A stretch of DNA of 64,000 nucleotides from Solirubrobacterales bacterium (lineage in GTDB: Bacteria; Actinomycetota; Thermoleophilia; Solirubrobacterales; 70-9): assembly GCA_036794585.1 (NCBI GenBank), contig DAIRGH010000001.1:6964-70963 (forward strand), in the 5' to 3' direction. Of this stretch, positions 1-64,000 are shown piece by piece (position 1 is the stretch's first letter; the number at the start of each line of letters is the position of its first letter). Below the pieces are notes generated by a model. That model was not told the DNA's origin. It did not search any database and saw nothing but the letters and a program-made list of their open reading frames with translations. The position numbers and the translations under genes were made by a program.

Positions 1-1
1 G

Positions 2-859
2 ATGCACGCGATCGTGGGCTCGTTTCCCAGGGCCGAGCTTGCCGTCTACTCCGCGTTCTTTCCCGGCGACTGGAGGGAGGTGGTCAACAACGTGGTCAAC
101 GGTCTCATCGATGTCTCTTCCAAGCGCGTCGACATCGACTTCTGGGACGGGATGACCAGCGTCAGGGGCTACAAGGCGATCCGCTTCTTCGACGCCACTT
201 TCTACAAGACCCCCCATCTGGGCACCTGGGACACCGCGCTCACCTATCTCGAAAACAACGTCTACGCGACGTTCTCGCAGCGCTTTTCCAACTGGCGTTA
301 TGCATGGTCGCGGGTGCACGTCGCGCCCTTCGCCTGGATCGACGACGGCCCCCAGCCCAAACCCGCCTTCGACGACCCTCGCTCAGCAGCCCAGGTCGCC
401 GAGCAGCTGTCGGCGTTTCGCAAGTGGAGCGCAGGCGGCGAGTTCGCCAACTTCGCCTACCGGCGGATCGCGGCCTTTGACTACTCGCCCTACTACGGTG
501 CCATGCGCGCGGCCTCGGCGCCGGCCGGACCACCGGGCCCACGCCCGACGCTCGAGATCAGCGACGCAGCGAGAGCAGGCGGACGAATCACCGTTCAGGG
601 CATTGCCAACGACGACCTTGCGATCCGGGCCGTGCGATGGAGCGACGGCCGCGGTCATCGCGGTGTCGCGCGCCTGGATTGGGAGATCCTCTCCGGCGAC
701 TACCGCTCGGACTACCGTTGGCAGACGCGCTGGTCGATCACGGCCCCCGTGCGCAAGCGAGCGGGCAAGCTCTTCATCCAAGCCGTCGACGTCGAGGGAC
801 GCTCATCGAGACCCGCCGTCGTCGACGTCCGCGAGCCCGCGGGCCGGCGCTCACCCTGA
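2..859 (+). CDS. hypothetical extracytoplasmic protein, C-terminal part (5' end lies outside the window)
   Basis: The frame is open from the window edge to the stop at 857-859. Composition is W/Y/F/N-rich and unlike Arg/Pro-rich shadow ORFs. The last ~90 aa look like an Ig-like beta domain (ITVQGIANDDLAIRAVRWSDG...FIQAVDVEGRSS). No family recognised by eye. Confidence 0.5.
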   Translation: MHAIVGSFPRAELAVYSAFFPGDWREVVNNVVNGLIDVSSKRVDIDFWDGMTSVRGYKAIRFFDATFYKTPHLGTWDTALTYLENNVYATFSQRFSNWRYAWSRVHVAPFAWIDDGPQPKPAFDDPRSAAQVAEQLSAFRKWSAGGEFANFAYRRIAAFDYSPYYGAMRAASAPAGPPGPRPTLEISDAARAGGRITVQGIANDDLAIRAVRWSDGRGHRGVARLDWEILSGDYRSDYRWQTRWSITAPVRKRAGKLFIQAVDVEGRSSRPAVVDVREPAGRRSP

Positions 860-1324
860 GTCGTCGAAGCTGGTGCTCTCGGACGAGTTGTTCGGCTTGT
901 CAGGCTGAGGCTCGGGCTCGGGGGTTGGCGCCGGCGGGGTCGGCGCTGGCTCGGGCGGCGGGGTCGGCGCGGGCTCAGGGGTCGGCGCTGGGGTAGATAC
1001 CGGCTCGGTCTCAGCCGGGACCTCCTCGGGTTCGGTCGTCGGCTCCGGAGCGGGCTGCGGCGTCTCGTCGGGCCGACCCTCGTTCGCTCCGCCGCCCTGG
1101 CGCTGCCTACGCTGGGGCCCGGCGAGGTCGGGGATGCTGCCGTTCAGCGCCAGCTCATCCGCTGCCGGGAGGTTCAGGTTCGGAACTGAGATGCGCGGCG
1201 CAGGCGGCTCGTCGCCGTCGTCATCGGTGATTGCTCGGCCGATGAGGAAGAAGCCGGCGAGGGCCGCGAGCGCCAGTGCGATCACGATCGATCGCTGTCG
1301 CCAAGGTGTCTCACGCTCGCTCAT
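851..1324 (-). CDS. Pro/Thr/Glu-rich single-pass membrane protein
   Basis: The ATG at 1324-1322 overlaps the TGA of the upstream PKD gene, which suggests translational coupling. There is one hydrophobic segment (IVIALALAALAGFFLIG) followed by a low-complexity PAPTPEPAPTPPPEP tail. The track ORF extends to 1369, but the internal Met fits the coupling. Confidence 0.5.
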   Translation of the reverse strand: MSERETPWRQRSIVIALALAALAGFFLIGRAITDDDGDEPPAPRISVPNLNLPAADELALNGSIPDLAGPQRRQRQGGGANEGRPDETPQPAPEPTTEPEEVPAETEPVSTPAPTPEPAPTPPPEPAPTPPAPTPEPEPQPDKPNNSSESTSFDDSG

Positions 1325-2886
1325 CAGCTCGGGCACTTGGTCGGCTCGCGGGATTCGCCCTCGAGGCATTTGTCACGGCGCCTGGGCGCCCTGTCCTTGC
1401 GAATCTTGAAGCGGGTGTACTTGCCGATCACAGTGGGATCGGTGACGAAGACCTCGATCACGACGCCGGGCTTGAGCGACTCCTCGATCGCGGGAAAGCC
1501 GACTCGCACGACCTTGACCGCTCGCACCTTCTCATCGAACGGGCAGTCCTTGTGGCGGCAGGTCACGATGACATCGGTACCTGATTCGGCGCGAACCGAA
1601 AGCCGGTTGACCTCGGTGTTGCCGTTCGGTTTCAGCTCACCCGAGAGCCGAACCACTGGGAACGGACTCATCAACTGGAGTGGCTTCTCGACGACAGCCA
1701 CCGACACGGTCGTGGCGTTCGTGGCGCCGCTTGCGTCGCGAACCCTCAAGCCGACGGTGTGGGTGCCGACCGTGGCGAACGCCCTCTGCGCGGTCACACC
1801 GCTCGCGTCGTCGAATTCGCTGTCGCCGTCGAGGTCCCAGCTCCACTCGACGATCGGGTCGTCGGGGTCGGTGGCAGTCGAGGTGAACTGCACCACGTCG
1901 TCGGTCCTGGGCGACTGAGGGACGAAGACGAACGAGGCGCTGGGGCCGCGGTTGGCGATCGGCACGACGTGGGTGACGATGTCGAAGCCGCCGCCGCTGG
2001 AATCCACTCGCACGCCGATCGTGCGATTGCCCGGCGTCGGATAGGACGTGGTCGTGGTGGGCCCGCTGGCGTCGTCGAACTCGGTGTCGTTGTCCAGGTC
2101 CCAGTTGATCGCGGTGATGGTCTCGCCGGATGGCGCGGTCGAGCCCGAGGCGTCGAGGCTGATCGTGTCGCCGCTGCTGGGCGTGGGCGGCGAGAAGGTG
2201 AACGTCGCGTTCGGCGGGTTGGCCTGCACGAGCACGTCCCGTGTCGCTGTGTCTGAGGCTCCGTCGGAGTCGGTGATCTGGAGGCCGACCGTGTAGGTGT
2301 CGGCCGTCGCGAACGAGGTCGTGACCGTCTCGCCGGTCGCGTCGTCGAACTGGCCATCCTCGTCGAAGTCCCAGTGGTGATTTGCCGACGGGATCGTTCC
2401 GTCGGGGTCGGAGGAGGTGGAGGAGAATGTGATCTGCTCGTTGGTCGCCGGCGTCGACGGCTCGAAGATGAAGCCGGCGGTCGGATCGGCGTTCACCACC
2501 TGGAGCGTGTCGGAATCCGGCGAGCTCACGTCGTTGTCGGCGTCGGTGACTCGGAGTCTCACGGTCACCGGTCCCAGGCTGGAGTAGCTGCGGCTTGCGG
2601 TGGGGCTGGCTCCGGTGTTGACCTCGAAGCCGCCGGTGCCGTCGAGGTCCCACTCATACTTCGTGATCGCGGCGCCACCGATGTCACGGGTCGACCCGGT
2701 CCCGTCGAAGGTCACGGTCTGGTTGCGAAGCGTGGGATTCGGGGAGGCGACGATCGAGGCGGTCGGCGGAAAGCCCGGCAGAGCGGCGGCGGGGGAGGGC
2801 AGGGTGAGCGCGCCCGCGATCAACACGCTCGCGAGCTCGAGCCCGAGGACGATCCGGCGTGCCGTGCCGCGTTGTCTCATACCCAT
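1324..2886 (-). CDS. secreted PKD-repeat protein with a C-terminal Cys4 domain
   Basis: Signal-like N-terminus (RRIVLGLELASVLIAGALTLPSPAAA). At least four PKD-type repeats are visible (TFDGTGSTRD..YEWDLDGTG; FSSTSSDPDGTI..HWDFDEDGQFDD; ISLDASGSTAP..INWDLDNDTEFDD; FTSTATDPDDPIVEWSWDLDGDSEFDD). The C-terminal ~115 aa are shared with the protein at 10148-11146. Confidence 0.85.
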   Translation of the reverse strand: MGMRQRGTARRIVLGLELASVLIAGALTLPSPAAALPGFPPTASIVASPNPTLRNQTVTFDGTGSTRDIGGAAITKYEWDLDGTGGFEVNTGASPTASRSYSSLGPVTVRLRVTDADNDVSSPDSDTLQVVNADPTAGFIFEPSTPATNEQITFSSTSSDPDGTIPSANHHWDFDEDGQFDDATGETVTTSFATADTYTVGLQITDSDGASDTATRDVLVQANPPNATFTFSPPTPSSGDTISLDASGSTAPSGETITAINWDLDNDTEFDDASGPTTTTSYPTPGNRTIGVRVDSSGGGFDIVTHVVPIANRGPSASFVFVPQSPRTDDVVQFTSTATDPDDPIVEWSWDLDGDSEFDDASGVTAQRAFATVGTHTVGLRVRDASGATNATTVSVAVVEKPLQLMSPFPVVRLSGELKPNGNTEVNRLSVRAESGTDVIVTCRHKDCPFDEKVRAVKVVRVGFPAIEESLKPGVVIEVFVTDPTVIGKYTRFKIRKDRAPRRRDKCLEGESREPTKCPS

Positions 2887-3017
2887 GTCAATAACCCCCC
2901 GCGCCTACGGGAAATGTCACCCCTCGCCCCGTGAGACTAGCGTCGATTTGGCCTCTGCGAGCCGGTAATTCGTCTAGCGCCAGCGTGCCTGCGGCTGCGG
3001 GTCCTATCCTGGCTCCG

Positions 3018-4727
3018 GTGCTGCGCAGGGCCCTCCTCGGATTCGTGATCTTCGCCTTCGCACCGGCCGCGGCGGCTGCCGCGACGCTGGAGCCGGTCGG
3101 CAGCTACGTGAGCCCGATGTTCGTCACCTCTGACCCGCACGATCCCGACCGGCTGTTCGTGGTCGAGCAGGAGGGCGAGATCGAGCTCACGACCCCCTCG
3201 GAGACGTCGACGTACCTCGACATCAAGAGCCTCGTCCTATCCGGCGGCGAGCGGGGGTTGCTCTCGGCGGCGTTTCCGGCCGATTACGACCAGACCGGCC
3301 TCTTCTACGCCTTCTACACGGGCAAGCCCGAGGGCAACATCCACATCGACGAGTTCCGCGCCTCGGGCAACACGGTCGATCCGGCGACCCGTCGCCCGGT
3401 GCTCACGATCGATCACGCCGCTTTCGGCAACCACAACGGCGGCCAGCTTCAGTTCGGTCCCGATGGCTTCCTCTACATCGCCACCGGCGACGGTGGCGGC
3501 AGTGGCGACGAGCTCGAGAACGCCCAGGACCTGACCTCGCTGCTCGGCAAGATCCTCCGCATCGACCCGCGCCAGGCCGGCGGCTCGCCCTACACGATCC
3601 CGCCCGGCAATCCCTTCGGCGACGAGATCTGGAGCTACGGGCTGCGCAACCCATGGCGCTTCTCCTTCGACCGCTCCACCGGCGACCTGCTGATCGGCGA
3701 CGTGGGCCAGGACGCGTGGGAAGAAGTGGACTACGTCCCCGAGTCCGCCGGCTGGGGCCAGGGCGCGAACTTCGGCTGGGACTGCCGCGAGGGCGCGCAC
3801 GAGTTCGAGCCCGCCGGGTGCGCGGGGCCGTTCACCGAGCCCGTGTTCGAGTACCCGAATGATCCCAGCGGCCCATCCTCGGTCACCGGTGGCTACGTCG
3901 TCCGCGACCCCGCCGTCGCCGATCTCTTCGGCCGCTACGTATATGCGGACGTCTATGCGGGGCCGGTCCGCTCCCTCGTTCCCGCGACGCCGGCAGCGAC
4001 AGACGACCGCGGCGAGGGGATCACGGTCCCCAACCCGTCGAGCTTCGGCGAGGACGCCTGCGGGCGCGTCTACGTCGCCTCGCTGGGCGGCGAGGTCTCA
4101 CGGTTCGCGGGCAGCGCCAGCATCGATTGCCTGACCCGGTCGCTATCGGTGCAGAACACGGGCATCGGCGCCGGCAGCGGCCGCGTGACCGGTCCGGGGA
4201 TCGACTGCCTCGGCGACTGTGGTCAGTCGTTCTTCGACGGACAACGGGTCCGGCTCTTCGCGCAGCCCGACGACGGATCTCGGTTCGTCGGCTGGGGCGG
4301 CGCCTGTGGCGGCACGGCGGGCTGCGCGCTCACGCTCTTCGCCGACCAGACCGTCAGCGCGCAGTTCGAGCGCAAGTTCGAGTCCGGCCTCGTGATCGAG
4401 GCCAAGCGCCGCCGCATTCGGCGGGGCGACAGGGTGCGGCTCGAGCTCCAGGCTGAGCCGTGCCCTGGTCGCGCGGGTGACGAGGTCGCGGTGAGCAAGC
4501 GTGGTAGGCAGCACTCCTTCCACGTCCTCGACCAGGACTGCAGCGCCCACTTCCGCATCCGACCACGGCGCACCGCGAGCTTCGGAGCGATGCTGAACAC
4601 CGACGAGCTGCACGAAGCCGGCGAAGCGACGCCGGTGAAGATCAAGGTTCGCCGCCGGCGCGCCGGCCGAACGGCCAACGGCGTCGACGCGGCCCCTGCT
4701 CGGGCGAAACAGGAGCAGGAAAGATGA
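3018..4727 (+). CDS. PQQ-dependent sugar (glucose/sorbosone-type) dehydrogenase with a C-terminal extension
   Basis: Beta-propeller family motifs are present: HNGGQLQFGPDGFLYIATGDGGG, LGKILRIDP, NPFGDEIWSYGLRNPWRFSFD and GDVGQDAWEEVD. The ORF opens at 2931, but a GTG at 3018 directly precedes a signal-like segment (VLRRALLGFVIFAFAPAAAAAA). The start is uncertain. Confidence 0.85.
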   Translation: MLRRALLGFVIFAFAPAAAAAATLEPVGSYVSPMFVTSDPHDPDRLFVVEQEGEIELTTPSETSTYLDIKSLVLSGGERGLLSAAFPADYDQTGLFYAFYTGKPEGNIHIDEFRASGNTVDPATRRPVLTIDHAAFGNHNGGQLQFGPDGFLYIATGDGGGSGDELENAQDLTSLLGKILRIDPRQAGGSPYTIPPGNPFGDEIWSYGLRNPWRFSFDRSTGDLLIGDVGQDAWEEVDYVPESAGWGQGANFGWDCREGAHEFEPAGCAGPFTEPVFEYPNDPSGPSSVTGGYVVRDPAVADLFGRYVYADVYAGPVRSLVPATPAATDDRGEGITVPNPSSFGEDACGRVYVASLGGEVSRFAGSASIDCLTRSLSVQNTGIGAGSGRVTGPGIDCLGDCGQSFFDGQRVRLFAQPDDGSRFVGWGGACGGTAGCALTLFADQTVSAQFERKFESGLVIEAKRRRIRRGDRVRLELQAEPCPGRAGDEVAVSKRGRQHSFHVLDQDCSAHFRIRPRRTASFGAMLNTDELHEAGEATPVKIKVRRRRAGRTANGVDAAPARAKQEQER

Positions 4728-5154
4728 TCGCGGCCTTTGGGTGATCAGCCGCCCCGTCTTCGGCGGGCCCGTCGGTTTCGGGCTCGACGATCTCGGTCCG
4801 CCGCCTCTCCAGCTCGGCGCGAAGGCGACTCACCTCTGCCTCGGCCTCCTCGCGGCGCCTCGTCTCCGCCGTCAGGTCGGCCTCGAGGGCCTCGATCTCC
4901 CCGACGACAAGCTGCTCGGCCTCGTCCCGTGCGGCTCTGGCGGCTTCGCCCACCCGCTCGGCGATCTCGTCCTCTGAAGCTGCCGATTCAGGCACGCCAT
5001 TGCCGGCGCTCGCGTTTGGCGCCTCAACTTTGGAAGCCGCAGGCTTGCGACGGGGTCGACCCCTACCCATGCGCCGCGATTTTACGGTGGATTGGAGTGG
5101 GAGAAGGGTTGGTTCGGTTGTCACACCCTGCGCCGAGTAGATTCTCGCGCTCAA
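4642..5154 (-). CDS. hypothetical coiled-coil protein
   Basis: A Glu/Ala/Arg heptad-like core (DEAEQLVVGEIEALEADLTAETRRREEAEAEVSRLRAELERRR) looks genuinely coding. The ends look less so. It overlaps the 3' end of the PQQ-dehydrogenase gene convergently by ~86 nt. The start may be the internal MGRGRPRR. Confidence 0.35.
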   Translation of the reverse strand: MSARIYSAQGVTTEPTLLPLQSTVKSRRMGRGRPRRKPAASKVEAPNASAGNGVPESAASEDEIAERVGEAARAARDEAEQLVVGEIEALEADLTAETRRREEAEAEVSRLRAELERRRTEIVEPETDGPAEDGAADHPKAAIIFPAPVSPEQGPRRRRWPFGRRAGGEP

Positions 5155-6296
5155 TGGATTTCTCGCTAACCGACGAACAACGAAATTTCGTCGAGGCGAT
5201 CCGCGACTTCTGCGCCCGCGAGTGTGGAACGCAGGAGCAGCGTGAGCGCCTGACCGGCGGCTACGAGCACGCCCACTCAGCCGAGATCTATAAGAAGATG
5301 GCCGACCTCGGCTGGCTCGGGGTGACCATCGACGAGGAGCACGGCGGCTCGGGCGGCGGCATGGTCGACGCCTGCTTGTTCATGGAGGAGACGGCGCGCG
5401 GGCTGGCGCCGATCGGCGGCTACGGCACGACGCTGATCGTCGCCGGCGCCGTGGAGCGCTTCGGCTCTGACGAACAGAAGCAGCGCATCCTCGGAGCCAT
5501 CGCCAAAGGCTCGGTCGAGGCGATCGCGATGACCGAGCCCGAGGCCGGCTCGGACGTGGGCTCGCTCACCACCAGCGCCGAGCGGGTCAACGGCGGCTAC
5601 GTGCTCAACGGCCAGAAGGTCTTCTGCTCCAACGCCCACATCTCCGACCACGTGCTGGTCGTCTGCCGCACCACCAAGGGCGAGTCAAAGCACGACGGCC
5701 TCTCGATGATCTTCATCCCCACCGACAACGGCCAGATGGAGATCAAGCCGATCGACACGATGGGCGGCCGCGAGACCAACTACCTCTACCTCTCCGACTG
5801 CGAGGCACCCGAGGACGCCGTGCTCGGCGAGGTCGACCAGGCCTGGATGCAGCTGATGGCCGGGCTCAACGTCGAGCGCCTGATCCTCGCCGCGATCCAG
5901 CTCGGCATCGGCCAGCGCGCCTTCGACGACACCCTCGCCTACGTCAAGGAGCGCCGCCAGTTCGGCCGCCCGATCGGCTCCTTTCAGGCCCTTCAGCACC
6001 GCCTCGCCGACATCGCCACCGAGCTCGAGGCGGCTCGCCTGATGACCTACTGGGTCGCCTCGAAGGTCGACGAGGACCCCAACCGCCTGCTGCCCCGCGA
6101 GGCCTCGATGGTCAAGCTCAAGGTGACCGAGACGGCGCAGAAGGCGTCACTGGAGGGAATGCAGATGCTCGGCGGCTACGGCTACTCCTCCGAGTACGAC
6201 ATGGAGCGCCTGGTCCGCCAGACCCTGGTCTCGACGATCTACGGCGGGACGTCAGAGATCCAGCGCAACATCATCGCCAAGACGTACGGGCTGTAG
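5154..6296 (+). CDS. acyl-CoA dehydrogenase
   Basis: MDFSLTDEQRNFVEAIRDF..., AIAMTEPEAGSDVGSL, and a C-terminal QMLGGYGYSSEYDMERLVRQTLVSTIYGGTSEIQRNIIAK are typical ACAD signatures. The start was moved to the ATG at 5154 because the 139 upstream codons of the track ORF are Arg/Pro-rich shadow sequence. Confidence 0.9.
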   Translation: MDFSLTDEQRNFVEAIRDFCARECGTQEQRERLTGGYEHAHSAEIYKKMADLGWLGVTIDEEHGGSGGGMVDACLFMEETARGLAPIGGYGTTLIVAGAVERFGSDEQKQRILGAIAKGSVEAIAMTEPEAGSDVGSLTTSAERVNGGYVLNGQKVFCSNAHISDHVLVVCRTTKGESKHDGLSMIFIPTDNGQMEIKPIDTMGGRETNYLYLSDCEAPEDAVLGEVDQAWMQLMAGLNVERLILAAIQLGIGQRAFDDTLAYVKERRQFGRPIGSFQALQHRLADIATELEAARLMTYWVASKVDEDPNRLLPREASMVKLKVTETAQKASLEGMQMLGGYGYSSEYDMERLVRQTLVSTIYGGTSEIQRNIIAKTYGL

Positions 6297-6302
6297 GCCG
6301 CG

Positions 6303-7466
6303 TTACGGGCGAGACGCGGTCTCGCGCGCCACTTCGGCCAGCGTGAAGTTGGGTTCCTGGTCGAAGTGACGCTGCAGCCGGCTGCGGAACACGTCGAGGC
6401 GGCGGACCGCCTCTGAATGGCGGTCCAGCATCAGACAGATGCGGAGCATCTCGCGCTGGACGTCGGCGTCGAGTGGCTCCATCTCGGCGAGGTCGCGGGC
6501 GTGCACGGCAGCCGCTTCGACATCCGATCGGCGCAGCTCGACCTGGACGAGGATGCGCAGCATCTGCGCGGCCAGCGAGCGCAGGCGATCGCGCTCGCGC
6601 TCGGCCCATTCGGCCGCGAGCTCGTCGGCGAGAAAGTCGCCGCGGTAGAGCGCGCGGCCCTGCAGCATCCATTCGCGGGCGGCTTCTTCGTTGCCACGGC
6701 GAAAGGCGCGCTTTCCCAGCTTGACTCGATGCTCGAACTCGTCTGCGTCGATCCACACGCCCTCCAGCGCGTAGCCTCCCTTGCGGGTGACCAGGTAGGC
6801 CGACGGGGCCCGTGGTGGTCGGTTCGGCTCGAGGTGGGCGCGCAGCTGATACACGGTCTGGCGCACCGCGCTTGCGCTCTCGACCCGCGCCGGCGACACC
6901 GACAGAGCCTCAGCGATCTGATCGGTCGAAACCGAGCGCAGCCGCTCCGTGACCAGATAGCGCAGCAGGGTGCCCGGGCGGTTGTTGATCCACGGTCCGA
7001 CAAGCGGCCCCTCCGGGCTCGTGACCTCGAGCCTGCCGAGCGTGGTGATCCGAAGCGCCGGGAGGTCGAAGAAGTCGACGGTCGACACCCGCCTGCGGTC
7101 CGACGCCGCGCCCGGGCGCAGCTGAAAGATGACAAGCGGCGGCCGCTCGCGGACCTTGAACGCCGCCACCCACGTCGCGACTGTCTTGCCGCTATCGCTG
7201 GTGAGGTCGATCCTCACCTCCTGGGGCGAGGTAACGCCCCTGAGCGCAACGTCGGTCAGGCACGCGCCGCCGAGCGCCTCGCGCGGCGCGCGGGCGCAGA
7301 TCAACTCACAGCACGTGGCGCCTCGGCCCCTCAACAGCTCGCGGCCGCGCGGGTTCGACGCGACCAGGCGGCGGTGCTGGTCGGCGACGACGAGCGCGAA
7401 CGGAAAGCCCTCGAAGACGCCTGACCACTCGCCCGAGTCGTGGATGATCCAGTCGCCCGTGCGCAA
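6303..7466 (-). CDS. SARP/AfsR-DnrI-type transcriptional regulator (winged-helix + BTAD) with an N-terminal Cys-rich PAS-like domain
   Basis: OmpR/SARP-like DNA-binding part (LRITTLGRLEVTSPEGPLVG..RPGTLLRYLVTERLRSVSTDQIAEAL..YLVTRKGGYAL). BTAD part (IDADEFEHRV..ALYRGDFLADE..AEWAERERDRLRSL). The N-terminal ~120 aa carry a CC-x3-C-x11-C motif (TCCELICARAPREALGGAC). Paralogue of 8945-10138. Confidence 0.8.
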   Translation of the reverse strand: MRTGDWIIHDSGEWSGVFEGFPFALVVADQHRRLVASNPRGRELLRGRGATCCELICARAPREALGGACLTDVALRGVTSPQEVRIDLTSDSGKTVATWVAAFKVRERPPLVIFQLRPGAASDRRRVSTVDFFDLPALRITTLGRLEVTSPEGPLVGPWINNRPGTLLRYLVTERLRSVSTDQIAEALSVSPARVESASAVRQTVYQLRAHLEPNRPPRAPSAYLVTRKGGYALEGVWIDADEFEHRVKLGKRAFRRGNEEAAREWMLQGRALYRGDFLADELAAEWAERERDRLRSLAAQMLRILVQVELRRSDVEAAAVHARDLAEMEPLDADVQREMLRICLMLDRHSEAVRRLDVFRSRLQRHFDQEPNFTLAEVARETASRP

Positions 7467-7519
7467 TGCAGCTCACGCCTACCTTAGCCTCACGCGGGCG
7501 TCGGCCGTGGCAGTTTGTG

Positions 7520-8056
7520 TTATCGCGGCAGCGTTCGTTCAGCCCGCGGTCTCGAGGCCGACCCACCGGCCTCATCACGACCGATCGGATTCGGCGTGCA
7601 GGCGCGAGCTGCCTTGGCGATCGCGGCGCTCAGCTCGGCTTTTACCTCCGCCGTCTCGAGCGCGAGGCGCTCGGCGATCTCGCTGTCCGACCAGCCCTTG
7701 GTCGCCAGGTGAAGGATCCGCCGCTCGCTGGCCGAGAGAGGGGCCGCCGGATCGTCTGCGCTCGCACCCGGGACGAAGCGGCCCGCGATGACCTCGCGGA
7801 TCGTCACCCCGAGCGCATCTTCCTCGCATTCGATGAATGTGACCGCGTCGCCGGGTGATGGCTGCAGAAGGATCACCCGCACCGGCGAGCTCGTCGTGTG
7901 CTTGCCATCCGAATCGGCAGCGTTTGCCGCGTCGTGAAGCTTGAACGCGTCGTAGATCTGCCCCCCGACCTCCGAGTCGCGGTCGACGATGGCAACCGTC
8001 AATCGCGCCTCGCGCGCAGGAGAATCCTCCCGATTCACGCTGACCGCTTCGACCAT
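7520..8056 (-). CDS. LuxR-type HTH protein with a degenerate receiver-like N-terminal part
   Basis: C-terminal LuxR/GerE-type HTH (LSASERRILHLATKGWSDSEIAERLALETAEVKAELSAAI). It lies 79 nt downstream of the ECF sigma gene on the same strand. The N-terminal domain could not be assigned. Confidence 0.65.
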   Translation of the reverse strand: MVEAVSVNREDSPAREARLTVAIVDRDSEVGGQIYDAFKLHDAANAADSDGKHTTSSPVRVILLQPSPGDAVTFIECEEDALGVTIREVIAGRFVPGASADDPAAPLSASERRILHLATKGWSDSEIAERLALETAEVKAELSAAIAKAARACTPNPIGRDEAGGSASRPRAERTLPR

Positions 8057-8134
8057 TGCGTGATCTACGGCTTGATGAGAGCCGTTCTTACATTTACGAC
8101 TTTAAAACCTCGCGCTGGACCTGGTCGCTAACCG

Positions 8135-8776
8135 TCAGCTGGCCGCGCCCATGGCCACCGGCGCCGAGTCGCGCATCAGGAGCTCTTCTCGCAATGCCCG
8201 GCGAGCGCGGTGATGCAGCGTGTGGATCGCGCCCTCGGTCTTGCCCATCTGCTGGGCGATCTCAGGCGGAGACATCCCGACGATGTGGCGCATCACCAGC
8301 ACGTGGCGCTGGCGCTGGGGCAGCGCGCGCAGCGCTTCCTTCAACGCGTCACGGCGCTCCATCGCCACGGTGTCGGGCTCGCCCGCGTCGGGGGCCACGA
8401 CTTCCTCGCAGTAGATCATCCGGTTACCGCGCAGATGGTCGATGGCGCAGTTGCGGGCGATTCGCAGCAGCCAGGCGACGAACGGGACCGACCTCTCCTG
8501 GTAGGTACTGATCTTGGTCAGCAGCTTCGCGAAGACGTGCTGGGTGACATCCTCTGCCGAGTGGTCGTCTTGCACGATCGTGCGCACGTAGCTGTAGACG
8601 TTGTCGGCGTAACGCTTGTAGAGCTCGTGAAGTGCCGCGCTGTCCCCGCGCTGCGCGGCGGCGATCACAAGCCGCAGTCGGGTGCGATCGACGGCACCCT
8701 CCTCGGCGAGCGACCTGCGAATTCTGAACACGGCAAGGTCGCCGTCTCGATCTTGGTTACTCGATAGTGGACTCAC
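8135..8776 (-). CDS. ECF-type RNA polymerase sigma-70 family factor
   Basis: Region 2 (AEDVTQHVFAKLLTKISTYQERSVPFVAWLLRIARNCAIDHLR) and region 4 (LPQRQRHVLVMRHIVGMSPPEIAQQMGKTEGAIHTLHHRARRALR) are both present. Confidence 0.85.
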   Translation of the reverse strand: MSPLSSNQDRDGDLAVFRIRRSLAEEGAVDRTRLRLVIAAAQRGDSAALHELYKRYADNVYSYVRTIVQDDHSAEDVTQHVFAKLLTKISTYQERSVPFVAWLLRIARNCAIDHLRGNRMIYCEEVVAPDAGEPDTVAMERRDALKEALRALPQRQRHVLVMRHIVGMSPPEIAQQMGKTEGAIHTLHHRARRALREELLMRDSAPVAMGAAS

Positions 8777-8944
8777 CCTAACCTCCGTGCGGGCCGAGCG
8801 TCATGCTCAGCGAGGTGGCGCACCATAGAGTCGCTGTGTTAGATGGTGGTGAATAATCGCGTTAGCTGGTAGTTTGGCTGCAGAGACCGGCCTGTCCATT
8901 CGTCTAGTCTTCTGTGTCGCAGGGGGCAGGTCAGTTCGCGGCTT

Positions 8945-10138
8945 ATGGCGGGATCCGCACCCAAACCACACCCCGAACACAGCGCGCCCGCCGCGGCCGG
9001 CGCCGCGTCGGCTCGTGAGCTCTTCTCCGGCTTTCCCTATGGGCTCTTCACTGTTGACGGCGGTAGCCGGGTGATCACGATGAACGATGCCTGTCGTGAG
9101 CTGCTCGTCAGACAGCCCATGCCCGTAAGCCGGCCCGTCACCTGCTGTGAGCTCGTTTGCGAATGGACGGCCGATGAAGGAGTTGCCGGGTGCCTCGGCG
9201 AGAGAGCGCGGGCGCTGGGCCGGCCGCTTCCCGAGGTGCGGATCGATCTCGCTGCGGGCGGACCCCGCAGCGCGGCGTGGGTGACGGTCGCACCGCTGAA
9301 TCGCGAGGGCCACACCGTCTTTCACCTCCGCCCCGGCCATGCGCGCGATCGGCGGCGGCGGTCGCGCGCTCAGGGGCCGGCCGCTCCGCCGCTTCGCGTC
9401 TTCGTGCTCGGGCAGACCCGGATCGAAACGGAGATCGCCGACAGCTCGGATCGCGAGTGGATCGACCAGCGCCCGGGCGAGCTGCTCAAGTACCTCGTCT
9501 GCGCCGGCGCCAAGCCTGTGTCCGCGAACGAGATCATCACTGCCCTGTGGCCAGCGGGTTCGAACACGGGCACGGGCGCCGTGCGCTACATCGTGCACGC
9601 CCTGCGCAACCAGCTCGAGCCGGCGCGCGAGTCGGGTTCGCCGTCATCGTTCATCGGCTCTGACCCGGCCGGCTATCACTTGATCCTCGAGCACGTCTGG
9701 GTCGACGCATCCGAGTTCGAGCAACTCGTTAACGGGGGCCTGACCGCGCTCGCCGCTGGGAAGCAGGCCGTCGCCCTGGACCAGCTCGAGCGGGCGATCG
9801 CCCTCTACCGCGGCGACCTCCTCGAAGACGAGCCCTACGCGGAATGGGCGTTTCACGAGCGAGAGCGGCTGAAGGAGCTATGTGGTCGCGCTCTACGCGC
9901 GACGACTGAGCTCCGGCTTGCGGCCAGCCCGGCCGACGAGGAGACCGTCGCCTACAGCCGCAGGCTCGCCGACCTCGAGCTCTACGACACAGACGCCCAG
10001 CGCCGCCACCTGGAGATCTGCATCCGCCACGGTCGCCGCAGCGAGGCCGTTCGCCGCTACGAGCTGTATCAGCGGCGGATGTTGAGAGAGTTCGGCCAGG
10101 AGCCGCCGTTCACCTTGGCCGACCTCGATCGCGCCTGA
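8945..10138 (+). CDS. SARP/AfsR-DnrI-type transcriptional regulator (winged-helix + BTAD) with an N-terminal Cys-rich PAS-like domain
   Basis: Same architecture as 6303-7466. The N-terminus carries TCCELVCEWTADEGVAGC. The winged helix is LRVFVLGQTRIET..RPGELLKYLVCAGAKPVSANEIITALW. The BTAD is VDASEFEQLV..ALYRGDLLEDEPYAEWAFHERERLKEL. Confidence 0.8.
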   Translation: MAGSAPKPHPEHSAPAAAGAASARELFSGFPYGLFTVDGGSRVITMNDACRELLVRQPMPVSRPVTCCELVCEWTADEGVAGCLGERARALGRPLPEVRIDLAAGGPRSAAWVTVAPLNREGHTVFHLRPGHARDRRRRSRAQGPAAPPLRVFVLGQTRIETEIADSSDREWIDQRPGELLKYLVCAGAKPVSANEIITALWPAGSNTGTGAVRYIVHALRNQLEPARESGSPSSFIGSDPAGYHLILEHVWVDASEFEQLVNGGLTALAAGKQAVALDQLERAIALYRGDLLEDEPYAEWAFHERERLKELCGRALRATTELRLAASPADEETVAYSRRLADLELYDTDAQRRHLEICIRHGRRSEAVRRYELYQRRMLREFGQEPPFTLADLDRA

Positions 10139-10147
10139 CGGGCGCCC

Positions 10148-11146
10148 TTATTGAGACGGACAGCGGGTCGACTTCGTCAGCTCGCCCGCGACGCAGCGAT
10201 CAATCCGCTTCGGCGGCTTGTCGTTACGCATAGAGAAGCGCGTGAACTTGCCCGTCACGTCCGGCTTGGTGATGTAGAGCCTGAGCTTTGTGCCCGGCGC
10301 CAGCGCTCTCTCGAAGCCGCCGAACCTCACGGTCGGCGCCGAGGCCGTCGCCTCGCGACTGTCAAACGAGCAGCTCTTGCCGCTGCACGTAAGCGTCAGG
10401 TTCGCACCCTTCGGCGCCCTTGCGGTGAGCCGCTTGATCGAGGTCTTTCCGTTCGGCTTCACCTCGCTGCCCAGCCGGACCACTGGGAACGGGCTCATCA
10501 GCGGCAGCGATGCGTCGTCGACGTCGATCTGGCGCCGGAGCACGTCGCTGGTGCCGTTGGCGTCGCGGACCCTGAGTGCGATCGCGTACCGGGCTGCCTG
10601 CGGAAAGATCGTCTCAGCCTGGGCACCGCTGGCGTCGTCGAAGTCTCCATCCTCGTCGAGGTCCCAGTCTTGCTCGACGATCGGCCCGTCCGGGTCCGAT
10701 GAGATCGACGTGAAGCTCACGCTCTCGCCGACCCGTGGCGACTCAGGGCTGATGACGAAGTCGGCGACCGGCCGGCGGTTGGCGATCTCGATCACCTGCT
10801 CGGTGGTCGCGGATCCACCTCCGGAGGAGGTGACGAGCAGGCGGACCGTCCGCGGTCCCGGGGTTGGGTAGGTGAAGCTCGCGGTCGAGCCCGTGGCGTC
10901 GTCGTACTGCCCATCGCCATCGAGATCCCAGCTCCATCCCGTAATCGTCTCGCCGGCGGGCGCCGCCGAGCCGGAGCCGTCGTAGCTCACGGTCTCGCCG
11001 CTCTTCGGCGCTGGCGGCGAGAAGGTGAAGCTCGCCGTCGGCGGGTCGGCCGCAAACGCCGCCGAAGCGCAAACCCCGAGCACGACAACCGCCACCACCA
11101 CTGCCGCCAGCCGCGAGGCCTGAACCGTCACCTGCCCACTCCTCAT
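10148..11146 (-). CDS. secreted PKD-repeat protein with a C-terminal Cys4 domain (paralogue of 1324-2886)
   Basis: Signal-like N-terminus (AAVVVAVVVLGVCASAAFA). Two PKD repeats (VSYDGSGSAAP..WSWDLDGDGQYDD; FTSISSDPDGPIVEQDWDLDEDGDFDD). The C-terminal domain LPLMSPFPVVRLGSEVKPNG...TCSGKSCSF...DRCVAGELTKSTRCPSQ aligns with the C-terminus of the 520-aa protein. Confidence 0.85.
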   Translation of the reverse strand: MRSGQVTVQASRLAAVVVAVVVLGVCASAAFAADPPTASFTFSPPAPKSGETVSYDGSGSAAPAGETITGWSWDLDGDGQYDDATGSTASFTYPTPGPRTVRLLVTSSGGGSATTEQVIEIANRRPVADFVISPESPRVGESVSFTSISSDPDGPIVEQDWDLDEDGDFDDASGAQAETIFPQAARYAIALRVRDANGTSDVLRRQIDVDDASLPLMSPFPVVRLGSEVKPNGKTSIKRLTARAPKGANLTLTCSGKSCSFDSREATASAPTVRFGGFERALAPGTKLRLYITKPDVTGKFTRFSMRNDKPPKRIDRCVAGELTKSTRCPSQ

Positions 11147-12279
11147 GTCTCCTGCCTTGCCAGTTGCCTCATCTGGTTGGCGAGATCGCGTTCGGCGTCC
11201 CTCACCGCGCGCTGCGCGTCGCCGTATGCCTTCTCCTCGCGATCGCCGGCCGCCGACGCGAGCCGCTCGTAGTCGCGCGCCACGGAGGTGCAGGCCGCGA
11301 CCAGCGCCTGCCGCGATGCGCGCAGCGCATCCGGCACGGTGATCGCGGCGAAGGCCTTCGCGGCCGCGCGATGCGAGTTCGCGAGGCTCTCTGCCGCGGC
11401 CGCCTGTTCGGCAGGGGTATCGGCCTTGTTCAGCCGGCCCAGGTCGTCGCGCCTTGCCGCGGCGAGGTCCTTGGCCTCTCGCTCCAGCTCCTCCACATAG
11501 CTGGTGTCCTCGGCGTTGGGGGGCGCGGTGCTTGGCGCCGCCGGCGAGTCATCTGCGCTCAGCGCCCCCGCGCCGAGCCCAACTGCCGGGATCGCGAGCA
11601 CCACGCCTGCGATCGCGAGCCGGCGACCGAGGCGCGAGGGCCGTTCGGTTATCTTCTCCGTCGGCCGAGCCCGCTGCCTGCTCTCTGACGCAACCGGCGC
11701 CGGCGCGCGCACCGGACGCTCAGCTCTCCGAGCTTTGAGCGCCGCCCTGCGGGCCCGCGCCCGCTGCTCTGCCCGGGCCCGGCCCCGTCTCGCAACCTCC
11801 TTGCGGGCGCGGCCGAACGCCACCCGCGCCCCACGGGCGGCCCGGTCGACCGGAGAGGGCTGCGGAGCACTCTCCGTCGCCTGCTCTCGGCGCGCTTTCT
11901 CTTCGTCCGCCTTCGGCTCGGATGGCTTCACCGCCGCCGCCGGGGCTTTCTCGACCTTCGCGCGCTCGGCGTGCCACGCCTGCTTGCGCTTAGCCCTTGT
12001 CTCGCGCAGCTCACCCTGTCGGCGCGAGATCTCCTGATCGAGATTGCGCAACCGCGCCGACGGATCGTCGGACCTTGCCCGGCCCGACTTCTTGCCGGCG
12101 CTCGAACTGCGCGCCTGTTTTGCCGACGCCGCAGCCGTGGCGCGTGCCGCCTGCGCGGCCTCCTTCGCCGCCCGAATCGAGCGCTCCTTGGCTGCGATCT
12201 CCCGGTCGAGCTTTGCCAGCGGCGAAACCTCCGTCGATTCGCGGGGCTCCTTCAAGGGTGGTGTCTCTTTGCGAGCCAT
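11143..12279 (-). CDS. membrane-anchored protein with a highly charged Lys/Arg/Ala/Glu-rich N-terminal half
   Basis: There is one hydrophobic segment (LAIAGVVLAIPAVGLGAGAL) and a helical C-terminal ~130 aa. Its TGA overlaps the ATG of the downstream PKD gene (ATGA at 11143-11146). No family recognised. Confidence 0.55.
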   Translation of the reverse strand: MARKETPPLKEPRESTEVSPLAKLDREIAAKERSIRAAKEAAQAARATAAASAKQARSSSAGKKSGRARSDDPSARLRNLDQEISRRQGELRETRAKRKQAWHAERAKVEKAPAAAVKPSEPKADEEKARREQATESAPQPSPVDRAARGARVAFGRARKEVARRGRARAEQRARARRAALKARRAERPVRAPAPVASESRQRARPTEKITERPSRLGRRLAIAGVVLAIPAVGLGAGALSADDSPAAPSTAPPNAEDTSYVEELEREAKDLAAARRDDLGRLNKADTPAEQAAAAESLANSHRAAAKAFAAITVPDALRASRQALVAACTSVARDYERLASAAGDREEKAYGDAQRAVRDAERDLANQMRQLARQET

Positions 12280-12329
12280 ATCCGGCTGCAGTGATACAGC
12301 CTGCCGAACAACGAAGCAGGGACGACCGA

Positions 12330-12550
12330 CCTAACGTCGAGCCTGGCCACGCCTACGTCAAGCAGCACCGCCAGTTCGGGCGGTCGACATCGCCACCGAG
12401 CTCAAGGACAAGGTCACCGAGACCGCGCAGAAGGCATCACTAGGGAATGCAGAAGCTCGGGCGGCTACGGCTACTCGTCCGACTACGACATGGAGCGCCT
12501 CGTGCGCCAGACCGATCTACGGCGGGACGTCAGAGATCCAGCGCAACTGC
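12330..12550 (+). pseudogene. decayed remnant of the 3' part of an acyl-CoA dehydrogenase gene
   Basis: By eye, co-linear blocks match the intact gene in order. Examples are 12351-12393 vs 5937-5970, 12395-12418 vs 6006-6030, ~12419-12525 vs 6118-6225 and ~12526-12550 vs 6236-6269. Aligned blocks are roughly 90% identical. Several internal deletions collapse ~400 nt to ~220 nt, and there is an in-frame TAG (cac tag gga). Confidence 0.75.
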
Positions 12551-12645
12551 GCGAGCGACCATCGCGATGAGGCCGCGCGACTCGATTAACTGTGCTCCGT
12601 GCTCACCGCTCGATTCTTCCCTGCCATGAGGACGCAGACCGAGCT

Positions 12646-12996
12646 TTACCTGCGCGTGACCTCGTATCCCCGTCCCGACTTCTTAACCGCACCGGATTCA
12701 CTAAGCCGGCGAGCAATTGGATAGAGCTGTTGTGGCTTGACGCCGATTTCTCTGGCGATCTCAGTCATCCGCGACCCGGGACGGGCCTTCACGGCTGCAA
12801 GAAACTCTAGTTCGCGCTGACCTCGGCGCGCTCGTGGGCGTGATCGACCGCCATTGCCCGACCCGCCGGATCCGGCACGAAGCAAGCTCCGGTCGGTTAG
12901 GTGCGATAGGGCCGTCTCAAGCTGCATACGCTCGCGGCTGAGATCCTCCAGCCGCCTATTCATCAGTGTCCGGGCTTTTTGAATCGTGTCCATCAA
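12646..12996 (-). CDS. small putative winged-helix DNA-binding protein
   Basis: N-terminal coiled segment, a Gly/Arg linker, then an HTH-like C-terminus (FLAAVKARPGSRMTEIAREIGVKPQQLYPIARRLSESGAVKKSGRGYEV). It sits at the left edge of the glycan island. Confidence 0.5.
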   Translation of the reverse strand: MMDTIQKARTLMNRRLEDLSRERMQLETALSHLTDRSLLRAGSGGSGNGGRSRPRARRGQRELEFLAAVKARPGSRMTEIAREIGVKPQQLYPIARRLSESGAVKKSGRGYEVTRR

Positions 12997-13263
12997 TCAC
13001 TCTGGCGTCGGCTCTTGTGCCCGCCTATCCTGTTGTACGAAGCACTGAGCGCCACACTGACACTCGATCATCGATGCAGATGGGCACCGCGGCGCCCGCC
13101 TTCGCCGTGAATCCGCATACAGGAGAGACGATGTCGAGGGTAAGCGGCTCTATTCGCGCAAGTTCATCTCTCGCTGCCGCAATTCATCCCGCGCCGGTTC
13201 ACCTGAAGTTGGATCTCTACGCGGAGGTTGCCGCCGACTCCGCATCCCCGGCGCGTACGACGG

Positions 13264-13950
13264 CTATCGTGTCGCTGCGACGTAGTACTGGGCACCAAAC
13301 GGCAGACCGCGTAGGCTCCGCTCGATTCTCTCCAGCCGCTGTCCTTCGCGAGTAAAAAAGATGATGTAAGGCGCCGCGACGACACGCAAGCCCTCATGCT
13401 TCAACAACCGCATCGTATGGCGACGGGACAACAGGACAGCGTCCTCATCGAAGGAACACTTGTGTACGACGATGCGCGTCAACGGGTTAAACGGATTATG
13501 CTCAAAAATCGCCACGATTCCACCCGCGCGTGTCACTCGGGCCATCTCCGCGACGAACCACCGTCTTTCTGGTGGCGGAACGTGGTGCAGAACGCAAATC
13601 GCAAAGCTGAGATCGAAACTTGCGCTCGGGAAAGGAATCGGATCGCCAGCGTTGTAGTGCTCATATGAGGCCCAGGGGTTGGCCTTTGCAGCCCGCTCGA
13701 GCGGGTCGGGCGCAATATCCACGCCGGTGAGTCGAGCAAAGCTGCCCTTTAGGTACCGCTCGGTTTCGCCCGCTCCGCATCCCACGTCAAGTACATCCAG
13801 ATCAGTTGTCTCGCCCAATTGCGACGCAAGATTCGTGATACATCGAGCCTTCTTACGCATGAACATCTCCGCCTCGGCCCCAGAGAACGCAACAGCGTCC
13901 TGTAGCAGTTCGGCGTAGGAATCGTTGTATTCGTTAAAGTCGGCGGTCAT
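13264..13950 (-). CDS. class I SAM-dependent methyltransferase
   Basis: Motif I VLDVGCGAGETERYL and post-I/II segments (LTGVDIAPDPL, FDLSFAICVLHHV, GGIVAIFEHNP). Confidence 0.85.
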   Translation of the reverse strand: MTADFNEYNDSYAELLQDAVAFSGAEAEMFMRKKARCITNLASQLGETTDLDVLDVGCGAGETERYLKGSFARLTGVDIAPDPLERAAKANPWASYEHYNAGDPIPFPSASFDLSFAICVLHHVPPPERRWFVAEMARVTRAGGIVAIFEHNPFNPLTRIVVHKCSFDEDAVLLSRRHTMRLLKHEGLRVVAAPYIIFFTREGQRLERIERSLRGLPFGAQYYVAATR

Positions 13951-13995
13951 CCCGAAGCGGAATGTGAATCTGACTCGGATTTCTCGGCTCGCGCG

Positions 13996-14706
13996 GTGAT
14001 GCCACCGCCCGAATTGAGCACAATAGTCCTCTGTTATCGAGCCGGGGAGAGCATCCGGGCCGTTGTGGGGCCTCTTCGGGAAATGCTCGAGCGCTCCGGC
14101 GTCGAGTGTGAGTTAGTTCTGGTCGCGAATTATGACTCGGATGACGATCCGACCCCGCAAATCGTCCAGGAGTTGGCCCGGGAGCGGGAGTGGTGCACGA
14201 CGGTGATACGAGCGAAGGAAGGGGGAATGGGCTGGGACATGCGGACGGGATTCGAGCGTGCCCGCGGTGCATTCGTCATCGTGATCGACGGAGACGCGCA
14301 GAATCCGATCGAGGACGTCCTTCGCATGTACGAGGAAATGCGGAGGACAGGCGCACACTTGATGAAAGGGCGGCGGATCTCGAGATTCGACGGCCCATAT
14401 CGACGATTCATTAGCTACGTCTACAACGCGCTGTTTAGACTGATGTTCGGCACGCGTGGCGTTCGAGACATCAACGGGAAGCCCAAGGGACTCACGCGTG
14501 ATGCTTACGATCGGCTAAGTCCCTTCACCTCCGACGATTGGTTCATCGATGCCGAGATCGTCATTAAGGCTCACCGGCAAGGACTAACAATTCGCGAGCT
14601 CCCTGTGGTGTTTCGGCAAAATTTGGAGCGGTCGTCATTCGTCCGGTTCAGCGCGATCGGGGAGTTCTTGGTCAACATGGTCCGATTTTGGTCGCGCCGT
14701 CGCTGA
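13996..14706 (+). CDS. family 2 glycosyltransferase (polyprenyl-phosphate sugar synthase-like, DPM1/ArnC/GtrB type)
   Basis: LSTIVLCYRAGESI..., the acidic motif VIVIDGDAQNP, and the short ~235-aa size typical of polyprenyl-phosphate glycosyltransferases. Confidence 0.85.
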   Translation: MMPPPELSTIVLCYRAGESIRAVVGPLREMLERSGVECELVLVANYDSDDDPTPQIVQELAREREWCTTVIRAKEGGMGWDMRTGFERARGAFVIVIDGDAQNPIEDVLRMYEEMRRTGAHLMKGRRISRFDGPYRRFISYVYNALFRLMFGTRGVRDINGKPKGLTRDAYDRLSPFTSDDWFIDAEIVIKAHRQGLTIRELPVVFRQNLERSSFVRFSAIGEFLVNMVRFWSRRR

Positions 14707-15575
14707 CCAATCGCGGTACGGTCCTCATCACCGGCGCGTCGGGGGGACTCGGCGGCCGAGTGCTCGGGGCAGTAAGGGCAGAGGGCTGGCGCGCCAGAGC
14801 CCTTGTTCACAGCCGGCCGACCCCTGAGGCGGATGAGGAGGTTAAAGGGGATCTCACGGTCGGCGCTTCCCTCGAGGGCACAGTCGAGGGGGTCAGCGCT
14901 GTCGTGCATATGGCGGCCGTGACACACGCGAGGCGTCCCGGCAAGTATCTATCAATCAACCGAGATGGGACGGCGGCTCTGTTGGCAGCGGCCCAAAGAG
15001 CGGGGGTTCGCCGCTTTGTGTACGTAAGTACTCGCGCGATCTCGGCCGATGGCGGCGCGTACAGTAGGTCGAAACGTGCGGCCGAGAATGAGGTGAGGAC
15101 TTCTGGGCTCGAGTACGTCATCCTGAGGCTGTCTGAAGTGATCTGCGCAGGCAGCAAGCAAGGGGCAGATGCAGTGATCGCCCGGGCTAGGCGTGGTAGA
15201 CCGATCCCGGTTGTCGGTTCGGGCGACGAGCTCCTTTGCCCAGTTCATGTGGATGACGTTGTACCAGCGATTGTGGCCGCGCTGGACGCGCCGGCCGGAC
15301 GCACTCACACACTCGCGGGGGAGTGTTTAACAGTGCGTGACTTCGCGACGACCTGCAGTCGGGCATTTGGCTCGGAAAGTAGGATAGTCACGGTCCCAAT
15401 GTTCGCGATGGTTCTGTTGTCGGGCCTAGCTCGGATCGCGCCGCTTCCGCTCTATCCCGACCAGGTACGCCGGCTACGTGCGGCAAAGGAACCGGGCTCG
15501 ACTGACGCAAAATCGGACCTCGGGTTTGCAGCAAGGTCGCTCGCCGAGTGCCTGCGAGGTGTAGTGCGCCGTTAA
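14688..15575 (+). CDS. NAD(P)-dependent epimerase/dehydratase (extended SDR)
   Basis: Rossmann motif VLITGASGGLGGRVLG, a YSRSK catalytic-type motif, and overlap with the upstream GT2 gene. Confidence 0.8.
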   Translation: MVAPSLTNRGTVLITGASGGLGGRVLGAVRAEGWRARALVHSRPTPEADEEVKGDLTVGASLEGTVEGVSAVVHMAAVTHARRPGKYLSINRDGTAALLAAAQRAGVRRFVYVSTRAISADGGAYSRSKRAAENEVRTSGLEYVILRLSEVICAGSKQGADAVIARARRGRPIPVVGSGDELLCPVHVDDVVPAIVAALDAPAGRTHTLAGECLTVRDFATTCSRAFGSESRIVTVPMFAMVLLSGLARIAPLPLYPDQVRRLRAAKEPGSTDAKSDLGFAARSLAECLRGVVRR

Positions 15576-16732
15576 GGGCTTGGGGGTTTGGGGGTTCGAG
15601 ATCCTGGCACTTCAGAGTTCGCCTGCTCAACTGAGCGAGGTGCCCGCGTCAACGCTGCGAGCGCAAGCTCCGTGCTCATCTGCGCGATTCGCGCCAAGAT
15701 GGCGCAGGCGACGGCTGGGCCCGCGGCCATGACGGACGAGAGCGCGACAGCAAGCCCTGCCTCGCGGGCAATCAGTCCGCCCGGTAGGACGAATGCAATG
15801 AACGACAAGGTGGTTCCGACCGCAAAGGCACCGGTAACGGTGACGATGTCGCCACTATTGACCGGGTAGACGGATGCCGCGAGCGCGTAAACGCTGAGCC
15901 CAGCAACGGCATAGATTCCAGCGTACAGGCCAACAAACGCCAGGATCCGCGACCCCGGTAGGACCAGAGGCAGTGGTTGGCGCCCCAGTGCGTGCAGTAG
16001 CGCATTTGCCGCCCGGCGGAAGATTGCAGGCTGCAGTGTTATAAGCCCAATGAGAGGCAGCCCGACCGCGAGGAAGCGCGCGGGGTCGTCACTCAGTTGG
16101 GGCATGTTTACGACGAAGTAAGCACCGAGCACCAGCGCCCCAGCGAACGCCAGGGCGAACTCGTAGACCACGCTCGCCAGACAAATGCGTTTCGGCACGC
16201 GCAAGCGCTCACACATCGCGGCTCGGATGATCGGAAGCAACAAGCTCGTCGGGACGTACCGGCCTAGTGCAGAAGTGCACCAGATCGACGTTGCCCTGAC
16301 TGGGTCGATTGTCGGACCAAGGGCCTGGAGAAGCCGGCGCCAGACCTCTGCGCTCAGGAGTGCTACCGCGACGAAGCCAAAGACCCCCAGAGCGCACCAC
16401 GCGGGTTGAAAGGGATGGTCCAGGTCAGGAAATCCTCCGAGTGCGGGCACGGCGATAGCAGCAACGCCGAGTACCAGGAGCACTCCGATGCAAATGTGAA
16501 GGGCTCGCCGTCGCACCGGGTCCTCGGGTCGCAACGACCCCGTCCGCGAGGCAATGTCACCGAGCCGCTTAAGTCTTGGCGCCGTTTGGTTGGCTGAGAA
16601 CCCCTCGCGCGGTGATACCAACCGTGGGGAGGTGGCCGTACCCCCGTCCGAGGCGCTCTTCCACGGCCTGGCTCGTGGTCCCGTGTGTTCCTCCCCGGGC
16701 TCGGGTGAAGAGACGCGCACCAAATGGATCAT
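15572..16732 (-). CDS. polytopic membrane protein, lysylphosphatidylglycerol-synthase-TM/flippase-like (UPF0104-type)
   Basis: About 8 hydrophobic segments and the family-like stretch EVWRRLLQALGPTIDPVRATSIWCTSALGRYVPTSLLLPIIRA. The first ~70 codons are low-complexity, so the true start is probably internal. Confidence 0.6.
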   Translation of the reverse strand: MIHLVRVSSPEPGEEHTGPRARPWKSASDGGTATSPRLVSPREGFSANQTAPRLKRLGDIASRTGSLRPEDPVRRRALHICIGVLLVLGVAAIAVPALGGFPDLDHPFQPAWCALGVFGFVAVALLSAEVWRRLLQALGPTIDPVRATSIWCTSALGRYVPTSLLLPIIRAAMCERLRVPKRICLASVVYEFALAFAGALVLGAYFVVNMPQLSDDPARFLAVGLPLIGLITLQPAIFRRAANALLHALGRQPLPLVLPGSRILAFVGLYAGIYAVAGLSVYALAASVYPVNSGDIVTVTGAFAVGTTLSFIAFVLPGGLIAREAGLAVALSSVMAAGPAVACAILARIAQMSTELALAALTRAPRSVEQANSEVPGSRTPKPPSP

Positions 16733-16753
16733 CGCACGGAATCCGTGCGATGG

Positions 16754-18217
16754 TCACACCACCCCGGGCGCAGTCGAATTCTGCTTGTCCCTGCGCCTGG
16801 TGTGCCTGGCTTCTCGTCGGGTGGCCCTCCGCGTGAGTAACCCGTCGATCCCGAAGCCCGTAAGTATCAAGTACACAAACGCCGCCGAGACTGCATAACG
16901 AGGCTCCAAGTGGGTGAACACCAAAGGTCCGACCATCGCGATCGGAACTGTGAGCAGCAGCAAGTGCGTCCGCCACCAACGACGCCACGTAGCGATCACT
17001 GTGACGATTGACGCGCCAAAAAGGGCCGGGCCGGTCAGGAACGTTAGCCCCAGGAGCAGGGCCTCGTGAGGACGCGATGCAACCGCGTTCATAGCGCTGC
17101 TCAGTCCGCCTGTTCGATAATCCTCGATGATCGTTGTTCCGTCGTACCAGTCGGTATTCCAGTAAAGGACAGACGCATGTAGGGCTCTGAGTGCGACGAC
17201 CTCTGCGTAATGAAGAGGATGAGCGGCGATGGCTGTTCGAGCTTTCCGAAAGAGATACGAGTCGTACTCCGGCGTTGCATACTTGAGATCGGGTCGTTCG
17301 GCATGCACTTGCCGTAACGTCACGGTGTCATCGAGTACAGCGTGAAACGAATTAGGCCTTTCACCGAGACCCTCCCAAAGCTGCTGCCCCACACCCACCT
17401 GCGTTGGAATGAAGTGACCAAAGGTCTCGTAGTTGCGGATCGTCCATGGAGCTAAGAGGACCAGGCTGATCAGCACCGGTACTGCTCCGAGTGGTAGAGC
17501 GCGCCTCCAGCCGACGACAGGGAGCGAGGCAACCGCAAGAAGTAATGGGATAAGTATCAGCGTTACACGAAAGTAGAGGCCGATCCCCGTTGCGATCCCA
17601 AATCCGACGAGCCAGGCCGCTGGCCGAGGTGCATCCCGCGCCTTGAGAAACAGAGCTAGCACCAAGGCGGTTCCGTAGGCAGCCCAAATATCAAGGTGGA
17701 CGATCGAGGTTAGGCCGATTAACGGTGGGAACATGGCGTACAACGCCGCCGCGATCAGAGCCGCTCGTCGCCGGGTGTACAACCGCATGGCTATCCAGAA
17801 CACCAAGAGCACCACGGCGCTGTCGAGAATTGTTTGTGTGAGTTGTAAGTACGCGTAATCTTGGTCGCCGGTCACCGCCCAGATACCGGCAAGGAGAAGT
17901 CCTAGACCGGGCATCTCAAGAATCAGCGGCCGATACCTAGGGTCGCGGTCAACGGCAGTGAGATCTACTGATTCAGGGTCAATCAAACGCTCCTCGAGGG
18001 CTGTGCGCTGCGCCAAGACTCTTGAGGCTCGCGTGTTAATCGTGAACCACTGCCCGTTGTCCACGATGTTGTGGGCCACCTCGCCGTGGACCTGAACCAG
18101 TCCGGAAACACGATCCTTATCGGCGTTGAGTGCGAAATAGCTGATCCGCAGAACTAGTGCAAGTGAGACGATGAGAACCAGCCAGCGGGACGTGGATAAG
18201 TTGGTCAAGCGTTGCAC
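16754..18217 (-). CDS. GT-C fold glycosyltransferase (ArnT/PMT_2-like)
   Basis: 487 aa with more than 10 hydrophobic segments. An early extracytoplasmic loop carries acidic residues (ADKDRVSGLVQVHGEVAHNIVDNGQWF). The genomic context is a polyprenyl-P sugar GT2 plus a flippase-like protein. Confidence 0.7.
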   Translation of the reverse strand: MQRLTNLSTSRWLVLIVSLALVLRISYFALNADKDRVSGLVQVHGEVAHNIVDNGQWFTINTRASRVLAQRTALEERLIDPESVDLTAVDRDPRYRPLILEMPGLGLLLAGIWAVTGDQDYAYLQLTQTILDSAVVLLVFWIAMRLYTRRRAALIAAALYAMFPPLIGLTSIVHLDIWAAYGTALVLALFLKARDAPRPAAWLVGFGIATGIGLYFRVTLILIPLLLAVASLPVVGWRRALPLGAVPVLISLVLLAPWTIRNYETFGHFIPTQVGVGQQLWEGLGERPNSFHAVLDDTVTLRQVHAERPDLKYATPEYDSYLFRKARTAIAAHPLHYAEVVALRALHASVLYWNTDWYDGTTIIEDYRTGGLSSAMNAVASRPHEALLLGLTFLTGPALFGASIVTVIATWRRWWRTHLLLLTVPIAMVGPLVFTHLEPRYAVSAAFVYLILTGFGIDGLLTRRATRREARHTRRRDKQNSTAPGVV

Positions 18218-18408
18218 GGGCTAATCACCGGGCGGCACGGTAAGTGAGGGGGCCCGCGCGTGCTCTGTATGGCTCATTGACTCGGGGAGATAAAAGACAC
18301 TTAGCCGGCAGCGTGCTTGGCAAGCTCGCGGCGTCCCCGGGCCGTGCTGAGCTGCCGATATTCCGTTCCGACCAGTGATCCCGGCAGGAGGAACCCGGCG
18401 GGCGCCAC

Positions 18409-19947
18409 CTAGGCGCCGCGGCCGTAGCCGTAGCCGTAGCCGTATTCTCGGCCCCGTTTCCGGGCCCGATTCGCCACTACACCGAGTACCGGCGCGTCAA
18501 GATTGCGAAGCTGATCGCGTAAGTGGATCGCATCGTCGCGAGTTGTTCGCCCGAGCTGGCCCACGACGATCACGCCGGTAACCAGCTTCATGACAGGAAT
18601 CGCGTCGGCCAGCACGGAAACTGGCGGGGTATCGACGATAACGAGCTCATACTCGCTCATCAATTCATCGATGAGCCGAGCCATCTCCTCGCTCTCCATT
18701 AGCTCAACTGGGTTCGGCGGCGTTGATCCAGCAGTGATGACGGCGAGCTTTCGCTCGGCGTCTGTCCCGTTTGTCCGTGATGCAACGGGGACGTACTGAG
18801 TCGCTGACTGGCGTGAGACCTGATGTGTGAGTAGCTCAGACAGGCCTGGCAGCGGGGCCAGATTGTGCCTTGCGGCGACTGTAGGCTGATGGAGATCAGC
18901 CTCCAGTAGCAGTGTGGACGTCCCGGCCTCGGCCGCGGTGCACGCCAGATTCCAGGCGACGGTGCTCTTGCCTTCACCCGGGCCGGGTGAGCTTACGAGC
19001 ACGCTGCGAACGTTGCGATCGACATTGAAGTAACGCAGTTTCGTGCGCAACATCCGGAACGCCTCCCCCTCAGCGAACGGTAGGTCACGCGTCCCTGCGT
19101 CATGGTGTCCGCCGAGGATCGTGCTGTCCGGGACCGTGCCGAGAACGGGGAAATCGAACGACGCCCCCAGTTCGTCCGAGTCTCGTAGGCGGCGATCGAG
19201 ACGCTGGCGCAGGAGCGCCAGGCCCAGTCCGAGGAAAAGACCGACCACCGCACCGAAGACAGTGTTGCGAAGCACCTTTGGCGACGAGCTCGAACGTGGA
19301 ACATCAGCCCTCTGCACCAGTTCTGCATTTCCGGTTTGCAATGCCTCAAGTGTCTTGAGGGCGCTGATCTGGTCCTGAAGCGTTTCGCCCTCCTGCCCGG
19401 TGCGCTCGGTAAGGGAGAGCCGAGCAAGATCCTGCTCCACGAGTTCACGAGACTCTGCCACCTTAGCCCGGTCTGCCTGGCGACGGAAGAGGATGTATTG
19501 CTCGACGAAGGTGTTAGCGAGCGTGGCAGCGAACCTGGGATCCGTATCGGTCGCCGTTACTGAAACCACGTCGGACTGACCCTCGGCCTCGACTTCGACC
19601 GCGTTGGAAACGTCTGTGCCCGTAAGCGGCCGGTCGAGAGCGTCGGCGGTCTGATCAGCGACGACATCAAGCGAAACCAGGTGGACGTTCGTAGCCGCTT
19701 CGCGAGCTGGATCAGCCGTGCCGACGAAGCTCGGCGCTCCAAAGACACGCTCGTCGAACCCTGGGTCGCGAAAGAGCAGCGAGGCGGTAGCCGAGTATTG
19801 CTTTTCCTGGAGCGAAGAAAACACAAACGCTGATGCCGTTACCAGGACGAAGCAGAGAACGATCAGGGCGATATGCCGGCGGAATGGGGCCAGAATCGAC
19901 CGTAGATCGGATCCCTCCGTCGAGTTGGATAATGCTCCCGCGTTCAT
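18409..19947 (-). CDS. polysaccharide co-polymerase / tyrosine autokinase (Wzc-like BY-kinase)
   Basis: N-terminal Wzz-like part with a TM segment (IALIVLCFVLVTASAFVF) and a long coiled region. Walker A is VLVSSPGPGEGKSTVAWNLA, Walker A'/B are LLLEADL and VIVDTPP, and the C-terminal Tyr cluster is EYGYGYGYG. Confidence 0.9.
   Translation of the reverse strand: MNAGALSNSTEGSDLRSILAPFRRHIALIVLCFVLVTASAFVFSSLQEKQYSATASLLFRDPGFDERVFGAPSFVGTADPAREAATNVHLVSLDVVADQTADALDRPLTGTDVSNAVEVEAEGQSDVVSVTATDTDPRFAATLANTFVEQYILFRRQADRAKVAESRELVEQDLARLSLTERTGQEGETLQDQISALKTLEALQTGNAELVQRADVPRSSSSPKVLRNTVFGAVVGLFLGLGLALLRQRLDRRLRDSDELGASFDFPVLGTVPDSTILGGHHDAGTRDLPFAEGEAFRMLRTKLRYFNVDRNVRSVLVSSPGPGEGKSTVAWNLACTAAEAGTSTLLLEADLHQPTVAARHNLAPLPGLSELLTHQVSRQSATQYVPVASRTNGTDAERKLAVITAGSTPPNPVELMESEEMARLIDELMSEYELVIVDTPPVSVLADAIPVMKLVTGVIVVGQLGRTTRDDAIHLRDQLRNLDAPVLGVVANRARKRGREYGYGYGYGRGA
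18421..18444. repeat. hexanucleotide microsatellite (GCCGTA)x4 encoding the BY-kinase Tyr cluster
   Basis: Read directly: gccgtagccgtagccgtagccgta. On the minus strand this gives YGYGYGYG. Confidence 0.9.
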
Positions 19948-20174
19948 TTGTGTCGATATCCCTAGTCAGATGCAGTGTGCTTCGACAGCAACTGCCCGCT
20001 TTGCCTGACCGCGCATACCTTATAGCGGCCACGAGAACAAGCGCGCCAGGTATTGCACGAATCGTGTCTACATCAGGATGCGAAACACGTCGCGAGCTCT
20101 ATCGCTCGGGGATCGACCGTTCCAAGCTCTCGTGTTCCAGTCGATCGTCAGGCAGCCATCGATCGAGTGCAAGC

Positions 20175-20567
20175 TCAGACTCCCAGGCGCGCGGCTTTGT
20201 GAAGCGCGCGGATATCGCCACTACTAACGTCGCCTTCGACAACGGCTACGTGCTGCTGGCAGCCATTGAAGGTCATCCCCACGGCGAGCTTGGATGGATT
20301 CCTGAAGTCAGCGGTAAGGGCCTTGCTTCCCTGGCTGACTCCGTTGATATACAGCTCCGCTAGCGAGCTCGACGGCCTCGTCTTCAAAACCCAGAAGAAC
20401 GCACCAGTGATCCCTGTTAGCGCCCCGGGCCACGTGATGGGCAAGCCTCGCTCAGCCTCATAGAATGTGGCGTCGTCGCCCCCGGCCCGAGCGACGAGTC
20501 TCCAGGTGGGCGCGGCTTCCGGATAGACCGACTGGGAGGGATAGAGCGTCTCCGATGGAGTTGGCAT
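20175..20567 (-). CDS. hypothetical protein resembling the C-terminal half of a LamG/concanavalin-A-like domain
   Basis: AELYINGVSQGS...KLAVGMTFNG...VVEGDVSSGDIRAL resembles the distal strands of LamG domains. GAGAGG lies ~9 nt upstream of the ATG. It is in the same reading frame as the two ORFs upstream of it. Confidence 0.45.
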   Translation of the reverse strand: MPTPSETLYPSQSVYPEAAPTWRLVARAGGDDATFYEAERGLPITWPGALTGITGAFFWVLKTRPSSSLAELYINGVSQGSKALTADFRNPSKLAVGMTFNGCQQHVAVVEGDVSSGDIRALHKAARLGV

Positions 20568-20570
20568 CGA

Positions 20571-20666
20571 CTAGTGCCTCTCTGTGAGCTCGCGCGTCTG
20601 TTCCCACAGTTGTTCCATGGAAATACGCGGCCCGTCCTCCAGGTCCTCGGGAACCAGAAGGGTCAT
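20571..20666 (-). CDS. 31-codon ORF between two in-frame TAG codons
   Basis: MTLLVPEDLEDGPRISMEQLWEQTRELTERH. GGAGG lies 7 nt upstream of the ATG. The ATG directly follows the TAG of the upstream ORF. It is too short for the ORF track and coding status is uncertain. Confidence 0.25.
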   Translation of the reverse strand: MTLLVPEDLEDGPRISMEQLWEQTRELTERH

Positions 20667-21185
20667 CTAGACGCCTCCAACTAGGACATCGTCGGTCGTG
20701 GTGGAAAACCGGTGAGCGATGCCGATGAGCGTTCGCGGTTCACCCGTCGCGAACGGTGCGTATTGAGTCTGGACGCGGTCGCTTGAACCGTGGAAGTTGG
20801 TCGAGGTCTCTACAGAGCCTCCGATCATCCCACGACCGGTACCGATCATTAGACGGCCTTGAGTGGTTCCGTCGCGACCGCTACCTGAGAGATCTGAAGC
20901 TCCGTGCCTTCCCGTTAAAGGTAGCCAGAGGCCGAGACCTTCCAGCCTTGCGATGATGCGCATCAGGTTATCGGGCCGCGTCGCGAATCCCGCCGTCCCG
21001 AGGACGACCGCTCCCAGTCCCAGCACGGCGCCGCGAACCAGCAACTCCCGCCGGCAGAGCTTCGCTTTGGGGTGGGTGTATGCCGCATCGCCGAGGCCTC
21101 GCCTCGTCACGCACCTACGATAACGTGGCTTGTTCACAGCAGGGGCGTTTGCTGCCCGGCGTGAGTCACCGCCAAAATTGATCAC
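20667..21185 (-). CDS. hypothetical exported protein resembling the N-terminal half of a LamG-like domain
   Basis: Twin-arginine-like signal (CRRELLVRGAVLGLGAVVLGTAGFA). It is followed by WLPLTGRHGASDLSGSGRDGTTQG...GGSVETSTNFHGSSDRV...EPRTLIGIAHRF, which resembles the first strands of LamG domains. The start is uncertain. Confidence 0.45.
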   Translation of the reverse strand: MINFGGDSRRAANAPAVNKPRYRRCVTRRGLGDAAYTHPKAKLCRRELLVRGAVLGLGAVVLGTAGFATRPDNLMRIIARLEGLGLWLPLTGRHGASDLSGSGRDGTTQGRLMIGTGRGMIGGSVETSTNFHGSSDRVQTQYAPFATGEPRTLIGIAHRFSTTTDDVLVGGV

Positions 21186-21288
21186 GTCGCGCTCGCGAGG
21201 GCGCCATGCACTAACTGACTCTCTACACCGGGACGCAGCGGCTGAGGCCGGCAGCCCCGACGGATATCGCTTGCCAACGAAGCGGCAT

Positions 21289-21567
21289 CTAAGCCACGGG
21301 CCGCTTTCTTGGCGCCTTCGCCGGCGTGTTGAGCTGGCGCTCGGCAGTCTTGATCATCTGGGACAGCGCCGCGGGATAATCCGGCCAGGCCGCGGCCGAG
21401 ATCTTCTTCGGCGGCTGCTCGGGCAACTCCTCAACAACCTTGCCGCGATCACTGACGGCAACCAGCACGGGTTGCACGATTACGCTCGTCAGAACGACCC
21501 TTTTCTTCTTCTTCTGCCCTGGAGTCTGGTCCGTCGAACGAGATCGGTTTTTCGACCTGGTCGTCAT
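21289..21567 (-). CDS. hypothetical small basic protein
   Basis: AAGGAG lies ~9 nt upstream of the ATG at 21567, whereas the track start at 21588 lacks an RBS. Lys/Arg-rich N-terminus (MTTRSKNRSRSTDQTPGQKKKKR). No family recognised. Confidence 0.4.
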   Translation of the reverse strand: MTTRSKNRSRSTDQTPGQKKKKRVVLTSVIVQPVLVAVSDRGKVVEELPEQPPKKISAAAWPDYPAALSQMIKTAERQLNTPAKAPRKRPVA

Positions 21568-21594
21568 TTTGGTGTCGCTCCTTTGCATCAGGGA

Positions 21595-22722
21595 TTAGGC
21601 GGCTGCGTAGGCGGGGATCACGAGGACCGTCCCCGCCGAGTCCATGACCTTGAGATATAGGGTGGGCGTCGCAGGCAAAGCCGACGCGGCGCCAGCCGCG
21701 CCGACGCTGGTCTGTTTCGCAGAACCAGAAGCCCAATGGGGAATCCCGTCCCTGCGGAGGACGAAGGCGCCACCCCCCGCCTCGATTGCGGATATCGCGC
21801 GCAGGCGGTTACGTGCCCGGATCACGCCCGATTCCGGGCGGTCAAACCCGGCGTTCATATCGTTAGCAATGAAGAACAGGCCCTCGGTTTCGATGTTGTT
21901 GGCCGCGTAGAAGTTTTGGTTGACGCCGACCGTGCCCGCTGACTTGCGATCGATGACCGCGAGGGTGTCGCCCCCCAGGCGAATCGAGCCATTCGTCAAC
22001 AGCGCCAGCTTCTCGACGTCCGCGGTGGATTGAACGACGAGCGAGGGGAACGCCCCCGTGTGGTCGCCTCGCAGATGCCAGGTCCAGGTGTTGCCGTCGA
22101 GCGGGTTGATCCACATACGAGGTCCGCCGCCGTAGCTCTCGATGTTGAGAACTTTCTGCGTCGCATTGGTCGCCCCCGGCCCGAGGCCCCCGATGAGTTT
22201 GAGCACGCCCATATCGGCGTTCGGCGTGATGTTCGCGCCGATGATTGAGAAGCGATAATCCGCGTCGTCGGTGGCGATTCCCATGTAGGGGTCTTCGTCG
22301 CCGTTGTGCTTGGCGATCACGAAGTCATGCACCGTGCCGGGGGTCGGATAGTTCGACTTGAAAGCCATGATGAAATCCCGGTTTCTAACCGCAGCAGCGA
22401 CGTCGATACCCATTCCCCATTCGCCCACCGTGTCGCCATCGGTCGTGCCGCGGAAGATCAGCACCGGCGCCTGCTCGTCGGGGTGCCCGACACCTGCTAT
22501 GTCGTGAAAGATGAAGGCCGGTTCTTCGTTCTGGCCGTGGATGATAAGAGGCTGATCCTCGGCTGGGGGCTGGATCACTAGCGGCCCGGCCATTGTCGCT
22601 CCGTCCTCCCAGAAGCTGTCGGTGTAGTCCGACAGGCGGATCTCGAGGTCTTCTAGCGCCGCCGCTGAGATCGGCGTCGACTCGTCCGGGGCATCGTGCC
22701 AGTCCTTGGGTTCAAACGCCAC
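21595..22722 (-). CDS. hypothetical protein with a phage minor-tail/tail-fibre-like N-terminus
   Basis: GTG start with a strong GGAGGAGG RBS 8 nt upstream. The N-terminus (KDWHDAPDESTPISAAALEDLEIRLSDY) resembles the motif I recall at the start of actinophage minor tail proteins. The body is Gly/Asn/Thr-rich and beta-like. The tail ends ...TPTLYLKVMDSAGTVLVIPAYAAA. Coding status is likely real, but the function is speculative. Confidence 0.55.
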   Translation of the reverse strand: MAFEPKDWHDAPDESTPISAAALEDLEIRLSDYTDSFWEDGATMAGPLVIQPPAEDQPLIIHGQNEEPAFIFHDIAGVGHPDEQAPVLIFRGTTDGDTVGEWGMGIDVAAAVRNRDFIMAFKSNYPTPGTVHDFVIAKHNGDEDPYMGIATDDADYRFSIIGANITPNADMGVLKLIGGLGPGATNATQKVLNIESYGGGPRMWINPLDGNTWTWHLRGDHTGAFPSLVVQSTADVEKLALLTNGSIRLGGDTLAVIDRKSAGTVGVNQNFYAANNIETEGLFFIANDMNAGFDRPESGVIRARNRLRAISAIEAGGGAFVLRRDGIPHWASGSAKQTSVGAAGAASALPATPTLYLKVMDSAGTVLVIPAYAAA

Positions 22723-23031
22723 GTCGAAACCTCCTCCGGTAAGGCTGTGTACTTCGTCTTACTGGCGGAGTACTGCCTGCGCACGCCCTCAATGTCGGAC
22801 GCTTGAGTCTAGGTACACGATCTGCCCATCAGCCCTTCCGACCTTATGCCGTTCCGGCGGCTCGGATGACGTTTTTCATATTATGCGCGTACGGGGGAAG
22901 CTTGAACGTCGGACCGCGGGATCGACGCGGGACTCTTGGCTAACCCCGCGGCTCTAGTCTCCGAGAGAAGACGATAGGGATCGGCGATTGCGCGACAACC
23001 CCTCTCATGAAACCCGGCCGATGAGGAGCTC

Positions 23032-24486
23032 ATGGCAGGGATGACTACGGCGAGGCAGGTCTTCCCGGCGATCGCCGTAGGGGACCTGCGTATCGGATCC
23101 GTTCTGATGTGGTGCCTGGTCGCGGCCGTGGCCGTGGCCGCAGGAGCCGGTATCGCGGACGGCGGCTTGCATCTCGCGCTGATCCTCGGGATGAGCGCCA
23201 TTGGCAGCATCCTGATCGGCGCCTTTGTCTTCGAGGGTCGGGCTCTTCTCGCGTGGATTGTCCTGGCCCCTTTGGCCTATCCATTCTTGCGTTATCCACA
23301 GGCTGGCCAAGCCCTGACCTTCGACCGTGCTTTCGTTGCCATTCTCGTGGGGGTGGTCCTATTGACCGCAATCAGGGCAGTGAGGTCAGCCGAGAGCAAA
23401 CGGTTTTTTTCGGTCCTTGTCATCTTCACGATTTTCTTCGGCCTTATGGCAGCGTTCACATCAGGCGCAACAGAGCCAGCCCTCTCATCCTGGGTAAGCA
23501 GTCTCCTGGTACCTCTGGGCGCATTTTTCGTGGCGCGTGCTTACGTGACCGAGGGCGTCGGATCGCGAGCGCTTTTGGGATCTATCGCTTTAGCTGGCGC
23601 TCTCGTCGCGATAATCGGGATCGCCGAAGCTTGGCGCGGATTTGAGCTTGCCTCATTCAGTGGAAGTGCGACCACCCTCGACCCAAATATCGGTCGCATC
23701 CGCGTATCCGGTCCGTACGAGAACTCTCAGGTCTACGGGCTGGTTCTCGCTTTGTCCTTTGCGGCCGCTCTAGGTTGGCTTCAGCTAACAACTGGCCGGG
23801 CTCGGCTTATCGGTGTTCCGCTCTTGGGAACGCTCCTCCTAGGCCTCTACTATGGATACACGCGCTCGAGTTGGGCCGCGGTAGTTCTCATCTTCCTCGT
23901 GTGGTTGCTTCTGAACGTTGACCTCAGGGTGATCGTGCGAGTCGCGCTGGTGGTGATGGCCGGCCTCACCATCTTCGTAGGCGGCAAACTCCTCACTGCC
24001 AACGACGTAGCGTTCAACGAGCGCCTGTCGAACCGCGACACTGTTGAAAGCCGCCTTGCCACATACCAAAAGGGCATGTTGCTTGTCGCGGAGGCCCCGA
24101 TCTTCGGTGTAGGAATTGGGCAGTACACTGCCGCGTCCGATAGGTCTATCCATAGTCCGACGGTCGGAGGCGATCCAGCCGCAACGTCGTCCCACAGCAC
24201 GCCCCTTAACGTATTAGTCGAGCAGGGGATCGTTGGTCTCGCCGCTCTACTGTGGGTGCTCGTGGCGGCATTCGCGCTTCTTCGGAAATCCGCAACGAGC
24301 CCAAGGAAGGAGCTACGGGTTGTGGCGGTAACAACTGTGGCCGCAACCACAGGGTACGTCGCGGTAGCGCTGACCGACAGCGTGCTCACCTACGGCTCAT
24401 CGAATGCAATGGTTATGTTGCTATTCGGCTGCACCGCAGGTCTCATGGATCGCGTACATGTCGGCGCCGCGTCAGAGAGTACCTAG
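23032..24486 (+). CDS. O-antigen polymerase/ligase family membrane protein (Wzy-like)
   Basis: About 11 hydrophobic segments and a Wzy_C-type stretch LGLYYGYTRSSWAAVVLIFLVWLLL followed by a large loop. Confidence 0.8.
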   Translation: MAGMTTARQVFPAIAVGDLRIGSVLMWCLVAAVAVAAGAGIADGGLHLALILGMSAIGSILIGAFVFEGRALLAWIVLAPLAYPFLRYPQAGQALTFDRAFVAILVGVVLLTAIRAVRSAESKRFFSVLVIFTIFFGLMAAFTSGATEPALSSWVSSLLVPLGAFFVARAYVTEGVGSRALLGSIALAGALVAIIGIAEAWRGFELASFSGSATTLDPNIGRIRVSGPYENSQVYGLVLALSFAAALGWLQLTTGRARLIGVPLLGTLLLGLYYGYTRSSWAAVVLIFLVWLLLNVDLRVIVRVALVVMAGLTIFVGGKLLTANDVAFNERLSNRDTVESRLATYQKGMLLVAEAPIFGVGIGQYTAASDRSIHSPTVGGDPAATSSHSTPLNVLVEQGIVGLAALLWVLVAAFALLRKSATSPRKELRVVAVTTVAATTGYVAVALTDSVLTYGSSNAMVMLLFGCTAGLMDRVHVGAASEST

Positions 24487-24507
24487 AGTAACCCTTGCTC
24501 CATCTTG

Positions 24508-26427
24508 TTAGTCCGGAATGCCGCCGGTGGCGGAGTCTTGGGAGACGAGAAGCTCCCGCGAGTCGCCGCCCTCGATCCAGTGGTAATGCCAGAGTGCGAA
24601 GTTGAGCAAGACCCACAGCTCAAAGCCGCGGCGTGGGGTAACGGGTGCGTCCAGGAGGGCGGTGGTGACGGTCGGATCGAAAATCTCAGATATGCCCGGC
24701 CGTAGGAGGGACGCACGGAGCGCCGGTTGCAGGCTCTGCGACCAACGCTCCACTGGCGCGGCGAAGCCCTGCTTGCGCCGCCCGAGCACCCAATCGGGGA
24801 CGATTCCTCTGAGAGCCGTCTTGAGGATGTGCTTCCCCTGTCCCTGGGCAAGCTGGAGCTCCGGAGGGAGCCGCGTGACAAACTCGACCAGGTCGCGATC
24901 CAGGAACGGGACGCGGGCCTCGACGGAATGGGCCATCGTCATCTTGTCGACACGCATCAGCAAGAGCTCCGGCAGCCGCTGCGTCAGTTCGTGGTAAAGG
25001 GCCAAACGGACAGCTTCTGATGCCGTGCCTGCCGAACCAAAGCTGGCCCGGAGATACTCATGGCCGGATTCCTCGATCGATCGAGACATGAGTAGACGCG
25101 CCTTTAGTCGCTCCGACAGCCCGGCGATCCCATGGGCCGGAGGGACGCCGTGACGGACAGCCTCGCGCATGAACTCGGCGCGTATGTCCCCGAGCATCGG
25201 TCGCATCAGCGTCACGGCGGCTGACAACGCACGCGTCGGCAGCAGGGTGTTGGCAGTGCGAAGCGCTCGTTCGCCGCGCAGGACCTGTGCTAGCACCGGG
25301 TAACCCAAGAACAGCTCATCGCTGCCCTCCCCTACCTCGACCACCTTCACGTTGAGCTCGCGGGTGAGACGGGCCAGGGCCAGCAGCGGTACACAAACCG
25401 GATCTGCCAGCGGCTCGTCCTGATGGTGAATTACCTCGGGCAAGTTCGCGATGACGTCGCGGTCTGTCAGGACCACAGAATGGTGGTCTAGGCCGAAAGC
25501 GTCTGCCACCCTTCGCGCATGGCCTAGTTCGTCGATCGCTGGCTCGTCCTGGAAGGCGACGGAGAATGTCGGCACCGGGCGATCGGAGTGTTCTGCCATG
25601 AGCGCGGTGATCGCAGAGGAGTCGACTCCGCCACTTAGATATACGCCGACGGGAACATCAGCCATGAGCCGCTTCTCGACGGCGCATCGCACGAGGCGTC
25701 GGACCTCTTCGGCCGCTTGGCGTTCGTCGACATCGACGGCGGGTTCCAACGTTGGCGTCCACCAACGCCCGGTTACCAGCTCGTGTTCTACGGACCAGAT
25801 CCCGTACCCACCGGCCGGTAACTTCGCTATGCCCGCGAACAGCGTGCGCGGCGCGGGTACCACAAGGAAGCTCAGGTAGTGGCTGAGGGCCTCGCGATCG
25901 AGGGTCCGTGTGACCTCAGACAGCTCGAATAGCGCCTTGATCTCGGAAGCGACAGCTACACCGCCACCCTCCAGCGAGGTGAAGTAGACCGGCTTCTTTC
26001 CCATCCGGTCCCGCGCCAAGAACAGCCGTCGTCGCGATTTGTCCCAAACAACGAATCCGAAGAAGCCGTCGAGTCGCTCCAAGCAGGCAGGGCCCCAGGT
26101 CGCGAATGCGGCCAAGACGACTTCCGTGTCGCACCGGGTGGAGAACGAATAACCCAGCCGCTCGAGCTCCGAACGCAACGCCGCATGGTTGTAGATCTCA
26201 CCGTTGAAGCAAAGGACGAACGATTCGTCCGGTGTGGACATCGGCTGATGGCCGTGGGCGAGGTCGACGATGCTCAGCCGGCGATGTGCGAGCCCAGCAG
26301 TTCCGTCGGCAGAGGTCCAGACCCCCTCGTCATCCGGACCGCGATGCGCGATGACGTTTGCCATCCGCTGCAGCTCATGTTCTGACACCTTTCCATGCGG
26401 CCGCGCGATGGCTGCTATCCCACACAT
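24508..26427 (-). CDS. asparagine synthase (glutamine-hydrolysing) family amidotransferase, copy 1
   Basis: The start was set to the Met giving MCGIAAI (Cys2 nucleophile of Ntn amidotransferases). This ATG shares one base with the TGA of the upstream GT4 gene (TGATG at 26425-26429). The PP-loop motif is VGVYLSGGVDSSAI. Confidence 0.9.
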   Translation of the reverse strand: MCGIAAIARPHGKVSEHELQRMANVIAHRGPDDEGVWTSADGTAGLAHRRLSIVDLAHGHQPMSTPDESFVLCFNGEIYNHAALRSELERLGYSFSTRCDTEVVLAAFATWGPACLERLDGFFGFVVWDKSRRRLFLARDRMGKKPVYFTSLEGGGVAVASEIKALFELSEVTRTLDREALSHYLSFLVVPAPRTLFAGIAKLPAGGYGIWSVEHELVTGRWWTPTLEPAVDVDERQAAEEVRRLVRCAVEKRLMADVPVGVYLSGGVDSSAITALMAEHSDRPVPTFSVAFQDEPAIDELGHARRVADAFGLDHHSVVLTDRDVIANLPEVIHHQDEPLADPVCVPLLALARLTRELNVKVVEVGEGSDELFLGYPVLAQVLRGERALRTANTLLPTRALSAAVTLMRPMLGDIRAEFMREAVRHGVPPAHGIAGLSERLKARLLMSRSIEESGHEYLRASFGSAGTASEAVRLALYHELTQRLPELLLMRVDKMTMAHSVEARVPFLDRDLVEFVTRLPPELQLAQGQGKHILKTALRGIVPDWVLGRRKQGFAAPVERWSQSLQPALRASLLRPGISEIFDPTVTTALLDAPVTPRRGFELWVLLNFALWHYHWIEGGDSRELLVSQDSATGGIPD

Positions 26428-28088
26428 CAGTCTGCCCGTTCGGCGAAGGCATCGATGACGGCGGTTGCGTTTCGTCGCCAACTGTGTCGCGCGATGGCGT
26501 CGCGTCGTGCTTCCCTGCCGAGTCGAGTTCTGAGGTCCGCCTCGCTTAGCGCACGGTCGAGCGCGGCGGTGAGTTCGGAGGGGTCGCCGGGCGTCACCAG
26601 GAGGCCGGACCGCTCGTCGTCAAGGACCTCACCGATCTGAGCCATGCGGCTGGCGACGATGGCTCTACCTGCCGCCATGTACTCGAATAACTTTGTCGGC
26701 GAGCCGAAGAACTCGTCGCCGTCCGGCATCGGCACGTGTGGTGAAACCAGTACGTCGCATGCATCCAAGTAAGCCGGGACATGCGTCGGTGGGGCCCGTC
26801 CCACATCGACGGTCTGCGGGAGTACACCACTGGCTCGGAGCTTCTGCAGCACGACACCCTTCTCTGGACCGTCGCCGACCAGCAGGAGGCGTGCCTCTGG
26901 GCGGCGAATGGCCAAGGCCCCGAATGCGTCAGCCAACACCGAAGCGCCATGCCAAGGACCGAAGCTCCCGATGAATCCTATGAGTTTCGAGTCTTCGCCC
27001 ACGCCCAGACGCGTACGCACGGAGTCGCCGCCGAAACCAAAACGCGAGTGGTCAACGCCGTTCGGGTTAACCACAATCCGCTCGCCATCGACGCCGCGCG
27101 CCAAAAGGTTCGCCCGCTCGGCCTCCGAGACGACAAAGATGATTGCCGCCGCGCGCAGCGACGCCTCCTCGCAGGCCCTCAAGTGGCTGCGAAGCGGAGT
27201 GGGCTGCCAGTGCCGCCGAAAGAACTCCTCGCTTCCGTTGTACTCGAGCAGGAGGGGCCGACCTGCAGCTCGAGCGATCATCGCACCAGCCATCGAAAAC
27301 CGTGCGTGGCGCTGGTAGATGGCGTCCGATCGCTGCGCGTCGATTAGTGCCGTCCGCAACAGCGCGAGGTCCACTCCGGGTCCGACCGATGCTGGAAGTG
27401 CACGGAACAGGCGGGACGCCTCGACAACAGACCACTCGCAGGGCGGATCCGGCTCGGCGGCTGCAGTGCGCGCAATTGCGACGTCGGTCGTGTGCGGGGC
27501 GACCGAGACGCCCTGCGCCGTCAAGGCGCGGATCACCTCGTGCGTGTGCGTGACCGCGCCGCCGACGCCTGAGCCGGTACCAACCATAGGGCGCAGGTAT
27601 GTGAGACAGTTGAGCGATCCGCGCGGCTGAGTCGGGGCCAGCGGGAGCTCCGCGACGGCTCGATGCATGCCTACGGCAATAAGGCTCCCCCCGAGCTGGG
27701 CAATGGCCAACGGTCCATGTGTCGCAAGAAAACGCCAACGAGGGCACTGACGAACGCGATGCGTGGACGTGTCGATTTGGATGACAGTGTTGGCCCGCGT
27801 CCTCGCCGCGATCATCGAAGTCAAGAACGCGCCGACCTCATTCTCGGGAGGGGCGCCGACAACTGCGAGCGAGTCCACTGGGGCCCGTGATTGTTCGCGG
27901 AGAAGTTGGCGCGCGTCGGCGGCTCGCAGGCTGCGCCACTGCCGCCCCGGTCTGATCGCAGATAGGAGTTCATCCGCGTCCCTAGCACCAAGCTGTAGGA
28001 GCAGTTGTTCGCCTGGTGCACTCAACGGGCGGCGGCTGACCATTAGGTCGGCGTGGTCGCTGGGTCGACTTGAAGCAGAAACATGCAC
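26427..28088 (-). CDS. family 4 glycosyltransferase (GT-B) with a ~170-aa N-terminal extension, copy 1
   Basis: IGFIGSFGPWHGASVLADAF, LLLVGDGPEK, and FFGSPTKLFEYMAAGRAIVASR (E-x7-E region). Paralogue of 29363-30976. Confidence 0.85.
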   Translation of the reverse strand: MHVSASSRPSDHADLMVSRRPLSAPGEQLLLQLGARDADELLSAIRPGRQWRSLRAADARQLLREQSRAPVDSLAVVGAPPENEVGAFLTSMIAARTRANTVIQIDTSTHRVRQCPRWRFLATHGPLAIAQLGGSLIAVGMHRAVAELPLAPTQPRGSLNCLTYLRPMVGTGSGVGGAVTHTHEVIRALTAQGVSVAPHTTDVAIARTAAAEPDPPCEWSVVEASRLFRALPASVGPGVDLALLRTALIDAQRSDAIYQRHARFSMAGAMIARAAGRPLLLEYNGSEEFFRRHWQPTPLRSHLRACEEASLRAAAIIFVVSEAERANLLARGVDGERIVVNPNGVDHSRFGFGGDSVRTRLGVGEDSKLIGFIGSFGPWHGASVLADAFGALAIRRPEARLLLVGDGPEKGVVLQKLRASGVLPQTVDVGRAPPTHVPAYLDACDVLVSPHVPMPDGDEFFGSPTKLFEYMAAGRAIVASRMAQIGEVLDDERSGLLVTPGDPSELTAALDRALSEADLRTRLGREARRDAIARHSWRRNATAVIDAFAERAD

Positions 28089-28395
28089 TGGTAAAGCTCC
28101 GAAGGAAGTATCCAGAGAGCGACGTCACCCGGGACCAAGGTCGCTGCGCGCGAACTCAGCACTCGGCAGCCGGAGTGTGGCGGGCCGACTCGCGTCGGCT
28201 AACAAACGAATGGAGCATGAGTAATGCTCGGTAATCTAGGGATTGCGATGACCGTCTCGAACAACCCGAAAGCGGCTGCTATGCGTCAGTGGACCGCCGA
28301 TCCCTGTGACTCTGGGCACTCCGACGACGAGTTAGGCAGCGTCGAATACTGGTACCTGGTCGGGATAGGCTGCCGGCGGTGAACGCCGCGGCCCG

Positions 28396-29376
28396 TTGAT
28401 GGAAACCAACGACCCGGGAATCGCGGCTCTGCGGGCGATGGCGCAAGGTCCGCAGGATCCTGAGCCGCCACGCAAGAGCCGAGTCGTCGATCTCCTGATG
28501 AGTGTCTCCGCATTGCGGAAGGGAGGACGACCCTACTCACCCCACCACCAACCCGAAGCCGAGGACGAGGAAAAGGTGCGGTGGGAATTCCAGGACGCCG
28601 ACGCGCTATGGCGCATGGCAGGCGACCGTGTCCACCCCGACCTGCTCACGGGGAAGAACGTGCTCGATGTAGGTTGCGGCTGGGGAGGCAAGGCAATCAC
28701 GTTCGCCAAGGAGTTCAAGCCGGCACGGGTCGTGGGTTTCGATCTTCCGGGCGTGTTCGACCCCGCGGTGCCTGAGGTCATGGCGGAACGCCTCGGAGTA
28801 TCCAACTGCGAGTTCACTGTTGGCCGCGCCGAGAGAATGCCGTTCGAGGATCACGTATTCGATGTCGCGCTAATCGACGACGTGCTTGAGCACGTCGAGG
28901 ATCCGGCGACTGTGCTCAAGGAGTGTCGCCGGGTTATCCGTCCTGGCGGCACCGTGATCGCCAAGCTCCCCTCGATTCGGATGGTCGGGGCACATCACTT
29001 CGACCGCTGCCTGAGAGTACCGGGCCTTCATTACGTAATGCCGATGAGGACCTGGGCCGCCGGATTCAACCACTATCTGCTCGCCAACCCGAACGGAAAG
29101 CGATTCGAGCCCTTCAGCCGCGTCGTCGACACGCCATTTCGACGAGGTGTGACGTCGAATCTCAACGGTATGGACCTGGACGCATTGGGCGCCGTCGTAC
29201 GTCAGTCAGGCTTGAAGCCGAAGGTCCTCGACCTGGCTCCCTATCCCTCGAGCGCGTTCACCAGCCGGATGGGGGCGCGCTTCGGGCGCGTCGCACACTG
29301 GTGCTATCTCGCACTGCGGCGCGGGCCGTTTCGCGAGCCGCTGAGCTTGGCGATGATCCTCGTTGCCGAGGCCTAA
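28396..29376 (+). CDS. class I SAM-dependent methyltransferase
   Basis: Motif I VLDVGCGWGGKAITFA, FDVALIDDVLEHV and GGTVIAKLP. The N-terminal ~70 aa are low-information, so the start is uncertain (see the orphan ORF at 28248-28382). Confidence 0.8.
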   Translation: MMETNDPGIAALRAMAQGPQDPEPPRKSRVVDLLMSVSALRKGGRPYSPHHQPEAEDEEKVRWEFQDADALWRMAGDRVHPDLLTGKNVLDVGCGWGGKAITFAKEFKPARVVGFDLPGVFDPAVPEVMAERLGVSNCEFTVGRAERMPFEDHVFDVALIDDVLEHVEDPATVLKECRRVIRPGGTVIAKLPSIRMVGAHHFDRCLRVPGLHYVMPMRTWAAGFNHYLLANPNGKRFEPFSRVVDTPFRRGVTSNLNGMDLDALGAVVRQSGLKPKVLDLAPYPSSAFTSRMGARFGRVAHWCYLALRRGPFREPLSLAMILVAEA

Positions 29377-30976
29377 GCGTCGAAGCCCGACGGGCGCAGA
29401 CACGCTGATTGTCGCTGCGTCCGGCCGTTCGGAGGCCGACCGGTGGGCACGCGATGAGCTTCCTTCTGCTCGGGTGGTGACGAAAGCGGAGGTGAACGGG
29501 TTGCGCGGGTTGCGTCAGATGGTGGTGGACGGCAACTATCAGCAGGTGGTCGTTCACACTTCGGGATGGATTAACCAGCTCAACCCTCAGCTGTTTCTGG
29601 GATTGTTGGCGGCGACGCCCGCGGAGGTTCGTGCTATCGCCGACGATCGGACTGGCCGAATCACGCGGTTTCAACGCCCACGGTTGGTCGCGCGAAGCGC
29701 AGCGGGGGCGCTCGGCGCACCCGTCGGGATCGCTGAGGCGGGGATCGAGCTCATTCCCAGACGACCGCGGTCCGCACGCGGACCGAGCCAGAAAACCCAA
29801 CCGGCAGTACTGGCGATCTGGCCTGGACCCGCCGAGGTGACCGTCGGCGGCTCCGTCACCCACATGAGCGGAATCTTGTCCGGCTATCGGGAGCACGGGC
29901 TTAGCGTCGGTGTAGTGGCTCTTGCCACCCTGCCCCCGCAAATCGCAGCCGTCGTCGATGAGGTCGAAATCGTCCGCCCGTTGCGCGAGCGGCATCGCAC
30001 AACCGCCCAGATCGCTGCCCTGACCGCCAACCATCGGCTGCGCGATGCCGCGGGGCGTCTGGCTCAGCGCCTGCCGCCCACCTTCGTACACCAGCGCCAC
30101 AGCGGATTCCTGCACGCAGGGGTCGACGTCGGGCGCTCGCTCGGCGTGCCGGTTGTGCTCGAATGGAACTCGTCAGAGCGGTGGACACGAAAGCATTGGA
30201 CGAGAGCCCGCATCGGCGGGAGGCTGTTCGATCCCTTCCTCCCGGCTCACGAGCGACGCGTCCTCCGGCACGCAGATGTCGTAGCGGCGGTCTCCCCGTT
30301 CGCAAGAGAGATGGCAATCGAAGCGGGGGCTTCTCCCGGCCGGGTGATTGTCGTACCCAACGGCGTCGATCCCGCGCAGGTGGCTGCAGCACGTTCTCTG
30401 AGGGTGGATCGTTCGACCCCTCATCCGACCATCGGATGGGTGGGCTCCTTTGGGCCCTGGCATGGCGCCGATCTGCTGGTCCATGCGTTATTGCACCTCC
30501 CTGCCGACGTTCGACTCCTGATGATCGGTGACGGGTCGGGTCGCGCGGCCTGTGAGGATCTCGCTCGAAAGCTGGGTGTGCACGAGCGAGTCGAGTGGCC
30601 GGGAACCCTCGCCCATGAACACGTGTTGCAGCGGCTTGTCCGTTGCGCCGTGCTCGCCTCCCCCCAGAGGGACACGGGGGATCGTCCGTTCTTTGGGTCA
30701 CCTACGAAGCTCTTCGAGTTCCTCGCGCTGGGGCGCCCGGTCGTCGCCACGCGCGTAGGAGCGGTCCCTCAGTTCATTGACAACGGAAGGACGGGCTTGC
30801 TCGTCGACCCGGATGATCCGCGAGCCCTTGCGGAAGGCCTCGATCGCATCCTGAACGACGCTGCGCTCGGCGACCGGCTGGCTTCCGCGGCGCACAAAGA
30901 CGCTGCCGACCACCACACCTGGCGGCAACGAGCCACCTTGATTCTTCGGCGATTAGGCGACCCGTGTGCGGGATAG
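29363..30976 (+). CDS. family 4 glycosyltransferase (GT-B) with a ~180-aa N-terminal extension, copy 2
   Basis: IGWVGSFGPWHGADLLVHAL, LLMIGDGSGR and FFGSPTKLFEFLALGRPVVATR. The TTG start at 29363 is uncertain. Confidence 0.85.
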   Translation: MPRPKRRSPTGADTLIVAASGRSEADRWARDELPSARVVTKAEVNGLRGLRQMVVDGNYQQVVVHTSGWINQLNPQLFLGLLAATPAEVRAIADDRTGRITRFQRPRLVARSAAGALGAPVGIAEAGIELIPRRPRSARGPSQKTQPAVLAIWPGPAEVTVGGSVTHMSGILSGYREHGLSVGVVALATLPPQIAAVVDEVEIVRPLRERHRTTAQIAALTANHRLRDAAGRLAQRLPPTFVHQRHSGFLHAGVDVGRSLGVPVVLEWNSSERWTRKHWTRARIGGRLFDPFLPAHERRVLRHADVVAAVSPFAREMAIEAGASPGRVIVVPNGVDPAQVAAARSLRVDRSTPHPTIGWVGSFGPWHGADLLVHALLHLPADVRLLMIGDGSGRAACEDLARKLGVHERVEWPGTLAHEHVLQRLVRCAVLASPQRDTGDRPFFGSPTKLFEFLALGRPVVATRVGAVPQFIDNGRTGLLVDPDDPRALAEGLDRILNDAALGDRLASAAHKDAADHHTWRQRATLILRRLGDPCAG

Positions 30977-32874
30977 CTGGGATATTCCATTTCTCGAGTG
31001 CTGCCGGCGTCGCGGTGGACGAGCTCGAGGCGATGGGCGAGATGCTCGCTCACCGCGGGCCTGACGACGACGGTTGGTTCGTCGGTTCAGACGGACGCGT
31101 CGGCTTGGCCCACCGTCGGCTCGCGATCGTCGACCCGCAGGCTGGCCAACAACCGTTCCATGGAACCAGCGGAACCGTCCTGGTTTTCAATGGCGAGATC
31201 TACAACTATCCGCGGCTACGACGCGACGTTGAGCGTGACGGCATATCCCTGACCACCCATTGCGACACCGAGATCGTTTCGGTGCTCTACGAACGCCATG
31301 GGGCCGAGATGGTGACGATGCTCGATGGCATGTTCGCGCTCGCAATTTGGGACCCTCACAAGAGGCGACTATTCGTTGCTCGTGATCGCCTTGGCGAGAA
31401 GCCCCTCTACTGGACGGACCACGGAGGTGTCCTGCGATTCGCTTCTGAAATCAAGGCTCTGTTCGCCGCAGGCACCCTCCAACCGGAGGTCGACGAGTCA
31501 GCCGTGCCATCGTACTTTGCCGATCTGGTCACGACGGCGCCCCGGACGCTCTTCCAAGGCGTCTCGAAGCTGCCCCCCGGCTGTGCCGCGGTATGCGACG
31601 CGCGCGGCATGCGGCCTTACCAGTATTGGTCTGTGCAGGACCTGCGATCGTGGGAGCACCCGTCGCCGCCGGATGCCACTGCGCGAATCCGCGATCTCCT
31701 GACCGATTCGATTCACGACAGGCTGCTTGGAGACGTGCCGATGGGGGTCTTGCTGAGTGGGGGACTCGATTCAACCACCGTTCTGGCCCTGCTGGCGGAG
31801 CGAGCCACCGAGCTCATGTCGTTCTCGGTGGGGTTTCCCGAGCACCCTGCGCTCGACGAGCGCGCCGAGGCGCGCGCTGTGGCACACCATTTCGGCGTGG
31901 ATCACGCGGAAATTAGCGTCTCCGAGCGAGACGCGATCGACTTCCTCCCAGATCTCATCTATCACCAGGACGAGCCACTCGGCGACCCCGTCTGCATCCC
32001 GCTGCACTTCGTCTGCAAACTCGCACGCGCTCACGGCGTCAAGGTGGTCCTCGCCGGTGAAGGGGCCGACGAGCTGTTCTGGGGCTATCCCGACTACGTC
32101 GAAGGCCTCAGGAGGATGCGCTGGATCGCGCCGCTGTTGGCGCTCCCCGAATTCGGCCGCCGCTGGGCGGCGGCGCTCGTCGCGATGTACCCCCGGTCTC
32201 ACATCAGTCAGCTCGCACCGGGGATCGCGGCCGGCCGTCTGCGCCCGATGCACTCTTCGGTGGGTATGACAGGCCCCGATCGCAGACGGCTCCTCCGAAT
32301 GCAAGAGAACTGGGCCGCGACAAGACCGCCGACCGCCGACGTGGTGCATCGCGGCGTTGACCTCCTCGCTCTTGATACTCAGGAATTCGAGTTCGGCGTC
32401 AGGCTGCCTGAGCTACTCCTGATGCGAATCGATCGCTTCTCGATGGCCAACGGCGTGGAGGCTCGTGTTCCGTTCTTGTCTCCAAGGCTGGTGGAGTACG
32501 TGTATCGCCTCCCGCTCGAGTTCAAGATCGACGCCCAGACGACAAAGATCGCCCTGCGCGAGGCGGTCGCGGGTTCAGTGCCGCGCTGGGTCCTGGAGCG
32601 TCCCAAGCGCGGATTTGGCGCCCCGGTATCGGCCTGGCTCCTAGGCTACATGGGGACCGTCCTCGATCAGCTCGTTGCTGGCGAGGGTGCGCGTCGTTAC
32701 TTTGACGTGGACTTTCTTAGGGAAGCAGTCCTCGCCGATCGCGCGGGCCGCGGAACTAGTGGGCCCAGGATCTGGCCGATCCTCAACTTCCTGCTCTGGC
32801 ACCGTCTATGGATCGAGGGTGAGCCGTTGGAGCCACTGCTCGCGCCGTTAGCGGCGCCGGCGAGATCAGGCTGA
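30964..32874 (+). CDS. asparagine synthase (glutamine-hydrolysing) family amidotransferase, copy 2
   Basis: The GTG start gives MCGIAGIFHF. The PP-loop is MGVLLSGGLDSTTV. It overlaps the end of the upstream GT4 gene by 13 nt. Confidence 0.9.
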   Translation: MCGIAGIFHFSSAAGVAVDELEAMGEMLAHRGPDDDGWFVGSDGRVGLAHRRLAIVDPQAGQQPFHGTSGTVLVFNGEIYNYPRLRRDVERDGISLTTHCDTEIVSVLYERHGAEMVTMLDGMFALAIWDPHKRRLFVARDRLGEKPLYWTDHGGVLRFASEIKALFAAGTLQPEVDESAVPSYFADLVTTAPRTLFQGVSKLPPGCAAVCDARGMRPYQYWSVQDLRSWEHPSPPDATARIRDLLTDSIHDRLLGDVPMGVLLSGGLDSTTVLALLAERATELMSFSVGFPEHPALDERAEARAVAHHFGVDHAEISVSERDAIDFLPDLIYHQDEPLGDPVCIPLHFVCKLARAHGVKVVLAGEGADELFWGYPDYVEGLRRMRWIAPLLALPEFGRRWAAALVAMYPRSHISQLAPGIAAGRLRPMHSSVGMTGPDRRRLLRMQENWAATRPPTADVVHRGVDLLALDTQEFEFGVRLPELLLMRIDRFSMANGVEARVPFLSPRLVEYVYRLPLEFKIDAQTTKIALREAVAGSVPRWVLERPKRGFGAPVSAWLLGYMGTVLDQLVAGEGARRYFDVDFLREAVLADRAGRGTSGPRIWPILNFLLWHRLWIEGEPLEPLLAPLAAPARSG

Positions 32875-35127
32875 CAGGCGCCAGGCGGTCACGTACATCA
32901 CTCGATCACGCGAAGGTGGAAAGGGAGGCATGCCGAGCTTGCGGTAAGTGTCAACCTCATCGATCTCGATGTTGTGATAGCCGGCAGCGTGGAGACGTGC
33001 TCTCACGTCGTGGGGAGCAGTCTTCCATGTGTGGTTGTCGCAGACTGCGTTGCGGTTGCGTGCGTCTGAGGGGATGGCAGCAACGAGCGTCCCCCCTGGC
33101 TCTAGAACACGCCACAGCTCTGCCAATGTTGCGTCAACGTCGAATGCGTGCTCGAGGCTGTTGTCCGCATAGATGCAGTCGAATGACTCGTCCTCAAACG
33201 AAAGTGCGCGAAAATCCTCAACAGCGAACGAGACGCGTCGCGAAGCGTTCTCGACTTGCGCCCTGGAGATGAAGTCCGTGCCCACGTCGACGCCCACGAC
33301 CTCGGCCTGCGGTAAGAGCTCAGCGATTCGGGCGCTCCATCGTCCCGTGCCACATCCAACGTCGAGGATGCGGCGGCGATCTCGCGGGATACGGTCCTGG
33401 AGGTGGTGCGACTGCCGGTCGTTCCTATCGGCCCCGAGCACAGCATCGTACTCGCGCCGGACTTGACGCTCAGCTTCCTCCAGCGCGCTGGCGCTACTCG
33501 TAGATTGCAACTCCGATTGCGCCCTCGCGACCATGTCGGACACGGTGATCAGCCGCACCCGAGGCTGAGCAAGCAGCTGCCCCACCCCGTTCATGATCGA
33601 GGGGATGTCGAGATCGCTCTTCGTATGTCCGACAAGCACACAGTAGTCGTGCCTAACGAGCGTCTCGCGCTCATACGGCGTCATTAGGTACATGAGCCTC
33701 TTTGGCAGCGCGCGGTTGATCAACGGCCGCATTGATCGCAGATCGTGGTAACCCCGGCTGAGCACCCGCTGAAGCTGGTATCTGCGTCGCATGGCCTCGG
33801 GCGACGGCTCGCGTGCCCGGAGCGCCCGGACATGCTTGACGAGCGTGTCGGCAAACGAGGAGCAGTCCGGGGGATCGAACGACCATCGCTGCCCATTTCC
33901 TAATGCAAGGATCGGGAGCTCAATGATCGCCCGCTCTGCTGGCGGCGCCTTGAGTTGCGGATCGTAACGACTCGCGAAGTACGGCTGGCCGGCCGAGTAG
34001 GCCAGCCGGTAGTCGTAGTGTCGCTCCGGATGAATTCCGTCCGCGTACACCGACGAATCGCACACGATGTCGTTCGCCGCCAGCGCGTCGTAGATCCGCG
34101 CGAAGGGCTGGGCCTCATAGGCTCCCGCGCGGAACGCGGTGACGCGATACTCAGGCACCATGGGCCCGATTGCTCGCAGCAGTGTTTGCTTGCACTCGGC
34201 GAGCAGCTGTGTGAGGTCGCCGGGATAGTCGTGCGCCCGCGCTTTCGACCAGTCCCATGTCCACTCGCCGTCGTCGCATCGAGCGCCCAGTTCCGGCAAC
34301 CAAGTCGGATGTAGGTGCAGCTGGACGTCGTGGCCACGAGCGACAGTCTCTGCCCACTGCTGTTCCATCCGCCGCGCGAGCAACGGGCTGTGCTGCCGGA
34401 GCCAGGCGTGCTCTCCAAGCTCGGCGAACAGCGTAAAGCTCGCCGGTACGCCGTCGAAGGCCTCGAGCAGCGCGGCCGTCGGAGAGAATACGTCCGCCTC
34501 CCAGTCGATTCGGCGGCCCGGGGGAATGGGCTGCCAAGTCTCGTAATCGATCGTCAGTGCCACCAACGTCAGCCGAGGCCGAGCCGCGATCACGACGTGG
34601 CCAGAGTCGAGGACGTCGAACCGCTCGATCGCGAAATACTGCTCGGTTAGCCGGCGGAGCTCGTCGGCGGTCAAATAGTCTCCGCCCGGCGCCCAGGCCG
34701 CCACGAACGCAAGCCCGTCCGACTCGAGGTGATCGGCGATCCATTCGAGCGCGCGCAGGCGCCCTCCCTTCGATAGGTAGTACACGACATCGCTGAGGAC
34801 GATGGTGTCGAACGCGGCGTCGCTCACCGGAGTCTCATCGAGCCGACCCGCCGACCCCACGTGGAAGTCGATATACGGATGGCGGTCTCGGCCCTGCGCT
34901 ACCGCCGAGGCGGACAGCTCCACACCGACCAACTCTTTGTATTCACCTCGGAACTGCGCGAGAAACGCACCGTTGCCGCATCCGATATCGAGAATCCGCC
35001 CACTTCTGCGAGCGTTTTCGCGGATCACTCGTCGGTAGAGTTGATATCGGTCACTGTCGGCGTCGCCGATGGCCCACGGATCGGGCGAGTTGCGATACAG
35101 GCGCTCGAAGTCTCGCTTGACCCTCAT
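32866..35127 (-). CDS. tri-domain protein: SAM-methyltransferase / deacetylase-like (TIDYE..LHLHP..FRAG) domain / SAM-methyltransferase
   Basis: N-terminal motif I is ILDIGCGNGAFLAQF. The central ~380 aa carry LVALTIDYETW, HDVQLHLHPTW and TAFRAGAYE. C-terminal motif I is ILDVGCGTGRWSARIA, with FDCIYADNSLEHA. Its ATG overlaps the TGA of Wzx (ATGA at 35124-35127). Confidence 0.75.
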   Translation of the reverse strand: MRVKRDFERLYRNSPDPWAIGDADSDRYQLYRRVIRENARRSGRILDIGCGNGAFLAQFRGEYKELVGVELSASAVAQGRDRHPYIDFHVGSAGRLDETPVSDAAFDTIVLSDVVYYLSKGGRLRALEWIADHLESDGLAFVAAWAPGGDYLTADELRRLTEQYFAIERFDVLDSGHVVIAARPRLTLVALTIDYETWQPIPPGRRIDWEADVFSPTAALLEAFDGVPASFTLFAELGEHAWLRQHSPLLARRMEQQWAETVARGHDVQLHLHPTWLPELGARCDDGEWTWDWSKARAHDYPGDLTQLLAECKQTLLRAIGPMVPEYRVTAFRAGAYEAQPFARIYDALAANDIVCDSSVYADGIHPERHYDYRLAYSAGQPYFASRYDPQLKAPPAERAIIELPILALGNGQRWSFDPPDCSSFADTLVKHVRALRAREPSPEAMRRRYQLQRVLSRGYHDLRSMRPLINRALPKRLMYLMTPYERETLVRHDYCVLVGHTKSDLDIPSIMNGVGQLLAQPRVRLITVSDMVARAQSELQSTSSASALEEAERQVRREYDAVLGADRNDRQSHHLQDRIPRDRRRILDVGCGTGRWSARIAELLPQAEVVGVDVGTDFISRAQVENASRRVSFAVEDFRALSFEDESFDCIYADNSLEHAFDVDATLAELWRVLEPGGTLVAAIPSDARNRNAVCDNHTWKTAPHDVRARLHAAGYHNIEIDEVDTYRKLGMPPFPPSRDRVMYVTAWRLSA

Positions 35128-36578
35128 CGCCGCCCGCCTCCAGCGCCGAAGGCTGTACCGTGACGTCCCGGTATTGCGCGGTACAACGTTCTCGCGGCCT
35201 CTCTGAATCTAGGCCTCAGCTGTGCGTACCCTCCTGGTGTTTCGGCGAACAGCCGCATGTGAAGGATTAGTACGAGGGTGTAGCCGATCGATGACGCGAT
35301 CGATGCGACGTAAGCGCCGTAGACAGGTATCAAGGCGAGGTCTAACCCCAGAACAACTACGACGCCTGGGAGCCATACGATCACCGCGCGAAGTGGGTAC
35401 CCCGTGCCTGCGAAGTGCTGCGCCAGGATGTTGAGGAGGCCGAGGCTGAACAGACCTGGCACGAGCCATAGGAACAGGGGGATTGCGCCTGTGAACTCGG
35501 AGCCGTACACGAAGCCAACCGCGGCATAGGCAAGCAGTGCTGCCATAAGACACACCACGCCGTAGCTGATGGCTACGACTCGGAACACAAGCGCCGTAGC
35601 TTCATACGTCGCTCCGCGAGCGATTCTCGGAAAAAGGTTGAGGGCGACAATTGCAGGAAAGAGGTAAAGCATGTCGGCGAGGTTGACGGCAACCGCATAC
35701 TGCCCTGCCTGCTCGTTGCCCAGGTAAGCGTTTACCAGCAGTAGGTCAACCCGGATCACCAGATAGGCGGCGAGCGCGGCAAGGTACGCGCGCATCGCGT
35801 ACTTGACCATCCCGCGCGCCAACGGCCAATCAGCTCGGCCCGGGCCCCCGCGCGCCACCACGAGAGCAACCGCCGTGCCGCAGGCCGCGACCTGGTTCCC
35901 GACTACGAGCGCAATCACTCCGAGCGTTCCGAAGTTGAAGACCAGAAGCCCCAAGAAGAGGGCGCCCAGGAAGAGCAAGCCGATGACCACGTCCGACCCG
36001 TTGTATGCGACGGTGCGACCCTCGCCCAGCAAGATCGAGCGAAAAAGCATCGCCGCCAGCGCAGCGGGAATGCCGATCGCAACGAGCGCCAACTCGAGTC
36101 CATCAAGCCCAGTCAGGAGCTGCGGAACCCAGAGTTTGAGGGCGAGCGTGATACCGATCAGCGCCAGACCGAGCGCCGCGGAGAGCCATAGCGAGTTGGC
36201 CACGATCCGCGCCCGCGTGTCGCCGTCTCGCGCCACGAAGTACTGATTCGCACTGACGAGACCAACGTTGCCGAGGTACGCGAGCAGCGCGATGAAGCTG
36301 ACAGCCACGGCAACGTCGCCCCGACCGGAAGGTCCAAGCGCACGGGCCACCGCGATCGACCCGACGCCCGCCGACAAGACGAGGACGGCCTTGCTCGCCA
36401 ACATCAACAGCACGTCGGTCTGAAAGGCGCCTGCGGATGGCGCAACGGAGACGTCCGGAGCTCGCTGCGCGAGCCATCCCCTAATTCTGCTCGCCGCTTG
36501 GCTCAAGCGTTCTTTCGGATCCGACTCCCGGTGAGCTCCAAAGTCTTCACCAGCTCGAGGGCCTCCTGCACGCGGCAA
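35124..36578 (-). CDS. oligosaccharide flippase (Wzx-like, MOP superfamily)
   Basis: 484 aa with about 12-14 hydrophobic segments, a typical Wzx size and a Wzx-like position next to modification enzymes. The annotated start overlaps the upstream gene by 76 nt, so the true start may be internal. Confidence 0.8.
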   Translation of the reverse strand: MPRAGGPRAGEDFGAHRESDPKERLSQAASRIRGWLAQRAPDVSVAPSAGAFQTDVLLMLASKAVLVLSAGVGSIAVARALGPSGRGDVAVAVSFIALLAYLGNVGLVSANQYFVARDGDTRARIVANSLWLSAALGLALIGITLALKLWVPQLLTGLDGLELALVAIGIPAALAAMLFRSILLGEGRTVAYNGSDVVIGLLFLGALFLGLLVFNFGTLGVIALVVGNQVAACGTAVALVVARGGPGRADWPLARGMVKYAMRAYLAALAAYLVIRVDLLLVNAYLGNEQAGQYAVAVNLADMLYLFPAIVALNLFPRIARGATYEATALVFRVVAISYGVVCLMAALLAYAAVGFVYGSEFTGAIPLFLWLVPGLFSLGLLNILAQHFAGTGYPLRAVIVWLPGVVVVLGLDLALIPVYGAYVASIASSIGYTLVLILHMRLFAETPGGYAQLRPRFREAARTLYRAIPGRHGTAFGAGGGRR

Positions 36579-37483
36579 GGGGTCAACTTCAGACGCTCCA
36601 GCAGACTCGCCGTGAAGTCCATGAATAGGCCGATGCGCCGTCGTACAGCCTCCTTGTCGCCGATCAGCGCGAACTTGCTGGCCGTTCGCCTCGTTTCACC
36701 ATGGAACAGATGATCGAAGTGCACCACGACGACCATCACGCCACTGCGCCCGAGCCACGGGACCGCTGGCCACTGGCGCAACGCCGCCGAGGGCGGAGAA
36801 GGCCACCTGCGTAAGCGTCCAGCCGCACCGCAATTCAGCCAAATACATGGGGCGAGTTCGATGACCGCGTCCGTCAAGTGATATGCGTTGTGTGAGAACG
36901 TCCCCGTGCGTCCGCCGATGTTGAGCCTGCTGCTGTCAGCGGCGAAGCCAGCGTCATCGATCCCGCTGACAAATGCCCGCCAATCGTCCGCAGACGTGCC
37001 CGTGTCCCAGCCTCCGGCACGGAAAGCGACGGGCCTCCCTAGCGGCAGCCCGGCGTCCACGAGTACCTGGTTGTACACGTCGCGTAGCTCAGCCGCCCAG
37101 TCAGCCCACGAGTGACGGTTACGTCGAACGACGTCGTACCACATGCTCGCGCGACCCGGGTATCCGGCGACTGGGTTCGAAAAGGGCTTGCGATCGACGG
37201 ATCGAACGCCGCTGTCCCAATCGAAGAGGCAATGGTTGTGCACGTGGAGTTCATTGCGGGCGCGCTCGAGCACGGCGAGCTCCTCTGTGAATCGCCGGTA
37301 CCGGTCAGGATCGGATCGCCGGAGGACCGCAACGTGCTCAAGCGACAGAAATATCGCGAAGGGAAGTTTGTGGGAGCGGGCCGACTTGGCCCACTGCGCC
37401 ATTGCGACCATCCACGAATCACACTGTTCCGCATAAAAAGCCTCGAAGTCGACCGTCAAGAGTGCCAACCGTCGCTCCGCCAT
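36503..37483 (-). CDS. stand-alone deacetylase-like protein, paralogue of the central domain of 32866-35127
   Basis: The start was set to MAERRLALLTVDFEAF, 5 nt after the stop of the upstream gene. The shared motifs are LLTVDFE, ELHVHNH and VAFRAGGWD. Assignment to the polysaccharide-deacetylase fold is tentative. Confidence 0.6.
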   Translation of the reverse strand: MAERRLALLTVDFEAFYAEQCDSWMVAMAQWAKSARSHKLPFAIFLSLEHVAVLRRSDPDRYRRFTEELAVLERARNELHVHNHCLFDWDSGVRSVDRKPFSNPVAGYPGRASMWYDVVRRNRHSWADWAAELRDVYNQVLVDAGLPLGRPVAFRAGGWDTGTSADDWRAFVSGIDDAGFAADSSRLNIGGRTGTFSHNAYHLTDAVIELAPCIWLNCGAAGRLRRWPSPPSAALRQWPAVPWLGRSGVMVVVVHFDHLFHGETRRTASKFALIGDKEAVRRRIGLFMDFTASLLERLKLTPCRVQEALELVKTLELTGSRIRKNA

Positions 37484-37488
37484 GGCCC

Positions 37489-38430
37489 CTAAGCCACCAT
37501 CCCGGTGCGCTCCTCGAGGCGCCGCTCGACCTCGTCCGCCAACTCTTCGAGTCGGGACCAGTCGGGCCGTGCGCCGCTTCCGAGCCACGCGGGCAGCACG
37601 GAGGCCCAACGCGGCCGCAGCTTCCCGCTCGGCAGAGCCGCGTTAGCGAGGACGAGGCCCATCCTGGCGGTTTCCTCAGCGTTGGAGCCGGTGTCAACGA
37701 GGCGGCGTTTGATGCTGTGCTCCCGCTGCCCCCCGGCTTTTGCCCATGTTGTTTGGGTGTATGGGACACCGCGCCACGTAGAGACCTCCTGCCTCACGAT
37801 CAGCCATCCGACGTGTTCGAGAACCGCGTTCGCCGACCCACTATTGAAGTACGTGAAACCCGGTCTCCTCAGAAGGCCGTTCAGCAGTTGATCGGCTCGA
37901 GCGCGGAGGCTGCGGACGTCGCGCATTCGGACCGCACTCACCATCTCCATCAACGGATACGCCTCGGTTTCCTCGCTGTAGATCAGCCACCCTCCATCCC
38001 GAACCCAGGTACGGAAGCGGCGGACCATGGCCTCCCGATCTGAACCACCGTGAGACATCAGATTGCTAAGAACAAGGTCAGCTCGTCTGGGCGTTCGATA
38101 CGAGGTCGCGTCGGCACGATCGAACCGCACGTGACCGTGATCCGCAATCCGCGCGACGTGTCGGCCCAGCCAGATCGACCGGCGACGAACGTCGATCCCG
38201 ATAACTTCTTCGAAGAGCTCGGCGAGCGCGAACGTCAGCATGCCCCCGCCTGCCCCGGCATCTATGGCCAGCTCGCGCCGTGAGAGGTGAATGGGCTCCA
38301 ACAGCCGTCGAATCGACTCCGGCGCCTTCAGCATGCGTCCTGCCACGTAGCCGATCTCGCCCGGCCAAGTGGCGTGTTTGTGCGCCCACGCACCAGCGGA
38401 GTCGAACCTAGTCAGGCTTCTGTGTAACAC
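37489..38430 (-). CDS. class I SAM-dependent methyltransferase-like protein
   Basis: Motif I-like AIDAGAGGGMLTFALAELFEEVIGIDV and ADLVLSNLMSHG. Confidence 0.7.
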   Translation of the reverse strand: MLHRSLTRFDSAGAWAHKHATWPGEIGYVAGRMLKAPESIRRLLEPIHLSRRELAIDAGAGGGMLTFALAELFEEVIGIDVRRRSIWLGRHVARIADHGHVRFDRADATSYRTPRRADLVLSNLMSHGGSDREAMVRRFRTWVRDGGWLIYSEETEAYPLMEMVSAVRMRDVRSLRARADQLLNGLLRRPGFTYFNSGSANAVLEHVGWLIVRQEVSTWRGVPYTQTTWAKAGGQREHSIKRRLVDTGSNAEETARMGLVLANAALPSGKLRPRWASVLPAWLGSGARPDWSRLEELADEVERRLEERTGMVA

Positions 38431-38746
38431 CGATTCTCCTGTTTCATGGTGGCCTCGGCTGGGCGGCTCAGAAGGGTAGCCGCGCCGAGACTGTTAGACG
38501 CCCGACGGAGGGACTCCCAAAGCCTTCGATGAACCGGACAGTACCCAGGCTGGTCCGGCCGCCCGTGGTAGCGACCTGACTACGGGCGGGCCACGAAGTC
38601 GATCCAAGTAGTCGGGCGAAAGCCTGAGGTGCGTGCGATGTCATATCCATAGACGTTTCCAAAGGCGCCGCCCCGGTGTGTGTCGTGGCGCTCGGACCCG
38701 CGCGGACGGAGGACGATTTCTCATTCGTGCAAAATCGACCGTCGAA

Positions 38747-40711
38747 ATGCGGGGAGCAGTTTTACGGCGCCTGTGCCGCGAGTTCGAGCTGACCGGTTAC
38801 CGACCGGGAAAGCTCGTCGCGGAGTTGTCTTATCGAGGCCGCCGACGCTTGCAGCGCAAGCGTATCCGCCGATCGTATTCCGCCGTGGTCTCGCCGCAAC
38901 CCGGGCGAGTTCGCTTCCGATCGCTCTCCATCCAGCCGCCGTCGCGCGAGGTGCCTCAAGAGTTGCGGTCGGCTGCGGAGGTATTGCTCTCCGAGGCCGA
39001 GGCAGCGCTTCGTGTCGAGTTTGATTTGCTCGGTTCCGGTCCGACGGCGCTGGGTGATCCAATTGATTGGCATCGCGACTTTAAGAGCGGGTATAGGTGG
39101 CCGCTGGACTTCTACCTCGATCTGCCCGTAACACGTCTCGATGACCCGAGCGACGCCAAGGTGCCTTGGGAGCTCAGCCGCGCTCATCAGCTGGTCGTAC
39201 TGGCGCGGGCCGCTCGGCTCACGGGTGAAACTCGCTTCAGCGAGGCGGTCGCCAATCAATTCGAGTCCTGGCTCGATGCGAATCCTCCAGGCCAAGGCAT
39301 CAATTGGGTGAATCCGATGGAGGTCGCGATCAGGGCGGTGAACTGGATTTGGACGTTGAATACTCTTGACGAAGCGTCTCCGATTGACCCTGTGGTTCGC
39401 GATCGAGTTGTGGCGTCTCTTACGGTGCATGGACGTCATATCGCGGCAAATCTCGAGGGATCGCCGCGGCTTCGAAGTAATCACTTCCTCTCGGACATTC
39501 TCGGCATGCTCGCGATTGGGGCTGTGATCGATGAGGACGCGGGAATTAAGCGGGGCTTCGACCGAGCGCATCGCTGGTTCGAACGCGAGATTCGGGCCCA
39601 GGTGTTTCCGGACGGAGCCAGCTTCGAGGCCTCAGTTGGCTACCACGGCTTGGCGCTCGAGATCTTCATGCTGGCTCGCTGGATCGCAAATGCGCGGGAG
39701 AGACCGTTTTCGGCCGGATTTGACGCCCGTCTCCGCGGGATGGTCGAATTCTCGGCGCGCATCCGCCACGCAAACGGGCGAGTTCCGCTATTCGGCGACT
39801 CCGATAGCGGTCGTGTCTTGCCCTTTTCGTCGCACAGGCTACCCAGTCACGATCACCTTCTCTGGTTCGCGTCCGCAACCCTTGGCACTCCCCTGCCCGC
39901 CGGCGCTTCCGGCGGTGAGGAGACTGCATGGACACTCGGCGTGAGCGCGTGGCGCGAGGCGCGCGCCCGGCTTGCGGGTTCTCCGGACATTCCGGCGGCC
40001 TTTGAGTCCGGCGGTATCTACATCCTCACCAACGGAGGCAATCACCTAGTAGTGCGCTGCGGAGATGTCGGCCAGAACGGGAACGGAGGCCACGCTCATA
40101 ACGATTCGCTGTCGTTCGAGTTTTCTCGCGGTGATCAGGTCTTGGTGGTTGATCCGGGCACTTACGTCTACACAGCCGACGTTGATGCTCGTCATAAATA
40201 TCGCTCCACGAGCGCCCACAACACGGTTTCCGTCGCCGCGGCGGAGATCAACCCGATCGATCGTCTGCAACCGTTTAGGATGCGCCAAGAGGCCACGCCC
40301 CGCCTCGAGCTGTGGGCGCCTCGCGGAGACCCTCACCGTCTCATCGTTTCCCACGATGGCTATCGCAGGCTTCCGCAGCGTGTAGTACACCGACGGGAGT
40401 TTCGGCTCTTCACCGACGACGACCGACTGGAAATGGCCGACACACTCGAAGGGGAGGGCACGGTCGCGTTCGTTTCCTCGATCCACCTCGCGCCGGAATG
40501 GTCGGTCGAACTCAAGCAGAATTGCGCTATCTGCCGACGGGATGACACGCAGGCCAGGATCACCATTACTGGTGCGATTGAAACTGTGCGACTACGCTCG
40601 GATTGGGTGTCGTCATCGTACGGAAGCCAAACACCGGCGTCCACGATCGAAGCCGCCGGAGCCAGCGAGCTACCGGCGATGATTCTGGTGACCGTCGCAT
40701 TTGACCGATGA
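38747..40711 (+). CDS. heparinase II/III-like (alginate-lyase N-domain + heparinase II/III C-domain) protein
   Basis: WHRDFKSGYRWP, VPWELSRAHQL, GINWVNPMEVAIRAVNWIW, RSNHFLSDILGMLAIG and NGGHAHNDSLSFEF. The start was set to the ATG at 38747 (MRGAVLRRL) because upstream codons are Arg-rich. Confidence 0.85.
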   Translation: MRGAVLRRLCREFELTGYRPGKLVAELSYRGRRRLQRKRIRRSYSAVVSPQPGRVRFRSLSIQPPSREVPQELRSAAEVLLSEAEAALRVEFDLLGSGPTALGDPIDWHRDFKSGYRWPLDFYLDLPVTRLDDPSDAKVPWELSRAHQLVVLARAARLTGETRFSEAVANQFESWLDANPPGQGINWVNPMEVAIRAVNWIWTLNTLDEASPIDPVVRDRVVASLTVHGRHIAANLEGSPRLRSNHFLSDILGMLAIGAVIDEDAGIKRGFDRAHRWFEREIRAQVFPDGASFEASVGYHGLALEIFMLARWIANARERPFSAGFDARLRGMVEFSARIRHANGRVPLFGDSDSGRVLPFSSHRLPSHDHLLWFASATLGTPLPAGASGGEETAWTLGVSAWREARARLAGSPDIPAAFESGGIYILTNGGNHLVVRCGDVGQNGNGGHAHNDSLSFEFSRGDQVLVVDPGTYVYTADVDARHKYRSTSAHNTVSVAAAEINPIDRLQPFRMRQEATPRLELWAPRGDPHRLIVSHDGYRRLPQRVVHRREFRLFTDDDRLEMADTLEGEGTVAFVSSIHLAPEWSVELKQNCAICRRDDTQARITITGAIETVRLRSDWVSSSYGSQTPASTIEAAGASELPAMILVTVAFDR

Positions 40712-42042
40712 GCCGCATGCCCCGCGACGGCAACGCACCGGCGGTGATCTGGCCTCCTGTCGATGTATGCGTCGCAGTCGTTTCGCACCTGCCACTTGAT
40801 GCACGGGTCTGGAAGGAGGTGCGGACCCTGGCAAGGTGTGGACTATCGGTGCGATTGATCGGGTTGCGCTACGACATAGAGGCGGTCGTGCGCGAGTCTT
40901 GCGACGGTATCGAGGTGGTTGCGCTCCCATTCGGGATCCGCGGCGATCCGAAGAGCAAGGTAAGGGGTCTACTTTCGTTGTGGCGGGAGATCCTCGCGTC
41001 CCCGGCTCGCGTGTACCACTGCCACAACATCCATCCGGCGCCGGCGGTTTGGATTGCGAGTCGGCTTCGAGGTGCCAGCGTCGTCTATGACGCCCACGAG
41101 CTTTACGGCGAGCAGCGATCGGAGGATCCGTTCGTCGACCGTCTCGCCGCGCGTGTCTCGTTTGCAATCGAACGGCTCATGGTCCGCCGCAGTTACGCTG
41201 TGATCACGACGAACCCATCTCGAGTCGCCGTCCTGCGACGGCGCCATGGGCGCGAGTCGATCATCGTTCTCGCCAACGTGCCATCGTTGGTCGGCGAGGT
41301 CGTTCCCTTAAATCCAGGGTTTCCTTCTCATCGACGGATACTCCTGTATCAGGGCGGCATCTACCCGAACCGCAGCCTGATCGAGGCGATCGAAGCGCTC
41401 CCATTACTCAATGAGCTCGATCTCGTCATCCTCGGATTCGGCCGCGACTCCGAGATCGCGCGCTTGCGCGAGGCCGTGCGTCGTCACCACGTGGAGGATC
41501 GCGTCCACTTCCTCGGCCCCCGCCCGTTCGACGAGCTCGTCCGAACGGCCGCCGCGGCGACGGTCGGACTGGTCCCGATTAGGCCGATGAACCTCAATTC
41601 CTACCTGGGAGATACGAACAAACTGCATGAGTACCTAATGGCGGGCCTGCCGGTCGTTGCCAGTGACATCCCCGAAATCAGGCGAGTGATCAATGCCGGC
41701 GACCCCCCGGTGGGCGAGGTGTATGACCCTAGTTCACCTGCGGATCTCGCGGCTGCGGTCAAGCGAATCCTCGCCGACCCTGCCCTGCTCGATGCCCGGC
41801 GACGGGAGGCGCGCCGGCTTGCACTGGCAGAGCTCAACTGGGAGGCGCAGGAAGGCCGCTTGAGGCGACTCTACCGGAACCTACTCGAGAACAATCCCGC
41901 AGGCACTCCCCCCGAACCCAGGGGAGCCCGGCGCGTTCTATTACGTTTGTTTGACCGGAGTACGTCTCGCCCGCGACGCTCAGACATCAGCGCGTGCTCC
42001 CGCATCACTTCTCGCCTCGCCGGCCTCGCTCGAAGGGATTGA
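40708..42042 (+). CDS. family 4 glycosyltransferase (GT-B)
   Basis: ATGA overlap with the heparinase-like gene. VAVVSHLPLDARVWKEVRTLA, YHCHNIHPAP and DTNKLHEYLMAGLPVVASD (E-x7-E-like) are present. The last ~50 codons look non-coding-like, so the true stop may have been lost. Confidence 0.8.
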   Translation: MSRMPRDGNAPAVIWPPVDVCVAVVSHLPLDARVWKEVRTLARCGLSVRLIGLRYDIEAVVRESCDGIEVVALPFGIRGDPKSKVRGLLSLWREILASPARVYHCHNIHPAPAVWIASRLRGASVVYDAHELYGEQRSEDPFVDRLAARVSFAIERLMVRRSYAVITTNPSRVAVLRRRHGRESIIVLANVPSLVGEVVPLNPGFPSHRRILLYQGGIYPNRSLIEAIEALPLLNELDLVILGFGRDSEIARLREAVRRHHVEDRVHFLGPRPFDELVRTAAAATVGLVPIRPMNLNSYLGDTNKLHEYLMAGLPVVASDIPEIRRVINAGDPPVGEVYDPSSPADLAAAVKRILADPALLDARRREARRLALAELNWEAQEGRLRRLYRNLLENNPAGTPPEPRGARRVLLRLFDRSTSRPRRSDISACSRITSRLAGLARRD

Positions 42043-42424
42043 CCCGACCCGTTCTTCGCTCGACCCCTGTCCGAGGGTTCGGGACTTCAGACCTTGACGA
42101 CCTCGGCGGTCGCCTCGCCCTCGCCAGAACCTGATCGGCTCTCTCTGAGTGTTTAACGCTCGGTGGGGATGTGGGCCGTTCTCACCGTACGTATCCAGAA
42201 AAGGCCAGATTGCGAACTGATCTCCCGCCCGTGGAATCAACCCGGGCTGCAAGCAGCGATGTGCGATGAGGTATTCGCCAACGTGGGCTGGTTGGATTCG
42301 ACGAGCGGATGAGAGCTGCGCTCGCGGGGCGATCCTGACAATGCGCGACGGCCTCCGCCCATCCCTGCAACCCGCTCCAAGCACATGCTATACGCTCTCG
42401 GCGGAGGGGTGTCATAGCGATTAG

Positions 42425-43525
42425 TTGATCGAGAAGGGATGCTTGTTGACCCTGAGCGGTAACGGTCGGAAAGCATTCGACGATGCGAGGCCGAGACTCG
42501 GCGTCGTCGGATTGGGATACTGGGGGCCGAATCTGCTGCGAGCGCTGATCGACGCAGCTGAAGCGCGAGTCACATGGCTTTGCGACCTCGACAGCGAACG
42601 CCTCGCTCGGTTTGCCAAGCGGTACCCTGCGATCGAACCGACCCAGTCGATCGACGCTCTACTTGAGGATCCGGATCTCGACGGCATCTTGATCGCGACC
42701 CCCGTGGTTTCGCATTTCGAGCTCGCGTCACGCAGTCTGCGGGCCGGGAAGCACACGTTTGTCGAGAAGCCGCTCACCACCTCGAGCGCCGAGGCCGTGC
42801 AGCTCCTCGAGATTGCGGAGGCGTCCGGCTTGGCGCTGATGTGCGGCCACACATTCCTCTACAGCCCGCCGGTCCAGCTCGTGAAGGAAATCCTCGACAG
42901 TGGTGATCTCGGAGACCTGTATTACATCTCGTCCAGTCGGGTTAATCTGGGCCCCTACCGGTCCGATGTGAGTGTCCTTTCAGACCTCGGTCCACACGAC
43001 TTTTCGATCCTCCGCTACTGGCTCGAGGAGATGCCGGAGTGGATCTCAGCGACGGGCCGTGATGCCATCGTGGATGGCAACCCGGACGTGGCCTTCGTCA
43101 CGCTGAAATTCCCAAGCGAGGTCGTCGCCCACCTCGAGATGAGCTGGCTCGCGCCGAGCAAGCTGCGCCGGACGGTCCTTGTCGGCAGCAAGAAGATGGT
43201 CGTGTACGAAGACGGGACACCCGAGGCGGTGAGGATTTTCGACCGCGGAATCACCTTCAAGGATCCCGAGACCTTCGGTGAGTTCCAGCTCTCCTACCGC
43301 ACAGGTGACGTCGTTTCGCCCAAGCTGGAAGCCACGGAGCCCATCGTCACACAGCTTGCCGACTTTGTCGATGCGGTGCGTACGGGTAGGCCGAAGCCCG
43401 GCCACGCCCAACTGTGCGCTGACGTCGTGCGTTTGCTCGAGTCCTCTGACGTGTCGCTCCGGACTGGCGGCTTCCCGGTTTCGCTCGACGGCGAGCGCAT
43501 CGAGGACGCGCCAGCGTTGGCGTGA
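42425..43525 (+). CDS. Gfo/Idh/MocA family oxidoreductase (WbpB-like sugar 3-dehydrogenase candidate)
   Basis: RLGVVGLGYWGPNLLRAL Rossmann motif, FVEKPLTTS and MCGHTFLYSPP. The start is uncertain (TTG at 42425 or TTG at 42446). Confidence 0.85.
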   Translation: MIEKGCLLTLSGNGRKAFDDARPRLGVVGLGYWGPNLLRALIDAAEARVTWLCDLDSERLARFAKRYPAIEPTQSIDALLEDPDLDGILIATPVVSHFELASRSLRAGKHTFVEKPLTTSSAEAVQLLEIAEASGLALMCGHTFLYSPPVQLVKEILDSGDLGDLYYISSSRVNLGPYRSDVSVLSDLGPHDFSILRYWLEEMPEWISATGRDAIVDGNPDVAFVTLKFPSEVVAHLEMSWLAPSKLRRTVLVGSKKMVVYEDGTPEAVRIFDRGITFKDPETFGEFQLSYRTGDVVSPKLEATEPIVTQLADFVDAVRTGRPKPGHAQLCADVVRLLESSDVSLRTGGFPVSLDGERIEDAPALA

Positions 43526-45036
43526 GGCTTCGTTCGGGCGCCGGCAGGGCTGAGTCGCTGGCGCTGCCGGCGTCCCCCGAGTCCGCTGTCCCTGAAGCTC
43601 CTGGGGCGATCCTCCCGGGCGACTCGGTCTGGGAGAGCGCGCTCGCTGTTCAACACGGCACGCGCGACTTCGTCCTGCGTCGGGTCCTCGCGGCCGCCGA
43701 CGTACTCGGAGTCGCCGCGGCCATGGCCCTGGCCTTTGTTCTGTCCTCCGGATCGAGACAGTTCACCGACTGGCTTCTAGTGATCCCGATCCTCTGCGTA
43801 TGGCTTGGCCTCTTTAAGGCTTACGGGCTCTACGACCGCGAGCTGAAGCGGATCAACCACGGCGTGCTCGACGATGTGCCGGGTCTCTCGCATGCGTTGG
43901 TCATCGGGACGCTGCTGACGTGGGTCTATTACCGTTTCGTCGCCGCGGAACAACTCGTGATGCTCGAGGTGGCCGTCTTTGTTGTCACGGCGTTTGTGGT
44001 CGTCCTCATTCTTCGCTCCGCGGGGAGGCGGGCAATACGGGGAATCTATGGATCGGAGCGCGTCTTGTTCGTCGGTGACGATCCTCTCACCCCGACCCTG
44101 CTCCGCAAGCTTCGAGTGCACTCCGAGTATGGGTTAGAGCCGATCGGCATCGTTTCTCGTAACGATTACGAACCTGTCCCTGACTCGGTTCGGATTCTCG
44201 GATGTCTCGACGATCTCGACCTCGAAGAGACGATCAAGCATCACCGGATCGAGCGGGTAATTGTCTCCCATCGGGGTTTCGACGAAGAGCTGATGCCCGA
44301 GCTGCTTCGATCCTGTGGCCGGCTCTCGGTCAAGGTCAGCATGCTGCCGAGCCATGTCGATGTCATGGGCCCCTCGATCGAGGTCGACAACATCGAGGGT
44401 GTTACCGTGCTGGGACTGAACCCTCTGGTTTTGTCGCGATCGTCGCGTTTCCTTAAGCGCGGAATGGACATCGCGGTCGCGTCCGTCATCCTCCTACTCG
44501 CGACACCACTGATGGGGCTCCTCGCGGCGGCGATAAGGCTCGAATCGCGAGGTCCGATCCTGTTCCGCCAAGACCGGATCGGCAGACGCGGTCGGACGTT
44601 CCAGGTGCTCAAGTTCCGGACGATGGTCGAGGCCGCCGAGCTGCTGGTCGACGAGCTCGCTAAGGAGAGCCGAGATCCCAACTGGCTCCAACTCGATCAC
44701 GATCCGCGAGTGACTCGCGTTGGCCGCGTCTTGCGTCTCTGGAGCTTCGACGAGCTGCCTCAGCTATGGAACGTCCTCAAAGGAGAGATGAGCATCGTAG
44801 GACCCCGTCCGTTGCCTGTCTTCGAGGATGAGCGCGTCAAGGGTTGGGCACGCTCGCGGCTTGAGCTGGCGCCCGGCATCACCGGGATGTGGCAGGTCCT
44901 TGGGCGCACGAACATTCCTTTCGTCGAGATGGTCAAGCTCGATTACGTCTACGTGACCAACTGGTCGCTATGGACCGATATCAAGTTGATCCTGAAGACG
45001 CTGCCAATCGTCTTGGGGCGGCGAGGGGCAAACTAG
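43522..45036 (+). CDS. polyprenyl-phosphate glycosyl-1-phosphate transferase (WbaP/large PGT type initiating enzyme)
   Basis: N-terminal TM bundle, a central CoA-binding-like domain, and a C-terminal bacterial sugar transferase domain (KRGMDIAVASVILLLATPLMGLLAAAIRLESRGPILFRQDRIGRRGRTFQVLKFRTM...DELPQLWNVLKGEMSIVGPRP). Confidence 0.9.
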   Translation: MRLRSGAGRAESLALPASPESAVPEAPGAILPGDSVWESALAVQHGTRDFVLRRVLAAADVLGVAAAMALAFVLSSGSRQFTDWLLVIPILCVWLGLFKAYGLYDRELKRINHGVLDDVPGLSHALVIGTLLTWVYYRFVAAEQLVMLEVAVFVVTAFVVVLILRSAGRRAIRGIYGSERVLFVGDDPLTPTLLRKLRVHSEYGLEPIGIVSRNDYEPVPDSVRILGCLDDLDLEETIKHHRIERVIVSHRGFDEELMPELLRSCGRLSVKVSMLPSHVDVMGPSIEVDNIEGVTVLGLNPLVLSRSSRFLKRGMDIAVASVILLLATPLMGLLAAAIRLESRGPILFRQDRIGRRGRTFQVLKFRTMVEAAELLVDELAKESRDPNWLQLDHDPRVTRVGRVLRLWSFDELPQLWNVLKGEMSIVGPRPLPVFEDERVKGWARSRLELAPGITGMWQVLGRTNIPFVEMVKLDYVYVTNWSLWTDIKLILKTLPIVLGRRGAN

Positions 45037-45058
45037 TCATCCTTCACAACCGAGCTGA

Positions 45059-45613
45059 CTAGGAGGTATCGGTGATTTCGCTAGGGGACGCGGGTGGGCC
45101 CCTGCCGACGACTCGAGCCGGGTTACCGGCGACCGTCGTGTCCGCCGCCACGTCCGCGGTCACAACTGCCCCTGCCCCCACAAGCGCCCTTTCGCCGATC
45201 CGCACCCCACCGAGTATCACAGCCCCGGAGCCAATCGTCGCCGCATCCTCGACGATGACCTCCAGTTGTTCCCAGTCGTTCCGGACCTGCAGAGAGCCGT
45301 CCGGATTAGTCGCCCGGGGGAACTTGTCGTTGACGAATACGACACCGTGACCGATGAACACTCCATCCTTGATCCGCACTCCAGCACAAATGAACGTATG
45401 ACTTTGGATCTTGCAACGGGCCCCTACCACCGCTCCCGCCTGAATCTCGACGAAGGGACCGATCCGAGAGTGATCTCCCACCGTGCAGCCATAGAGGTTT
45501 GTGAAGCTGTGAACAGTGGTCGCTTCGCCGAAGTGACAGGCGACGATTAGGCGATGAGGTGCTTCGTTGCTCGGCCGATCGCGCATTGCGCAGTGACTGG
45601 AAACTCGACTCAT
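45059..45613 (-). CDS. hexapeptide-repeat (left-handed beta-helix) N-acetyltransferase (WbpD/QdtC-like candidate)
   Basis: Repeated [LIV]-G-x4 hexapeptides are visible (IGPFVEIQAGAVVGARCKIQSHTFICAGVRIKDGVFIGHGVVFVND...IGSGAVILGGVRIGERALVGAGAVV). Confidence 0.85.
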   Translation of the reverse strand: MSRVSSHCAMRDRPSNEAPHRLIVACHFGEATTVHSFTNLYGCTVGDHSRIGPFVEIQAGAVVGARCKIQSHTFICAGVRIKDGVFIGHGVVFVNDKFPRATNPDGSLQVRNDWEQLEVIVEDAATIGSGAVILGGVRIGERALVGAGAVVTADVAADTTVAGNPARVVGRGPPASPSEITDTS

Positions 45614-46016
45614 GCCGCCGAGGCGACATTGTTTCCCGGTTCGGAGACTATCTGGTGTGGAGCGGAGCCCCGAACCTTCCGATCCGTCACGACCTCCGAC
45701 TCATACTCGGTAGCGCCGGCCCGGCGAAAGGCCACGGTATTTGGCCGTGCCCACTCCGCTGACACGCAGTTCGGAGCATCAGGCGACCGGACGTCGCACG
45801 CGCATATCGCAGCTTGTGGAATAGGTCGACAGGCTTTCGACGTCCAGACGCGTACCTTCTTGCAATTGAGCGAGAGCCGGGCTTGCCTCGATCGGATTCT
45901 TCGTCCTGCGGGGTCGGTTCCTGGTCCATCGGATCTCCAACGCCGGCCACTTGCAGCGCCGGAATCTGCTGCAGTGCCTCGACTCCGGATGGCCGCTCGA
46001 GAGGGGCGTTGACCAG

Positions 46017-47066
46017 ATGAAGGTTTGGATCGACCTTGCCAATTCCCCCCACCCCCTGCTCTTCGCGCCGGTAGTGCGCCGGTTAGCTGAGCTCGGCGCA
46101 GAGGTCGAGGTCACCGTCCGCGACCACGCACAGACGGCAGAACTCGCCCTCGCACGTTGGCCGCAGGCACGGGTCGTGGGCGGCCCTAGTCCCGGGGGCA
46201 GGCTCGCGAAGACGCGCACGATGGCGTCAAGGGTCGCTGAGCTCGTACGCTGGGCTCGTGCGGTCCGCCCAGATGTCGCCCTTTCCCACAATTCCTATGG
46301 ACAGCTCCTCGCGGCTCGAGCGCTAGGCATCCCAGGCGTCACGGCGATGGACTTCGAGCATCAGCCCGCCAACCACCTCGCATTTCGTAGTGCTAGGCGA
46401 ATCCTCCTGCCGGAGGCCGTCCCGACCGTGGCGGTGAGCCGTCAAGGGGCTCGACCGGGAAAGGTCGTGCGCTATCCAGGCCTCAAGGAGGAGCTCTATC
46501 TCGGCGACTTCGAGCCGGATCCGGGCGTCCTCAATCGGCTCGGCATCGAGCGCCGGAATGGACTCGCGGTGGTCGTGGCACGAACCTCTCCTGCAGGGGC
46601 CGCCTACCACCGCGGGGAGAACCCACTGCTCGTTGAGACCCTTCGATTCCTCGCCCGCCAAGCTGAGGTCGAGAGTGTCGTACTCGCCCGCCATCCCGCC
46701 CAGCAGCGGGGCGTCGAATCGCTGGGGTTGCCCAACTGCCGGGTCCCGAGACGGGCCGTGGATGCCCGCTCCCTGTTGCTCCAAGCGGATCTTTTCATCG
46801 GGGCTGGTGGGACGATGACTCGCGAGGCCGCCCTCCTCGGAGTGCCGACCTACAGCCTCTTCGCCGGGGCGATCCCGGCGGTCGATCGGTGGCTGGAGGA
46901 TCAGGGAGCGCTGCGCCGTCTGACGACTCCGGCGGATCTTGGTCGCGTGCGCCCGCGATCGACGGTGCTAACCGACCTTGGAGGCCTGCGAGAGCGAGGC
47001 CACACGATCGAAGAGGTTTTTGCTGAGACGACGCTGACGGCAGCCGGCGCGGGGCAGGCATCGTGA
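46017..47066 (+). CDS. DUF354-like protein (GT-B/epimerase-like fold, function unknown)
   Basis: The N-terminus MKVWIDLANSPHPLLFAPVVRRLAELGAEVEVTVRD matches my recollection of the DUF354 start (M-K-I-W-I-D-I-x-x-x-P-H). The start was moved from 45951 to the ATG at 46017. Confidence 0.65.
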   Translation: MKVWIDLANSPHPLLFAPVVRRLAELGAEVEVTVRDHAQTAELALARWPQARVVGGPSPGGRLAKTRTMASRVAELVRWARAVRPDVALSHNSYGQLLAARALGIPGVTAMDFEHQPANHLAFRSARRILLPEAVPTVAVSRQGARPGKVVRYPGLKEELYLGDFEPDPGVLNRLGIERRNGLAVVVARTSPAGAAYHRGENPLLVETLRFLARQAEVESVVLARHPAQQRGVESLGLPNCRVPRRAVDARSLLLQADLFIGAGGTMTREAALLGVPTYSLFAGAIPAVDRWLEDQGALRRLTTPADLGRVRPRSTVLTDLGGLRERGHTIEEVFAETTLTAAGAGQAS

Positions 47067-48211
47067 GCGGTGCCTCCGGACCGGCCAGTCTGACGAGCGT
47101 CCCTTTCGTCGACCTTGAGCGCGAGCACGCCCCCTTGCGCGAGAAACTGAGCGCCGCGATGGAAAACATGCTCGAACGTGGCGATTTCATCCTCGGCGAG
47201 GCGCTCGAGCAATTCGAGCGTCAGTTCTCGGCATACCTCGGGGTCGAGTACTCGATCGGCATCGGCTCAGGGACGGCAGCGCTGACGATCGCCCTGCGTG
47301 CCGCCGGGATAGGTCGTGGGGATGAGGTCCTCGTCCCGGCCCACACATACATCGCCTCAGCTCTTGGCGTCGTCCATTCAGGTGCGACCCCGGTCTTCTG
47401 TGACGTCGGGGCCGAGACCGGGCTTATCGACCTCGGTTCGGCCGAGTCTCAGGTCACGGAGAGGACCGCGGCGGTGTTGGCCGTCCACCTGTACGGCCAA
47501 GCGTGCGACATGGATGCGGTTCAGCTATTTGCCGACCGCCGGGGACTAGCCGTTCTTGAGGACGCGGCGCAGGCTCACGGCGGGGCCTGGGATGGCCGGA
47601 AGTTGGGGTCGTTCGGCCTGGCGTCGGCTTTCAGCTTCTTTCCCAGCAAGAACCTGGGCGCGCTCGGCGATGGAGGCATGGTCTGCACGAACGATCCTGA
47701 GGTCGCCGCGTCCACGAGGTGCTACCGCAACCTCGGACAGCGCGCAAAGGGCGAGCACCTCATCGCTGGATATAACGAGCGGCTCGACACCCTTCAGGCT
47801 GCGTTTCTAAGCGTGAAGCTACGCATGCTGGACGAGTGGAACGACTCGCGTCGTGCAGCCGCCACATGGTATCGGGACCATCTGCCGCCCGGGCTTGGCG
47901 CTCTCGCCGAACGGCCCGGCGCTCGCGACGTCTACCACCTGTTTCCGGTTCGCGTCGCCGGCCGAGATGATGTCGCCAAGAAGCTCGCAAAGGTCGGTGT
48001 GCAGACGGGCATCCATTACCCAGCCGCGGTGCACCACCAACCGCCTTTTTCCGGGCACACCGAGGCGTTTCCGGTTTCGGAGGATTGGGCGAGGGATGAG
48101 CTGTCCCTGCCGATGTTCGCCTACCTGACGGAGTCTGAGGTCCAGCGGACCTGCGACGTGCTGCGGCATGCCTGTGGCCTGTCGGGAGCGGTCGAGGAGC
48201 GCGCGGGATAA
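47063..48211 (+). CDS. DegT/DnrJ/EryC1/StrS family PLP-dependent sugar aminotransferase (WbpE-like candidate)
   Basis: VPFVDLEREHAPL, GIGSGTAALTIALRAAGIG.GDEVLVPAHTYIAS, and the Lys motif FSFFPSKNLGALGDGGMV. Confidence 0.9.
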   Translation: MSGASGPASLTSVPFVDLEREHAPLREKLSAAMENMLERGDFILGEALEQFERQFSAYLGVEYSIGIGSGTAALTIALRAAGIGRGDEVLVPAHTYIASALGVVHSGATPVFCDVGAETGLIDLGSAESQVTERTAAVLAVHLYGQACDMDAVQLFADRRGLAVLEDAAQAHGGAWDGRKLGSFGLASAFSFFPSKNLGALGDGGMVCTNDPEVAASTRCYRNLGQRAKGEHLIAGYNERLDTLQAAFLSVKLRMLDEWNDSRRAAATWYRDHLPPGLGALAERPGARDVYHLFPVRVAGRDDVAKKLAKVGVQTGIHYPAAVHHQPPFSGHTEAFPVSEDWARDELSLPMFAYLTESEVQRTCDVLRHACGLSGAVEERAG

Positions 48212-50421
48212 TGTCGCGCCAGATCGCCCGACGCTTAAAGGACGGCCGCGTAGAGCTCGTCGACGTTCCTGAGCCCTCTGCGGGGTCGAGCAGCGTCGCC
48301 GTCCGAGTTTCAGCAAGCGTGCTCAGCTCAGGTACGGAGCGCGCGACGTTGGAGACCGCACGCAAGAGCCTTGTACAAAAGGTCCGTGCACGACCGGACC
48401 AGGTGAAACAGGTGATCGATAAGGCCCGGGATATCGGCGTCCGCGACACCATGGCATTCGTTCGACAGCGGCTCGAGGAGCTCGGGCCGCTTGGCTACAG
48501 CGCAGCCGGCGAGGTAGTAGAGGTCGGGTCGACGGTGCGCGGCGTCACCGTCGGAGATCGCGTCGCCATCGGGGGCGGTGGAATGGCCAACCACGCCGAG
48601 CTCGACATCGTCAGTTCGCTGCTTACCGCCCCGGTCCCCGACGAGGTGACTCTCGAGCAGGCCGCGTTTGCCACCTTGGGCGCAATTGCGATCAATGGCT
48701 TTCGCCGATCCGAGGTCCAGGTCGGTTCCCGCGTGGCGGTGATCGGTCTCGGCTTGATCGGTCAGCTCGCATCCCGAGTCGCCCGCGCCGCAGGTTGCCG
48801 GGTACTTGGGGTAGACCTGAGGGACGATCTGCTCGACCTGGCCCGGATGGCTGGCGTGGAGGCGGTTCTGAGATCTGACGTTACATCCGCAGGGTGGGCG
48901 GGGACTGCGGATGCGGTCTTGGTCTGCGCCGCGACCACTTCGACAGACCCGGTGACCCTCGCGGCGGAGCTCGCCAGGGATAGGGCACCGGTGGTGGTCA
49001 TCGGGGACGTGAAGATGAACGTCCCGCGAACCCCGTTTTACGAGAAGGAGCTGGACCTCCGGTTGTCCCGCTCCTACGGCCCCGGCCGATACGACGCCAG
49101 CTACGAGGTCCACGGGCTCGATTATCCGATCGGGTACGTCCGCTGGACAGAGCAACGAAACATGGTTGCCTTCCTCGATCTCGTCGCCGACGGCAAGCTC
49201 GACCCCTTGGAGCTCGTCAGCCATCGGGTCCCGTTCTCACAGGCTGAGGATGCGTTTTCGCTCCTCAGCTCGGACGAGCCCGTGGTCGCGATCGTTCTCG
49301 GATACGGCGAGCAGGTCGATGTGTCGGAGCCCGAGGAAGTGATTTCCGCGTCCGGTGGCGGCGATCGCCGGTCGGCGTCGTTTCGCGAGGCCCGGCGCGC
49401 CCCCAAACGTGTGATGAGAGCAAAACCCCGGCTTGGCCTAATTGGGGCCGGCGGATTTGCGACCGCGACAATCATCCCCGGATTGATGAAGGCAGGCTTC
49501 GAACTCGGGGCCGTTGCCTCCCAGTCAGGGCTCTCAGCCGAGGGCGCGCGGAGACGATTCGGGTTCGAGGCCGTGAGCGCGGATGCCGCAGAGCTCCTGG
49601 CCCGCGACGACTTGGACCTGGTGGTTGTTGCAACTCGACACGATTCCCACGCCCGGCTCGCCACGCAGGCGCTCGAAGCCGGGGTGGCGGTCTACGTCGA
49701 GAAACCACTCGCTCTCAGTTTTGACGAATTGACGCAAGTGCGCGCCGCCCAGATGTCGAGTGGAGCGCCGCTTCTCGTTGGGTTCAACCGGCGTTACGCG
49801 CCGCTGGCGGCCGAACTGCGTGCCCTTCGCAGCCCGAGGCTGATGGTGTACCGCGTCAACGCCGGCCGCCTCGATCCTGTCCATTGGACCAACGACCTGG
49901 CTCGCGGGGGCGGTCGCCTCAAGGGTGAGGGCTGCCACTTCGTCGATTTCCTGTGCGATCAAGCCGCCGGCGATCCAGTCTCGGTGCTTACCCACGGCTT
50001 CACCTCCTCACCCGTGCTTCCGCTCGCCGCGACCGACAATTTCAGTCTCCAGATCACCTTTGCCGACGGCAGTGTGGGTACGCTCCACTATGCGGCCGAC
50101 GCGCCGACTGGTCCCGGTAAGGAACGCTTCGAAAGTTCTGCTCCTGGTGCATATGCGGTACTTGAGGATTTTCGCAAGGCGACGATATGGTCACCCTCGA
50201 AGCGATCTATCGGTCGCGGGCGACAGGACAAAGGTTGGGCCGCGCAGTATTCGGTGCTCGCCGAGGTTGTTCGCGGAACCCGTCCGCCGCCCTCAATCGA
50301 TAGTTACGTTGTGTCGACTTTGACGACGCTGGCGGCGGCGCGGAGCCTTGAGACAGGGCATCCAGAGCTGGTGTTTGAGCGGCTGGAGGGTGTGCGTCCC
50401 TCAGAGGCGGCCCAACCATGA
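48211..50421 (+). CDS. bi-domain oxidoreductase (MDR/zinc-alcohol-dehydrogenase-like N-half + Gfo/Idh/MocA C-half)
   Basis: N-half: VSASVLSSGTERA and VAVIGLGLIGQLASRVA. C-half: RLGLIGAGGFATATIIPGL and VYVEKPLALS. TAATG coupling links it to the upstream aminotransferase gene. Confidence 0.85.
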   Translation: MSRQIARRLKDGRVELVDVPEPSAGSSSVAVRVSASVLSSGTERATLETARKSLVQKVRARPDQVKQVIDKARDIGVRDTMAFVRQRLEELGPLGYSAAGEVVEVGSTVRGVTVGDRVAIGGGGMANHAELDIVSSLLTAPVPDEVTLEQAAFATLGAIAINGFRRSEVQVGSRVAVIGLGLIGQLASRVARAAGCRVLGVDLRDDLLDLARMAGVEAVLRSDVTSAGWAGTADAVLVCAATTSTDPVTLAAELARDRAPVVVIGDVKMNVPRTPFYEKELDLRLSRSYGPGRYDASYEVHGLDYPIGYVRWTEQRNMVAFLDLVADGKLDPLELVSHRVPFSQAEDAFSLLSSDEPVVAIVLGYGEQVDVSEPEEVISASGGGDRRSASFREARRAPKRVMRAKPRLGLIGAGGFATATIIPGLMKAGFELGAVASQSGLSAEGARRRFGFEAVSADAAELLARDDLDLVVVATRHDSHARLATQALEAGVAVYVEKPLALSFDELTQVRAAQMSSGAPLLVGFNRRYAPLAAELRALRSPRLMVYRVNAGRLDPVHWTNDLARGGGRLKGEGCHFVDFLCDQAAGDPVSVLTHGFTSSPVLPLAATDNFSLQITFADGSVGTLHYAADAPTGPGKERFESSAPGAYAVLEDFRKATIWSPSKRSIGRGRQDKGWAAQYSVLAEVVRGTRPPPSIDSYVVSTLTTLAAARSLETGHPELVFERLEGVRPSEAAQP

Positions 50422-50483
50422 GCCGGCATGATCTCAGCTTCGCTGATGCTTATGACGAGCACATTTGGGATGTGTACGGGTTC
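50390..50483. repeat. left copy of the junction-duplicating direct repeat
   Basis: The 85-bp core at 50399-50483 matches 54044-54128 with one mismatch. The match extends to 50390/54035 with two further mismatches. Confidence 0.9.
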
Positions 50484-50582
50484 CTTAGGGTTGGGCGGTA
50501 CTTGCCCTTCTCACGGACAGGCGATGACGACTGTACTCGTCATTTGGAGGGCTGTCATCGCGACCTCCCTCCATTCGTCTGA
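50418..50582 (+). pseudogene. truncated 5' stub of an ECF sigma factor gene (54 codons)
   Basis: The first 22 codons (MSRHDLSFADAYDEHIWDVYGF) match the start of the intact sigma gene at 54063 (MSGHDLSFADAYDEHIWDVYGF). The sequence then diverges and stops at 50580-50582. It keeps the ATGA overlap with the upstream gene. Confidence 0.7.
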
Positions 50583-50796
50583 TTGCATTGGCGCCCTAGC
50601 ATGCTACACAGAGCTAGTCCGGAGACCTGTTGTTTCGGCGGCCGTCATAAACCCGTGGTGTTAGTGACGCGGATTCAGCGAAGTGAAGAGAATCTAGCGG
50701 CCATGTAGCGGCCATGCCACCAACAGGTGGCACCGTCCGAACAGAAACCGTCGACAAGATTGACGGCAAAGAGAGCACACACCAACCAAGGAAACA

Positions 50797-52059
50797 GTGG
50801 ACACGACACCAGCATGCACGCTTCCGGCGGCGAATAGTGCCGGAGCGGTGTCGGTTGACGACGCCGAGCGCGCTGAGCTCGTGCGTGGATTGGCCGCGAT
50901 CGAGGCATGGGGGCATGAGCGCCAATGGGTGGGGCCTGATCCGTACGAAGGGCTAAACGCCACCCGCTTCGTCGGGCCTCTCAAGCAGACTCGTCTCGGC
51001 CGACAGCTGCTCGTCCAAGCCGTGAAGCGTTCGCCGCTCGATCTGAGACCGCTGCTCGGTGTACCACCGGGACTGAACGCCGCGGCGCTGGCGTGGGTTA
51101 CGTCGAGCTACGCTCTGGACGGATTCTTACCCGAAGACCTGCGCATGGCACGTCTCGAAGAGTGTATCCAGAGGCTCCAGCGCCTTAGGCTCAATCGCTT
51201 CGAGGAGGCTTGCTGGAGCTATCACTGGGATCTCCAGACGCGGGTCTTCTTTTATCCAAAGACGGATCCGAATACCATCGCCACCTCGTTCGCGGCAATG
51301 GCCTTCCTCGATGCCTATGAGCGTACGGGAGAGCCGCACCTTCTCGAAGTGGCCATGAGCTCCGGTGACTTTTTTCTCCGCCGCGTCCCGCAGACGAAGG
51401 CCGAAGGGGGTGCGTATTTCGGGTATCTAGTCGGCGACCGCAGTCCTATTCACAACGCGAATTTACTCGCCTGTGCGGTGCTTGCCCGCCTCGCACGCCA
51501 CGGCGGGCCGCCTCGCCTTAAGGCTGCCGCTCGGGCCGGGGTAGGTTTCGCCCTGGCGCACCAGCGGCCTGACGGCTCGTGGCCGTACGGGGAGAAGCCG
51601 GACCTGAAATGGGTAGATAACTTTCATACCGGATATGTGCTGGACAGCCTGATGATCTGCCACGAGGCCGGAATTGACGACCGGATACCGTCGGCCCTTG
51701 AGCGGGCTCTCGATCATTACCGACGGAAGCTTTTCCTCTCGGATGGGACCCCAAAGTACTTCGCGGACTCCGTATACCCGATCGATGCTCAGTCGATCGC
51801 CCAGGGAATACAGACCTTGGCCCTGGCCTCTACCTACGACCCGGCGAATGCGGACCTGGCGTGGAAGGTATACCGGTACGGTCGCAGACGCATGCGAAGG
51901 GCCGACGGCACGTATTTCTTCCAGCGTCGTAGGTTTTGGAAAAATCCGACTACTCACGTTAGGTGGGTCATGGCCCCCATGATGCTAGGCCTAACGCACC
52001 TGCTTCGGACAACCAAGCCCGGCGCCACGCATGCCAACCGGCCGGCGGGTGACCCCTAA
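50797..52059 (+). CDS. alpha/alpha-toroid-like protein with a prenyltransferase/squalene-oxidase-type (QW-like) repeat, copy 1
   Basis: GTG start with AAGGA 5 nt upstream. QW-like segment AGVGFALAHQRPDGSWPYGE. The helical-repeat pattern includes AAMAFLDAYERTGEPHLLEVA and NANLLACAVLARLA. Confidence 0.6.
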   Translation: MDTTPACTLPAANSAGAVSVDDAERAELVRGLAAIEAWGHERQWVGPDPYEGLNATRFVGPLKQTRLGRQLLVQAVKRSPLDLRPLLGVPPGLNAAALAWVTSSYALDGFLPEDLRMARLEECIQRLQRLRLNRFEEACWSYHWDLQTRVFFYPKTDPNTIATSFAAMAFLDAYERTGEPHLLEVAMSSGDFFLRRVPQTKAEGGAYFGYLVGDRSPIHNANLLACAVLARLARHGGPPRLKAAARAGVGFALAHQRPDGSWPYGEKPDLKWVDNFHTGYVLDSLMICHEAGIDDRIPSALERALDHYRRKLFLSDGTPKYFADSVYPIDAQSIAQGIQTLALASTYDPANADLAWKVYRYGRRRMRRADGTYFFQRRRFWKNPTTHVRWVMAPMMLGLTHLLRTTKPGATHANRPAGDP

Positions 52060-53242
52060 GCCGCGCGCATCACTGGATGGCCTGTCCTTGTTGGCCCAGC
52101 GCCTGGGATCGCTCCCTGTGCTTGCCGTCAGGGACACGGCCAGGGCCGCGTACGACTCGCTGGTGCAGCCCAGGCTTGGCGTTCGAGGTAACGCGCTCCG
52201 GTCGGCAATCGACTGGCTTTGCATGACCCACGAGGTCACGGGCCGACGTGGCTCGTCCAAGGGGTTCTCGCTCCTGTTCGGCTGGCTGCCCGCGTTTCCG
52301 GAGACCACCGGTTACGTGATCGGAACCCTCCTAGCCTATTCGAGGCTCACATCAGAGGATCGGTATGCGCGCCACGCTCGCGAGATGGGGGACTGGGAGC
52401 TCGAGGTTCAGTACGCAGACGGCGGGATCATGCAGGGCCTCCTCGATGGCCGAGGGAGGCCTCCGGAAGTCTTCAATACGGGGATGGTCATGCATGGCTG
52501 GCTGGACCTGTCCTTAGCGGAAGGCGGCCGTGAATATATTGCTGCGGCAGAGCGGGCGGGTCGATTCGTGCTTCGGACCCAGGACGCGGACGGCGCTTGG
52601 CGCGGGGAGCACTCGTACCTCGGAATCCCGCATACCTACATGTCACGCGTGTCGTGGGCGCTGCTTCGGCTCGCCCGCCTCTCGGGGGAGCAGGCCTACG
52701 AGGCCGCCGCTCGAAAGAATCTCGACTGGGTGGTCTCCATGCAGCGAGACAACGGCTGGTTCGAAGCATGCGCCTTCAAGCCGGGGGCATTGCCCAATAC
52801 CCACGGAATCGCCTACACCCTCCGTGGTCTTCTCGAAAGCCACGCCCTCCTCGACCATGAGCCCTACCTGAAGTCCGTTATGAGGGCTTCAGAGGTGCTA
52901 ATCCGGAAGCTGGAAGTTCTCGGCACACTGCCGGCGACATTTGACTCATCCTGGGAACCGACCGCGCGGTATGTGTGCCTCACCGGGCTCGTTCAGCTCG
53001 GTGGCGTTTGGCTACGGCTTTACGAGGTAACCGGCGATGCCCGGTTTCTCAATGCAGGATTGAAGGCGGTCGATCTCGCCGCCGCTCACCAGGAGCGCCG
53101 ATCACGGCCCCCTCTTCAGGGTGCGCTGCCGGGATCTTTTCCCATTTTCGGTCGCTACGCCCCACTTCAGTGCCCCAACTGGGCGACCAAGTTTCTCGCC
53201 GATGGGCTGATGCTAAGGGACGAGTGCCTGCCCGCAGCATGA
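52031..53242 (+). CDS. alpha/alpha-toroid-like protein with QW motifs, copy 2
   Basis: RAGRFVLRTQDADGAW fits the squalene-cyclase QW consensus [KR][GA]xx[FYW][LIV]xxxQxxxGxW exactly. A second, looser copy is KNLDWVVSMQRDNGWF. The start is uncertain because of a 29-nt overlap with the upstream gene. Confidence 0.65.
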   Translation: MPTGRRVTPKPRASLDGLSLLAQRLGSLPVLAVRDTARAAYDSLVQPRLGVRGNALRSAIDWLCMTHEVTGRRGSSKGFSLLFGWLPAFPETTGYVIGTLLAYSRLTSEDRYARHAREMGDWELEVQYADGGIMQGLLDGRGRPPEVFNTGMVMHGWLDLSLAEGGREYIAAAERAGRFVLRTQDADGAWRGEHSYLGIPHTYMSRVSWALLRLARLSGEQAYEAAARKNLDWVVSMQRDNGWFEACAFKPGALPNTHGIAYTLRGLLESHALLDHEPYLKSVMRASEVLIRKLEVLGTLPATFDSSWEPTARYVCLTGLVQLGGVWLRLYEVTGDARFLNAGLKAVDLAAAHQERRSRPPLQGALPGSFPIFGRYAPLQCPNWATKFLADGLMLRDECLPAA

Positions 53243-54066
53243 AAATCGTGCTTCTTTCGAGGTATCCCGGTGTCGACACGCGGGACTGGAAGCGGCGCCT
53301 TGGGACGCGACTGCTAGAACAGGGCGCTGAGATCTCGCTCGTGTACAGTCGCTCGCACCTGACTGATCAGCTAAGCGCAGGGCTTAAGCAGTTCGGACCT
53401 AGCCTGCCGCGCAAGTATCTCGCCTTGCGATCCGGGAAGCATGCGTTGGGGCCGTCGAGTTCGGCACCTCCGGCGCCAAATCTCGCTACGTGGGCAAGAG
53501 AGCACGATCTCGAGGTCTCGCTTCATCGAAGGCTCGACGACTCCGACTGCCTCGAGCGCCTGCGTGCGATCGCCCCGGACGTGATCGTGCTTGCTGGCGC
53601 TGACATCGTTCCGAGGGCGGTTTTGGAAATTCCCGCAATCGGAACACTGAACGGGCATTACGGCCTGCTCCCGCGATACCGAGGAATGAACGTCACCGAG
53701 TGGAGCATCTTTCACGACGACCCGGTCGGGGTGACCATTCATTACGTTGATCGCGGCATCGACACCGGGGCGATCGTTTCGAAAGAGCTGATCCCCGTGG
53801 AGAGTGGCGAGGGTTTGGAGGATCTACGCCGCAAGCACCAGCAGTCGGCATCGCGCCAGCTGGCTGAGGCCTGTCGGCGACTCTCCATGGGCCACGTGAA
53901 AGGAGTTCCGCAACGGGCCTCCGAGGGGAGGCAGTACTACCGGATGCATCCGGCGCTGCGAACGTCGGTGGAGAGGAGGCTCGCGAACGGGATCTACCGT
54001 TGGCTCGACGTGCCGGCCGATTCTCTGCATGAGCGTGTGCGCGCCTCAGAGGCGGCCCAACCATGA
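53239..54066 (+). CDS. formyltransferase (Formyl_trans_N family, sugar N-formyltransferase candidate)
   Basis: The start was set to MKIVLLSRYPG (ATGA overlap with the upstream gene). Core motifs are DVIVLAGADIVPRAVLEIPAIGTLNGHYGLLPRYRGMNVTEWSI and VTIHYVDRGIDTGAIV. The 88 upstream codons of the track ORF are shadow sequence. Confidence 0.85.
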   Translation: MKIVLLSRYPGVDTRDWKRRLGTRLLEQGAEISLVYSRSHLTDQLSAGLKQFGPSLPRKYLALRSGKHALGPSSSAPPAPNLATWAREHDLEVSLHRRLDDSDCLERLRAIAPDVIVLAGADIVPRAVLEIPAIGTLNGHYGLLPRYRGMNVTEWSIFHDDPVGVTIHYVDRGIDTGAIVSKELIPVESGEGLEDLRRKHQQSASRQLAEACRRLSMGHVKGVPQRASEGRQYYRMHPALRTSVERRLANGIYRWLDVPADSLHERVRASEAAQP

Positions 54067-54128
54067 GCGGGCATGATCTCAGCTTCGCTGATGCTTATGA
54101 CGAGCACATTTGGGATGTGTACGGGTTC
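54035..54128. repeat. right copy of the junction-duplicating direct repeat
   Basis: See 50390-50483. This copy spans the formyltransferase stop, the ATGA overlap and the first 22 codons of the intact sigma factor gene. Confidence 0.9.
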
Positions 54129-54578
54129 TTTGGCTACCGGGTTGGCTCGCGCGAAATAGCCGAGGACCTGACTCAGATGACCTTCGAGCGGGCGTTGCGC
54201 GCGTGGAACCGTTTTGATCCGGCCAGAGCGAGCGCGAAGACTTGGTTGCTGGCGATCGCGCGGAACCTGCTCATCGACCACTACCGTCAGGATCGATCGC
54301 ATCTTCACGAGGAATTAGGAGAGGAACAGACAAAGGCGGAGCTAGGTTCGCTCCAGCCCCTCGATCAAAGCCTGGGCCTTGCGCCCGAGCTTGCCGAGGC
54401 GCTTGCGACTCTGAGTACACGGGAGCGGGAGTTGCTTGCGCTGCGGTTCGGGGGGGATCTCACAGGTCCGGAGATCGCTGAGGTGACCGGGCTTTCGCTG
54501 GCGAACGTGCAGCAGATCCTCTCCCGGTCCCTTCGTCGCCTGCGCTCACAGCTCGAAGCAGAAGCCGTGCGTACCTAG
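54063..54578 (+). CDS. ECF-type RNA polymerase sigma-70 family factor
   Basis: Region 2 is EDLTQMTFERALRAWNRFDPARASAKTWLLAIARNLLIDHYR. Region 4 is LSTRERELLALRFGGDLTGPEIAEVTGLSLANVQQILSRSLRRLR. It has an ATGA overlap with the formyltransferase gene. Confidence 0.85.
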   Translation: MSGHDLSFADAYDEHIWDVYGFFGYRVGSREIAEDLTQMTFERALRAWNRFDPARASAKTWLLAIARNLLIDHYRQDRSHLHEELGEEQTKAELGSLQPLDQSLGLAPELAEALATLSTRERELLALRFGGDLTGPEIAEVTGLSLANVQQILSRSLRRLRSQLEAEAVRT

Positions 54579-54808
54579 GGAGAGAGCGGGCCCGCCCCGG
54601 CCAGACCTGCGGCGGCGACGGTGACGAGCAGCGTTCCGGAACATGCGTAAGCAACGATCAGGCTTCGGAGGTGGGCCGGGCGTGTCCGCCGTCGTTGCGA
54701 CAGAAGTTGCCGCTTGACCTCGCCGCGGAACGCCGGGCGCGGAGTGGGGCGCGAGCCCTCGAGTAGTTGCTCGATCTCCCGCAGTTCAGTCTCGTGATTG
54801 GATTCCAT
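54575..54808 (-). CDS. small single-pass membrane protein (possible anti-sigma-like partner)
   Basis: MESNHETELREIEQLLEGSRPTPRPAFRGEVKRQLL... followed by a TM segment LIVAYACSGTLLVTVAAAGLAGAG. It starts 9 nt after the stop of the upstream gene. It is convergent with the sigma gene, and the two stops share the palindrome CCTAGG. Confidence 0.35.
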   Translation of the reverse strand: MESNHETELREIEQLLEGSRPTPRPAFRGEVKRQLLSQRRRTRPAHLRSLIVAYACSGTLLVTVAAAGLAGAGPLSP

Positions 54809-54816
54809 TGGATCGA

Positions 54817-56811
54817 TTAGTGGGCAAACAGGGTTGACCGCGGGTTGAGTGAGCGTGCCTCTCGGTACGCCGCGACTGCGGCACGCGCGTCCCCTCGGAA
54901 CGCCTCGATGCGGGACAGCACCAGCCATGTCCGCCAGTTCGTAGCCTCGTCCCGAGTTGCGGCGCGGGCCGAGACTGCCGCAGCATCGAGATCCCCCTGA
55001 AGCTCGAGCACCAAGGCCTGCTGAAGATGCGGCGTGGCTGCCCAGGGCTGGATCTCGGCCCCGCTCCGGGCCTTGTCGAGGGCAAGACTCAGGTCACCGG
55101 CCTTGACATCCGACTGACTGGCGCGGACCGAACTCGTTCCGGCGAGCGTGATCGCAATTGCGGCGACGGCAACCGCAGACAGCGCGATGAGGATCACCCG
55201 GGAGCCTGGCGAAGCACTTCCAGTCCGCTGGCTACGGCTCCCGCCGAGCAACGCTCCGGCGAGCAGCAGAAAAGTCACTGGGATCACCGTGAGCTCCCAT
55301 GCCCAGTCGATCGCTGCAGCGACAGCGAAGACAACGCCCGCCGTTGTCGCCGCCGCATACCACCGCCGAGACGTGGCCGAGGCGGTGAACGATCGCCATA
55401 CACCGAATGCCAGGGTCCCGAAAACGAATGCGGAAATCAGGATCAGACCAACCAAGCCGAGCTCCGCGTACGTCTCGAAAAACATCGAATGAGCATCGCG
55501 GACGAAGCCGGGCAGCGACCCCTCGCGCGCCCAGTAAAACTCGTAAGTCCCAGGCCCGATGCCGGTGAGCGGGTCGCTCGCACCGGCGTCGATCGCGGTC
55601 TCCCAGTACTGGTACCGGCCATTACCGCTGGCACTCTCAAACCGTTCGGCCGAACTGGTTTCGGGGCCAATCGGCTGCTTAAACTCGTCCCAGCGCTCCG
55701 AGAGCTCGCTCGGTACACCCGCGAGCAGGGCTATCGAGATCGCCGTCAGCAGCAGTGCCGCAAAGCCCGCACGCGCGGCCGCCCGACTGACTTGCGGTTG
55801 CGGGATCAGCTCGTAACGCTCAGCGAGGCCAAGCGCAGCTCGCATGAGACCCACTCCTACGCAGACGACGAGCGCGACAGCGAGCATCTCATTGCCCTGG
55901 TTCAGGGCTACTTGCGTTGAGAGGCCATCCTCAAGCGCGTCGCGCTGCGTCGCTGCCGCTATCAGTAAGGCGCTGCCCGCACCTGCTAGCAACAGCGTTG
56001 GCATTGCCGAGAGGCGCCGTGGATAAAGCGCGAGCAACGCGATCAGGCCTACTGCGATCTCGACAGCCCCGCCGCGAGAGAACGTGTAGAAGGCCGCGAG
56101 CGCCATTATCGGCACAGCTGCTGTTGCCAGCGCTTGGACCACTACCCGACGCGCTTCGATCGCGATCACGAGCATCAGCGGCACACCGATCGCCATTAGC
56201 GCGGCGAGGCCGTTCCAGTAGTTCACGGGGTAGTTGAGACGTGCCCGCGCGGACTCAAAGGCCGCACCGGTCGCGTCCGCGGGAAACCAGCTCGGATGAA
56301 GGCGCGAAAGAAGCGCCAGCGCGCCGACGACTGCCAGTGCCGATCCCACCGAGTAAACAGTTCGTCGCAGCCCGTCGCGGCCTTGCGCTGCCATGACCAG
56401 TACGAGGACACCGACATATGTAGCGACTCGGGCAAGTTCAACAACGGTTCGCTCTTCCGATTCCGACCACGAGACGGCGAGGGCGTTCCATGCGGCGAAC
56501 GCGGCGAGCAGGCCGATCCCAGCCCATGCGGCCCGAGACAAGCGGGCGGTGGGCAGGATCCCCACGATCGCGCCGAGCAGCACGGTCCACCACACGGCGA
56601 TCCCGATCTCGCTACGCACGATGGCGTCATAGCCGCCGCCTTGGAGGGCGAGGTACAGGACCAGAGCGAACGGAAGCACCGTTCCAGCGAGCACCGGGCC
56701 AAGATCGGAACGCAGCGCTTCGAGGCCCCGCGGTAGCGCGAGTCGGCCGGTCAGCCCGGTCCCAGTCCCAGGTGTCAAGCTATGAGGATCGGCCGGCATC
56801 CGCACAAACAT
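54817..56811 (-). CDS. O-antigen ligase domain membrane protein with a C-terminal TPR-like region
   Basis: More than 10 hydrophobic segments. Wzy_C-type stretch FYTFSRGGAVEIAVGLIALLAL. The C-terminal soluble part has TPR-like helices (LQQALVLELQGDLDAAAVSARAATRDEATNWRTWLVLSRIEAFRGDARAAVAAYREA). Confidence 0.75.
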   Translation of the reverse strand: MFVRMPADPHSLTPGTGTGLTGRLALPRGLEALRSDLGPVLAGTVLPFALVLYLALQGGGYDAIVRSEIGIAVWWTVLLGAIVGILPTARLSRAAWAGIGLLAAFAAWNALAVSWSESEERTVVELARVATYVGVLVLVMAAQGRDGLRRTVYSVGSALAVVGALALLSRLHPSWFPADATGAAFESARARLNYPVNYWNGLAALMAIGVPLMLVIAIEARRVVVQALATAAVPIMALAAFYTFSRGGAVEIAVGLIALLALYPRRLSAMPTLLLAGAGSALLIAAATQRDALEDGLSTQVALNQGNEMLAVALVVCVGVGLMRAALGLAERYELIPQPQVSRAAARAGFAALLLTAISIALLAGVPSELSERWDEFKQPIGPETSSAERFESASGNGRYQYWETAIDAGASDPLTGIGPGTYEFYWAREGSLPGFVRDAHSMFFETYAELGLVGLILISAFVFGTLAFGVWRSFTASATSRRWYAAATTAGVVFAVAAAIDWAWELTVIPVTFLLLAGALLGGSRSQRTGSASPGSRVILIALSAVAVAAIAITLAGTSSVRASQSDVKAGDLSLALDKARSGAEIQPWAATPHLQQALVLELQGDLDAAAVSARAATRDEATNWRTWLVLSRIEAFRGDARAAVAAYREARSLNPRSTLFAH

Positions 56812-56875
56812 ACGTGTTCGCCCCCGTCTCGCTGACGTGTGTCAGCCGCGGCTGATCGGGAACGTATGGGTTGAC

Positions 56876-57406
56876 ATGCGCAGGGTTTCGATGCTTCTAG
56901 TCGCGCTGCTCGCGGTCGGGTTAGTGCTGCCCGCGGCTGCCTTGGCTCAGGACAACTCCGCCATCGACGAATACACCGAGAGCGTCCCTGGCGCTGGCGG
57001 CGACCATCCCAGCCATGACCAAGGTGGCGGAGGTTCTGGGGGAGGCGGCGACGGCGGAGCGTCCTTGCCGCAATCGAACGCAGACGCGCTTGAGTCGGAG
57101 GGCGCAGCTGCCACAGCCGCCGCAAACCTTGCCGAGGCCACCGCGCCGGACCGCCCGGCAGGGGCCGGCTCTGTGCGCGACCCTGGGGCCAACGAGTCGG
57201 CGAGCAGCTCGGGCGGCGAGTCGCAGGATGACGCTGGCCAAGGCGCTCCCTCGATCGGCGATGTTGTCGGGGGGGTCACCGGTGGATCTGATTCCGACGG
57301 CCTCGGGATTTGGCTCCTGGTCATTCTGGGGGCGACGCTCGTCGCGGCGATCGCGCTCGCACTCGCCCGGTGGCGGCGCGGCCCAGGCGAGCCCACGCAG
57401 GCTTGA
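56876..57406 (+). CDS. secreted Gly/Ser/Ala-rich protein with a C-terminal membrane anchor
   Basis: Signal peptide MRRVSMLLVALLAVGLVLPAAALA, a disordered acidic Gly-rich body, and a C-terminal TM segment GIWLLVILGATLVAAIALALARWRR. Confidence 0.5.
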   Translation: MRRVSMLLVALLAVGLVLPAAALAQDNSAIDEYTESVPGAGGDHPSHDQGGGGSGGGGDGGASLPQSNADALESEGAAATAAANLAEATAPDRPAGAGSVRDPGANESASSSGGESQDDAGQGAPSIGDVVGGVTGGSDSDGLGIWLLVILGATLVAAIALALARWRRGPGEPTQA

Positions 57407-57414
57407 GCTTGCGC

Positions 57415-58815
57415 ATGCGAGGCACGCGCCGCCGCACAACGTCGGCGGCGGTGATGACCGCGTGGTGCCTGTTGGTCGTTGCGCCAGCGGCGGCCAGCGC
57501 CGCGTTCATGACGGGCCTCTCCGGAAACGAATACACGTCGTCTGACTCGTCGGAACGCGACCGCTGGTTCGACGAAACCACGGCGGCCGGTGCCGAGGTC
57601 ATCCGGGTCAACGTCCTATGGAGTGCGACGGTTTCCGGCCGGCCCACAGATCCCTATAGCCCAATGGACCCGGCCTATGACTTCGGCGACCTCGATGCCG
57701 CAGTCCAGGACGCCGCTGAACGGAATATCGAGGTGATGGTGACTCTGTACGGGGCGCCGGCGTTCGCAGAGGGCCCGGATCGAGCAGCTTCCGCCCCAGC
57801 CGGCACATGGAAACCGGACCCGGCTGAATATGCCGCCTTCGCTCGCGCCGTCGCGTCGCGTTACTCGGGATCCTTCCAGGGGCTTTCGCGCGTCCGCTAC
57901 TTCCAGGCCTGGAACGAACCAAACCTAAGCCCCTACCTCAATCCCCAATGGGACGGAGGACGTGCGTTCGCCGCGAGCCACTACCGACGAATGCTCAATG
58001 CCTTCGACGAGGCTGTCCACGGGGTGCGCGGGGATAATGTCGTCGTCACAGCGGGCACCGCTCCGTTCGGCGATACCCCGGGCGGTAACCGGATCCGGCC
58101 ACTCCGCTTCTGGCGCGAGGTGCTCTGCCTGAAGAAGAAGAACAACGGCAAGCTGAAAGGGGCCTCCTGTCCCGAGAAGGCCGAGTTCGACATCCTCGCC
58201 CATCACCCGATCCAAACATCGGGCGGGCCGCGACAGAGCGCCTTCCATCCGGACGATGCGACTACGCCGGACTTCAAACATGTCGTCGATACCCTGCGCG
58301 CGGCTGAGAAGCGCAACAAGGTCGCCGGGGGGCGGCACGACGCATGGGCTACGGAGATCTGGTGGGAGTCCAATCCGCCGGATGAGGCGGACGGAGTGCC
58401 ATTGAAACGGCACGCAGCTTGGAATCAGGAGTCGCTCTACCTATTGTGGAAACAGGGAGCGAGTGCCGTTATCAATCTTTTGATCCGCGACACTGAGTTC
58501 GATCCCCAGGATCCAAGCCGCTCAATAGAGGCGGGCTTGTTCTTTCACGACGGCGCTCCGAAACCCGCATTCACGGCGTGGCGGTTCCCGTTCGTCACGG
58601 ACCGGCAAGACAAGCATCGGTTGCTGGCGTGGGGGAAGTCTCCTGCGGCGGGGAGGCTGGTTATCGAAAGCAAGCACGGCGGAGGCTGGCGCCGCGAAGC
58701 GACCCTCAATGTCTCGGCCGGCGAGGTCTTTTCGACGGAGCTGGGGATCACGGGCAAGGCTTCTTTGCGCGCTGCGGTCGCCGGCGAGCGGAGCCTGGTC
58801 TGGCATCAACGCTGA
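57415..58815 (+). CDS. secreted glycoside-hydrolase-like protein (clan GH-A TIM-barrel candidate)
   Basis: The start was set to MRGTRRRTTSAAVMTAWCLLVVAPAAASA (signal peptide). YFQAWNEPN is the classic acid/base NEP motif of clan GH-A enzymes. A later ATEIWWES is a plausible nucleophile region. Confidence 0.65.
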   Translation: MRGTRRRTTSAAVMTAWCLLVVAPAAASAAFMTGLSGNEYTSSDSSERDRWFDETTAAGAEVIRVNVLWSATVSGRPTDPYSPMDPAYDFGDLDAAVQDAAERNIEVMVTLYGAPAFAEGPDRAASAPAGTWKPDPAEYAAFARAVASRYSGSFQGLSRVRYFQAWNEPNLSPYLNPQWDGGRAFAASHYRRMLNAFDEAVHGVRGDNVVVTAGTAPFGDTPGGNRIRPLRFWREVLCLKKKNNGKLKGASCPEKAEFDILAHHPIQTSGGPRQSAFHPDDATTPDFKHVVDTLRAAEKRNKVAGGRHDAWATEIWWESNPPDEADGVPLKRHAAWNQESLYLLWKQGASAVINLLIRDTEFDPQDPSRSIEAGLFFHDGAPKPAFTAWRFPFVTDRQDKHRLLAWGKSPAAGRLVIESKHGGGWRREATLNVSAGEVFSTELGITGKASLRAAVAGERSLVWHQR

Positions 58816-58906
58816 GGCGTCCGGGCTGTCAGCAATGGTTCAGCCGGTCCGTATGGGGGCATTGAGCGTCGTAAGGCCATCCAGTCAGACCCGAGGGTAG
58901 GAGTCA

Positions 58907-59302
58907 ATGAATAAGTTCCCCGCGCTACTCATCGCCGCGCTGGTTGCGACCTGCGCGTTTTCAGTCGTCGCCGCCTCCGGCAAGGCCACGGAGGAGGTCG
59001 CATCCACGGTCACCATCAAGTTCGAGGCCGGCGGCAGCGCCCCCTACTACGAACAGGATCAGTTCAAGGGCAAGGTGAAGGGGGACGAGGGCTGCAAGAA
59101 GGACCGGCGCGTGAAGGTCGTCAAGGAGGGCGGCGGGGTCGTCGGCAAGGACGACACCAATGAGAGTGGCCGCTACTCAGTACCGGCCAGCAACCCGACC
59201 GGTGACTTCTTCGCCAAGGTGAAGAAGGCGACGATCGAGAAGAACAACGGCGACAAGATCAAGTGCCTGAAGGCGAAGTCGGACTCGATCTCTGTTCCGT
59301 AG
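58907..59302 (+). CDS. small secreted Lys-rich protein
   Basis: AGGAG RBS and signal peptide MNKFPALLIAALVATCAFSVVAASG. The beta-rich body resembles carboxypeptidase-regulatory/Ig-like small domains. No family assigned. Confidence 0.6.
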   Translation: MNKFPALLIAALVATCAFSVVAASGKATEEVASTVTIKFEAGGSAPYYEQDQFKGKVKGDEGCKKDRRVKVVKEGGGVVGKDDTNESGRYSVPASNPTGDFFAKVKKATIEKNNGDKIKCLKAKSDSISVP

Positions 59303-59338
59303 TTCAGCGCGAGCCCCGAAGGCTCTAGAGGACTGAGG

Positions 59339-59366
59339 CGACGGCCGCGCGAGAGCGCGGCCGTCG
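59339..59366. terminator. bidirectional intrinsic-terminator-like hairpin between convergent genes
   Basis: Perfect 12-bp stem CGACGGCCGCGC / GCGCGGCCGTCG with a GAGA loop. It lies between the stops at 59302 (+) and 59373 (-). A smaller hairpin GAGCC-ccgaa-GGCTC sits at 59311-59325. There is no clear U-tract. Confidence 0.55.
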
Positions 59367-59372
59367 GTCGTT

Positions 59373-60692
59373 CTAGCGCTTACGGCGCGCTTCGAGCTGC
59401 TTCTTGACGCGCAGCGGGGAGCTCGTGCCGGCGCCGATGGGACGCTCCACGCCCGCGATCCAGTGGCCGCGCTGAGGCTCTTTGATCCGGCACTGAGCAC
59501 GACCGTTCTTCGCGTAGGCGCGGCAGGCGAAACGGGACTTGCTGGGGCGGTGCCCGCGGCTGAGATAGAGCGTGACGCCGTCTTTGTCGCGTAGCGAGAT
59601 CTCCAGGCGGCGGGTGTGGCGGGAGACGTGGATGTCGCGCATCCGCCACCGCGCGCGCGCCTCTGCCGGCTCAGCCGGTGCGGCCCCACCGAAGGCGATG
59701 AACGCGTTCAGCGGCGAGCCGAGGTTCCAGTGGGTCTCGAGATACTCGCCAGGCTCGGGAGCGGAGTCGAAGTAGTCGTCGAAGTTGCAGTCAAAGCGGG
59801 CGGTCCCCGGGCAGTTGTTGATAGGGCCGTCCTGGTGCAGGTTGCCGCCGTCGGGCGAGTAGCACATCACGTCGTCTTCCTCGTAGCAGTGCCCGCCGTC
59901 GCCGGTCGAGTTCGGCGCGCCGTACTGGACCGCGCCCATGTTGTGGCCGCTCTCGTGCATCGGCGTCTCGCCGTACCAGCAGGCGGAGTAGATGACCGCG
60001 TAGCCGCCGCCCTGGTTGGCGAGGTTGTCGGCGCTGAGCGTCTCGTCGTCGGCGTAGGAGGCGATCCCGCAGCTGCCGCCGGCGCTGCCGTCGAAGAAGA
60101 TCGTGTAGTCGACTAGCTGGGAATCAAAGCCTGCGTCGCGCGCCGAGGTGACGATCTCCGAGAAGCTCGTTCCAGAGCTCGAGAAGCCGTCGACGCTGAT
60201 CTCGCCGGCGCCGGTGCAGCGGACGCGGTAGTCGGCGCTCGGACCCCCGCTTTGCAGCGACTCCTCGTTGAGGACGGCGTTCATCCGCCGGATCGCGGCC
60301 TGGATCCGAGGCCGGACGGACGCCAGCGCGTCGGCGGAGCCGTTGGGATGCGCGTAGAGGATCCGCTGCGCTTCGGTGGCGGCGCAGGCCGGTGGCCGCT
60401 CGGCGCTGCCGGGCTCAAAGCCGACGCCCTTGGGCAGCTCTCGCTCCAGCGGCGACTCGAGCTCCCGCGGCGGTGGCGCGGAGTCGGGGCCGTGGGTGAG
60501 CAGCGCCGGCCCGGTCTCGGGGCGCACGCGGTAAAGGCCGGAGTCGGTGCGGCTCGCCTCCTGTCCTGCCACGCGCCGAACCTCGGCGCTGACCGGGCCG
60601 TCGCCGGCCGCGGCAGCGAGCGGTGCGACCGCACCCAGGGACGCAAGCGCGCACCCGGCCACAGCAACTGTCCATCCCAACCTCGGTGCCAT
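59373..60692 (-). CDS. secreted zinc metalloprotease (HExxH)
   Basis: Signal peptide MAPRLGWTVAVAGCALASLGAVAPLAAAAG. Zinc motif MHESGHNMGAV. The basic C-terminal ~90 aa form a beta domain. Confidence 0.75.
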   Translation of the reverse strand: MAPRLGWTVAVAGCALASLGAVAPLAAAAGDGPVSAEVRRVAGQEASRTDSGLYRVRPETGPALLTHGPDSAPPPRELESPLERELPKGVGFEPGSAERPPACAATEAQRILYAHPNGSADALASVRPRIQAAIRRMNAVLNEESLQSGGPSADYRVRCTGAGEISVDGFSSSGTSFSEIVTSARDAGFDSQLVDYTIFFDGSAGGSCGIASYADDETLSADNLANQGGGYAVIYSACWYGETPMHESGHNMGAVQYGAPNSTGDGGHCYEEDDVMCYSPDGGNLHQDGPINNCPGTARFDCNFDDYFDSAPEPGEYLETHWNLGSPLNAFIAFGGAAPAEPAEARARWRMRDIHVSRHTRRLEISLRDKDGVTLYLSRGHRPSKSRFACRAYAKNGRAQCRIKEPQRGHWIAGVERPIGAGTSSPLRVKKQLEARRKR

Positions 60693-60759
60693 GCACCCCC
60701 ATCGGGCATGGCGGTGATCGCGTCGAAGAGTCCGCCCGCAGCTAGGTCATCCGTCCAGG

Positions 60760-61635
60760 TTGACCAGAACCCGCTGCAAATCGGGATTCAAGCCGCGCCG
60801 CCGGCGGCCGATCAAACCCTGCGTGAGGTCGATTCGGGTCATCTGCGGCGCGTTGCTCGCGCTTGCGCTCGGCGCCTCGGTCGCCGCTGCCGACCTGTAC
60901 CCCGGCAGCTACAACGCCAGGGCCAAGGGTGTGAGCGTCAAGCTCGACATCGGCCAGAGCGGTGGCGGCTCACTCGCCTACTCGATGAAGACCGCCTGCG
61001 GTAAGAGCAAGGGCAAGCTCGAGCTGTCGAAGTCCGGCGCCGAGCTCAAGGGCCGCAGGGTGAGCCGCGGGCCGGAGGCGACGCTGCGCACGACGGTCGC
61101 CAAGGTCGCCCTCAACGGTGGCGGCAGCGAGGTCGTGGGGACGATCAAGGAGTCACTCAAGGGCGGCGACAGCGAGCTCGCGGGCTGCCGCGCGAAGCGC
61201 GCGTTCAGCGCCAGCGTCGAGCAGGCCGACGGCTTCGTGCCGAGCCGCGACGACGGGCATTACTCCGGCACCGGTCCCAACGGCCTGCCGATCAGCTTTG
61301 ACATCGTCAGCGTTGACGACAACGCGCGAGTGGAGGACCTCGCCGTCGATGTGACCGCGGACTGCTTCGACGAGTCGGCGGAGGACGCCGTGGACATCCC
61401 GATGGTTACCCACATCACCGGGATGTCGGGCCGGGTGGCCAAGGACGGCACCTTCTACATCGAGTATGCGCCGGATGAGGACACCGAGTACGAGTTCGAC
61501 GGCGAGCTCAGTGATGGCGCTGCCGACGTCGATGTGATCATCGGCGGGAACTTCGACGCCAACGGCAACCCCAACTCCGCGGGCCCGTTCACCTGCGACA
61601 GCTGGGGCGACATTTACGACGCCCGGCGCGACTAG
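60760..61635 (+). CDS. secreted hypothetical protein
   Basis: Signal-like segment VICGALLALALGASVAAADL and an Asp/Gly-rich beta-type body. The start is uncertain because the first ~25 codons are Arg-rich. Confidence 0.55.
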   Translation: MTRTRCKSGFKPRRRRPIKPCVRSIRVICGALLALALGASVAAADLYPGSYNARAKGVSVKLDIGQSGGGSLAYSMKTACGKSKGKLELSKSGAELKGRRVSRGPEATLRTTVAKVALNGGGSEVVGTIKESLKGGDSELAGCRAKRAFSASVEQADGFVPSRDDGHYSGTGPNGLPISFDIVSVDDNARVEDLAVDVTADCFDESAEDAVDIPMVTHITGMSGRVAKDGTFYIEYAPDEDTEYEFDGELSDGAADVDVIIGGNFDANGNPNSAGPFTCDSWGDIYDARRD

Positions 61636-61687
61636 CCGCTTCAGCCTGGCGTGCCCTCAGGCCGGCTCGCCTACAGTTTGAGCCGCG

Positions 61688-62206
61688 GTGGAGGATCAGG
61701 GACTTCGTCAGGCAGAGGACAGCTCGGCGCGAGTTGGGGAGCTCGAGCTCGAGTGCGAGAGAGCCAAGGAGCGTTGGGCGACGTGCGCAGCCGAGCATGC
61801 TCGGCTTCAACAAGGTGGGCGATCACCTTGGAAAAGGAGCCGCCGCAAGGTAGAACGCTCCGCGGCGGAGCTTGAGGACGCGCTTTCAGAGTATGGCCAG
61901 GCTTGGCGCCGGCTCGAGGATGCGCGACGGGAGGCCGGGCTCATCGAACCCGTAGCCCCAATCTCCGAGCGACCAGCGGAGGTCGTGGAGAACAAGTCCA
62001 AGGTCGTGGAGAACAAGTCCAAGGTGAGCCTGAGCCGCGCCACCCTCGACGAGCTGCGAGACGCGGGGATGTCGGCCACCCAAGCACGGCGAGTGATGCG
62101 TTATCACGAAACGCATGGAGATTTCGCCAGCATCGATGGGCTGGACGCCGTGCCCGGCTTCCCCGAGGCGCAGCTCGCCAAGATCAAGCAGCGCCTGATT
62201 CCCTGA
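61688..62206 (+). CDS. helix-hairpin-helix (ComEA-like) DNA-binding domain protein with an N-terminal coiled region
   Basis: The C-terminus ATLDELRDAGMSATQARRVMRYHETHGDFASIDGLDAVPGFPEAQLAKIKQRL is a typical ComEA-type HhH pair. GTG start. Confidence 0.65.
   Translation: MEDQGLRQAEDSSARVGELELECERAKERWATCAAEHARLQQGGRSPWKRSRRKVERSAAELEDALSEYGQAWRRLEDARREAGLIEPVAPISERPAEVVENKSKVVENKSKVSLSRATLDELRDAGMSATQARRVMRYHETHGDFASIDGLDAVPGFPEAQLAKIKQRLIP
61982..62023. repeat. perfect 21-bp tandem duplication (x2) inside the ComEA-like gene
   Basis: gtcgtggagaacaagtccaag is repeated head-to-tail and encodes VVENKSK VVENKSK. Confidence 0.95.
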
Positions 62207-62326
62207 GAGGCGCCGCGGCGCTATCCTTGCTCGGTCCTCGTGCTTCGCCCTTGACGGGTGCGGCGGAGGTCTTTTTTCTGTCCGGACCGAAACATGAGCG
62301 GCCGGCGGTAGTGATCAGGAGAGCAG

Positions 62327-62491
62327 ATGGCTCGCGGAGAAGTCCGAATCGCTGTCACCCTCGCCTGCGAGGAGTGCAAGCGGCGCAACTATCAGACGAA
62401 CAAGTCGCGGCGAAACACGCCGGACCGGATCGAGATGCGCAAGTACTGTCGTTGGTGCGGGCATCACACCTCGCACAAGGAAACGCGCTAG
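62327..62491 (+). CDS. rpmG: 50S ribosomal protein L33
   Basis: 54-codon ORF that falls below the track cutoff: [54 protein letters not shown]. It has an AGGAG RBS, a Cys4 zinc-ribbon form, and the conserved position upstream of secE-nusG. Confidence 0.9.
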
Positions 62492-62501
62492 CGCGCTGAC
62501 C

Positions 62502-63068
62502 GTGGCGAAGACCCGCGCACAGCGAAAGGCCGAGCAGCGCCGCCGCCAGCAGCAGCAGGCCCAGCGCCCGGACGGGGCGCCGTCGCCGACCGAGACCGAC
62601 ACCGAGGCCCAGCACCAGACCCAGGTGCCCGAGTCGGCCGACGTGATCGAGGCCGAGCTCGCCGAGCAGGGCGCCGACCTCGACTCGCTTCGAGGCGAGC
62701 CCGCCGAGACCCCGGCTCCCGCGCCGTCGCGCGCCGACGTCGGCCGTCCCGCGGGCGCCGAGGTCGAGCCGGCCGACAAGATCACCCGGCGCTCGCGCCG
62801 CCGCGAGGAGCGCGAAGCCAGGGCACGAGCGAAGGAATCGGAGAAGCGCAGGGCGCCGAAGGAGCTGAAGGCGCCGGCCGAGCGCCAGCGCGGCGGGGTG
62901 ATGGGCTTCTTTGCCTCCTGCGTCGCCGAGCTGCGCCGTGTGCAGTGGCCCGACCGCGAGACCCTGATCCAGGCGACCGCGATCACCATCGTCTTCATCG
63001 CCGTGCTCGCCGCGTATCTCGGTGTGCTGGACGGGATCTTCAACTGGCTCGTTCAGCGCATCCTCTAA
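62502..63068 (+). CDS. secE: preprotein translocase subunit SecE with a long charged N-terminal extension
   Basis: The C-terminal FFASCVAELRRVQWPDRETLIQATAITIVFIAVLAAYLGVLDGIFNWLV is the canonical SecE TM3 region. The gene sits between rpmG and nusG. Confidence 0.85.
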   Translation: MAKTRAQRKAEQRRRQQQQAQRPDGAPSPTETDTEAQHQTQVPESADVIEAELAEQGADLDSLRGEPAETPAPAPSRADVGRPAGAEVEPADKITRRSRRREEREARARAKESEKRRAPKELKAPAERQRGGVMGFFASCVAELRRVQWPDRETLIQATAITIVFIAVLAAYLGVLDGIFNWLVQRIL

Positions 63069-63109
63069 GCCGCAGACGAGCTCACTAACTAAAGGAATCT
63101 CTTCACTTC

Positions 63110-63631
63110 ATGTTCCGCTGGTACGTCATCAACACCTACTCGGGTCACGAGAACAAGGTCAAGCACAACCTCGAGCACCGGGTCGAGACGATGGGCGCCA
63201 CCGGTCGTGTGCGCAATGTCGTCGTTCCGACCGAGGAGGTCGCCGAGCTCAAGGACGGAAAGCGAGAGATGGTCTCGAAGCGGACCATGCCCGGATACGT
63301 GCTGGTCAACATGGAGATGACCGACGACGCCTGGAACCTGGTCAAGAACACCCCGGGCGTCACCGGCTTCGTCGGCTCGCGCAACAAGCCGATCCCGCTC
63401 TCCCAGCCCGAAGTCGACCGGCTCATGCACCGCGAGACCGCCGAGCGCCCCCGCGCTCGCGCCCAGTTCTCGGTCGGCGAGTCGGTGAAGGTGATCTCCG
63501 GGCCGATGTCGGACTTCTCAGGCGAGATCGCCGAGATCAACGAGGACGCGCAGCGCCTGAAGATCCTGGTCTCGATCTTCGGCCGGGAGACCCCGGTTGA
63601 GGTCGGCTATGACCAGGTGAAGAAGATCTAG
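63110..63631 (+). CDS. nusG: transcription termination/antitermination factor NusG
   Basis: NGN domain (MFRWYVINTYSGHENKVKHNLEHRV...PGYVLVNMEM..AWNLVKNTPGVTGFVG). KOW domain (FSVGESVKVISGPMSDFSGEIAEINEDAQRLKILVSIFGRETPVEV). Confidence 0.95.
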   Translation: MFRWYVINTYSGHENKVKHNLEHRVETMGATGRVRNVVVPTEEVAELKDGKREMVSKRTMPGYVLVNMEMTDDAWNLVKNTPGVTGFVGSRNKPIPLSQPEVDRLMHRETAERPRARAQFSVGESVKVISGPMSDFSGEIAEINEDAQRLKILVSIFGRETPVEVGYDQVKKI

Positions 63632-64000
63632 CTCTCGTCGCGTCCGCGCTCGACCTGCAGCTCGGTGAGGTCGCGCTTCTCGCCGAGCCGGACGATGTTC
63701 GGTGCGTCGAGGTGGCGGGTGACTCCGCGCAGGTCCAGTACGAGAGGCGCCTCGCTTACGACCCGGTCGTGATCGATGCCGTCGTGGGCCGTGACGATCA
63801 CCACCAGATCGGCGCCAGGAAGCTCCGTCCAGAGTCCGCATGACTCCATTCCCCGGTCGCGCAGCTGCGGCACGTGCGGGTCGTGATACATCACGTCGCC
63901 GCCGAGCGCGCGCAGCCCATCGATGATCTTCAGCGCCGGCGACTCGCGGATGTCGCCGATGTTGGCCTTGTAGGAGACGCCGAGAATGAGGATGCGCGCA
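63628..64000 (-). CDS. UDP-glucose/GDP-mannose dehydrogenase family protein, C-terminal part (5' end outside the window)
   Basis: The frame is open to the window edge. The translation ...ILILGVSYKANIGDIRESPALKIIDGLRALGGDVMYHDPHVPQL... is the typical C-terminal UDP-binding domain of nucleotide-sugar 6-dehydrogenases. Confidence 0.8.
   Translation of the reverse strand, partial: ARILILGVSYKANIGDIRESPALKIIDGLRALGGDVMYHDPHVPQLRDRGMESCGLWTELPGADLVVIVTAHDGIDHDRVVSEAPLVLDLRGVTRHLDAPNIVRLGEKRDLTELQVERGRDES

What the first reader, a model, noticed from the sequence alone, without database searches (positions are those of the whole stretch)
6303..10138. Paired SARP/BTAD regulators with a conserved CC-x3-C-x10-11-C PAS-like sensor flank an ECF sigma and a LuxR-type gene
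Both regulators (6303-7466 on the minus strand, 8945-10138 on the plus strand) have a canonical SARP output, a winged helix plus BTAD. In front of it is a ~120-aa domain whose opening (GFPFALVVAD.. / GFPYGLFTVDG..) looks PAS-like.

That domain carries four conserved cysteines: TCCELICARAPREALGGAC at about nt 7260-7313, and TCCELVCEWTADEGVAGC at about nt 9143-9193.

Four-Cys PAS domains are known to ligate Fe-S clusters for oxygen sensing. NreB is the established example. SARP regulators are normally described without such sensors.

The two genes bracket an ECF sigma factor and a LuxR-type protein, and each is adjacent to a PKD surface-protein operon. This suggests a redox- or metal-responsive circuit controlling surface proteins and possibly the neighbouring glycan island.
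Basis: partly seen in the sequence, partly recalled or inferred. Interest (0 to 1): 0.6.

Follow-up and report, generated by a model that had tools for sequence, protein, structure and literature searches.

The report
Cysteine-rich PAS sensor fused to SARP activators
Two old paralogous SARP-type transcription activators each carry an extra N-terminal PAS sensor domain with three to four near-invariant cysteines (probably a metal or iron-sulfur site), and they appear to switch on a neighbouring alternative sigma factor gene, giving a previously undescribed sensor-to-sigma cascade next to cell-surface glycan genes.

Summary
Window 6303-7466(-) and 8945-10138(+) encode paralogues that are 40% identical, each built as PAS + OmpR-type winged helix + BTAD. 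AlphaFold models the N-domain as a PAS fold (pLDDT 83), and every top PDB fold match is a PAS domain. The C-terminal 250 residues match AfsR and EmbR.

The cysteines are conserved. All four are 97-100% conserved in 118 homologues. Among 111 representative clusters at 50% identity, 86 keep all four and 108 keep at least three. The fourth position is most often replaced by His.

The family is small, with 118 representative clusters. It is always fused to a SARP module. It was found in 32 of 301 genomes of one order (named records say Solirubrobacterales) and in none of about 385 other genomes of the phylum.

New here:
- The usual partner is a divergent ECF sigma gene (15 of 33 loci). In the rest it is a glycan-synthesis operon.
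- The shared intergenic region holds three or four CTAAY pentamers at 11-12 bp spacing. A TAnnnT -10 hexamer follows 10 nt later, pointing at the sigma gene. This is the classic SARP promoter layout.
- The window site (8838-8876) is the only one in the 3.08 Mb assembly.

Which cofactor the cysteines bind is not established. The claim that each regulator is adjacent to a PKD operon holds only for one.

The scan also noted a similar Cys-rich PAS-SARP/sigma pair in another genome.

The parts
8945..10138 (+). SARP2 (P0002, 397 aa). PAS sensor covers residues 16-131, the invariant DRRRR linker residues 135-139, the winged-helix DNA-binding domain about 150-253, and BTAD 253-396.
   Evidence: full-length model pLDDT 89; AfsR 8K60/8HVR E 1.5e-10, TMt 0.71; EmbR 2FEZ
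8990..9361 (+). PAS domain plus DRRRR linker of SARP2
   Evidence: pLDDT 83, pTM 0.79; N-cap helix, five strands, three helices; top 50 PDB matches are all PAS domains; 75 of 118 family members hit PAS_8, best E 1.7e-8
9143..9193 (+). Cys motif of SARP2: C67, C68, C72, C83 (CC-x3-C-x10-C)
6303..7466 (-). SARP1 (P0001, 387 aa). Same architecture. It is the last gene of the putative sigma-LuxR-SARP1 operon and an old paralogue of SARP2.
   Evidence: its orthologue in the closest relative is 48% identical in the N-domain
7260..7313 (-). Cys motif of SARP1: C52, C53, C57, C69 (CC-x3-C-x11-C)
8135..8776 (-). ECF-type sigma factor (213 aa, GTG start), divergent from SARP2. It is the conserved partner of the family.
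   Evidence: 15 of 33 divergent first neighbours are sigma factors, those that align well being about 40-67% identical to this one
7520..8056 (-). LuxR/GerE-type HTH protein (178 aa), weak match
   Evidence: GerE E 9.5e-4; 44% identity to the GerE gene of L003; GerE genes recur beside the sigma gene
8838..8876 (-). Putative SARP operator. Read toward the sigma gene, the four pentamer units are CAAAC (8876-8872), CTAAC (8865-8861), TTCAC (8853-8849) and CTAAC (8842-8838), at an 11-12 bp period.
   Evidence: unique in the window and in the assembly
8822..8827 (-). -10-like hexamer TATGGT, 10 nt after the last pentamer and about 45 nt before the sigma start codon
   Evidence: A TAnnnT lies at offset 10 or 21 in 10 of 17 loci toward the divergent gene. 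Toward the SARP gene only 1 of 17 has one, at another offset.
8782..8786 (-). GGAGG ribosome-binding site of the sigma gene
   Evidence: Read

Best explanation
These are one-component signal-responsive SARP activators.

Domain structure. An N-terminal PAS domain holds a site made of three near-invariant cysteines plus a fourth ligand, usually the second Cys of a CC pair and sometimes His. The site most likely binds a metal centre, with an Fe-S cluster as the leading candidate. The PAS domain is joined through an invariant DRRRR linker to an AfsR/EmbR-type SARP module (winged helix + BTAD).

Action on DNA. In the active state the SARP module binds three or four CTAAY pentamer repeats spaced one helical turn apart. 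These repeats take the place of a -35 element. They sit one SARP-typical distance (10 nt from the pentamer, 8 bp if the unit is a heptamer) upstream of a TAnnnT -10 hexamer. From there the regulator recruits housekeeping RNA polymerase to the divergent gene.

Circuit in this window. The divergent gene heads the operon ECF sigma - LuxR-like - SARP1. SARP2 would therefore turn a redox or metal signal into synthesis of an alternative sigma factor and of its own paralogue, forming a cascade with feed-forward. The sigma factor would then act on other promoters, probably those of the adjacent surface-glycan island. In a sigma-less clade the same kind of regulator sits directly beside glycan-synthase operons.

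Shown: the architecture, the fold, Cys conservation, the conserved sigma and glycan partnership, the operator/-10 layout and its uniqueness in the genome.

Inferred: DNA binding by these proteins, activation rather than repression, the nature of the cofactor and signal, and the sigma regulon.
For: - Fold and family.
- Cys conservation: 97-100% in 118 homologues. In 111 representative clusters from an exhaustive HMMER search, 86 have all four Cys and 108 have at least three; the fourth position is replaced by His in 5. Three-Cys variants carry C-D in place of CC.
- Cys position: three Cys at the start of the helix at residues 67-76 and one directly before the helix at 84-91, in segments with pLDDT 77-92. 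This is the E-alpha/F-alpha wall of the PAS pocket. NreB (C63, C66, C78, the last just before its alpha2) and OrpR (C52, C61, C65) hold their Fe-S clusters at similar positions in the sequence. The C68-to-C83 span of 15 residues equals NreB's C63-to-C78 span.
- The domain occurs only fused to SARP modules.
- Partner genes: 15 of 33 are ECF sigma, the rest mostly GT2, DegT, UDP-glucose dehydrogenase, GT4 or deacetylase genes.
- Operator: periodic GTTAG occurs in 8 loci against 0.02 expected. A four-unit array emerges when loci are aligned on the -10. The -10 offset is fixed. The layout matches the published SARP rule: repeats every 11 or 22 bp, with the 3' repeat 8 bp from the -10 (PMC10936776).
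- No sigma-70-type -35/-10 pair in the region.
- The site is unique in 3.08 Mb.
Against: - No cofactor evidence of any kind. No sequence similarity to NreB or any Fe-S PAS was detected, and the spacing CC-x3-C-x10 differs from NreB's C-x2-C-x11-C(-x2-C).
- The window's own PAS matches in Pfam are below threshold (E 0.009-0.09).
- The repeats read toward the SARP gene on the other strand, and in some loci they overlap its ribosome-binding site. Autorepression or a dual role is therefore possible.
- The promoter-proximal unit is degenerate.
- The start codons used for distance estimates come from a crude gene caller.
- The sigma regulon is unknown: a search for a shared ECF-type promoter motif found only GC-rich noise.
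- SARP1's recognition helix differs from SARP2's, and no operator could be assigned to it.
Confidence: 0.55

Rival explanations
1. The cysteines form a structural zinc (or other metal) site that only stabilises or dimerises the PAS domain. The protein is a constitutive activator, or is regulated by something else, and the site senses nothing.
For: - A Cys3 + Cys/His pattern is also typical of Zn sites.
- SARPs act as side-by-side dimers on direct repeats (PMC10936776), so a dimerising N-domain would be useful.
- The organisms appear to be aerobic soil bacteria, in which O2-labile clusters would be unstable.
Against: - The Cys lie on the PAS helices that form the cofactor pocket, not in a knuckle or ribbon.
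- The domain keeps a full PAS fold with many other invariant residues: N47, E97, R99, D101, W112, H127.
- PAS domains fused N-terminally to DNA-binding modules are usually sensors.
Confidence: 0.2
2. The cysteines form a metal-free thiol/disulfide redox switch. Oxidation forms intra- or intermolecular disulfides that change PAS conformation and SARP activity.
For: - Conserved clustered Cys.
- Thiol-based switches are known in PAS-containing regulators (established knowledge, not tested here).
Against: - A vicinal CC pair plus two more invariant Cys, with His or Asp as substitutes at one position, is more typical of ligand sets than of disulfide pairs.
- Three of the four Cys lie within six residues on one helix.
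Confidence: 0.15
3. The CTAAY repeat array is not the SARP operator. It is bound by another factor (the LuxR-type protein or the sigma factor itself), or it serves only to autoregulate the SARP gene.
For: - The repeats were found only by computation.
- In some loci they lie immediately upstream of, or over, the SARP gene's ribosome-binding site (L006, L047).
- GerE genes co-occur.
Against: - The array is also present in loci that have the SARP but no sigma or GerE gene (L006, L007, L039).
- LuxR-type proteins typically bind inverted repeats, and ECF promoters are bipartite rather than 11-bp tandem arrays (established knowledge).
- The period and the distance to the -10 fit the SARP rule.
Confidence: 0.1

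Closest known systems
Small SARPs and the SARP module of AfsR (Streptomyces) / EmbR (Mycobacterium)
   Same: - OmpR-type winged helix followed by BTAD. Fold match to AfsR 8K60/8HVR (E 1.5e-10, TMt 0.71, 25% identity) and EmbR 2FEZ.
- Candidate operator of direct repeats at an 11-12 bp period, placed one SARP-typical distance from a -10 hexamer with no -35.
   Different: - Known SARPs start with the DNA-binding domain and add domains, if any, at the C-terminus: NB-ARC/NOD, TPR, FHA, LuxR (PMC10972967, PMC10936776). Here a PAS sensor precedes the module.
- The repeat core is CTAAY.
- The targets are a sigma factor gene and glycan operons, not antibiotic clusters.
- The host order is outside the classical SARP-studied genera.
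NreB PAS domain (Staphylococcus [4Fe-4S]; Bacillus licheniformis [2Fe-2S], PDB 9WEX)
   Same: - PAS fold with three or four Cys in the segment between strand 2 and strand 3.
- The last Cys lies directly before a short helix.
- The span from the second to the last Cys is 15 residues in both.
- In B. licheniformis three Cys plus a variable fourth ligand bind the cluster, matching the 3+1 conservation pattern here.
   Different: - No detectable sequence similarity.
- The motif is CC-x3-C-x10 rather than C-x2-C-x11-C.
- Here the first three Cys are modelled on a helix.
- The output is a histidine kinase in NreB and a DNA-binding activator here.
- Cofactor binding is untested here.
OrpR of Desulfovibrio vulgaris (PAS with [4Fe-4S], sigma-54 activator)
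   Same: A one-component transcription activator whose N-terminal PAS carries three conserved Cys (C52, C61, C65) for a redox-sensing cluster and gates the output.
   Different: - AAA+ sigma-54 enhancer-binding output.
- Different Cys spacing.
- Found in an anaerobe.
- No sequence relationship was shown.
PimR (SARP-LAL) to PimM (PAS-LuxR) cascade of polyene clusters
   Same: A SARP binds heptameric direct repeats in front of a second regulator gene, and that second regulator then drives the structural genes.
   Different: There the PAS is on the LuxR protein and the second tier is not a sigma factor. Here the PAS is on the SARP and the second tier is an ECF sigma plus a LuxR-like protein.

Membership tests
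SARP (Streptomyces antibiotic regulatory protein) family | OmpR-type winged-helix DNA-binding domain | tested here: met
   Trans_reg_C E 1.3e-5 and 2e-5 (25 bits; cut-off 26.2). The fold matches the AfsR/EmbR SARP module. EmbR by sequence: E 6.8e-5.
SARP (Streptomyces antibiotic regulatory protein) family | Bacterial transcriptional activation domain (BTAD) directly after the DNA-binding domain | tested here: met
   PF03704 E 8.7e-15 (P0001) and 3.8e-19 (P0002), covering the full profile
SARP (Streptomyces antibiotic regulatory protein) family | Target promoters with direct repeats every 11 or 22 bp, the 3' repeat 8 bp from the -10 | tested here: inconclusive
   The layout is present in silico in the window and in at least 10 related loci. 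Binding was not tested.
SARP (Streptomyces antibiotic regulatory protein) family | DNA-binding domain at the N-terminus (small, medium and large classes) | tested here: not met
   About 145 residues of PAS plus linker precede it. This is a new domain order, not a reason for exclusion from the superfamily.
PAS domain | Five-stranded antiparallel sheet flanked by helices; match to PAS profiles | tested here: met
   AF2 model pLDDT 83 with PAS topology. The top 50 Foldseek PDB hits are all PAS domains, E from 6e-5, TM 0.5-0.6. 75 of 118 members hit PAS_8 and 50 hit PAS_4. The window's own two proteins are below Pfam thresholds.
Fe-S cluster-binding PAS (NreB / OrpR type) | Three or four conserved Cys in the helical segment lining the PAS pocket | tested here: met
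   compared with PMC13478379 and PMC8359166
Fe-S cluster-binding PAS (NreB / OrpR type) | Sequence homology or the same Cys spacing as NreB | tested here: not met
   A profile search of PDB sequences found only weak N-cap matches to other PAS domains. The spacing differs.
Fe-S cluster-binding PAS (NreB / OrpR type) | Cys sulfurs within ligating distance; bound Fe-S cluster | not testable with these tools
   Model coordinates are not exposed. Spectroscopy is needed.
ECF sigma factor (gene 8135-8776) | Sigma-70 regions 2 and 4 only | tested here: met
   Sigma70_r2 8e-19, r4_2 6.4e-16, Sigma70_ECF 5e-5. TIGR02937 reaches 107.5 bits against a cut-off of 42.9.
LuxR/GerE HTH (gene 7520-8056) | GerE-type C-terminal helix-turn-helix | tested here: inconclusive
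   GerE E 9.5e-4, 19.2 bits, below the 23.5 cut-off. 44% identity over 82 residues to a GerE-annotated orthologue.

The most novel reading that the evidence does not exclude
A previously undescribed class of metal- or Fe-S-cluster PAS sensor, restricted to one actinobacterial order, directly gates a SARP 'sigma-adaptation' activator. The main target of that activator is the promoter of an ECF sigma factor that has no anti-sigma partner. This would give a redox- or metal-controlled two-tier cascade (SARP, then ECF sigma, then surface glycan/exopolysaccharide genes), with a second paralogous sensor wired in as feed-forward.
Probability: 0.35. Interest if true: 0.7.

Novelty: new variant of a known kind. 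Interest (0 to 1): 0.58.

Why it matters
SARPs are among the best-studied activators in actinobacteria. Even so, how 'small' SARPs receive signals is largely unknown, and they are tied almost entirely to antibiotic clusters.

This family would show three things:
- A SARP with a built-in sensor.
- A use outside secondary metabolism, in envelope glycans.
- An ECF sigma factor controlled at the level of its own transcription by a SARP rather than by an anti-sigma factor.

It also gives a compact, testable system: one operator per genome, with a defined -10 hexamer. If the site binds Fe-S, it adds a third independent type of Cys arrangement to Fe-S PAS sensors, alongside NreB and OrpR. It would also give a first handle on environmental regulation in the poorly studied, soil-abundant Solirubrobacterales-like lineages.

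Tried and rejected
I used the genome search instead.
- Model coordinates are not placed in the script box, so the decisive Cys-Cys distance check could not be done.
- A profile search of PDB sequences found no Fe-S PAS. The NreB structure 9WEX did not appear among the fold matches. The PDB copy ends 2026-04-08, before that paper appeared, so no direct superposition was possible.
- A search for a shared ECF-type bipartite promoter in 148 upstream regions of 17 sigma-bearing loci gave only GC-rich pairs no better than shuffles. The sigma regulon therefore stays unknown, and control of the PKD or glycan genes is only contextual.
- A search for a SARP1-specific repeat, using TTGSR units as seen beside its nearest relative L061, found nothing in the window.
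- Two repetitive proteins among the representative hits (P0177, P0233) were low-complexity false positives.
- I considered that the two genes are a recent duplicate pair and rejected it. They lie on separate deep branches, and each has its own orthologue in the closest relative.
- Literature searches for PAS-SARP, Cys/Fe-S SARP or SARP-ECF pairs found nothing relevant.


Full report
**Observation.** The two ORFs are as described. P0001 (6303-7466, minus strand, 387 aa) and P0002 (8945-10138, plus strand, 397 aa) are 40% identical from end to end. Both have a BTAD domain and a near-threshold OmpR-type winged helix. Each has about 125-145 further residues in front. That extra part contains CC-x3-C-x11-C in P0001 (nt 7260-7313) and CC-x3-C-x10-C in P0002 (nt 9143-9193). 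Between the two genes, on the minus strand, lie an ECF sigma gene (8135-8776) and a weak LuxR/GerE-type gene (7520-8056).

The gaps are small (78 and 53 nt) and the strand is shared. Sigma, LuxR-like and SARP1 therefore look like one operon, divergent from SARP2 across 168 nt. The PKD statement is only half right. SARP2 is convergent with a PKD gene, whereas SARP1 abuts an acyl-CoA dehydrogenase gene.

**The N-domain is a PAS fold.** The window's own proteins match PAS profiles only weakly. Across the family, however, 75 of 118 N-domains hit PAS_8 (best E 1.7e-8) and 50 hit PAS_4. A language-model search returned only PAS clusters. AlphaFold2 on a 118-sequence alignment gave pLDDT 83 and pTM 0.79, with an N-cap helix, five strands and three helices. 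Every one of the 50 best PDB fold matches is a PAS domain, including PYP, NifL, LOV, heme PAS domains and TyrR (E from 6e-5, TM 0.5-0.6, 11-22% identity). It is therefore a divergent PAS with no close solved relative.

The full-length model (pLDDT 89) places a flexible, low-confidence linker at 140-145. Its C-terminal 250 residues match the AfsR SARP module and EmbR.

**Cysteines.** In 118 homologues found by word search the four Cys are 97-100% conserved, and the commonest spacing is CC-x3-C-x10-C (84 of 118). An exhaustive HMMER search of 1.8 billion representative proteins found only 118 clusters, all SARP fusions or fragments apart from two low-complexity false positives. Of the 111 clusters that cover the motif:
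- 86 have all four Cys and 108 have at least three.
- The third and fourth Cys are almost never lost.
- One member of the CC pair is the variable one, replaced most often by His (5 clusters). In three sequences the pair reads Cys-Asp.

This 3+1 pattern with His or Asp substitutes is what a ligand set looks like. In the models C67, C68 and C72 open the helix at 67-76, and C83 sits directly before the helix at 84-91, in segments with pLDDT 77-92. This is the helical wall of the PAS pocket. Along the sequence it corresponds to where B. licheniformis NreB binds [2Fe-2S] with C63, C66 and C78 plus a labile sulfur. It also corresponds to where OrpR binds [4Fe-4S] with C52, C61 and C65.

I found no sequence similarity to NreB and the spacing differs. 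I could not measure distances because model coordinates are not exposed.

**Other invariant residues.** These are N47, R51, the E97-x-R99-x-D101 face of a strand, W112, H127 and the linker DRRRR (135-139). It is my speculation, not tested, that the acidic strand face and the arginine linker form the switch between sensor and DNA-binding module.

**Distribution.** The assembly holding the window (3.08 Mb, 204 contigs) has only these two copies. The domain was found in 32 of 301 sampled genomes of the same order (21 of 81 genera), usually as a single copy. It was found in none of about 385 sampled genomes from the rest of the phylum. Named source records call the organisms Solirubrobacterales.

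The two window genes are old paralogues on separate deep branches. The closest relative (L003) has the same layout, with its own SARP2 (61% identical in the N-domain) and SARP1 (48% in the N-domain). Its SARP1 is split by what is probably an assembly frameshift.

**Context.** In 33 of 37 loci the nearest upstream gene is divergent. Of those 33 divergent genes:
- 15 are ECF sigma factors; those that align well are about 40-67% identical to the window's.
- Most of the others are glycan enzymes: GT2 synthases, DegT aminotransferases, UDP-glucose dehydrogenase, GT4 and an Agd3-type deacetylase.
- GerE genes recur next to the sigma gene.

Seven loci with precomputed annotation show the same thing gene by gene. 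On the tree, sigma-partnered loci are spread widely, while one clade without a sigma gene sits directly beside GT2/epimerase/deacetylase operons. The window's module lies at the edge of a large glycan island.

**Operator and promoter.** The intergenic regions carry RTTWG pentamers in direct repeat at 11-12 bp. Periodic GTTAG occurs in 8 loci against 0.02 expected. Read toward the divergent gene, a TAnnnT hexamer lies exactly 21 nt after the last clearly recognisable pentamer in 8 loci, and 10 nt after it in the window and L003. Toward the SARP gene only 1 of 17 loci has any such hexamer.

Aligning ten loci on that hexamer reveals a four-unit array, CTAAT, CTAAC, CTAAC, CAAAC, followed 10 nt later by TAnnTT/G. 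This is the published SARP promoter rule: repeats every 11 or 22 bp, with the 3' repeat 8 bp from the -10 and replacing the -35 (PMC10936776; PMC10972967).

In the window the units are at 8876-8872, 8865-8861, 8853-8849 and 8842-8838. The -10 hexamer TATGGT is at 8827-8822, the ribosome-binding site GGAGG at 8786-8782 and the GTG start at 8776. No ordinary -35/-10 pair is present. The site is the only one in the window and in the whole assembly.

The most economical reading is that a PAS-SARP activates the sigma-LuxR-SARP1 operon. In some relatives the array overlaps the SARP gene's own ribosome-binding site, so autorepression may be added.

**What is not established.**
- The cofactor and the signal.
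- Actual DNA binding and its sign (activation or repression).
- Which of the two paralogues uses the site. SARP1's recognition helix differs, and no separate operator was found.
- The sigma regulon.

Direct control of the PKD operons is not supported.

**Novelty.** Reviews and structural papers class SARPs as small, medium or large, all with the DNA-binding domain first. Full-text searches found no PAS-SARP, no Cys or Fe-S SARP and no SARP-ECF pairing. I rate this a new variant of a known kind, of moderate to good interest. I could not examine it, but it suggests the theme is wider than this family.

Noticed in passing
window 8891-8902 and L003 7943-7954: An identical 12-mer (CCTGTCCATTCG) lies between the repeat array and the SARP2 start codon, both in the window and in the closest relative. 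It may belong to SARP2's own promoter or leader.
   Followed up: no
window 7520-8056 (-): The N-terminal half of the LuxR-like protein begins like a degenerate receiver domain (VAIVDRD...), but no Response_reg match was found. It may be an atypical orphan NarL-type regulator.
   Followed up: partly
window 8135-8776 (-): The ECF sigma has an N-terminal extension of about 45 residues before region 2. Its best specific NCBIfam hit is the BldN family, well below the cut-off (114 bits against 206). No anti-sigma-like gene follows it.
   Followed up: partly
window 4737-6296 (+): The acyl-CoA dehydrogenase has an extra 144 residues before the Acyl-CoA_dh_N domain, with no Pfam match.
   Followed up: no
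L003 4029-5214 and 10932-11601; L004 7114-7807: Several genes in the long-contig metagenome assemblies of relatives are split into adjacent short ORFs: the SARP1 orthologue, an epimerase and the sigma gene. These look like indel errors of the assemblies rather than pseudogenes.
   Followed up: partly
L005, L008, L009, L039 (upstream of the SARP gene): In the sigma-less clade the regulator is divergent from an operon of a large processive GT2 (chitin/cellulose/PNAG-synthase-like), an epimerase or UDP-glucose dehydrogenase, and polysaccharide deacetylases. This is a candidate secreted, deacetylated polysaccharide system.
   Followed up: partly
L061 (G023), intergenic region upstream of the SARP1-like gene: The nearest relative of SARP1 has a different tandem unit (TTGCG/TTGGA-type, about 11 bp period) in its upstream region. 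This hints that the SARP1 branch recognises another repeat.
   Followed up: partly
window 2931-4727 (+): A glucose/sorbosone dehydrogenase-type beta-propeller carries a C-terminal divergent InlB B-repeat (Pfam Flg_new_2, E 1.5e-7), as another first-stage note also says.
   Followed up: no

Follow-up and report, generated by a model that had tools for sequence, protein, structure and literature searches.

Phage-fibre-like and LamG-like genes inside a bacterial polysaccharide locus raise the question of whether they serve the glycan of the cell or are DNA left behind by a phage. Such genes form a block of ~2.5 kb (20175-22722) in the 64-kb window, i.e. the whole stretch of DNA analysed here, where they lie between a BY-kinase gene and a Wzy-type gene. 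On homology, composition, genomic context and distribution, we consider that the block is probably phage-derived debris in a horizontally acquired, low-G+C polysaccharide island and not a component of the Wzx/Wzy pathway.

Layout and composition of the block

The minus-strand ORFs described in the initial annotation are all present, and together with the two flanking genes they are as follows:

18409-19947, minus strand: BY-kinase (Wzc-type) gene, a host polysaccharide gene with Pfam Wzz, GNVR and ParA/CbiA matches
20175-20567, minus strand: ORF of 130 aa, last LamG-like piece
20571-20666, minus strand: ORF of 31 aa, middle LamG piece
20667-21185, minus strand: ORF of 172 aa, first LamG-like piece
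21289-21588, minus strand: small basic partner gene, 99 aa, or 92 aa from a second ATG at 21567
21595-22722, minus strand: fibre gene, intact ORF of 375 aa, stop codon included
23032-24486, plus strand: Wzy-type polymerase/ligase gene (Pfam Wzy_C, E 8e-18), divergent from the fibre gene

As had been proposed, the block adjoins the BY-kinase gene, and Pfam assigned the flanking genes to the Wzx/Wzy polysaccharide type, namely the BY-kinase (Wzz, GNVR and P-loop domains), a GT-C enzyme, Wzy, AsnB, GT4 enzymes and Wzx, with a set of GT2, polytopic protein and GT-C genes at 2-7 kb from the block. The neighbours of the fibre gene are thus polysaccharide genes and not a phage or prophage structural module. 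The statement that no other phage genes lie nearby was borne out over the annotated stretch of 11-36 kb; moreover, the contig yielded no integrase, portal or tape-measure gene, the 64-kb window contained no tRNA, and no flanking repeat was detected around the block. The ORFs had been read as a tight operon of five genes, of which the ORFs themselves stood, but neither the tightness nor the number of genes did: while 6-27 nt separate the fibre gene from the partner gene, gaps of 103-178 nt precede the LamG-like frame and 227 nt the downstream BY-kinase gene, and the cluster comprises three genes, one of them broken, because the last three ORFs are a single frame cut by two TAG codons. A spacer of 309 nt separates the fibre gene from the divergent Wzy gene.

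The G+C content of the block is 60-63%, versus 70.1% of the genome, and equals that of the kinase, GT-C and Wzy genes around it (0.58-0.61). G+C by codon position is 0.63/0.47/0.79 in the fibre gene, and the third-position values of the fibre (0.79) and partner (0.77) genes exceed those of the flanking polysaccharide genes (0.65-0.68), giving the clearest coding signature locally.

A predicted mosaic phage fibre

The suspected phage-fibre likeness of the 375-aa protein proved real, being detectable via homologues and with no direct Pfam match. Its GTG start is preceded at 7 nt by GGAGGAGG, so the strong ribosome-binding site reported earlier is indeed there, and the start codon was confirmed because the N-termini of two homologues (P0055 and the L053 phage fibre) align from residue 1. 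The protein is acidic (pI 4.6) and has no hydrophobic signal segment or export signal. Judged from its alignments, it is predicted to be a three-module mosaic phage fibre, since the homologues of its body carry other termini. The elements are:

22730-22737, minus strand: Shine-Dalgarno sequence GGAGGAGG, read from the sequence
22615-22722, minus strand: N-terminal adaptor module, residues 1-36, PKDW-D-PD--TP-SAAA-EDLE-RL type
21883-22470, minus strand: fibre body, residues about 85-280, core WG-GIDVAAA--RDF--AFK--YP-PG-V-D----HNG
21598-21780, minus strand: C-terminal module, residues about 315-375, W--A--QTTVGAAGAASALPATPTKYLKV-DSAGT-LVIPAYAA, ending the protein

The adaptor shares 61% identity over 36 aa with the L053 fibre, whose gene sits between Phage_tail_S (head-completion) and sheath genes, and the N-terminus shares 48% identity over 71 aa with P0055, which itself matches phrog_5711 'head fiber protein' at E 1.6e-8. 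Direct matches of the adaptor are weak (phrog_5711, E 0.013; the starts of Mycobacterium and Gordonia phage genes, E 4e-3 to 0.3). This N-terminal module is of a virion-attachment type common to fibres with differing distal parts (L053 and P0055). The N-terminus had been compared with the starts of actinophage minor tail or tail-fibre proteins; the phage-fibre part of that comparison holds, whereas 'minor tail' does not, the PHROG family being annotated as 'head fiber protein'. The core of the body is common to a few fibres carrying other termini (37-44% identity), with HMMER matches to P0054 (E 8e-43), P0056 (E 1.6e-18), P0057 and P0075, and a Streptomyces copy (L007) is 37% identical over residues 85-375; no Pfam or PDB match was obtained for the body.

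The C-terminal 60-aa module was found in 558 clusters (clustered at 50% identity) at E<=1e-3, nearly all of which match this stretch alone, and a separate search returned 51 matches; the best E values reached 1e-14, and the module was also seen at 19 IMG/VR loci; phage contigs containing the module include L005/L006, L009 and L003. The last 50 aa also weakly match the C-end of phrog_13388 'tail collar fiber' (E 0.003). Contigs of the fibre relatives hold genes for the portal, Mu-type protease, cement protein, capsid, tube, tape measure and Dit, and at E<=1e-3 neither the fibre body nor the C-terminal module was matched by any isolated phage in a collection of 50,697 records. A monomer model of the fibre (pLDDT 45) shows only short strands and a confident C-terminal hairpin, with pLDDT reaching 73-87 in the C-terminal module alone. 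As phage relatives sharing the N- or C-terminus are encoded between head-completion and tube/sheath genes, the protein would probably be a fibre of the neck, collar or head with affinity for a glycan of the host surface. Assignment as a polysaccharide depolymerase or tailspike was rejected, as searches of Pfam, PHROGs and PDB with the fibre and with the profile of its body homologues detected no catalytic domain, i.e. no beta-helix, lyase or hydrolase domain.

A small basic protein encoded after the fibre

The 92-aa protein is basic, as had been noted (pI 10.9), and AAAGGAG stands upstream of its ATG at 21567. It is a divergent member of a 'RLVKVIVQPVFVLDDGE' family of 60-90-aa proteins, which gave 45 matches in the family search. 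Members of this family are encoded after fibre or tailspike genes, lying directly 3' of the fibres in L011, L012/13, L053, L003/4, L007 and L008, with stop/start overlap in L011, L012 and L053, a placement suggesting that the small partner may act as an assembly helper of the fibre. The partner in the window departs from the family at nearly invariant columns and has a 2-aa insertion. Neither it nor other family members matched any Pfam, NCBIfam or PHROG family, and hence no described chaperone family, and the partner had no match among isolated phages.

A LamG-type gene interrupted by two stop codons

The three remaining ORFs had been taken for separate proteins, two of which resemble the first and second halves of a LamG fold. 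Their LamG likeness was upheld via homologues, but the separate proteins were not: the third-position G+C signal runs continuously across both TAG codons, and the pieces belong to one broken frame, with these features:

20175-20963, minus strand: LamG-type (concanavalin-like) remnant, one frame from the homologous Met75 (ATG 20963) to TGA 20175-20177
20571-20573, minus strand: second in-frame TAG, inside a segment absent from the L030 homologue
20667-20669, minus strand: first in-frame TAG, within the conserved core of the LamG domain, just past a conserved Gly-Gly
20964-21185, minus strand: upstream extension of the frame with the Tat-like string RRELLVRGAVLGLGAVVLGTAGFA, ahead of the starts of both homologues

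When read through the stops, the frame matched a 240-aa protein (L030) at a BLASTP E of 2e-12 with both ORFs covered; this protein belongs to Pfam Laminin_G_3 (E 1.7e-11; 45 bits versus a cut-off of 27.6), and its gene is flanked by terminase and portal genes in an IMG/VR contig. An intact homologue of 418 aa in a same-genus prophage, encoded directly after the tape-measure gene, matched at E 3e-14 in the C-half and 3e-5 in the N-half, and the remnant, the L030 protein and this prophage homologue were brought into a three-way alignment. Compared with the L030 homologue, the remnant has an extra segment of about 50 aa in its middle loop. No Laminin_G_3 match was returned by Pfam for the window pieces or the read-through, nor was any obtained anywhere in the genome at E<=10 with stops read through, and the fold model of the remnant had a pLDDT of 34. 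TAG terminates 39% of the long ORFs, a suppressor tRNA (CUA anticodon) was not found, and TAG works as an ordinary stop in the source genome. The LamG-type gene carries two nonsense codons and its middle loop is remodelled; it is accordingly classed as a predicted pseudogene, and may formerly have been a carbohydrate-binding tail-tip gene.

A Tat-signal protein had also been proposed. A Tat-like string (RRELLV...GFA) with a 17-aa hydrophobic stretch is present in the upstream extension, but a Tat signal is unsupported by homology because both homologues begin downstream of it, at the position of Met75 in the window; neither homologue has a signal peptide, and neither GTG of the extension is preceded by a Shine-Dalgarno sequence.

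Distribution and linkage of the homologues

If the block belonged to the polysaccharide locus, its orthologues would be expected always beside BY-kinase or Wzy genes, but none is so placed. Homologues of the fibre were not found in 38 same-genus, 16 same-order and 400 same-class genomes, although 32 of the 38 same-genus genomes have BY-kinase genes, and among GTDB species representatives the fibre occurs at only four loci. The BY-kinase loci of five relatives contain no gene of the block, nor any other gene in common with the window locus, and no homologue of any of the three genes stands beside a BY-kinase or Wzy gene. Instead, the homologues come from phage contigs and from one Streptomyces chromosome, and relatives of all three families are found in phage structural modules together with portal, capsid, tail-completion, sheath/tube, tape-measure and endolysin genes. 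The only other chromosomal fibre and partner pair is that of Streptomyces hygroscopicus, carried on a low-G+C insert beside a DUF4096 transposase fragment. A role as a Wzx/Wzy pathway component was rejected, as no conserved co-occurrence with BY-kinase or Wzy genes was seen across the 38 same-genus genomes and the five kinase loci.

Origin and possible uses of the block

What was observed directly is the homology, the mosaic build of the fibre, the phage surroundings of the relatives, the broken state of the LamG gene and the non-conservation in related genomes. Two readings had been offered for the block, a domesticated module acting on the cell's own glycan and a prophage remnant. The former found no support, given the placement of the homologues away from BY-kinase and Wzy genes, the retained virion-attachment N-terminus and the lack of an export signal. 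The latter fits the phage-module relatives, the broken LamG gene and the divergent partner, while the intact fibre and partner weigh against it: both are full-length, with a strong ribosome-binding site and high third-position G+C (0.79 and 0.77), unlike old debris. Also counting against debris, the block occupies the exact junction of the kinase and polymerase genes, heading a minus-strand gene string; because of this position and the matching G+C, it may have travelled with the island. Furthermore, isolated fibre and partner pairs in two chromosomes (the window and Streptomyces) may point to some use for which the pair is kept. No close orthologue was found. Domestication, though unsupported, retains a low probability, since both reading frames are complete, the ribosome-binding site is strong and the coding signature is clear. 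For stranded phage DNA as the probable origin, we infer that the pair plays no part when the cell makes its own glycan, and that read-through, or the divergent promoter region it has in common with wzy, would be the sole source of any expression.

That the host keeps and makes the fibre and its partner, either in trans to a resident phage-like particle, whose choice of surface glycan for adsorption they would determine, or released by lysis to bind or trim the adjacent polysaccharide, appears unlikely; under this reading the position in the glycan locus would be functional. The intact ORFs, strong ribosome-binding site and high GC3 are in its favour, as is the recurrence of the orphan pair in the Streptomyces chromosome, and another contig of the genome, C121, has a siphovirus structural module that ends at the contig end just past the tape measure, its fibres being unseen; yet this module has 70% G+C and HK97-type head genes, versus the Mu-portal/capsid_4 phages of the fibre family, with no link between them. 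The pair is, moreover, not conserved in any of the 38 same-genus genomes, its partner is degenerate at nearly invariant positions, the adjoining LamG gene is broken, and the fibre is without an export signal, beta-helix or hydrolase domain. We give a rather low probability to another possibility, that the block and the left, lowest-G+C part of the island are the end of one mobile element, e.g. a prophage with surface-glycan conversion genes next to its fibre genes, so that fibre and glycan genes would have a common history without a common pathway. In P22-like phages gtrABC adjoins the tailspike gene, and both the G+C of the block, equal to that of the kinase, GT-C and Wzy genes and unlike the 0.70 of the genome, and the nearby GT2, polytopic protein and GT-C set conform to such an arrangement. 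Nevertheless, the GT-C protein had no tblastn match in the 50,697 phage records, integrase, tRNA and flanking repeat are missing, the GC3 of the fibre departs from that of the glycan genes, and BY-kinase and Wzy are ordinary host locus genes.

A living LamG-type gene, expressed as translationally coupled pieces or by read-through to an exported Tat-dependent lectin, is very unlikely. TAG-ATG and TAG-TCG-ATG junctions with GGAGG and GAGAGG upstream, a continuous coding signature and the twin-arginine-like string with its hydrophobic stretch could all be so interpreted; however, the GGAGG is the codon pair for the Gly-Gly conserved in the homologue, and the pieces would be half-domains because the first TAG falls within the conserved beta-sandwich core. 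Read-through is countered by the absence of a suppressor tRNA and the frequent use of TAG as an ordinary stop, and export by homologues that start at or after the Tat-like string without signal peptides and by upstream GTG codons lacking a Shine-Dalgarno sequence. An assembly artefact, in which phage reads were joined into a bacterial contig, is scarcely credible: the genome is indeed a MAG of 204 contigs and the relatives of the block are all phage-borne, but the block is embedded 20 kb deep in a 78.6-kb contig, has the same G+C as both flanks and comprises only three genes versus the dozens expected from a phage contig, and a Streptomyces isolate genome has a similar isolated pair.

For the source genome, the preferred origin from a stranded phage removes a candidate new component of the polysaccharide pathway, and we advise annotation of the three genes as phage fibre, fibre-associated small protein and LamG-domain pseudogene. 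It also exposes two large families absent from Pfam, NCBIfam and PHROGs, the C-terminal fibre module (>500 clusters at 50% identity) and the small post-fibre protein, both apparently associated with neck- or collar-type fibres in uncultured phages whose hosts are high-G+C bacteria. It is a long shot that the cell keeps the fibre and partner, either to adhere to a specific glycan or to supply in trans the fibre that arms a resident phage-like particle, or, more modestly, that the C-terminal module and 'VIVQPVFVLDDGE' constitute an undescribed fibre-assembly system. Were the arming version true, the particle would target cells bearing the same polysaccharide, and fibre specificity and glycan type would be inherited as a unit; in the modest version the system, composed of the 'VIVQPVFVLDDGE' small protein and the 60-aa module, would be widespread among uncultured phages with high-G+C hosts.

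Comparison with known systems

In the cryptic prophages of E. coli K-12, pairs of side-tail-fibre and assembly genes remain, i.e. stfR/tfaR (Rac), stfE/tfaE (e14) and stfQ/tfaQ (Qin). The block resembles these in that a fibre and the small gene following it outlast the phage while neighbouring phage genes are broken, but no sequence relation exists, the partner belonging to a family of 60-90-aa proteins without Pfam, NCBIfam or PHROG match, and the block has no other prophage genes nearby, its site being a polysaccharide locus. The N-terminal 36-60 aa of the fibre are like the start of PHROG 5711 of cluster E-type Mycobacterium and Gordonia phages, e.g. Murphy gp19, which is 157 aa long versus 375 aa and is encoded between the major tail and chaperone genes, and its last 50 aa are like the C-end of PHROG 13388, 'tail collar fiber protein' (E 0.003); in both cases the terminal modules only are matched, and weakly. 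Phage tailspikes and depolymerases (beta-helix lyases and hydrolases) share with the fibre a phage receptor-binding role and a link to capsule or EPS, and one phage with a fibre of the window family encodes an adjoining 1066-aa beta-helix protein, whereas the window fibre has no beta-helix, lyase or hydrolase match and is small for a depolymerase, about 100 of its 375 aa belonging to the terminal modules. Finally, Laminin_G_3 (PF13385) concanavalin-like domains serve as carbohydrate-binding modules in tail-tip proteins of phages. The two LamG halves in the block align to the L030 protein, which exceeds the Pfam cut-off, and to the tape-measure-adjacent protein, whereas the window copy has no Pfam match of its own and is broken by two stops.

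Organization of the block between the BY-kinase and Wzy genes

The five ORFs that the initial annotation had placed upstream of the BY-kinase gene were all recovered on the minus strand, between this gene and a divergent Wzy gene.

Features of the block and its flanks (window positions)
18409-19947, minus strand, BY-kinase gene of the Wzc type with Wzz, GNVR and P-loop domains (Pfam)
20175-20567, minus strand, 130-aa ORF
20571-20666, minus strand, 31-codon ORF
20667-21185, minus strand, 172-aa ORF
21289-21588, minus strand, 99-aa ORF (92 aa if the second ATG is used)
21595-22722, minus strand, 375-aa ORF (fibre)
23032-24486, plus strand, divergent Wzy gene, the other flank of the block

The 172-aa, 31-codon and 130-aa ORFs constitute a single reading frame with two in-frame TAG codons, which lies 103-178 nt from the small gene and 227 nt from the kinase gene; the cluster thus comprises three genes, of which one is broken, rather than the tight five-gene operon first described. 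The strong ribosome-binding site proposed for the 375-aa ORF was borne out by GGAGGAGG, read from the sequence 7 nt upstream of its GTG, and this start was confirmed by homologues aligning from residue 1 of the fibre.

Polysaccharide genes only, namely methyltransferases, GT2, epimerase, GT-C, AsnB, GT4 enzymes and Wzx, occupy the surroundings of the block between window positions 11 and 36 kb. The contig (78.6 kb) belongs to a metagenome-assembled genome of 204 contigs with 70.1% G+C, compared with 58-64% in the block and its neighbouring genes. Flanking repeats, tRNA genes, Rfam families, terminators and promoters were searched for at the block and none was found above chance. Identity to the closest BY-kinase of the same genus is 52%, and beyond the kinase the two neighbourhoods have no gene in common; synteny with the same-genus kinase loci did not define insertion boundaries. 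The idea that the adjacent GT2/GT-C genes arose by lysogenic conversion, in the manner of P22 gtr, gained no support, and the GT-C protein had no match in the phage collection.

The 375-aa protein resembles mosaic phage fibres

The likeness to phage fibres noticed in the 375-aa protein was corroborated by fibre relatives that were found through its N-terminal, body and C-terminal modules, and by the phage contigs on which relatives are encoded; judged from its sequence, the protein reads as a mosaic phage fibre. No Pfam or NCBIfam family matched it, and PHROGs gave weak matches at both ends, to 'head fiber protein' (residues 1-38) and 'tail collar fiber protein' (residues 325-373). Among 5.8 billion proteins, a word-based search picked out 51 relatives, all through the last 50-80 residues only, and an exhaustive HMMER search yielded 558 clusters, nearly all through residues 315-375; this C-terminal module terminates the protein in every case, and the parts N-terminal to it differ widely, including Mtd_N-type and other classic fibre starts. 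The body (residues 85-280) is common to few proteins, being matched in P0054 (E 8e-43) behind a different N-terminus and in P0056, P0057 and P0075 ahead of other C-termini. The N-terminal 36-70 residues, without the body, are common to P0055, which itself matches phrog_5711 (E 1.6e-8), and to the fibre of phage contig L053. The isolated-phage collection gave weak N-terminal matches and none to the whole fibre, and PDB sequence and profile searches gave no match at E<=10. The predicted model (pLDDT 45) was of too low confidence to use. Neither an export signal nor a catalytic domain was found in the fibre, which still carries its virion-attachment end.

The ~60-aa C-terminal module (QTTVGAAGAASALPATPTKYLKV-DSAGT-LVIPAYAA; window 21598-21780, residues 315-375; P0002-P0173) is not a Pfam family and terminates more than 500 protein clusters, whose members range from 79 to 1293 aa with very different N-terminal architectures. 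Such a conserved extreme C-terminus is unusual, because the conserved end of fibres is usually the N-terminus.

Genomic contexts of the fibre relatives

Contigs L005/L006 are phage contigs by their portal, Mu-type protease, cement protein, tube, tape-measure and Dit genes; L009 carries a Mu-type portal, capsid, 1066-aa beta-helix protein and tail tube. The gene order is portal, cement, capsid, fibre and Phage_tail_S in L012/L013, and Phage_tail_S, fibre, small protein and sheath in L053; 19 IMG/VR contigs additionally carry fibre relatives. The position of the fibre gene in these phage contigs, downstream of head genes and upstream of tube or sheath genes, suggests a neck, collar or head fibre. 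In the Mu-portal-type contigs (L005:5777-11566 and L009:5881-13494), the fibre and several proteins of 497-1066 aa, one a beta-helix protein, are encoded inside or just after the head module and not at the tail tip, a placement that suggests capsid- or neck-borne glycan-binding appendages.

The family is rare in cellular genomes: it had no match in 24+16 relatives' genomes or in 400 same-class genomes, and the GTDB species representatives yielded four loci. One of these belongs to a phage region in a MAG of the Acidimicrobiia. A second, in Streptomyces hygroscopicus ATCC 21589, is an insert of low G+C adjacent to a DUF4096 transposase fragment and a two-component system. There the fibre and its small partner form an isolated chromosomal pair (L007:6639-8025; L054) of 61-63% G+C against a 70% background, adjoined on one side by a histidine-kinase/LuxR pair and the transposase fragment and on the other by an SLT transglycosylase.

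A small partner protein follows the fibre gene

The ORF directly after the Streptomyces fibre is similar to the window's 99-aa ORF, and a profile built from the small ORFs of both gathered 45 proteins, 60-90 aa long, that share a nearly invariant RLVKVIVQPVFVLDDGE core. In uncultured phage contigs the members lie directly 3' of genes for fibres or tailspikes, and the stop codon of the first gene often overlaps the start codon of the second. Positions after such genes are L011:8001-8195, L012:8001-8258, L053:2906-3106 and window 21289-21588, with further cases in L013, L003/4, L008 and L007; in L011 the preceding 755-aa protein matches phrog_4636 'tail spike' (E 1.8e-33). The family matched nothing in Pfam, NCBIfam or PHROGs, and its L012 member nothing in the isolated-phage collection. 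Its gene position would fit a chaperone or assembly role. Among 28 aligned members, the window's protein is the odd one out, departing at four nearly invariant positions (RLVKV to VLTSV, DDG to DRG) and having a two-residue insertion and a basic N-terminal extension of ~20 residues.

A LamG-type gene is interrupted by two TAG codons

Neither the pieces of the interrupted frame nor their read-through matched Pfam, and the PF13385 profile run against the genome with stops read through gave nothing even at E 10, so the LamG link was made through homologues. The read-through retrieved no relatives in a word-based search, an IMG/VR pattern scan with the 130-aa piece found one contig (phage contig L030), and a metagenome scan with the LamG gene added nothing beyond it. 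Between its large-terminase and P22-type portal genes, L030 encodes a 240-aa Laminin_G_3 protein (E 1.7e-11, 45 bits, cut-off 27.6 bits), to which the window read-through aligns in BLASTP (E 2e-12) through the last part of the 172-aa ORF and the greater part of the 130-aa ORF; the early suspicion of a LamG fold split over two ORFs was therefore right. The isolated-phage collection held no match to the LamG homologue. An intact 418-aa homologue occurs in G053, a genome of the same genus (C-terminal half 41% identical, E 3e-14; N-terminal half E 3e-5), where a 1493-aa tape-measure gene, the homologue, two large proteins and an endolysin follow one another, an order that places the homologue at the tail tip of a siphovirus prophage.

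Three-way alignment showed the middle LamG loop to be variable, with no insert in L030, ~250 aa in G053 and ~50 extra residues in the window, which hold the 31-codon ORF and the second TAG. In G053 the insert is nested in the LamG-type domain of the protein directly after the tape measure (contig C7; L056:613-1869; L057), at the loop whose counterpart in the window's pseudogene has been remodelled; it begins NLIPNPSFETGVSGW and presumably resembles a carbohydrate-binding module. The first TAG falls within the conserved LamG core, directly after a conserved Gly-Gly whose codons make up the 'GGAGG' resembling a ribosome-binding site, and the third-position G+C signal is continuous over both TAG codons. 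Homology did not support the proposed Tat signal: the start of each homologue falls at window Met75 (ATG at 20963) or just before it, and neither carries a signal peptide, so that the Tat-like string probably lies outside the ancestral protein; no Shine-Dalgarno sequence precedes the upstream GTGs of the frame. The predicted read-through model (pLDDT 34) was of too low confidence to use.

Pyrrolysine-type TAG recoding was rejected. TAG is a normal stop in the source genome, as about 39% of long GC3-biased ORFs end in it (TGA 52%, TAA 9%; whole genome, crude ORF caller) and none of 53 tRNAs has a CUA anticodon; in-frame continuation is not commoner after TAG than after TAA. The TAG share seems high for a 70% G+C composition.

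Origin and state of the block

A search of the same genome for a related prophage found none, and one structural module of other type and composition was present on contig C121. This siphovirus module (L052:1-14983), outside the window, comprises portal, protease, HK97-type capsid, adaptor, major tail and a tape measure carrying a transglycosylase, with a host-like G+C of 70%. The contig breaks off directly behind the tape measure; at least part of a prophage is thus present in the genome, with its tail-tip genes unassembled.

Three states coexist in the block, the LamG-type gene being broken, the small partner divergent and the fibre intact. The intactness of the fibre pair, its strong ribosome-binding site and high GC3, and the fact that an isolated pair occurs again in Streptomyces count against mere debris and keep alive the unlikely alternative that the pair was retained with a function, for instance that of providing a resident particle with a fibre in trans; the C121 module could be counted in its favour, but differs in type and composition. 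The initial annotation had raised an association with BY-kinase or Wzy genes, and no such link of the fibre, partner or LamG families was found elsewhere in the relatives' genomes and kinase loci examined. The fibre, partner and LamG families all derive from phage virion modules, and we regard the block as probably debris of phage origin within a glycan island that was acquired horizontally.
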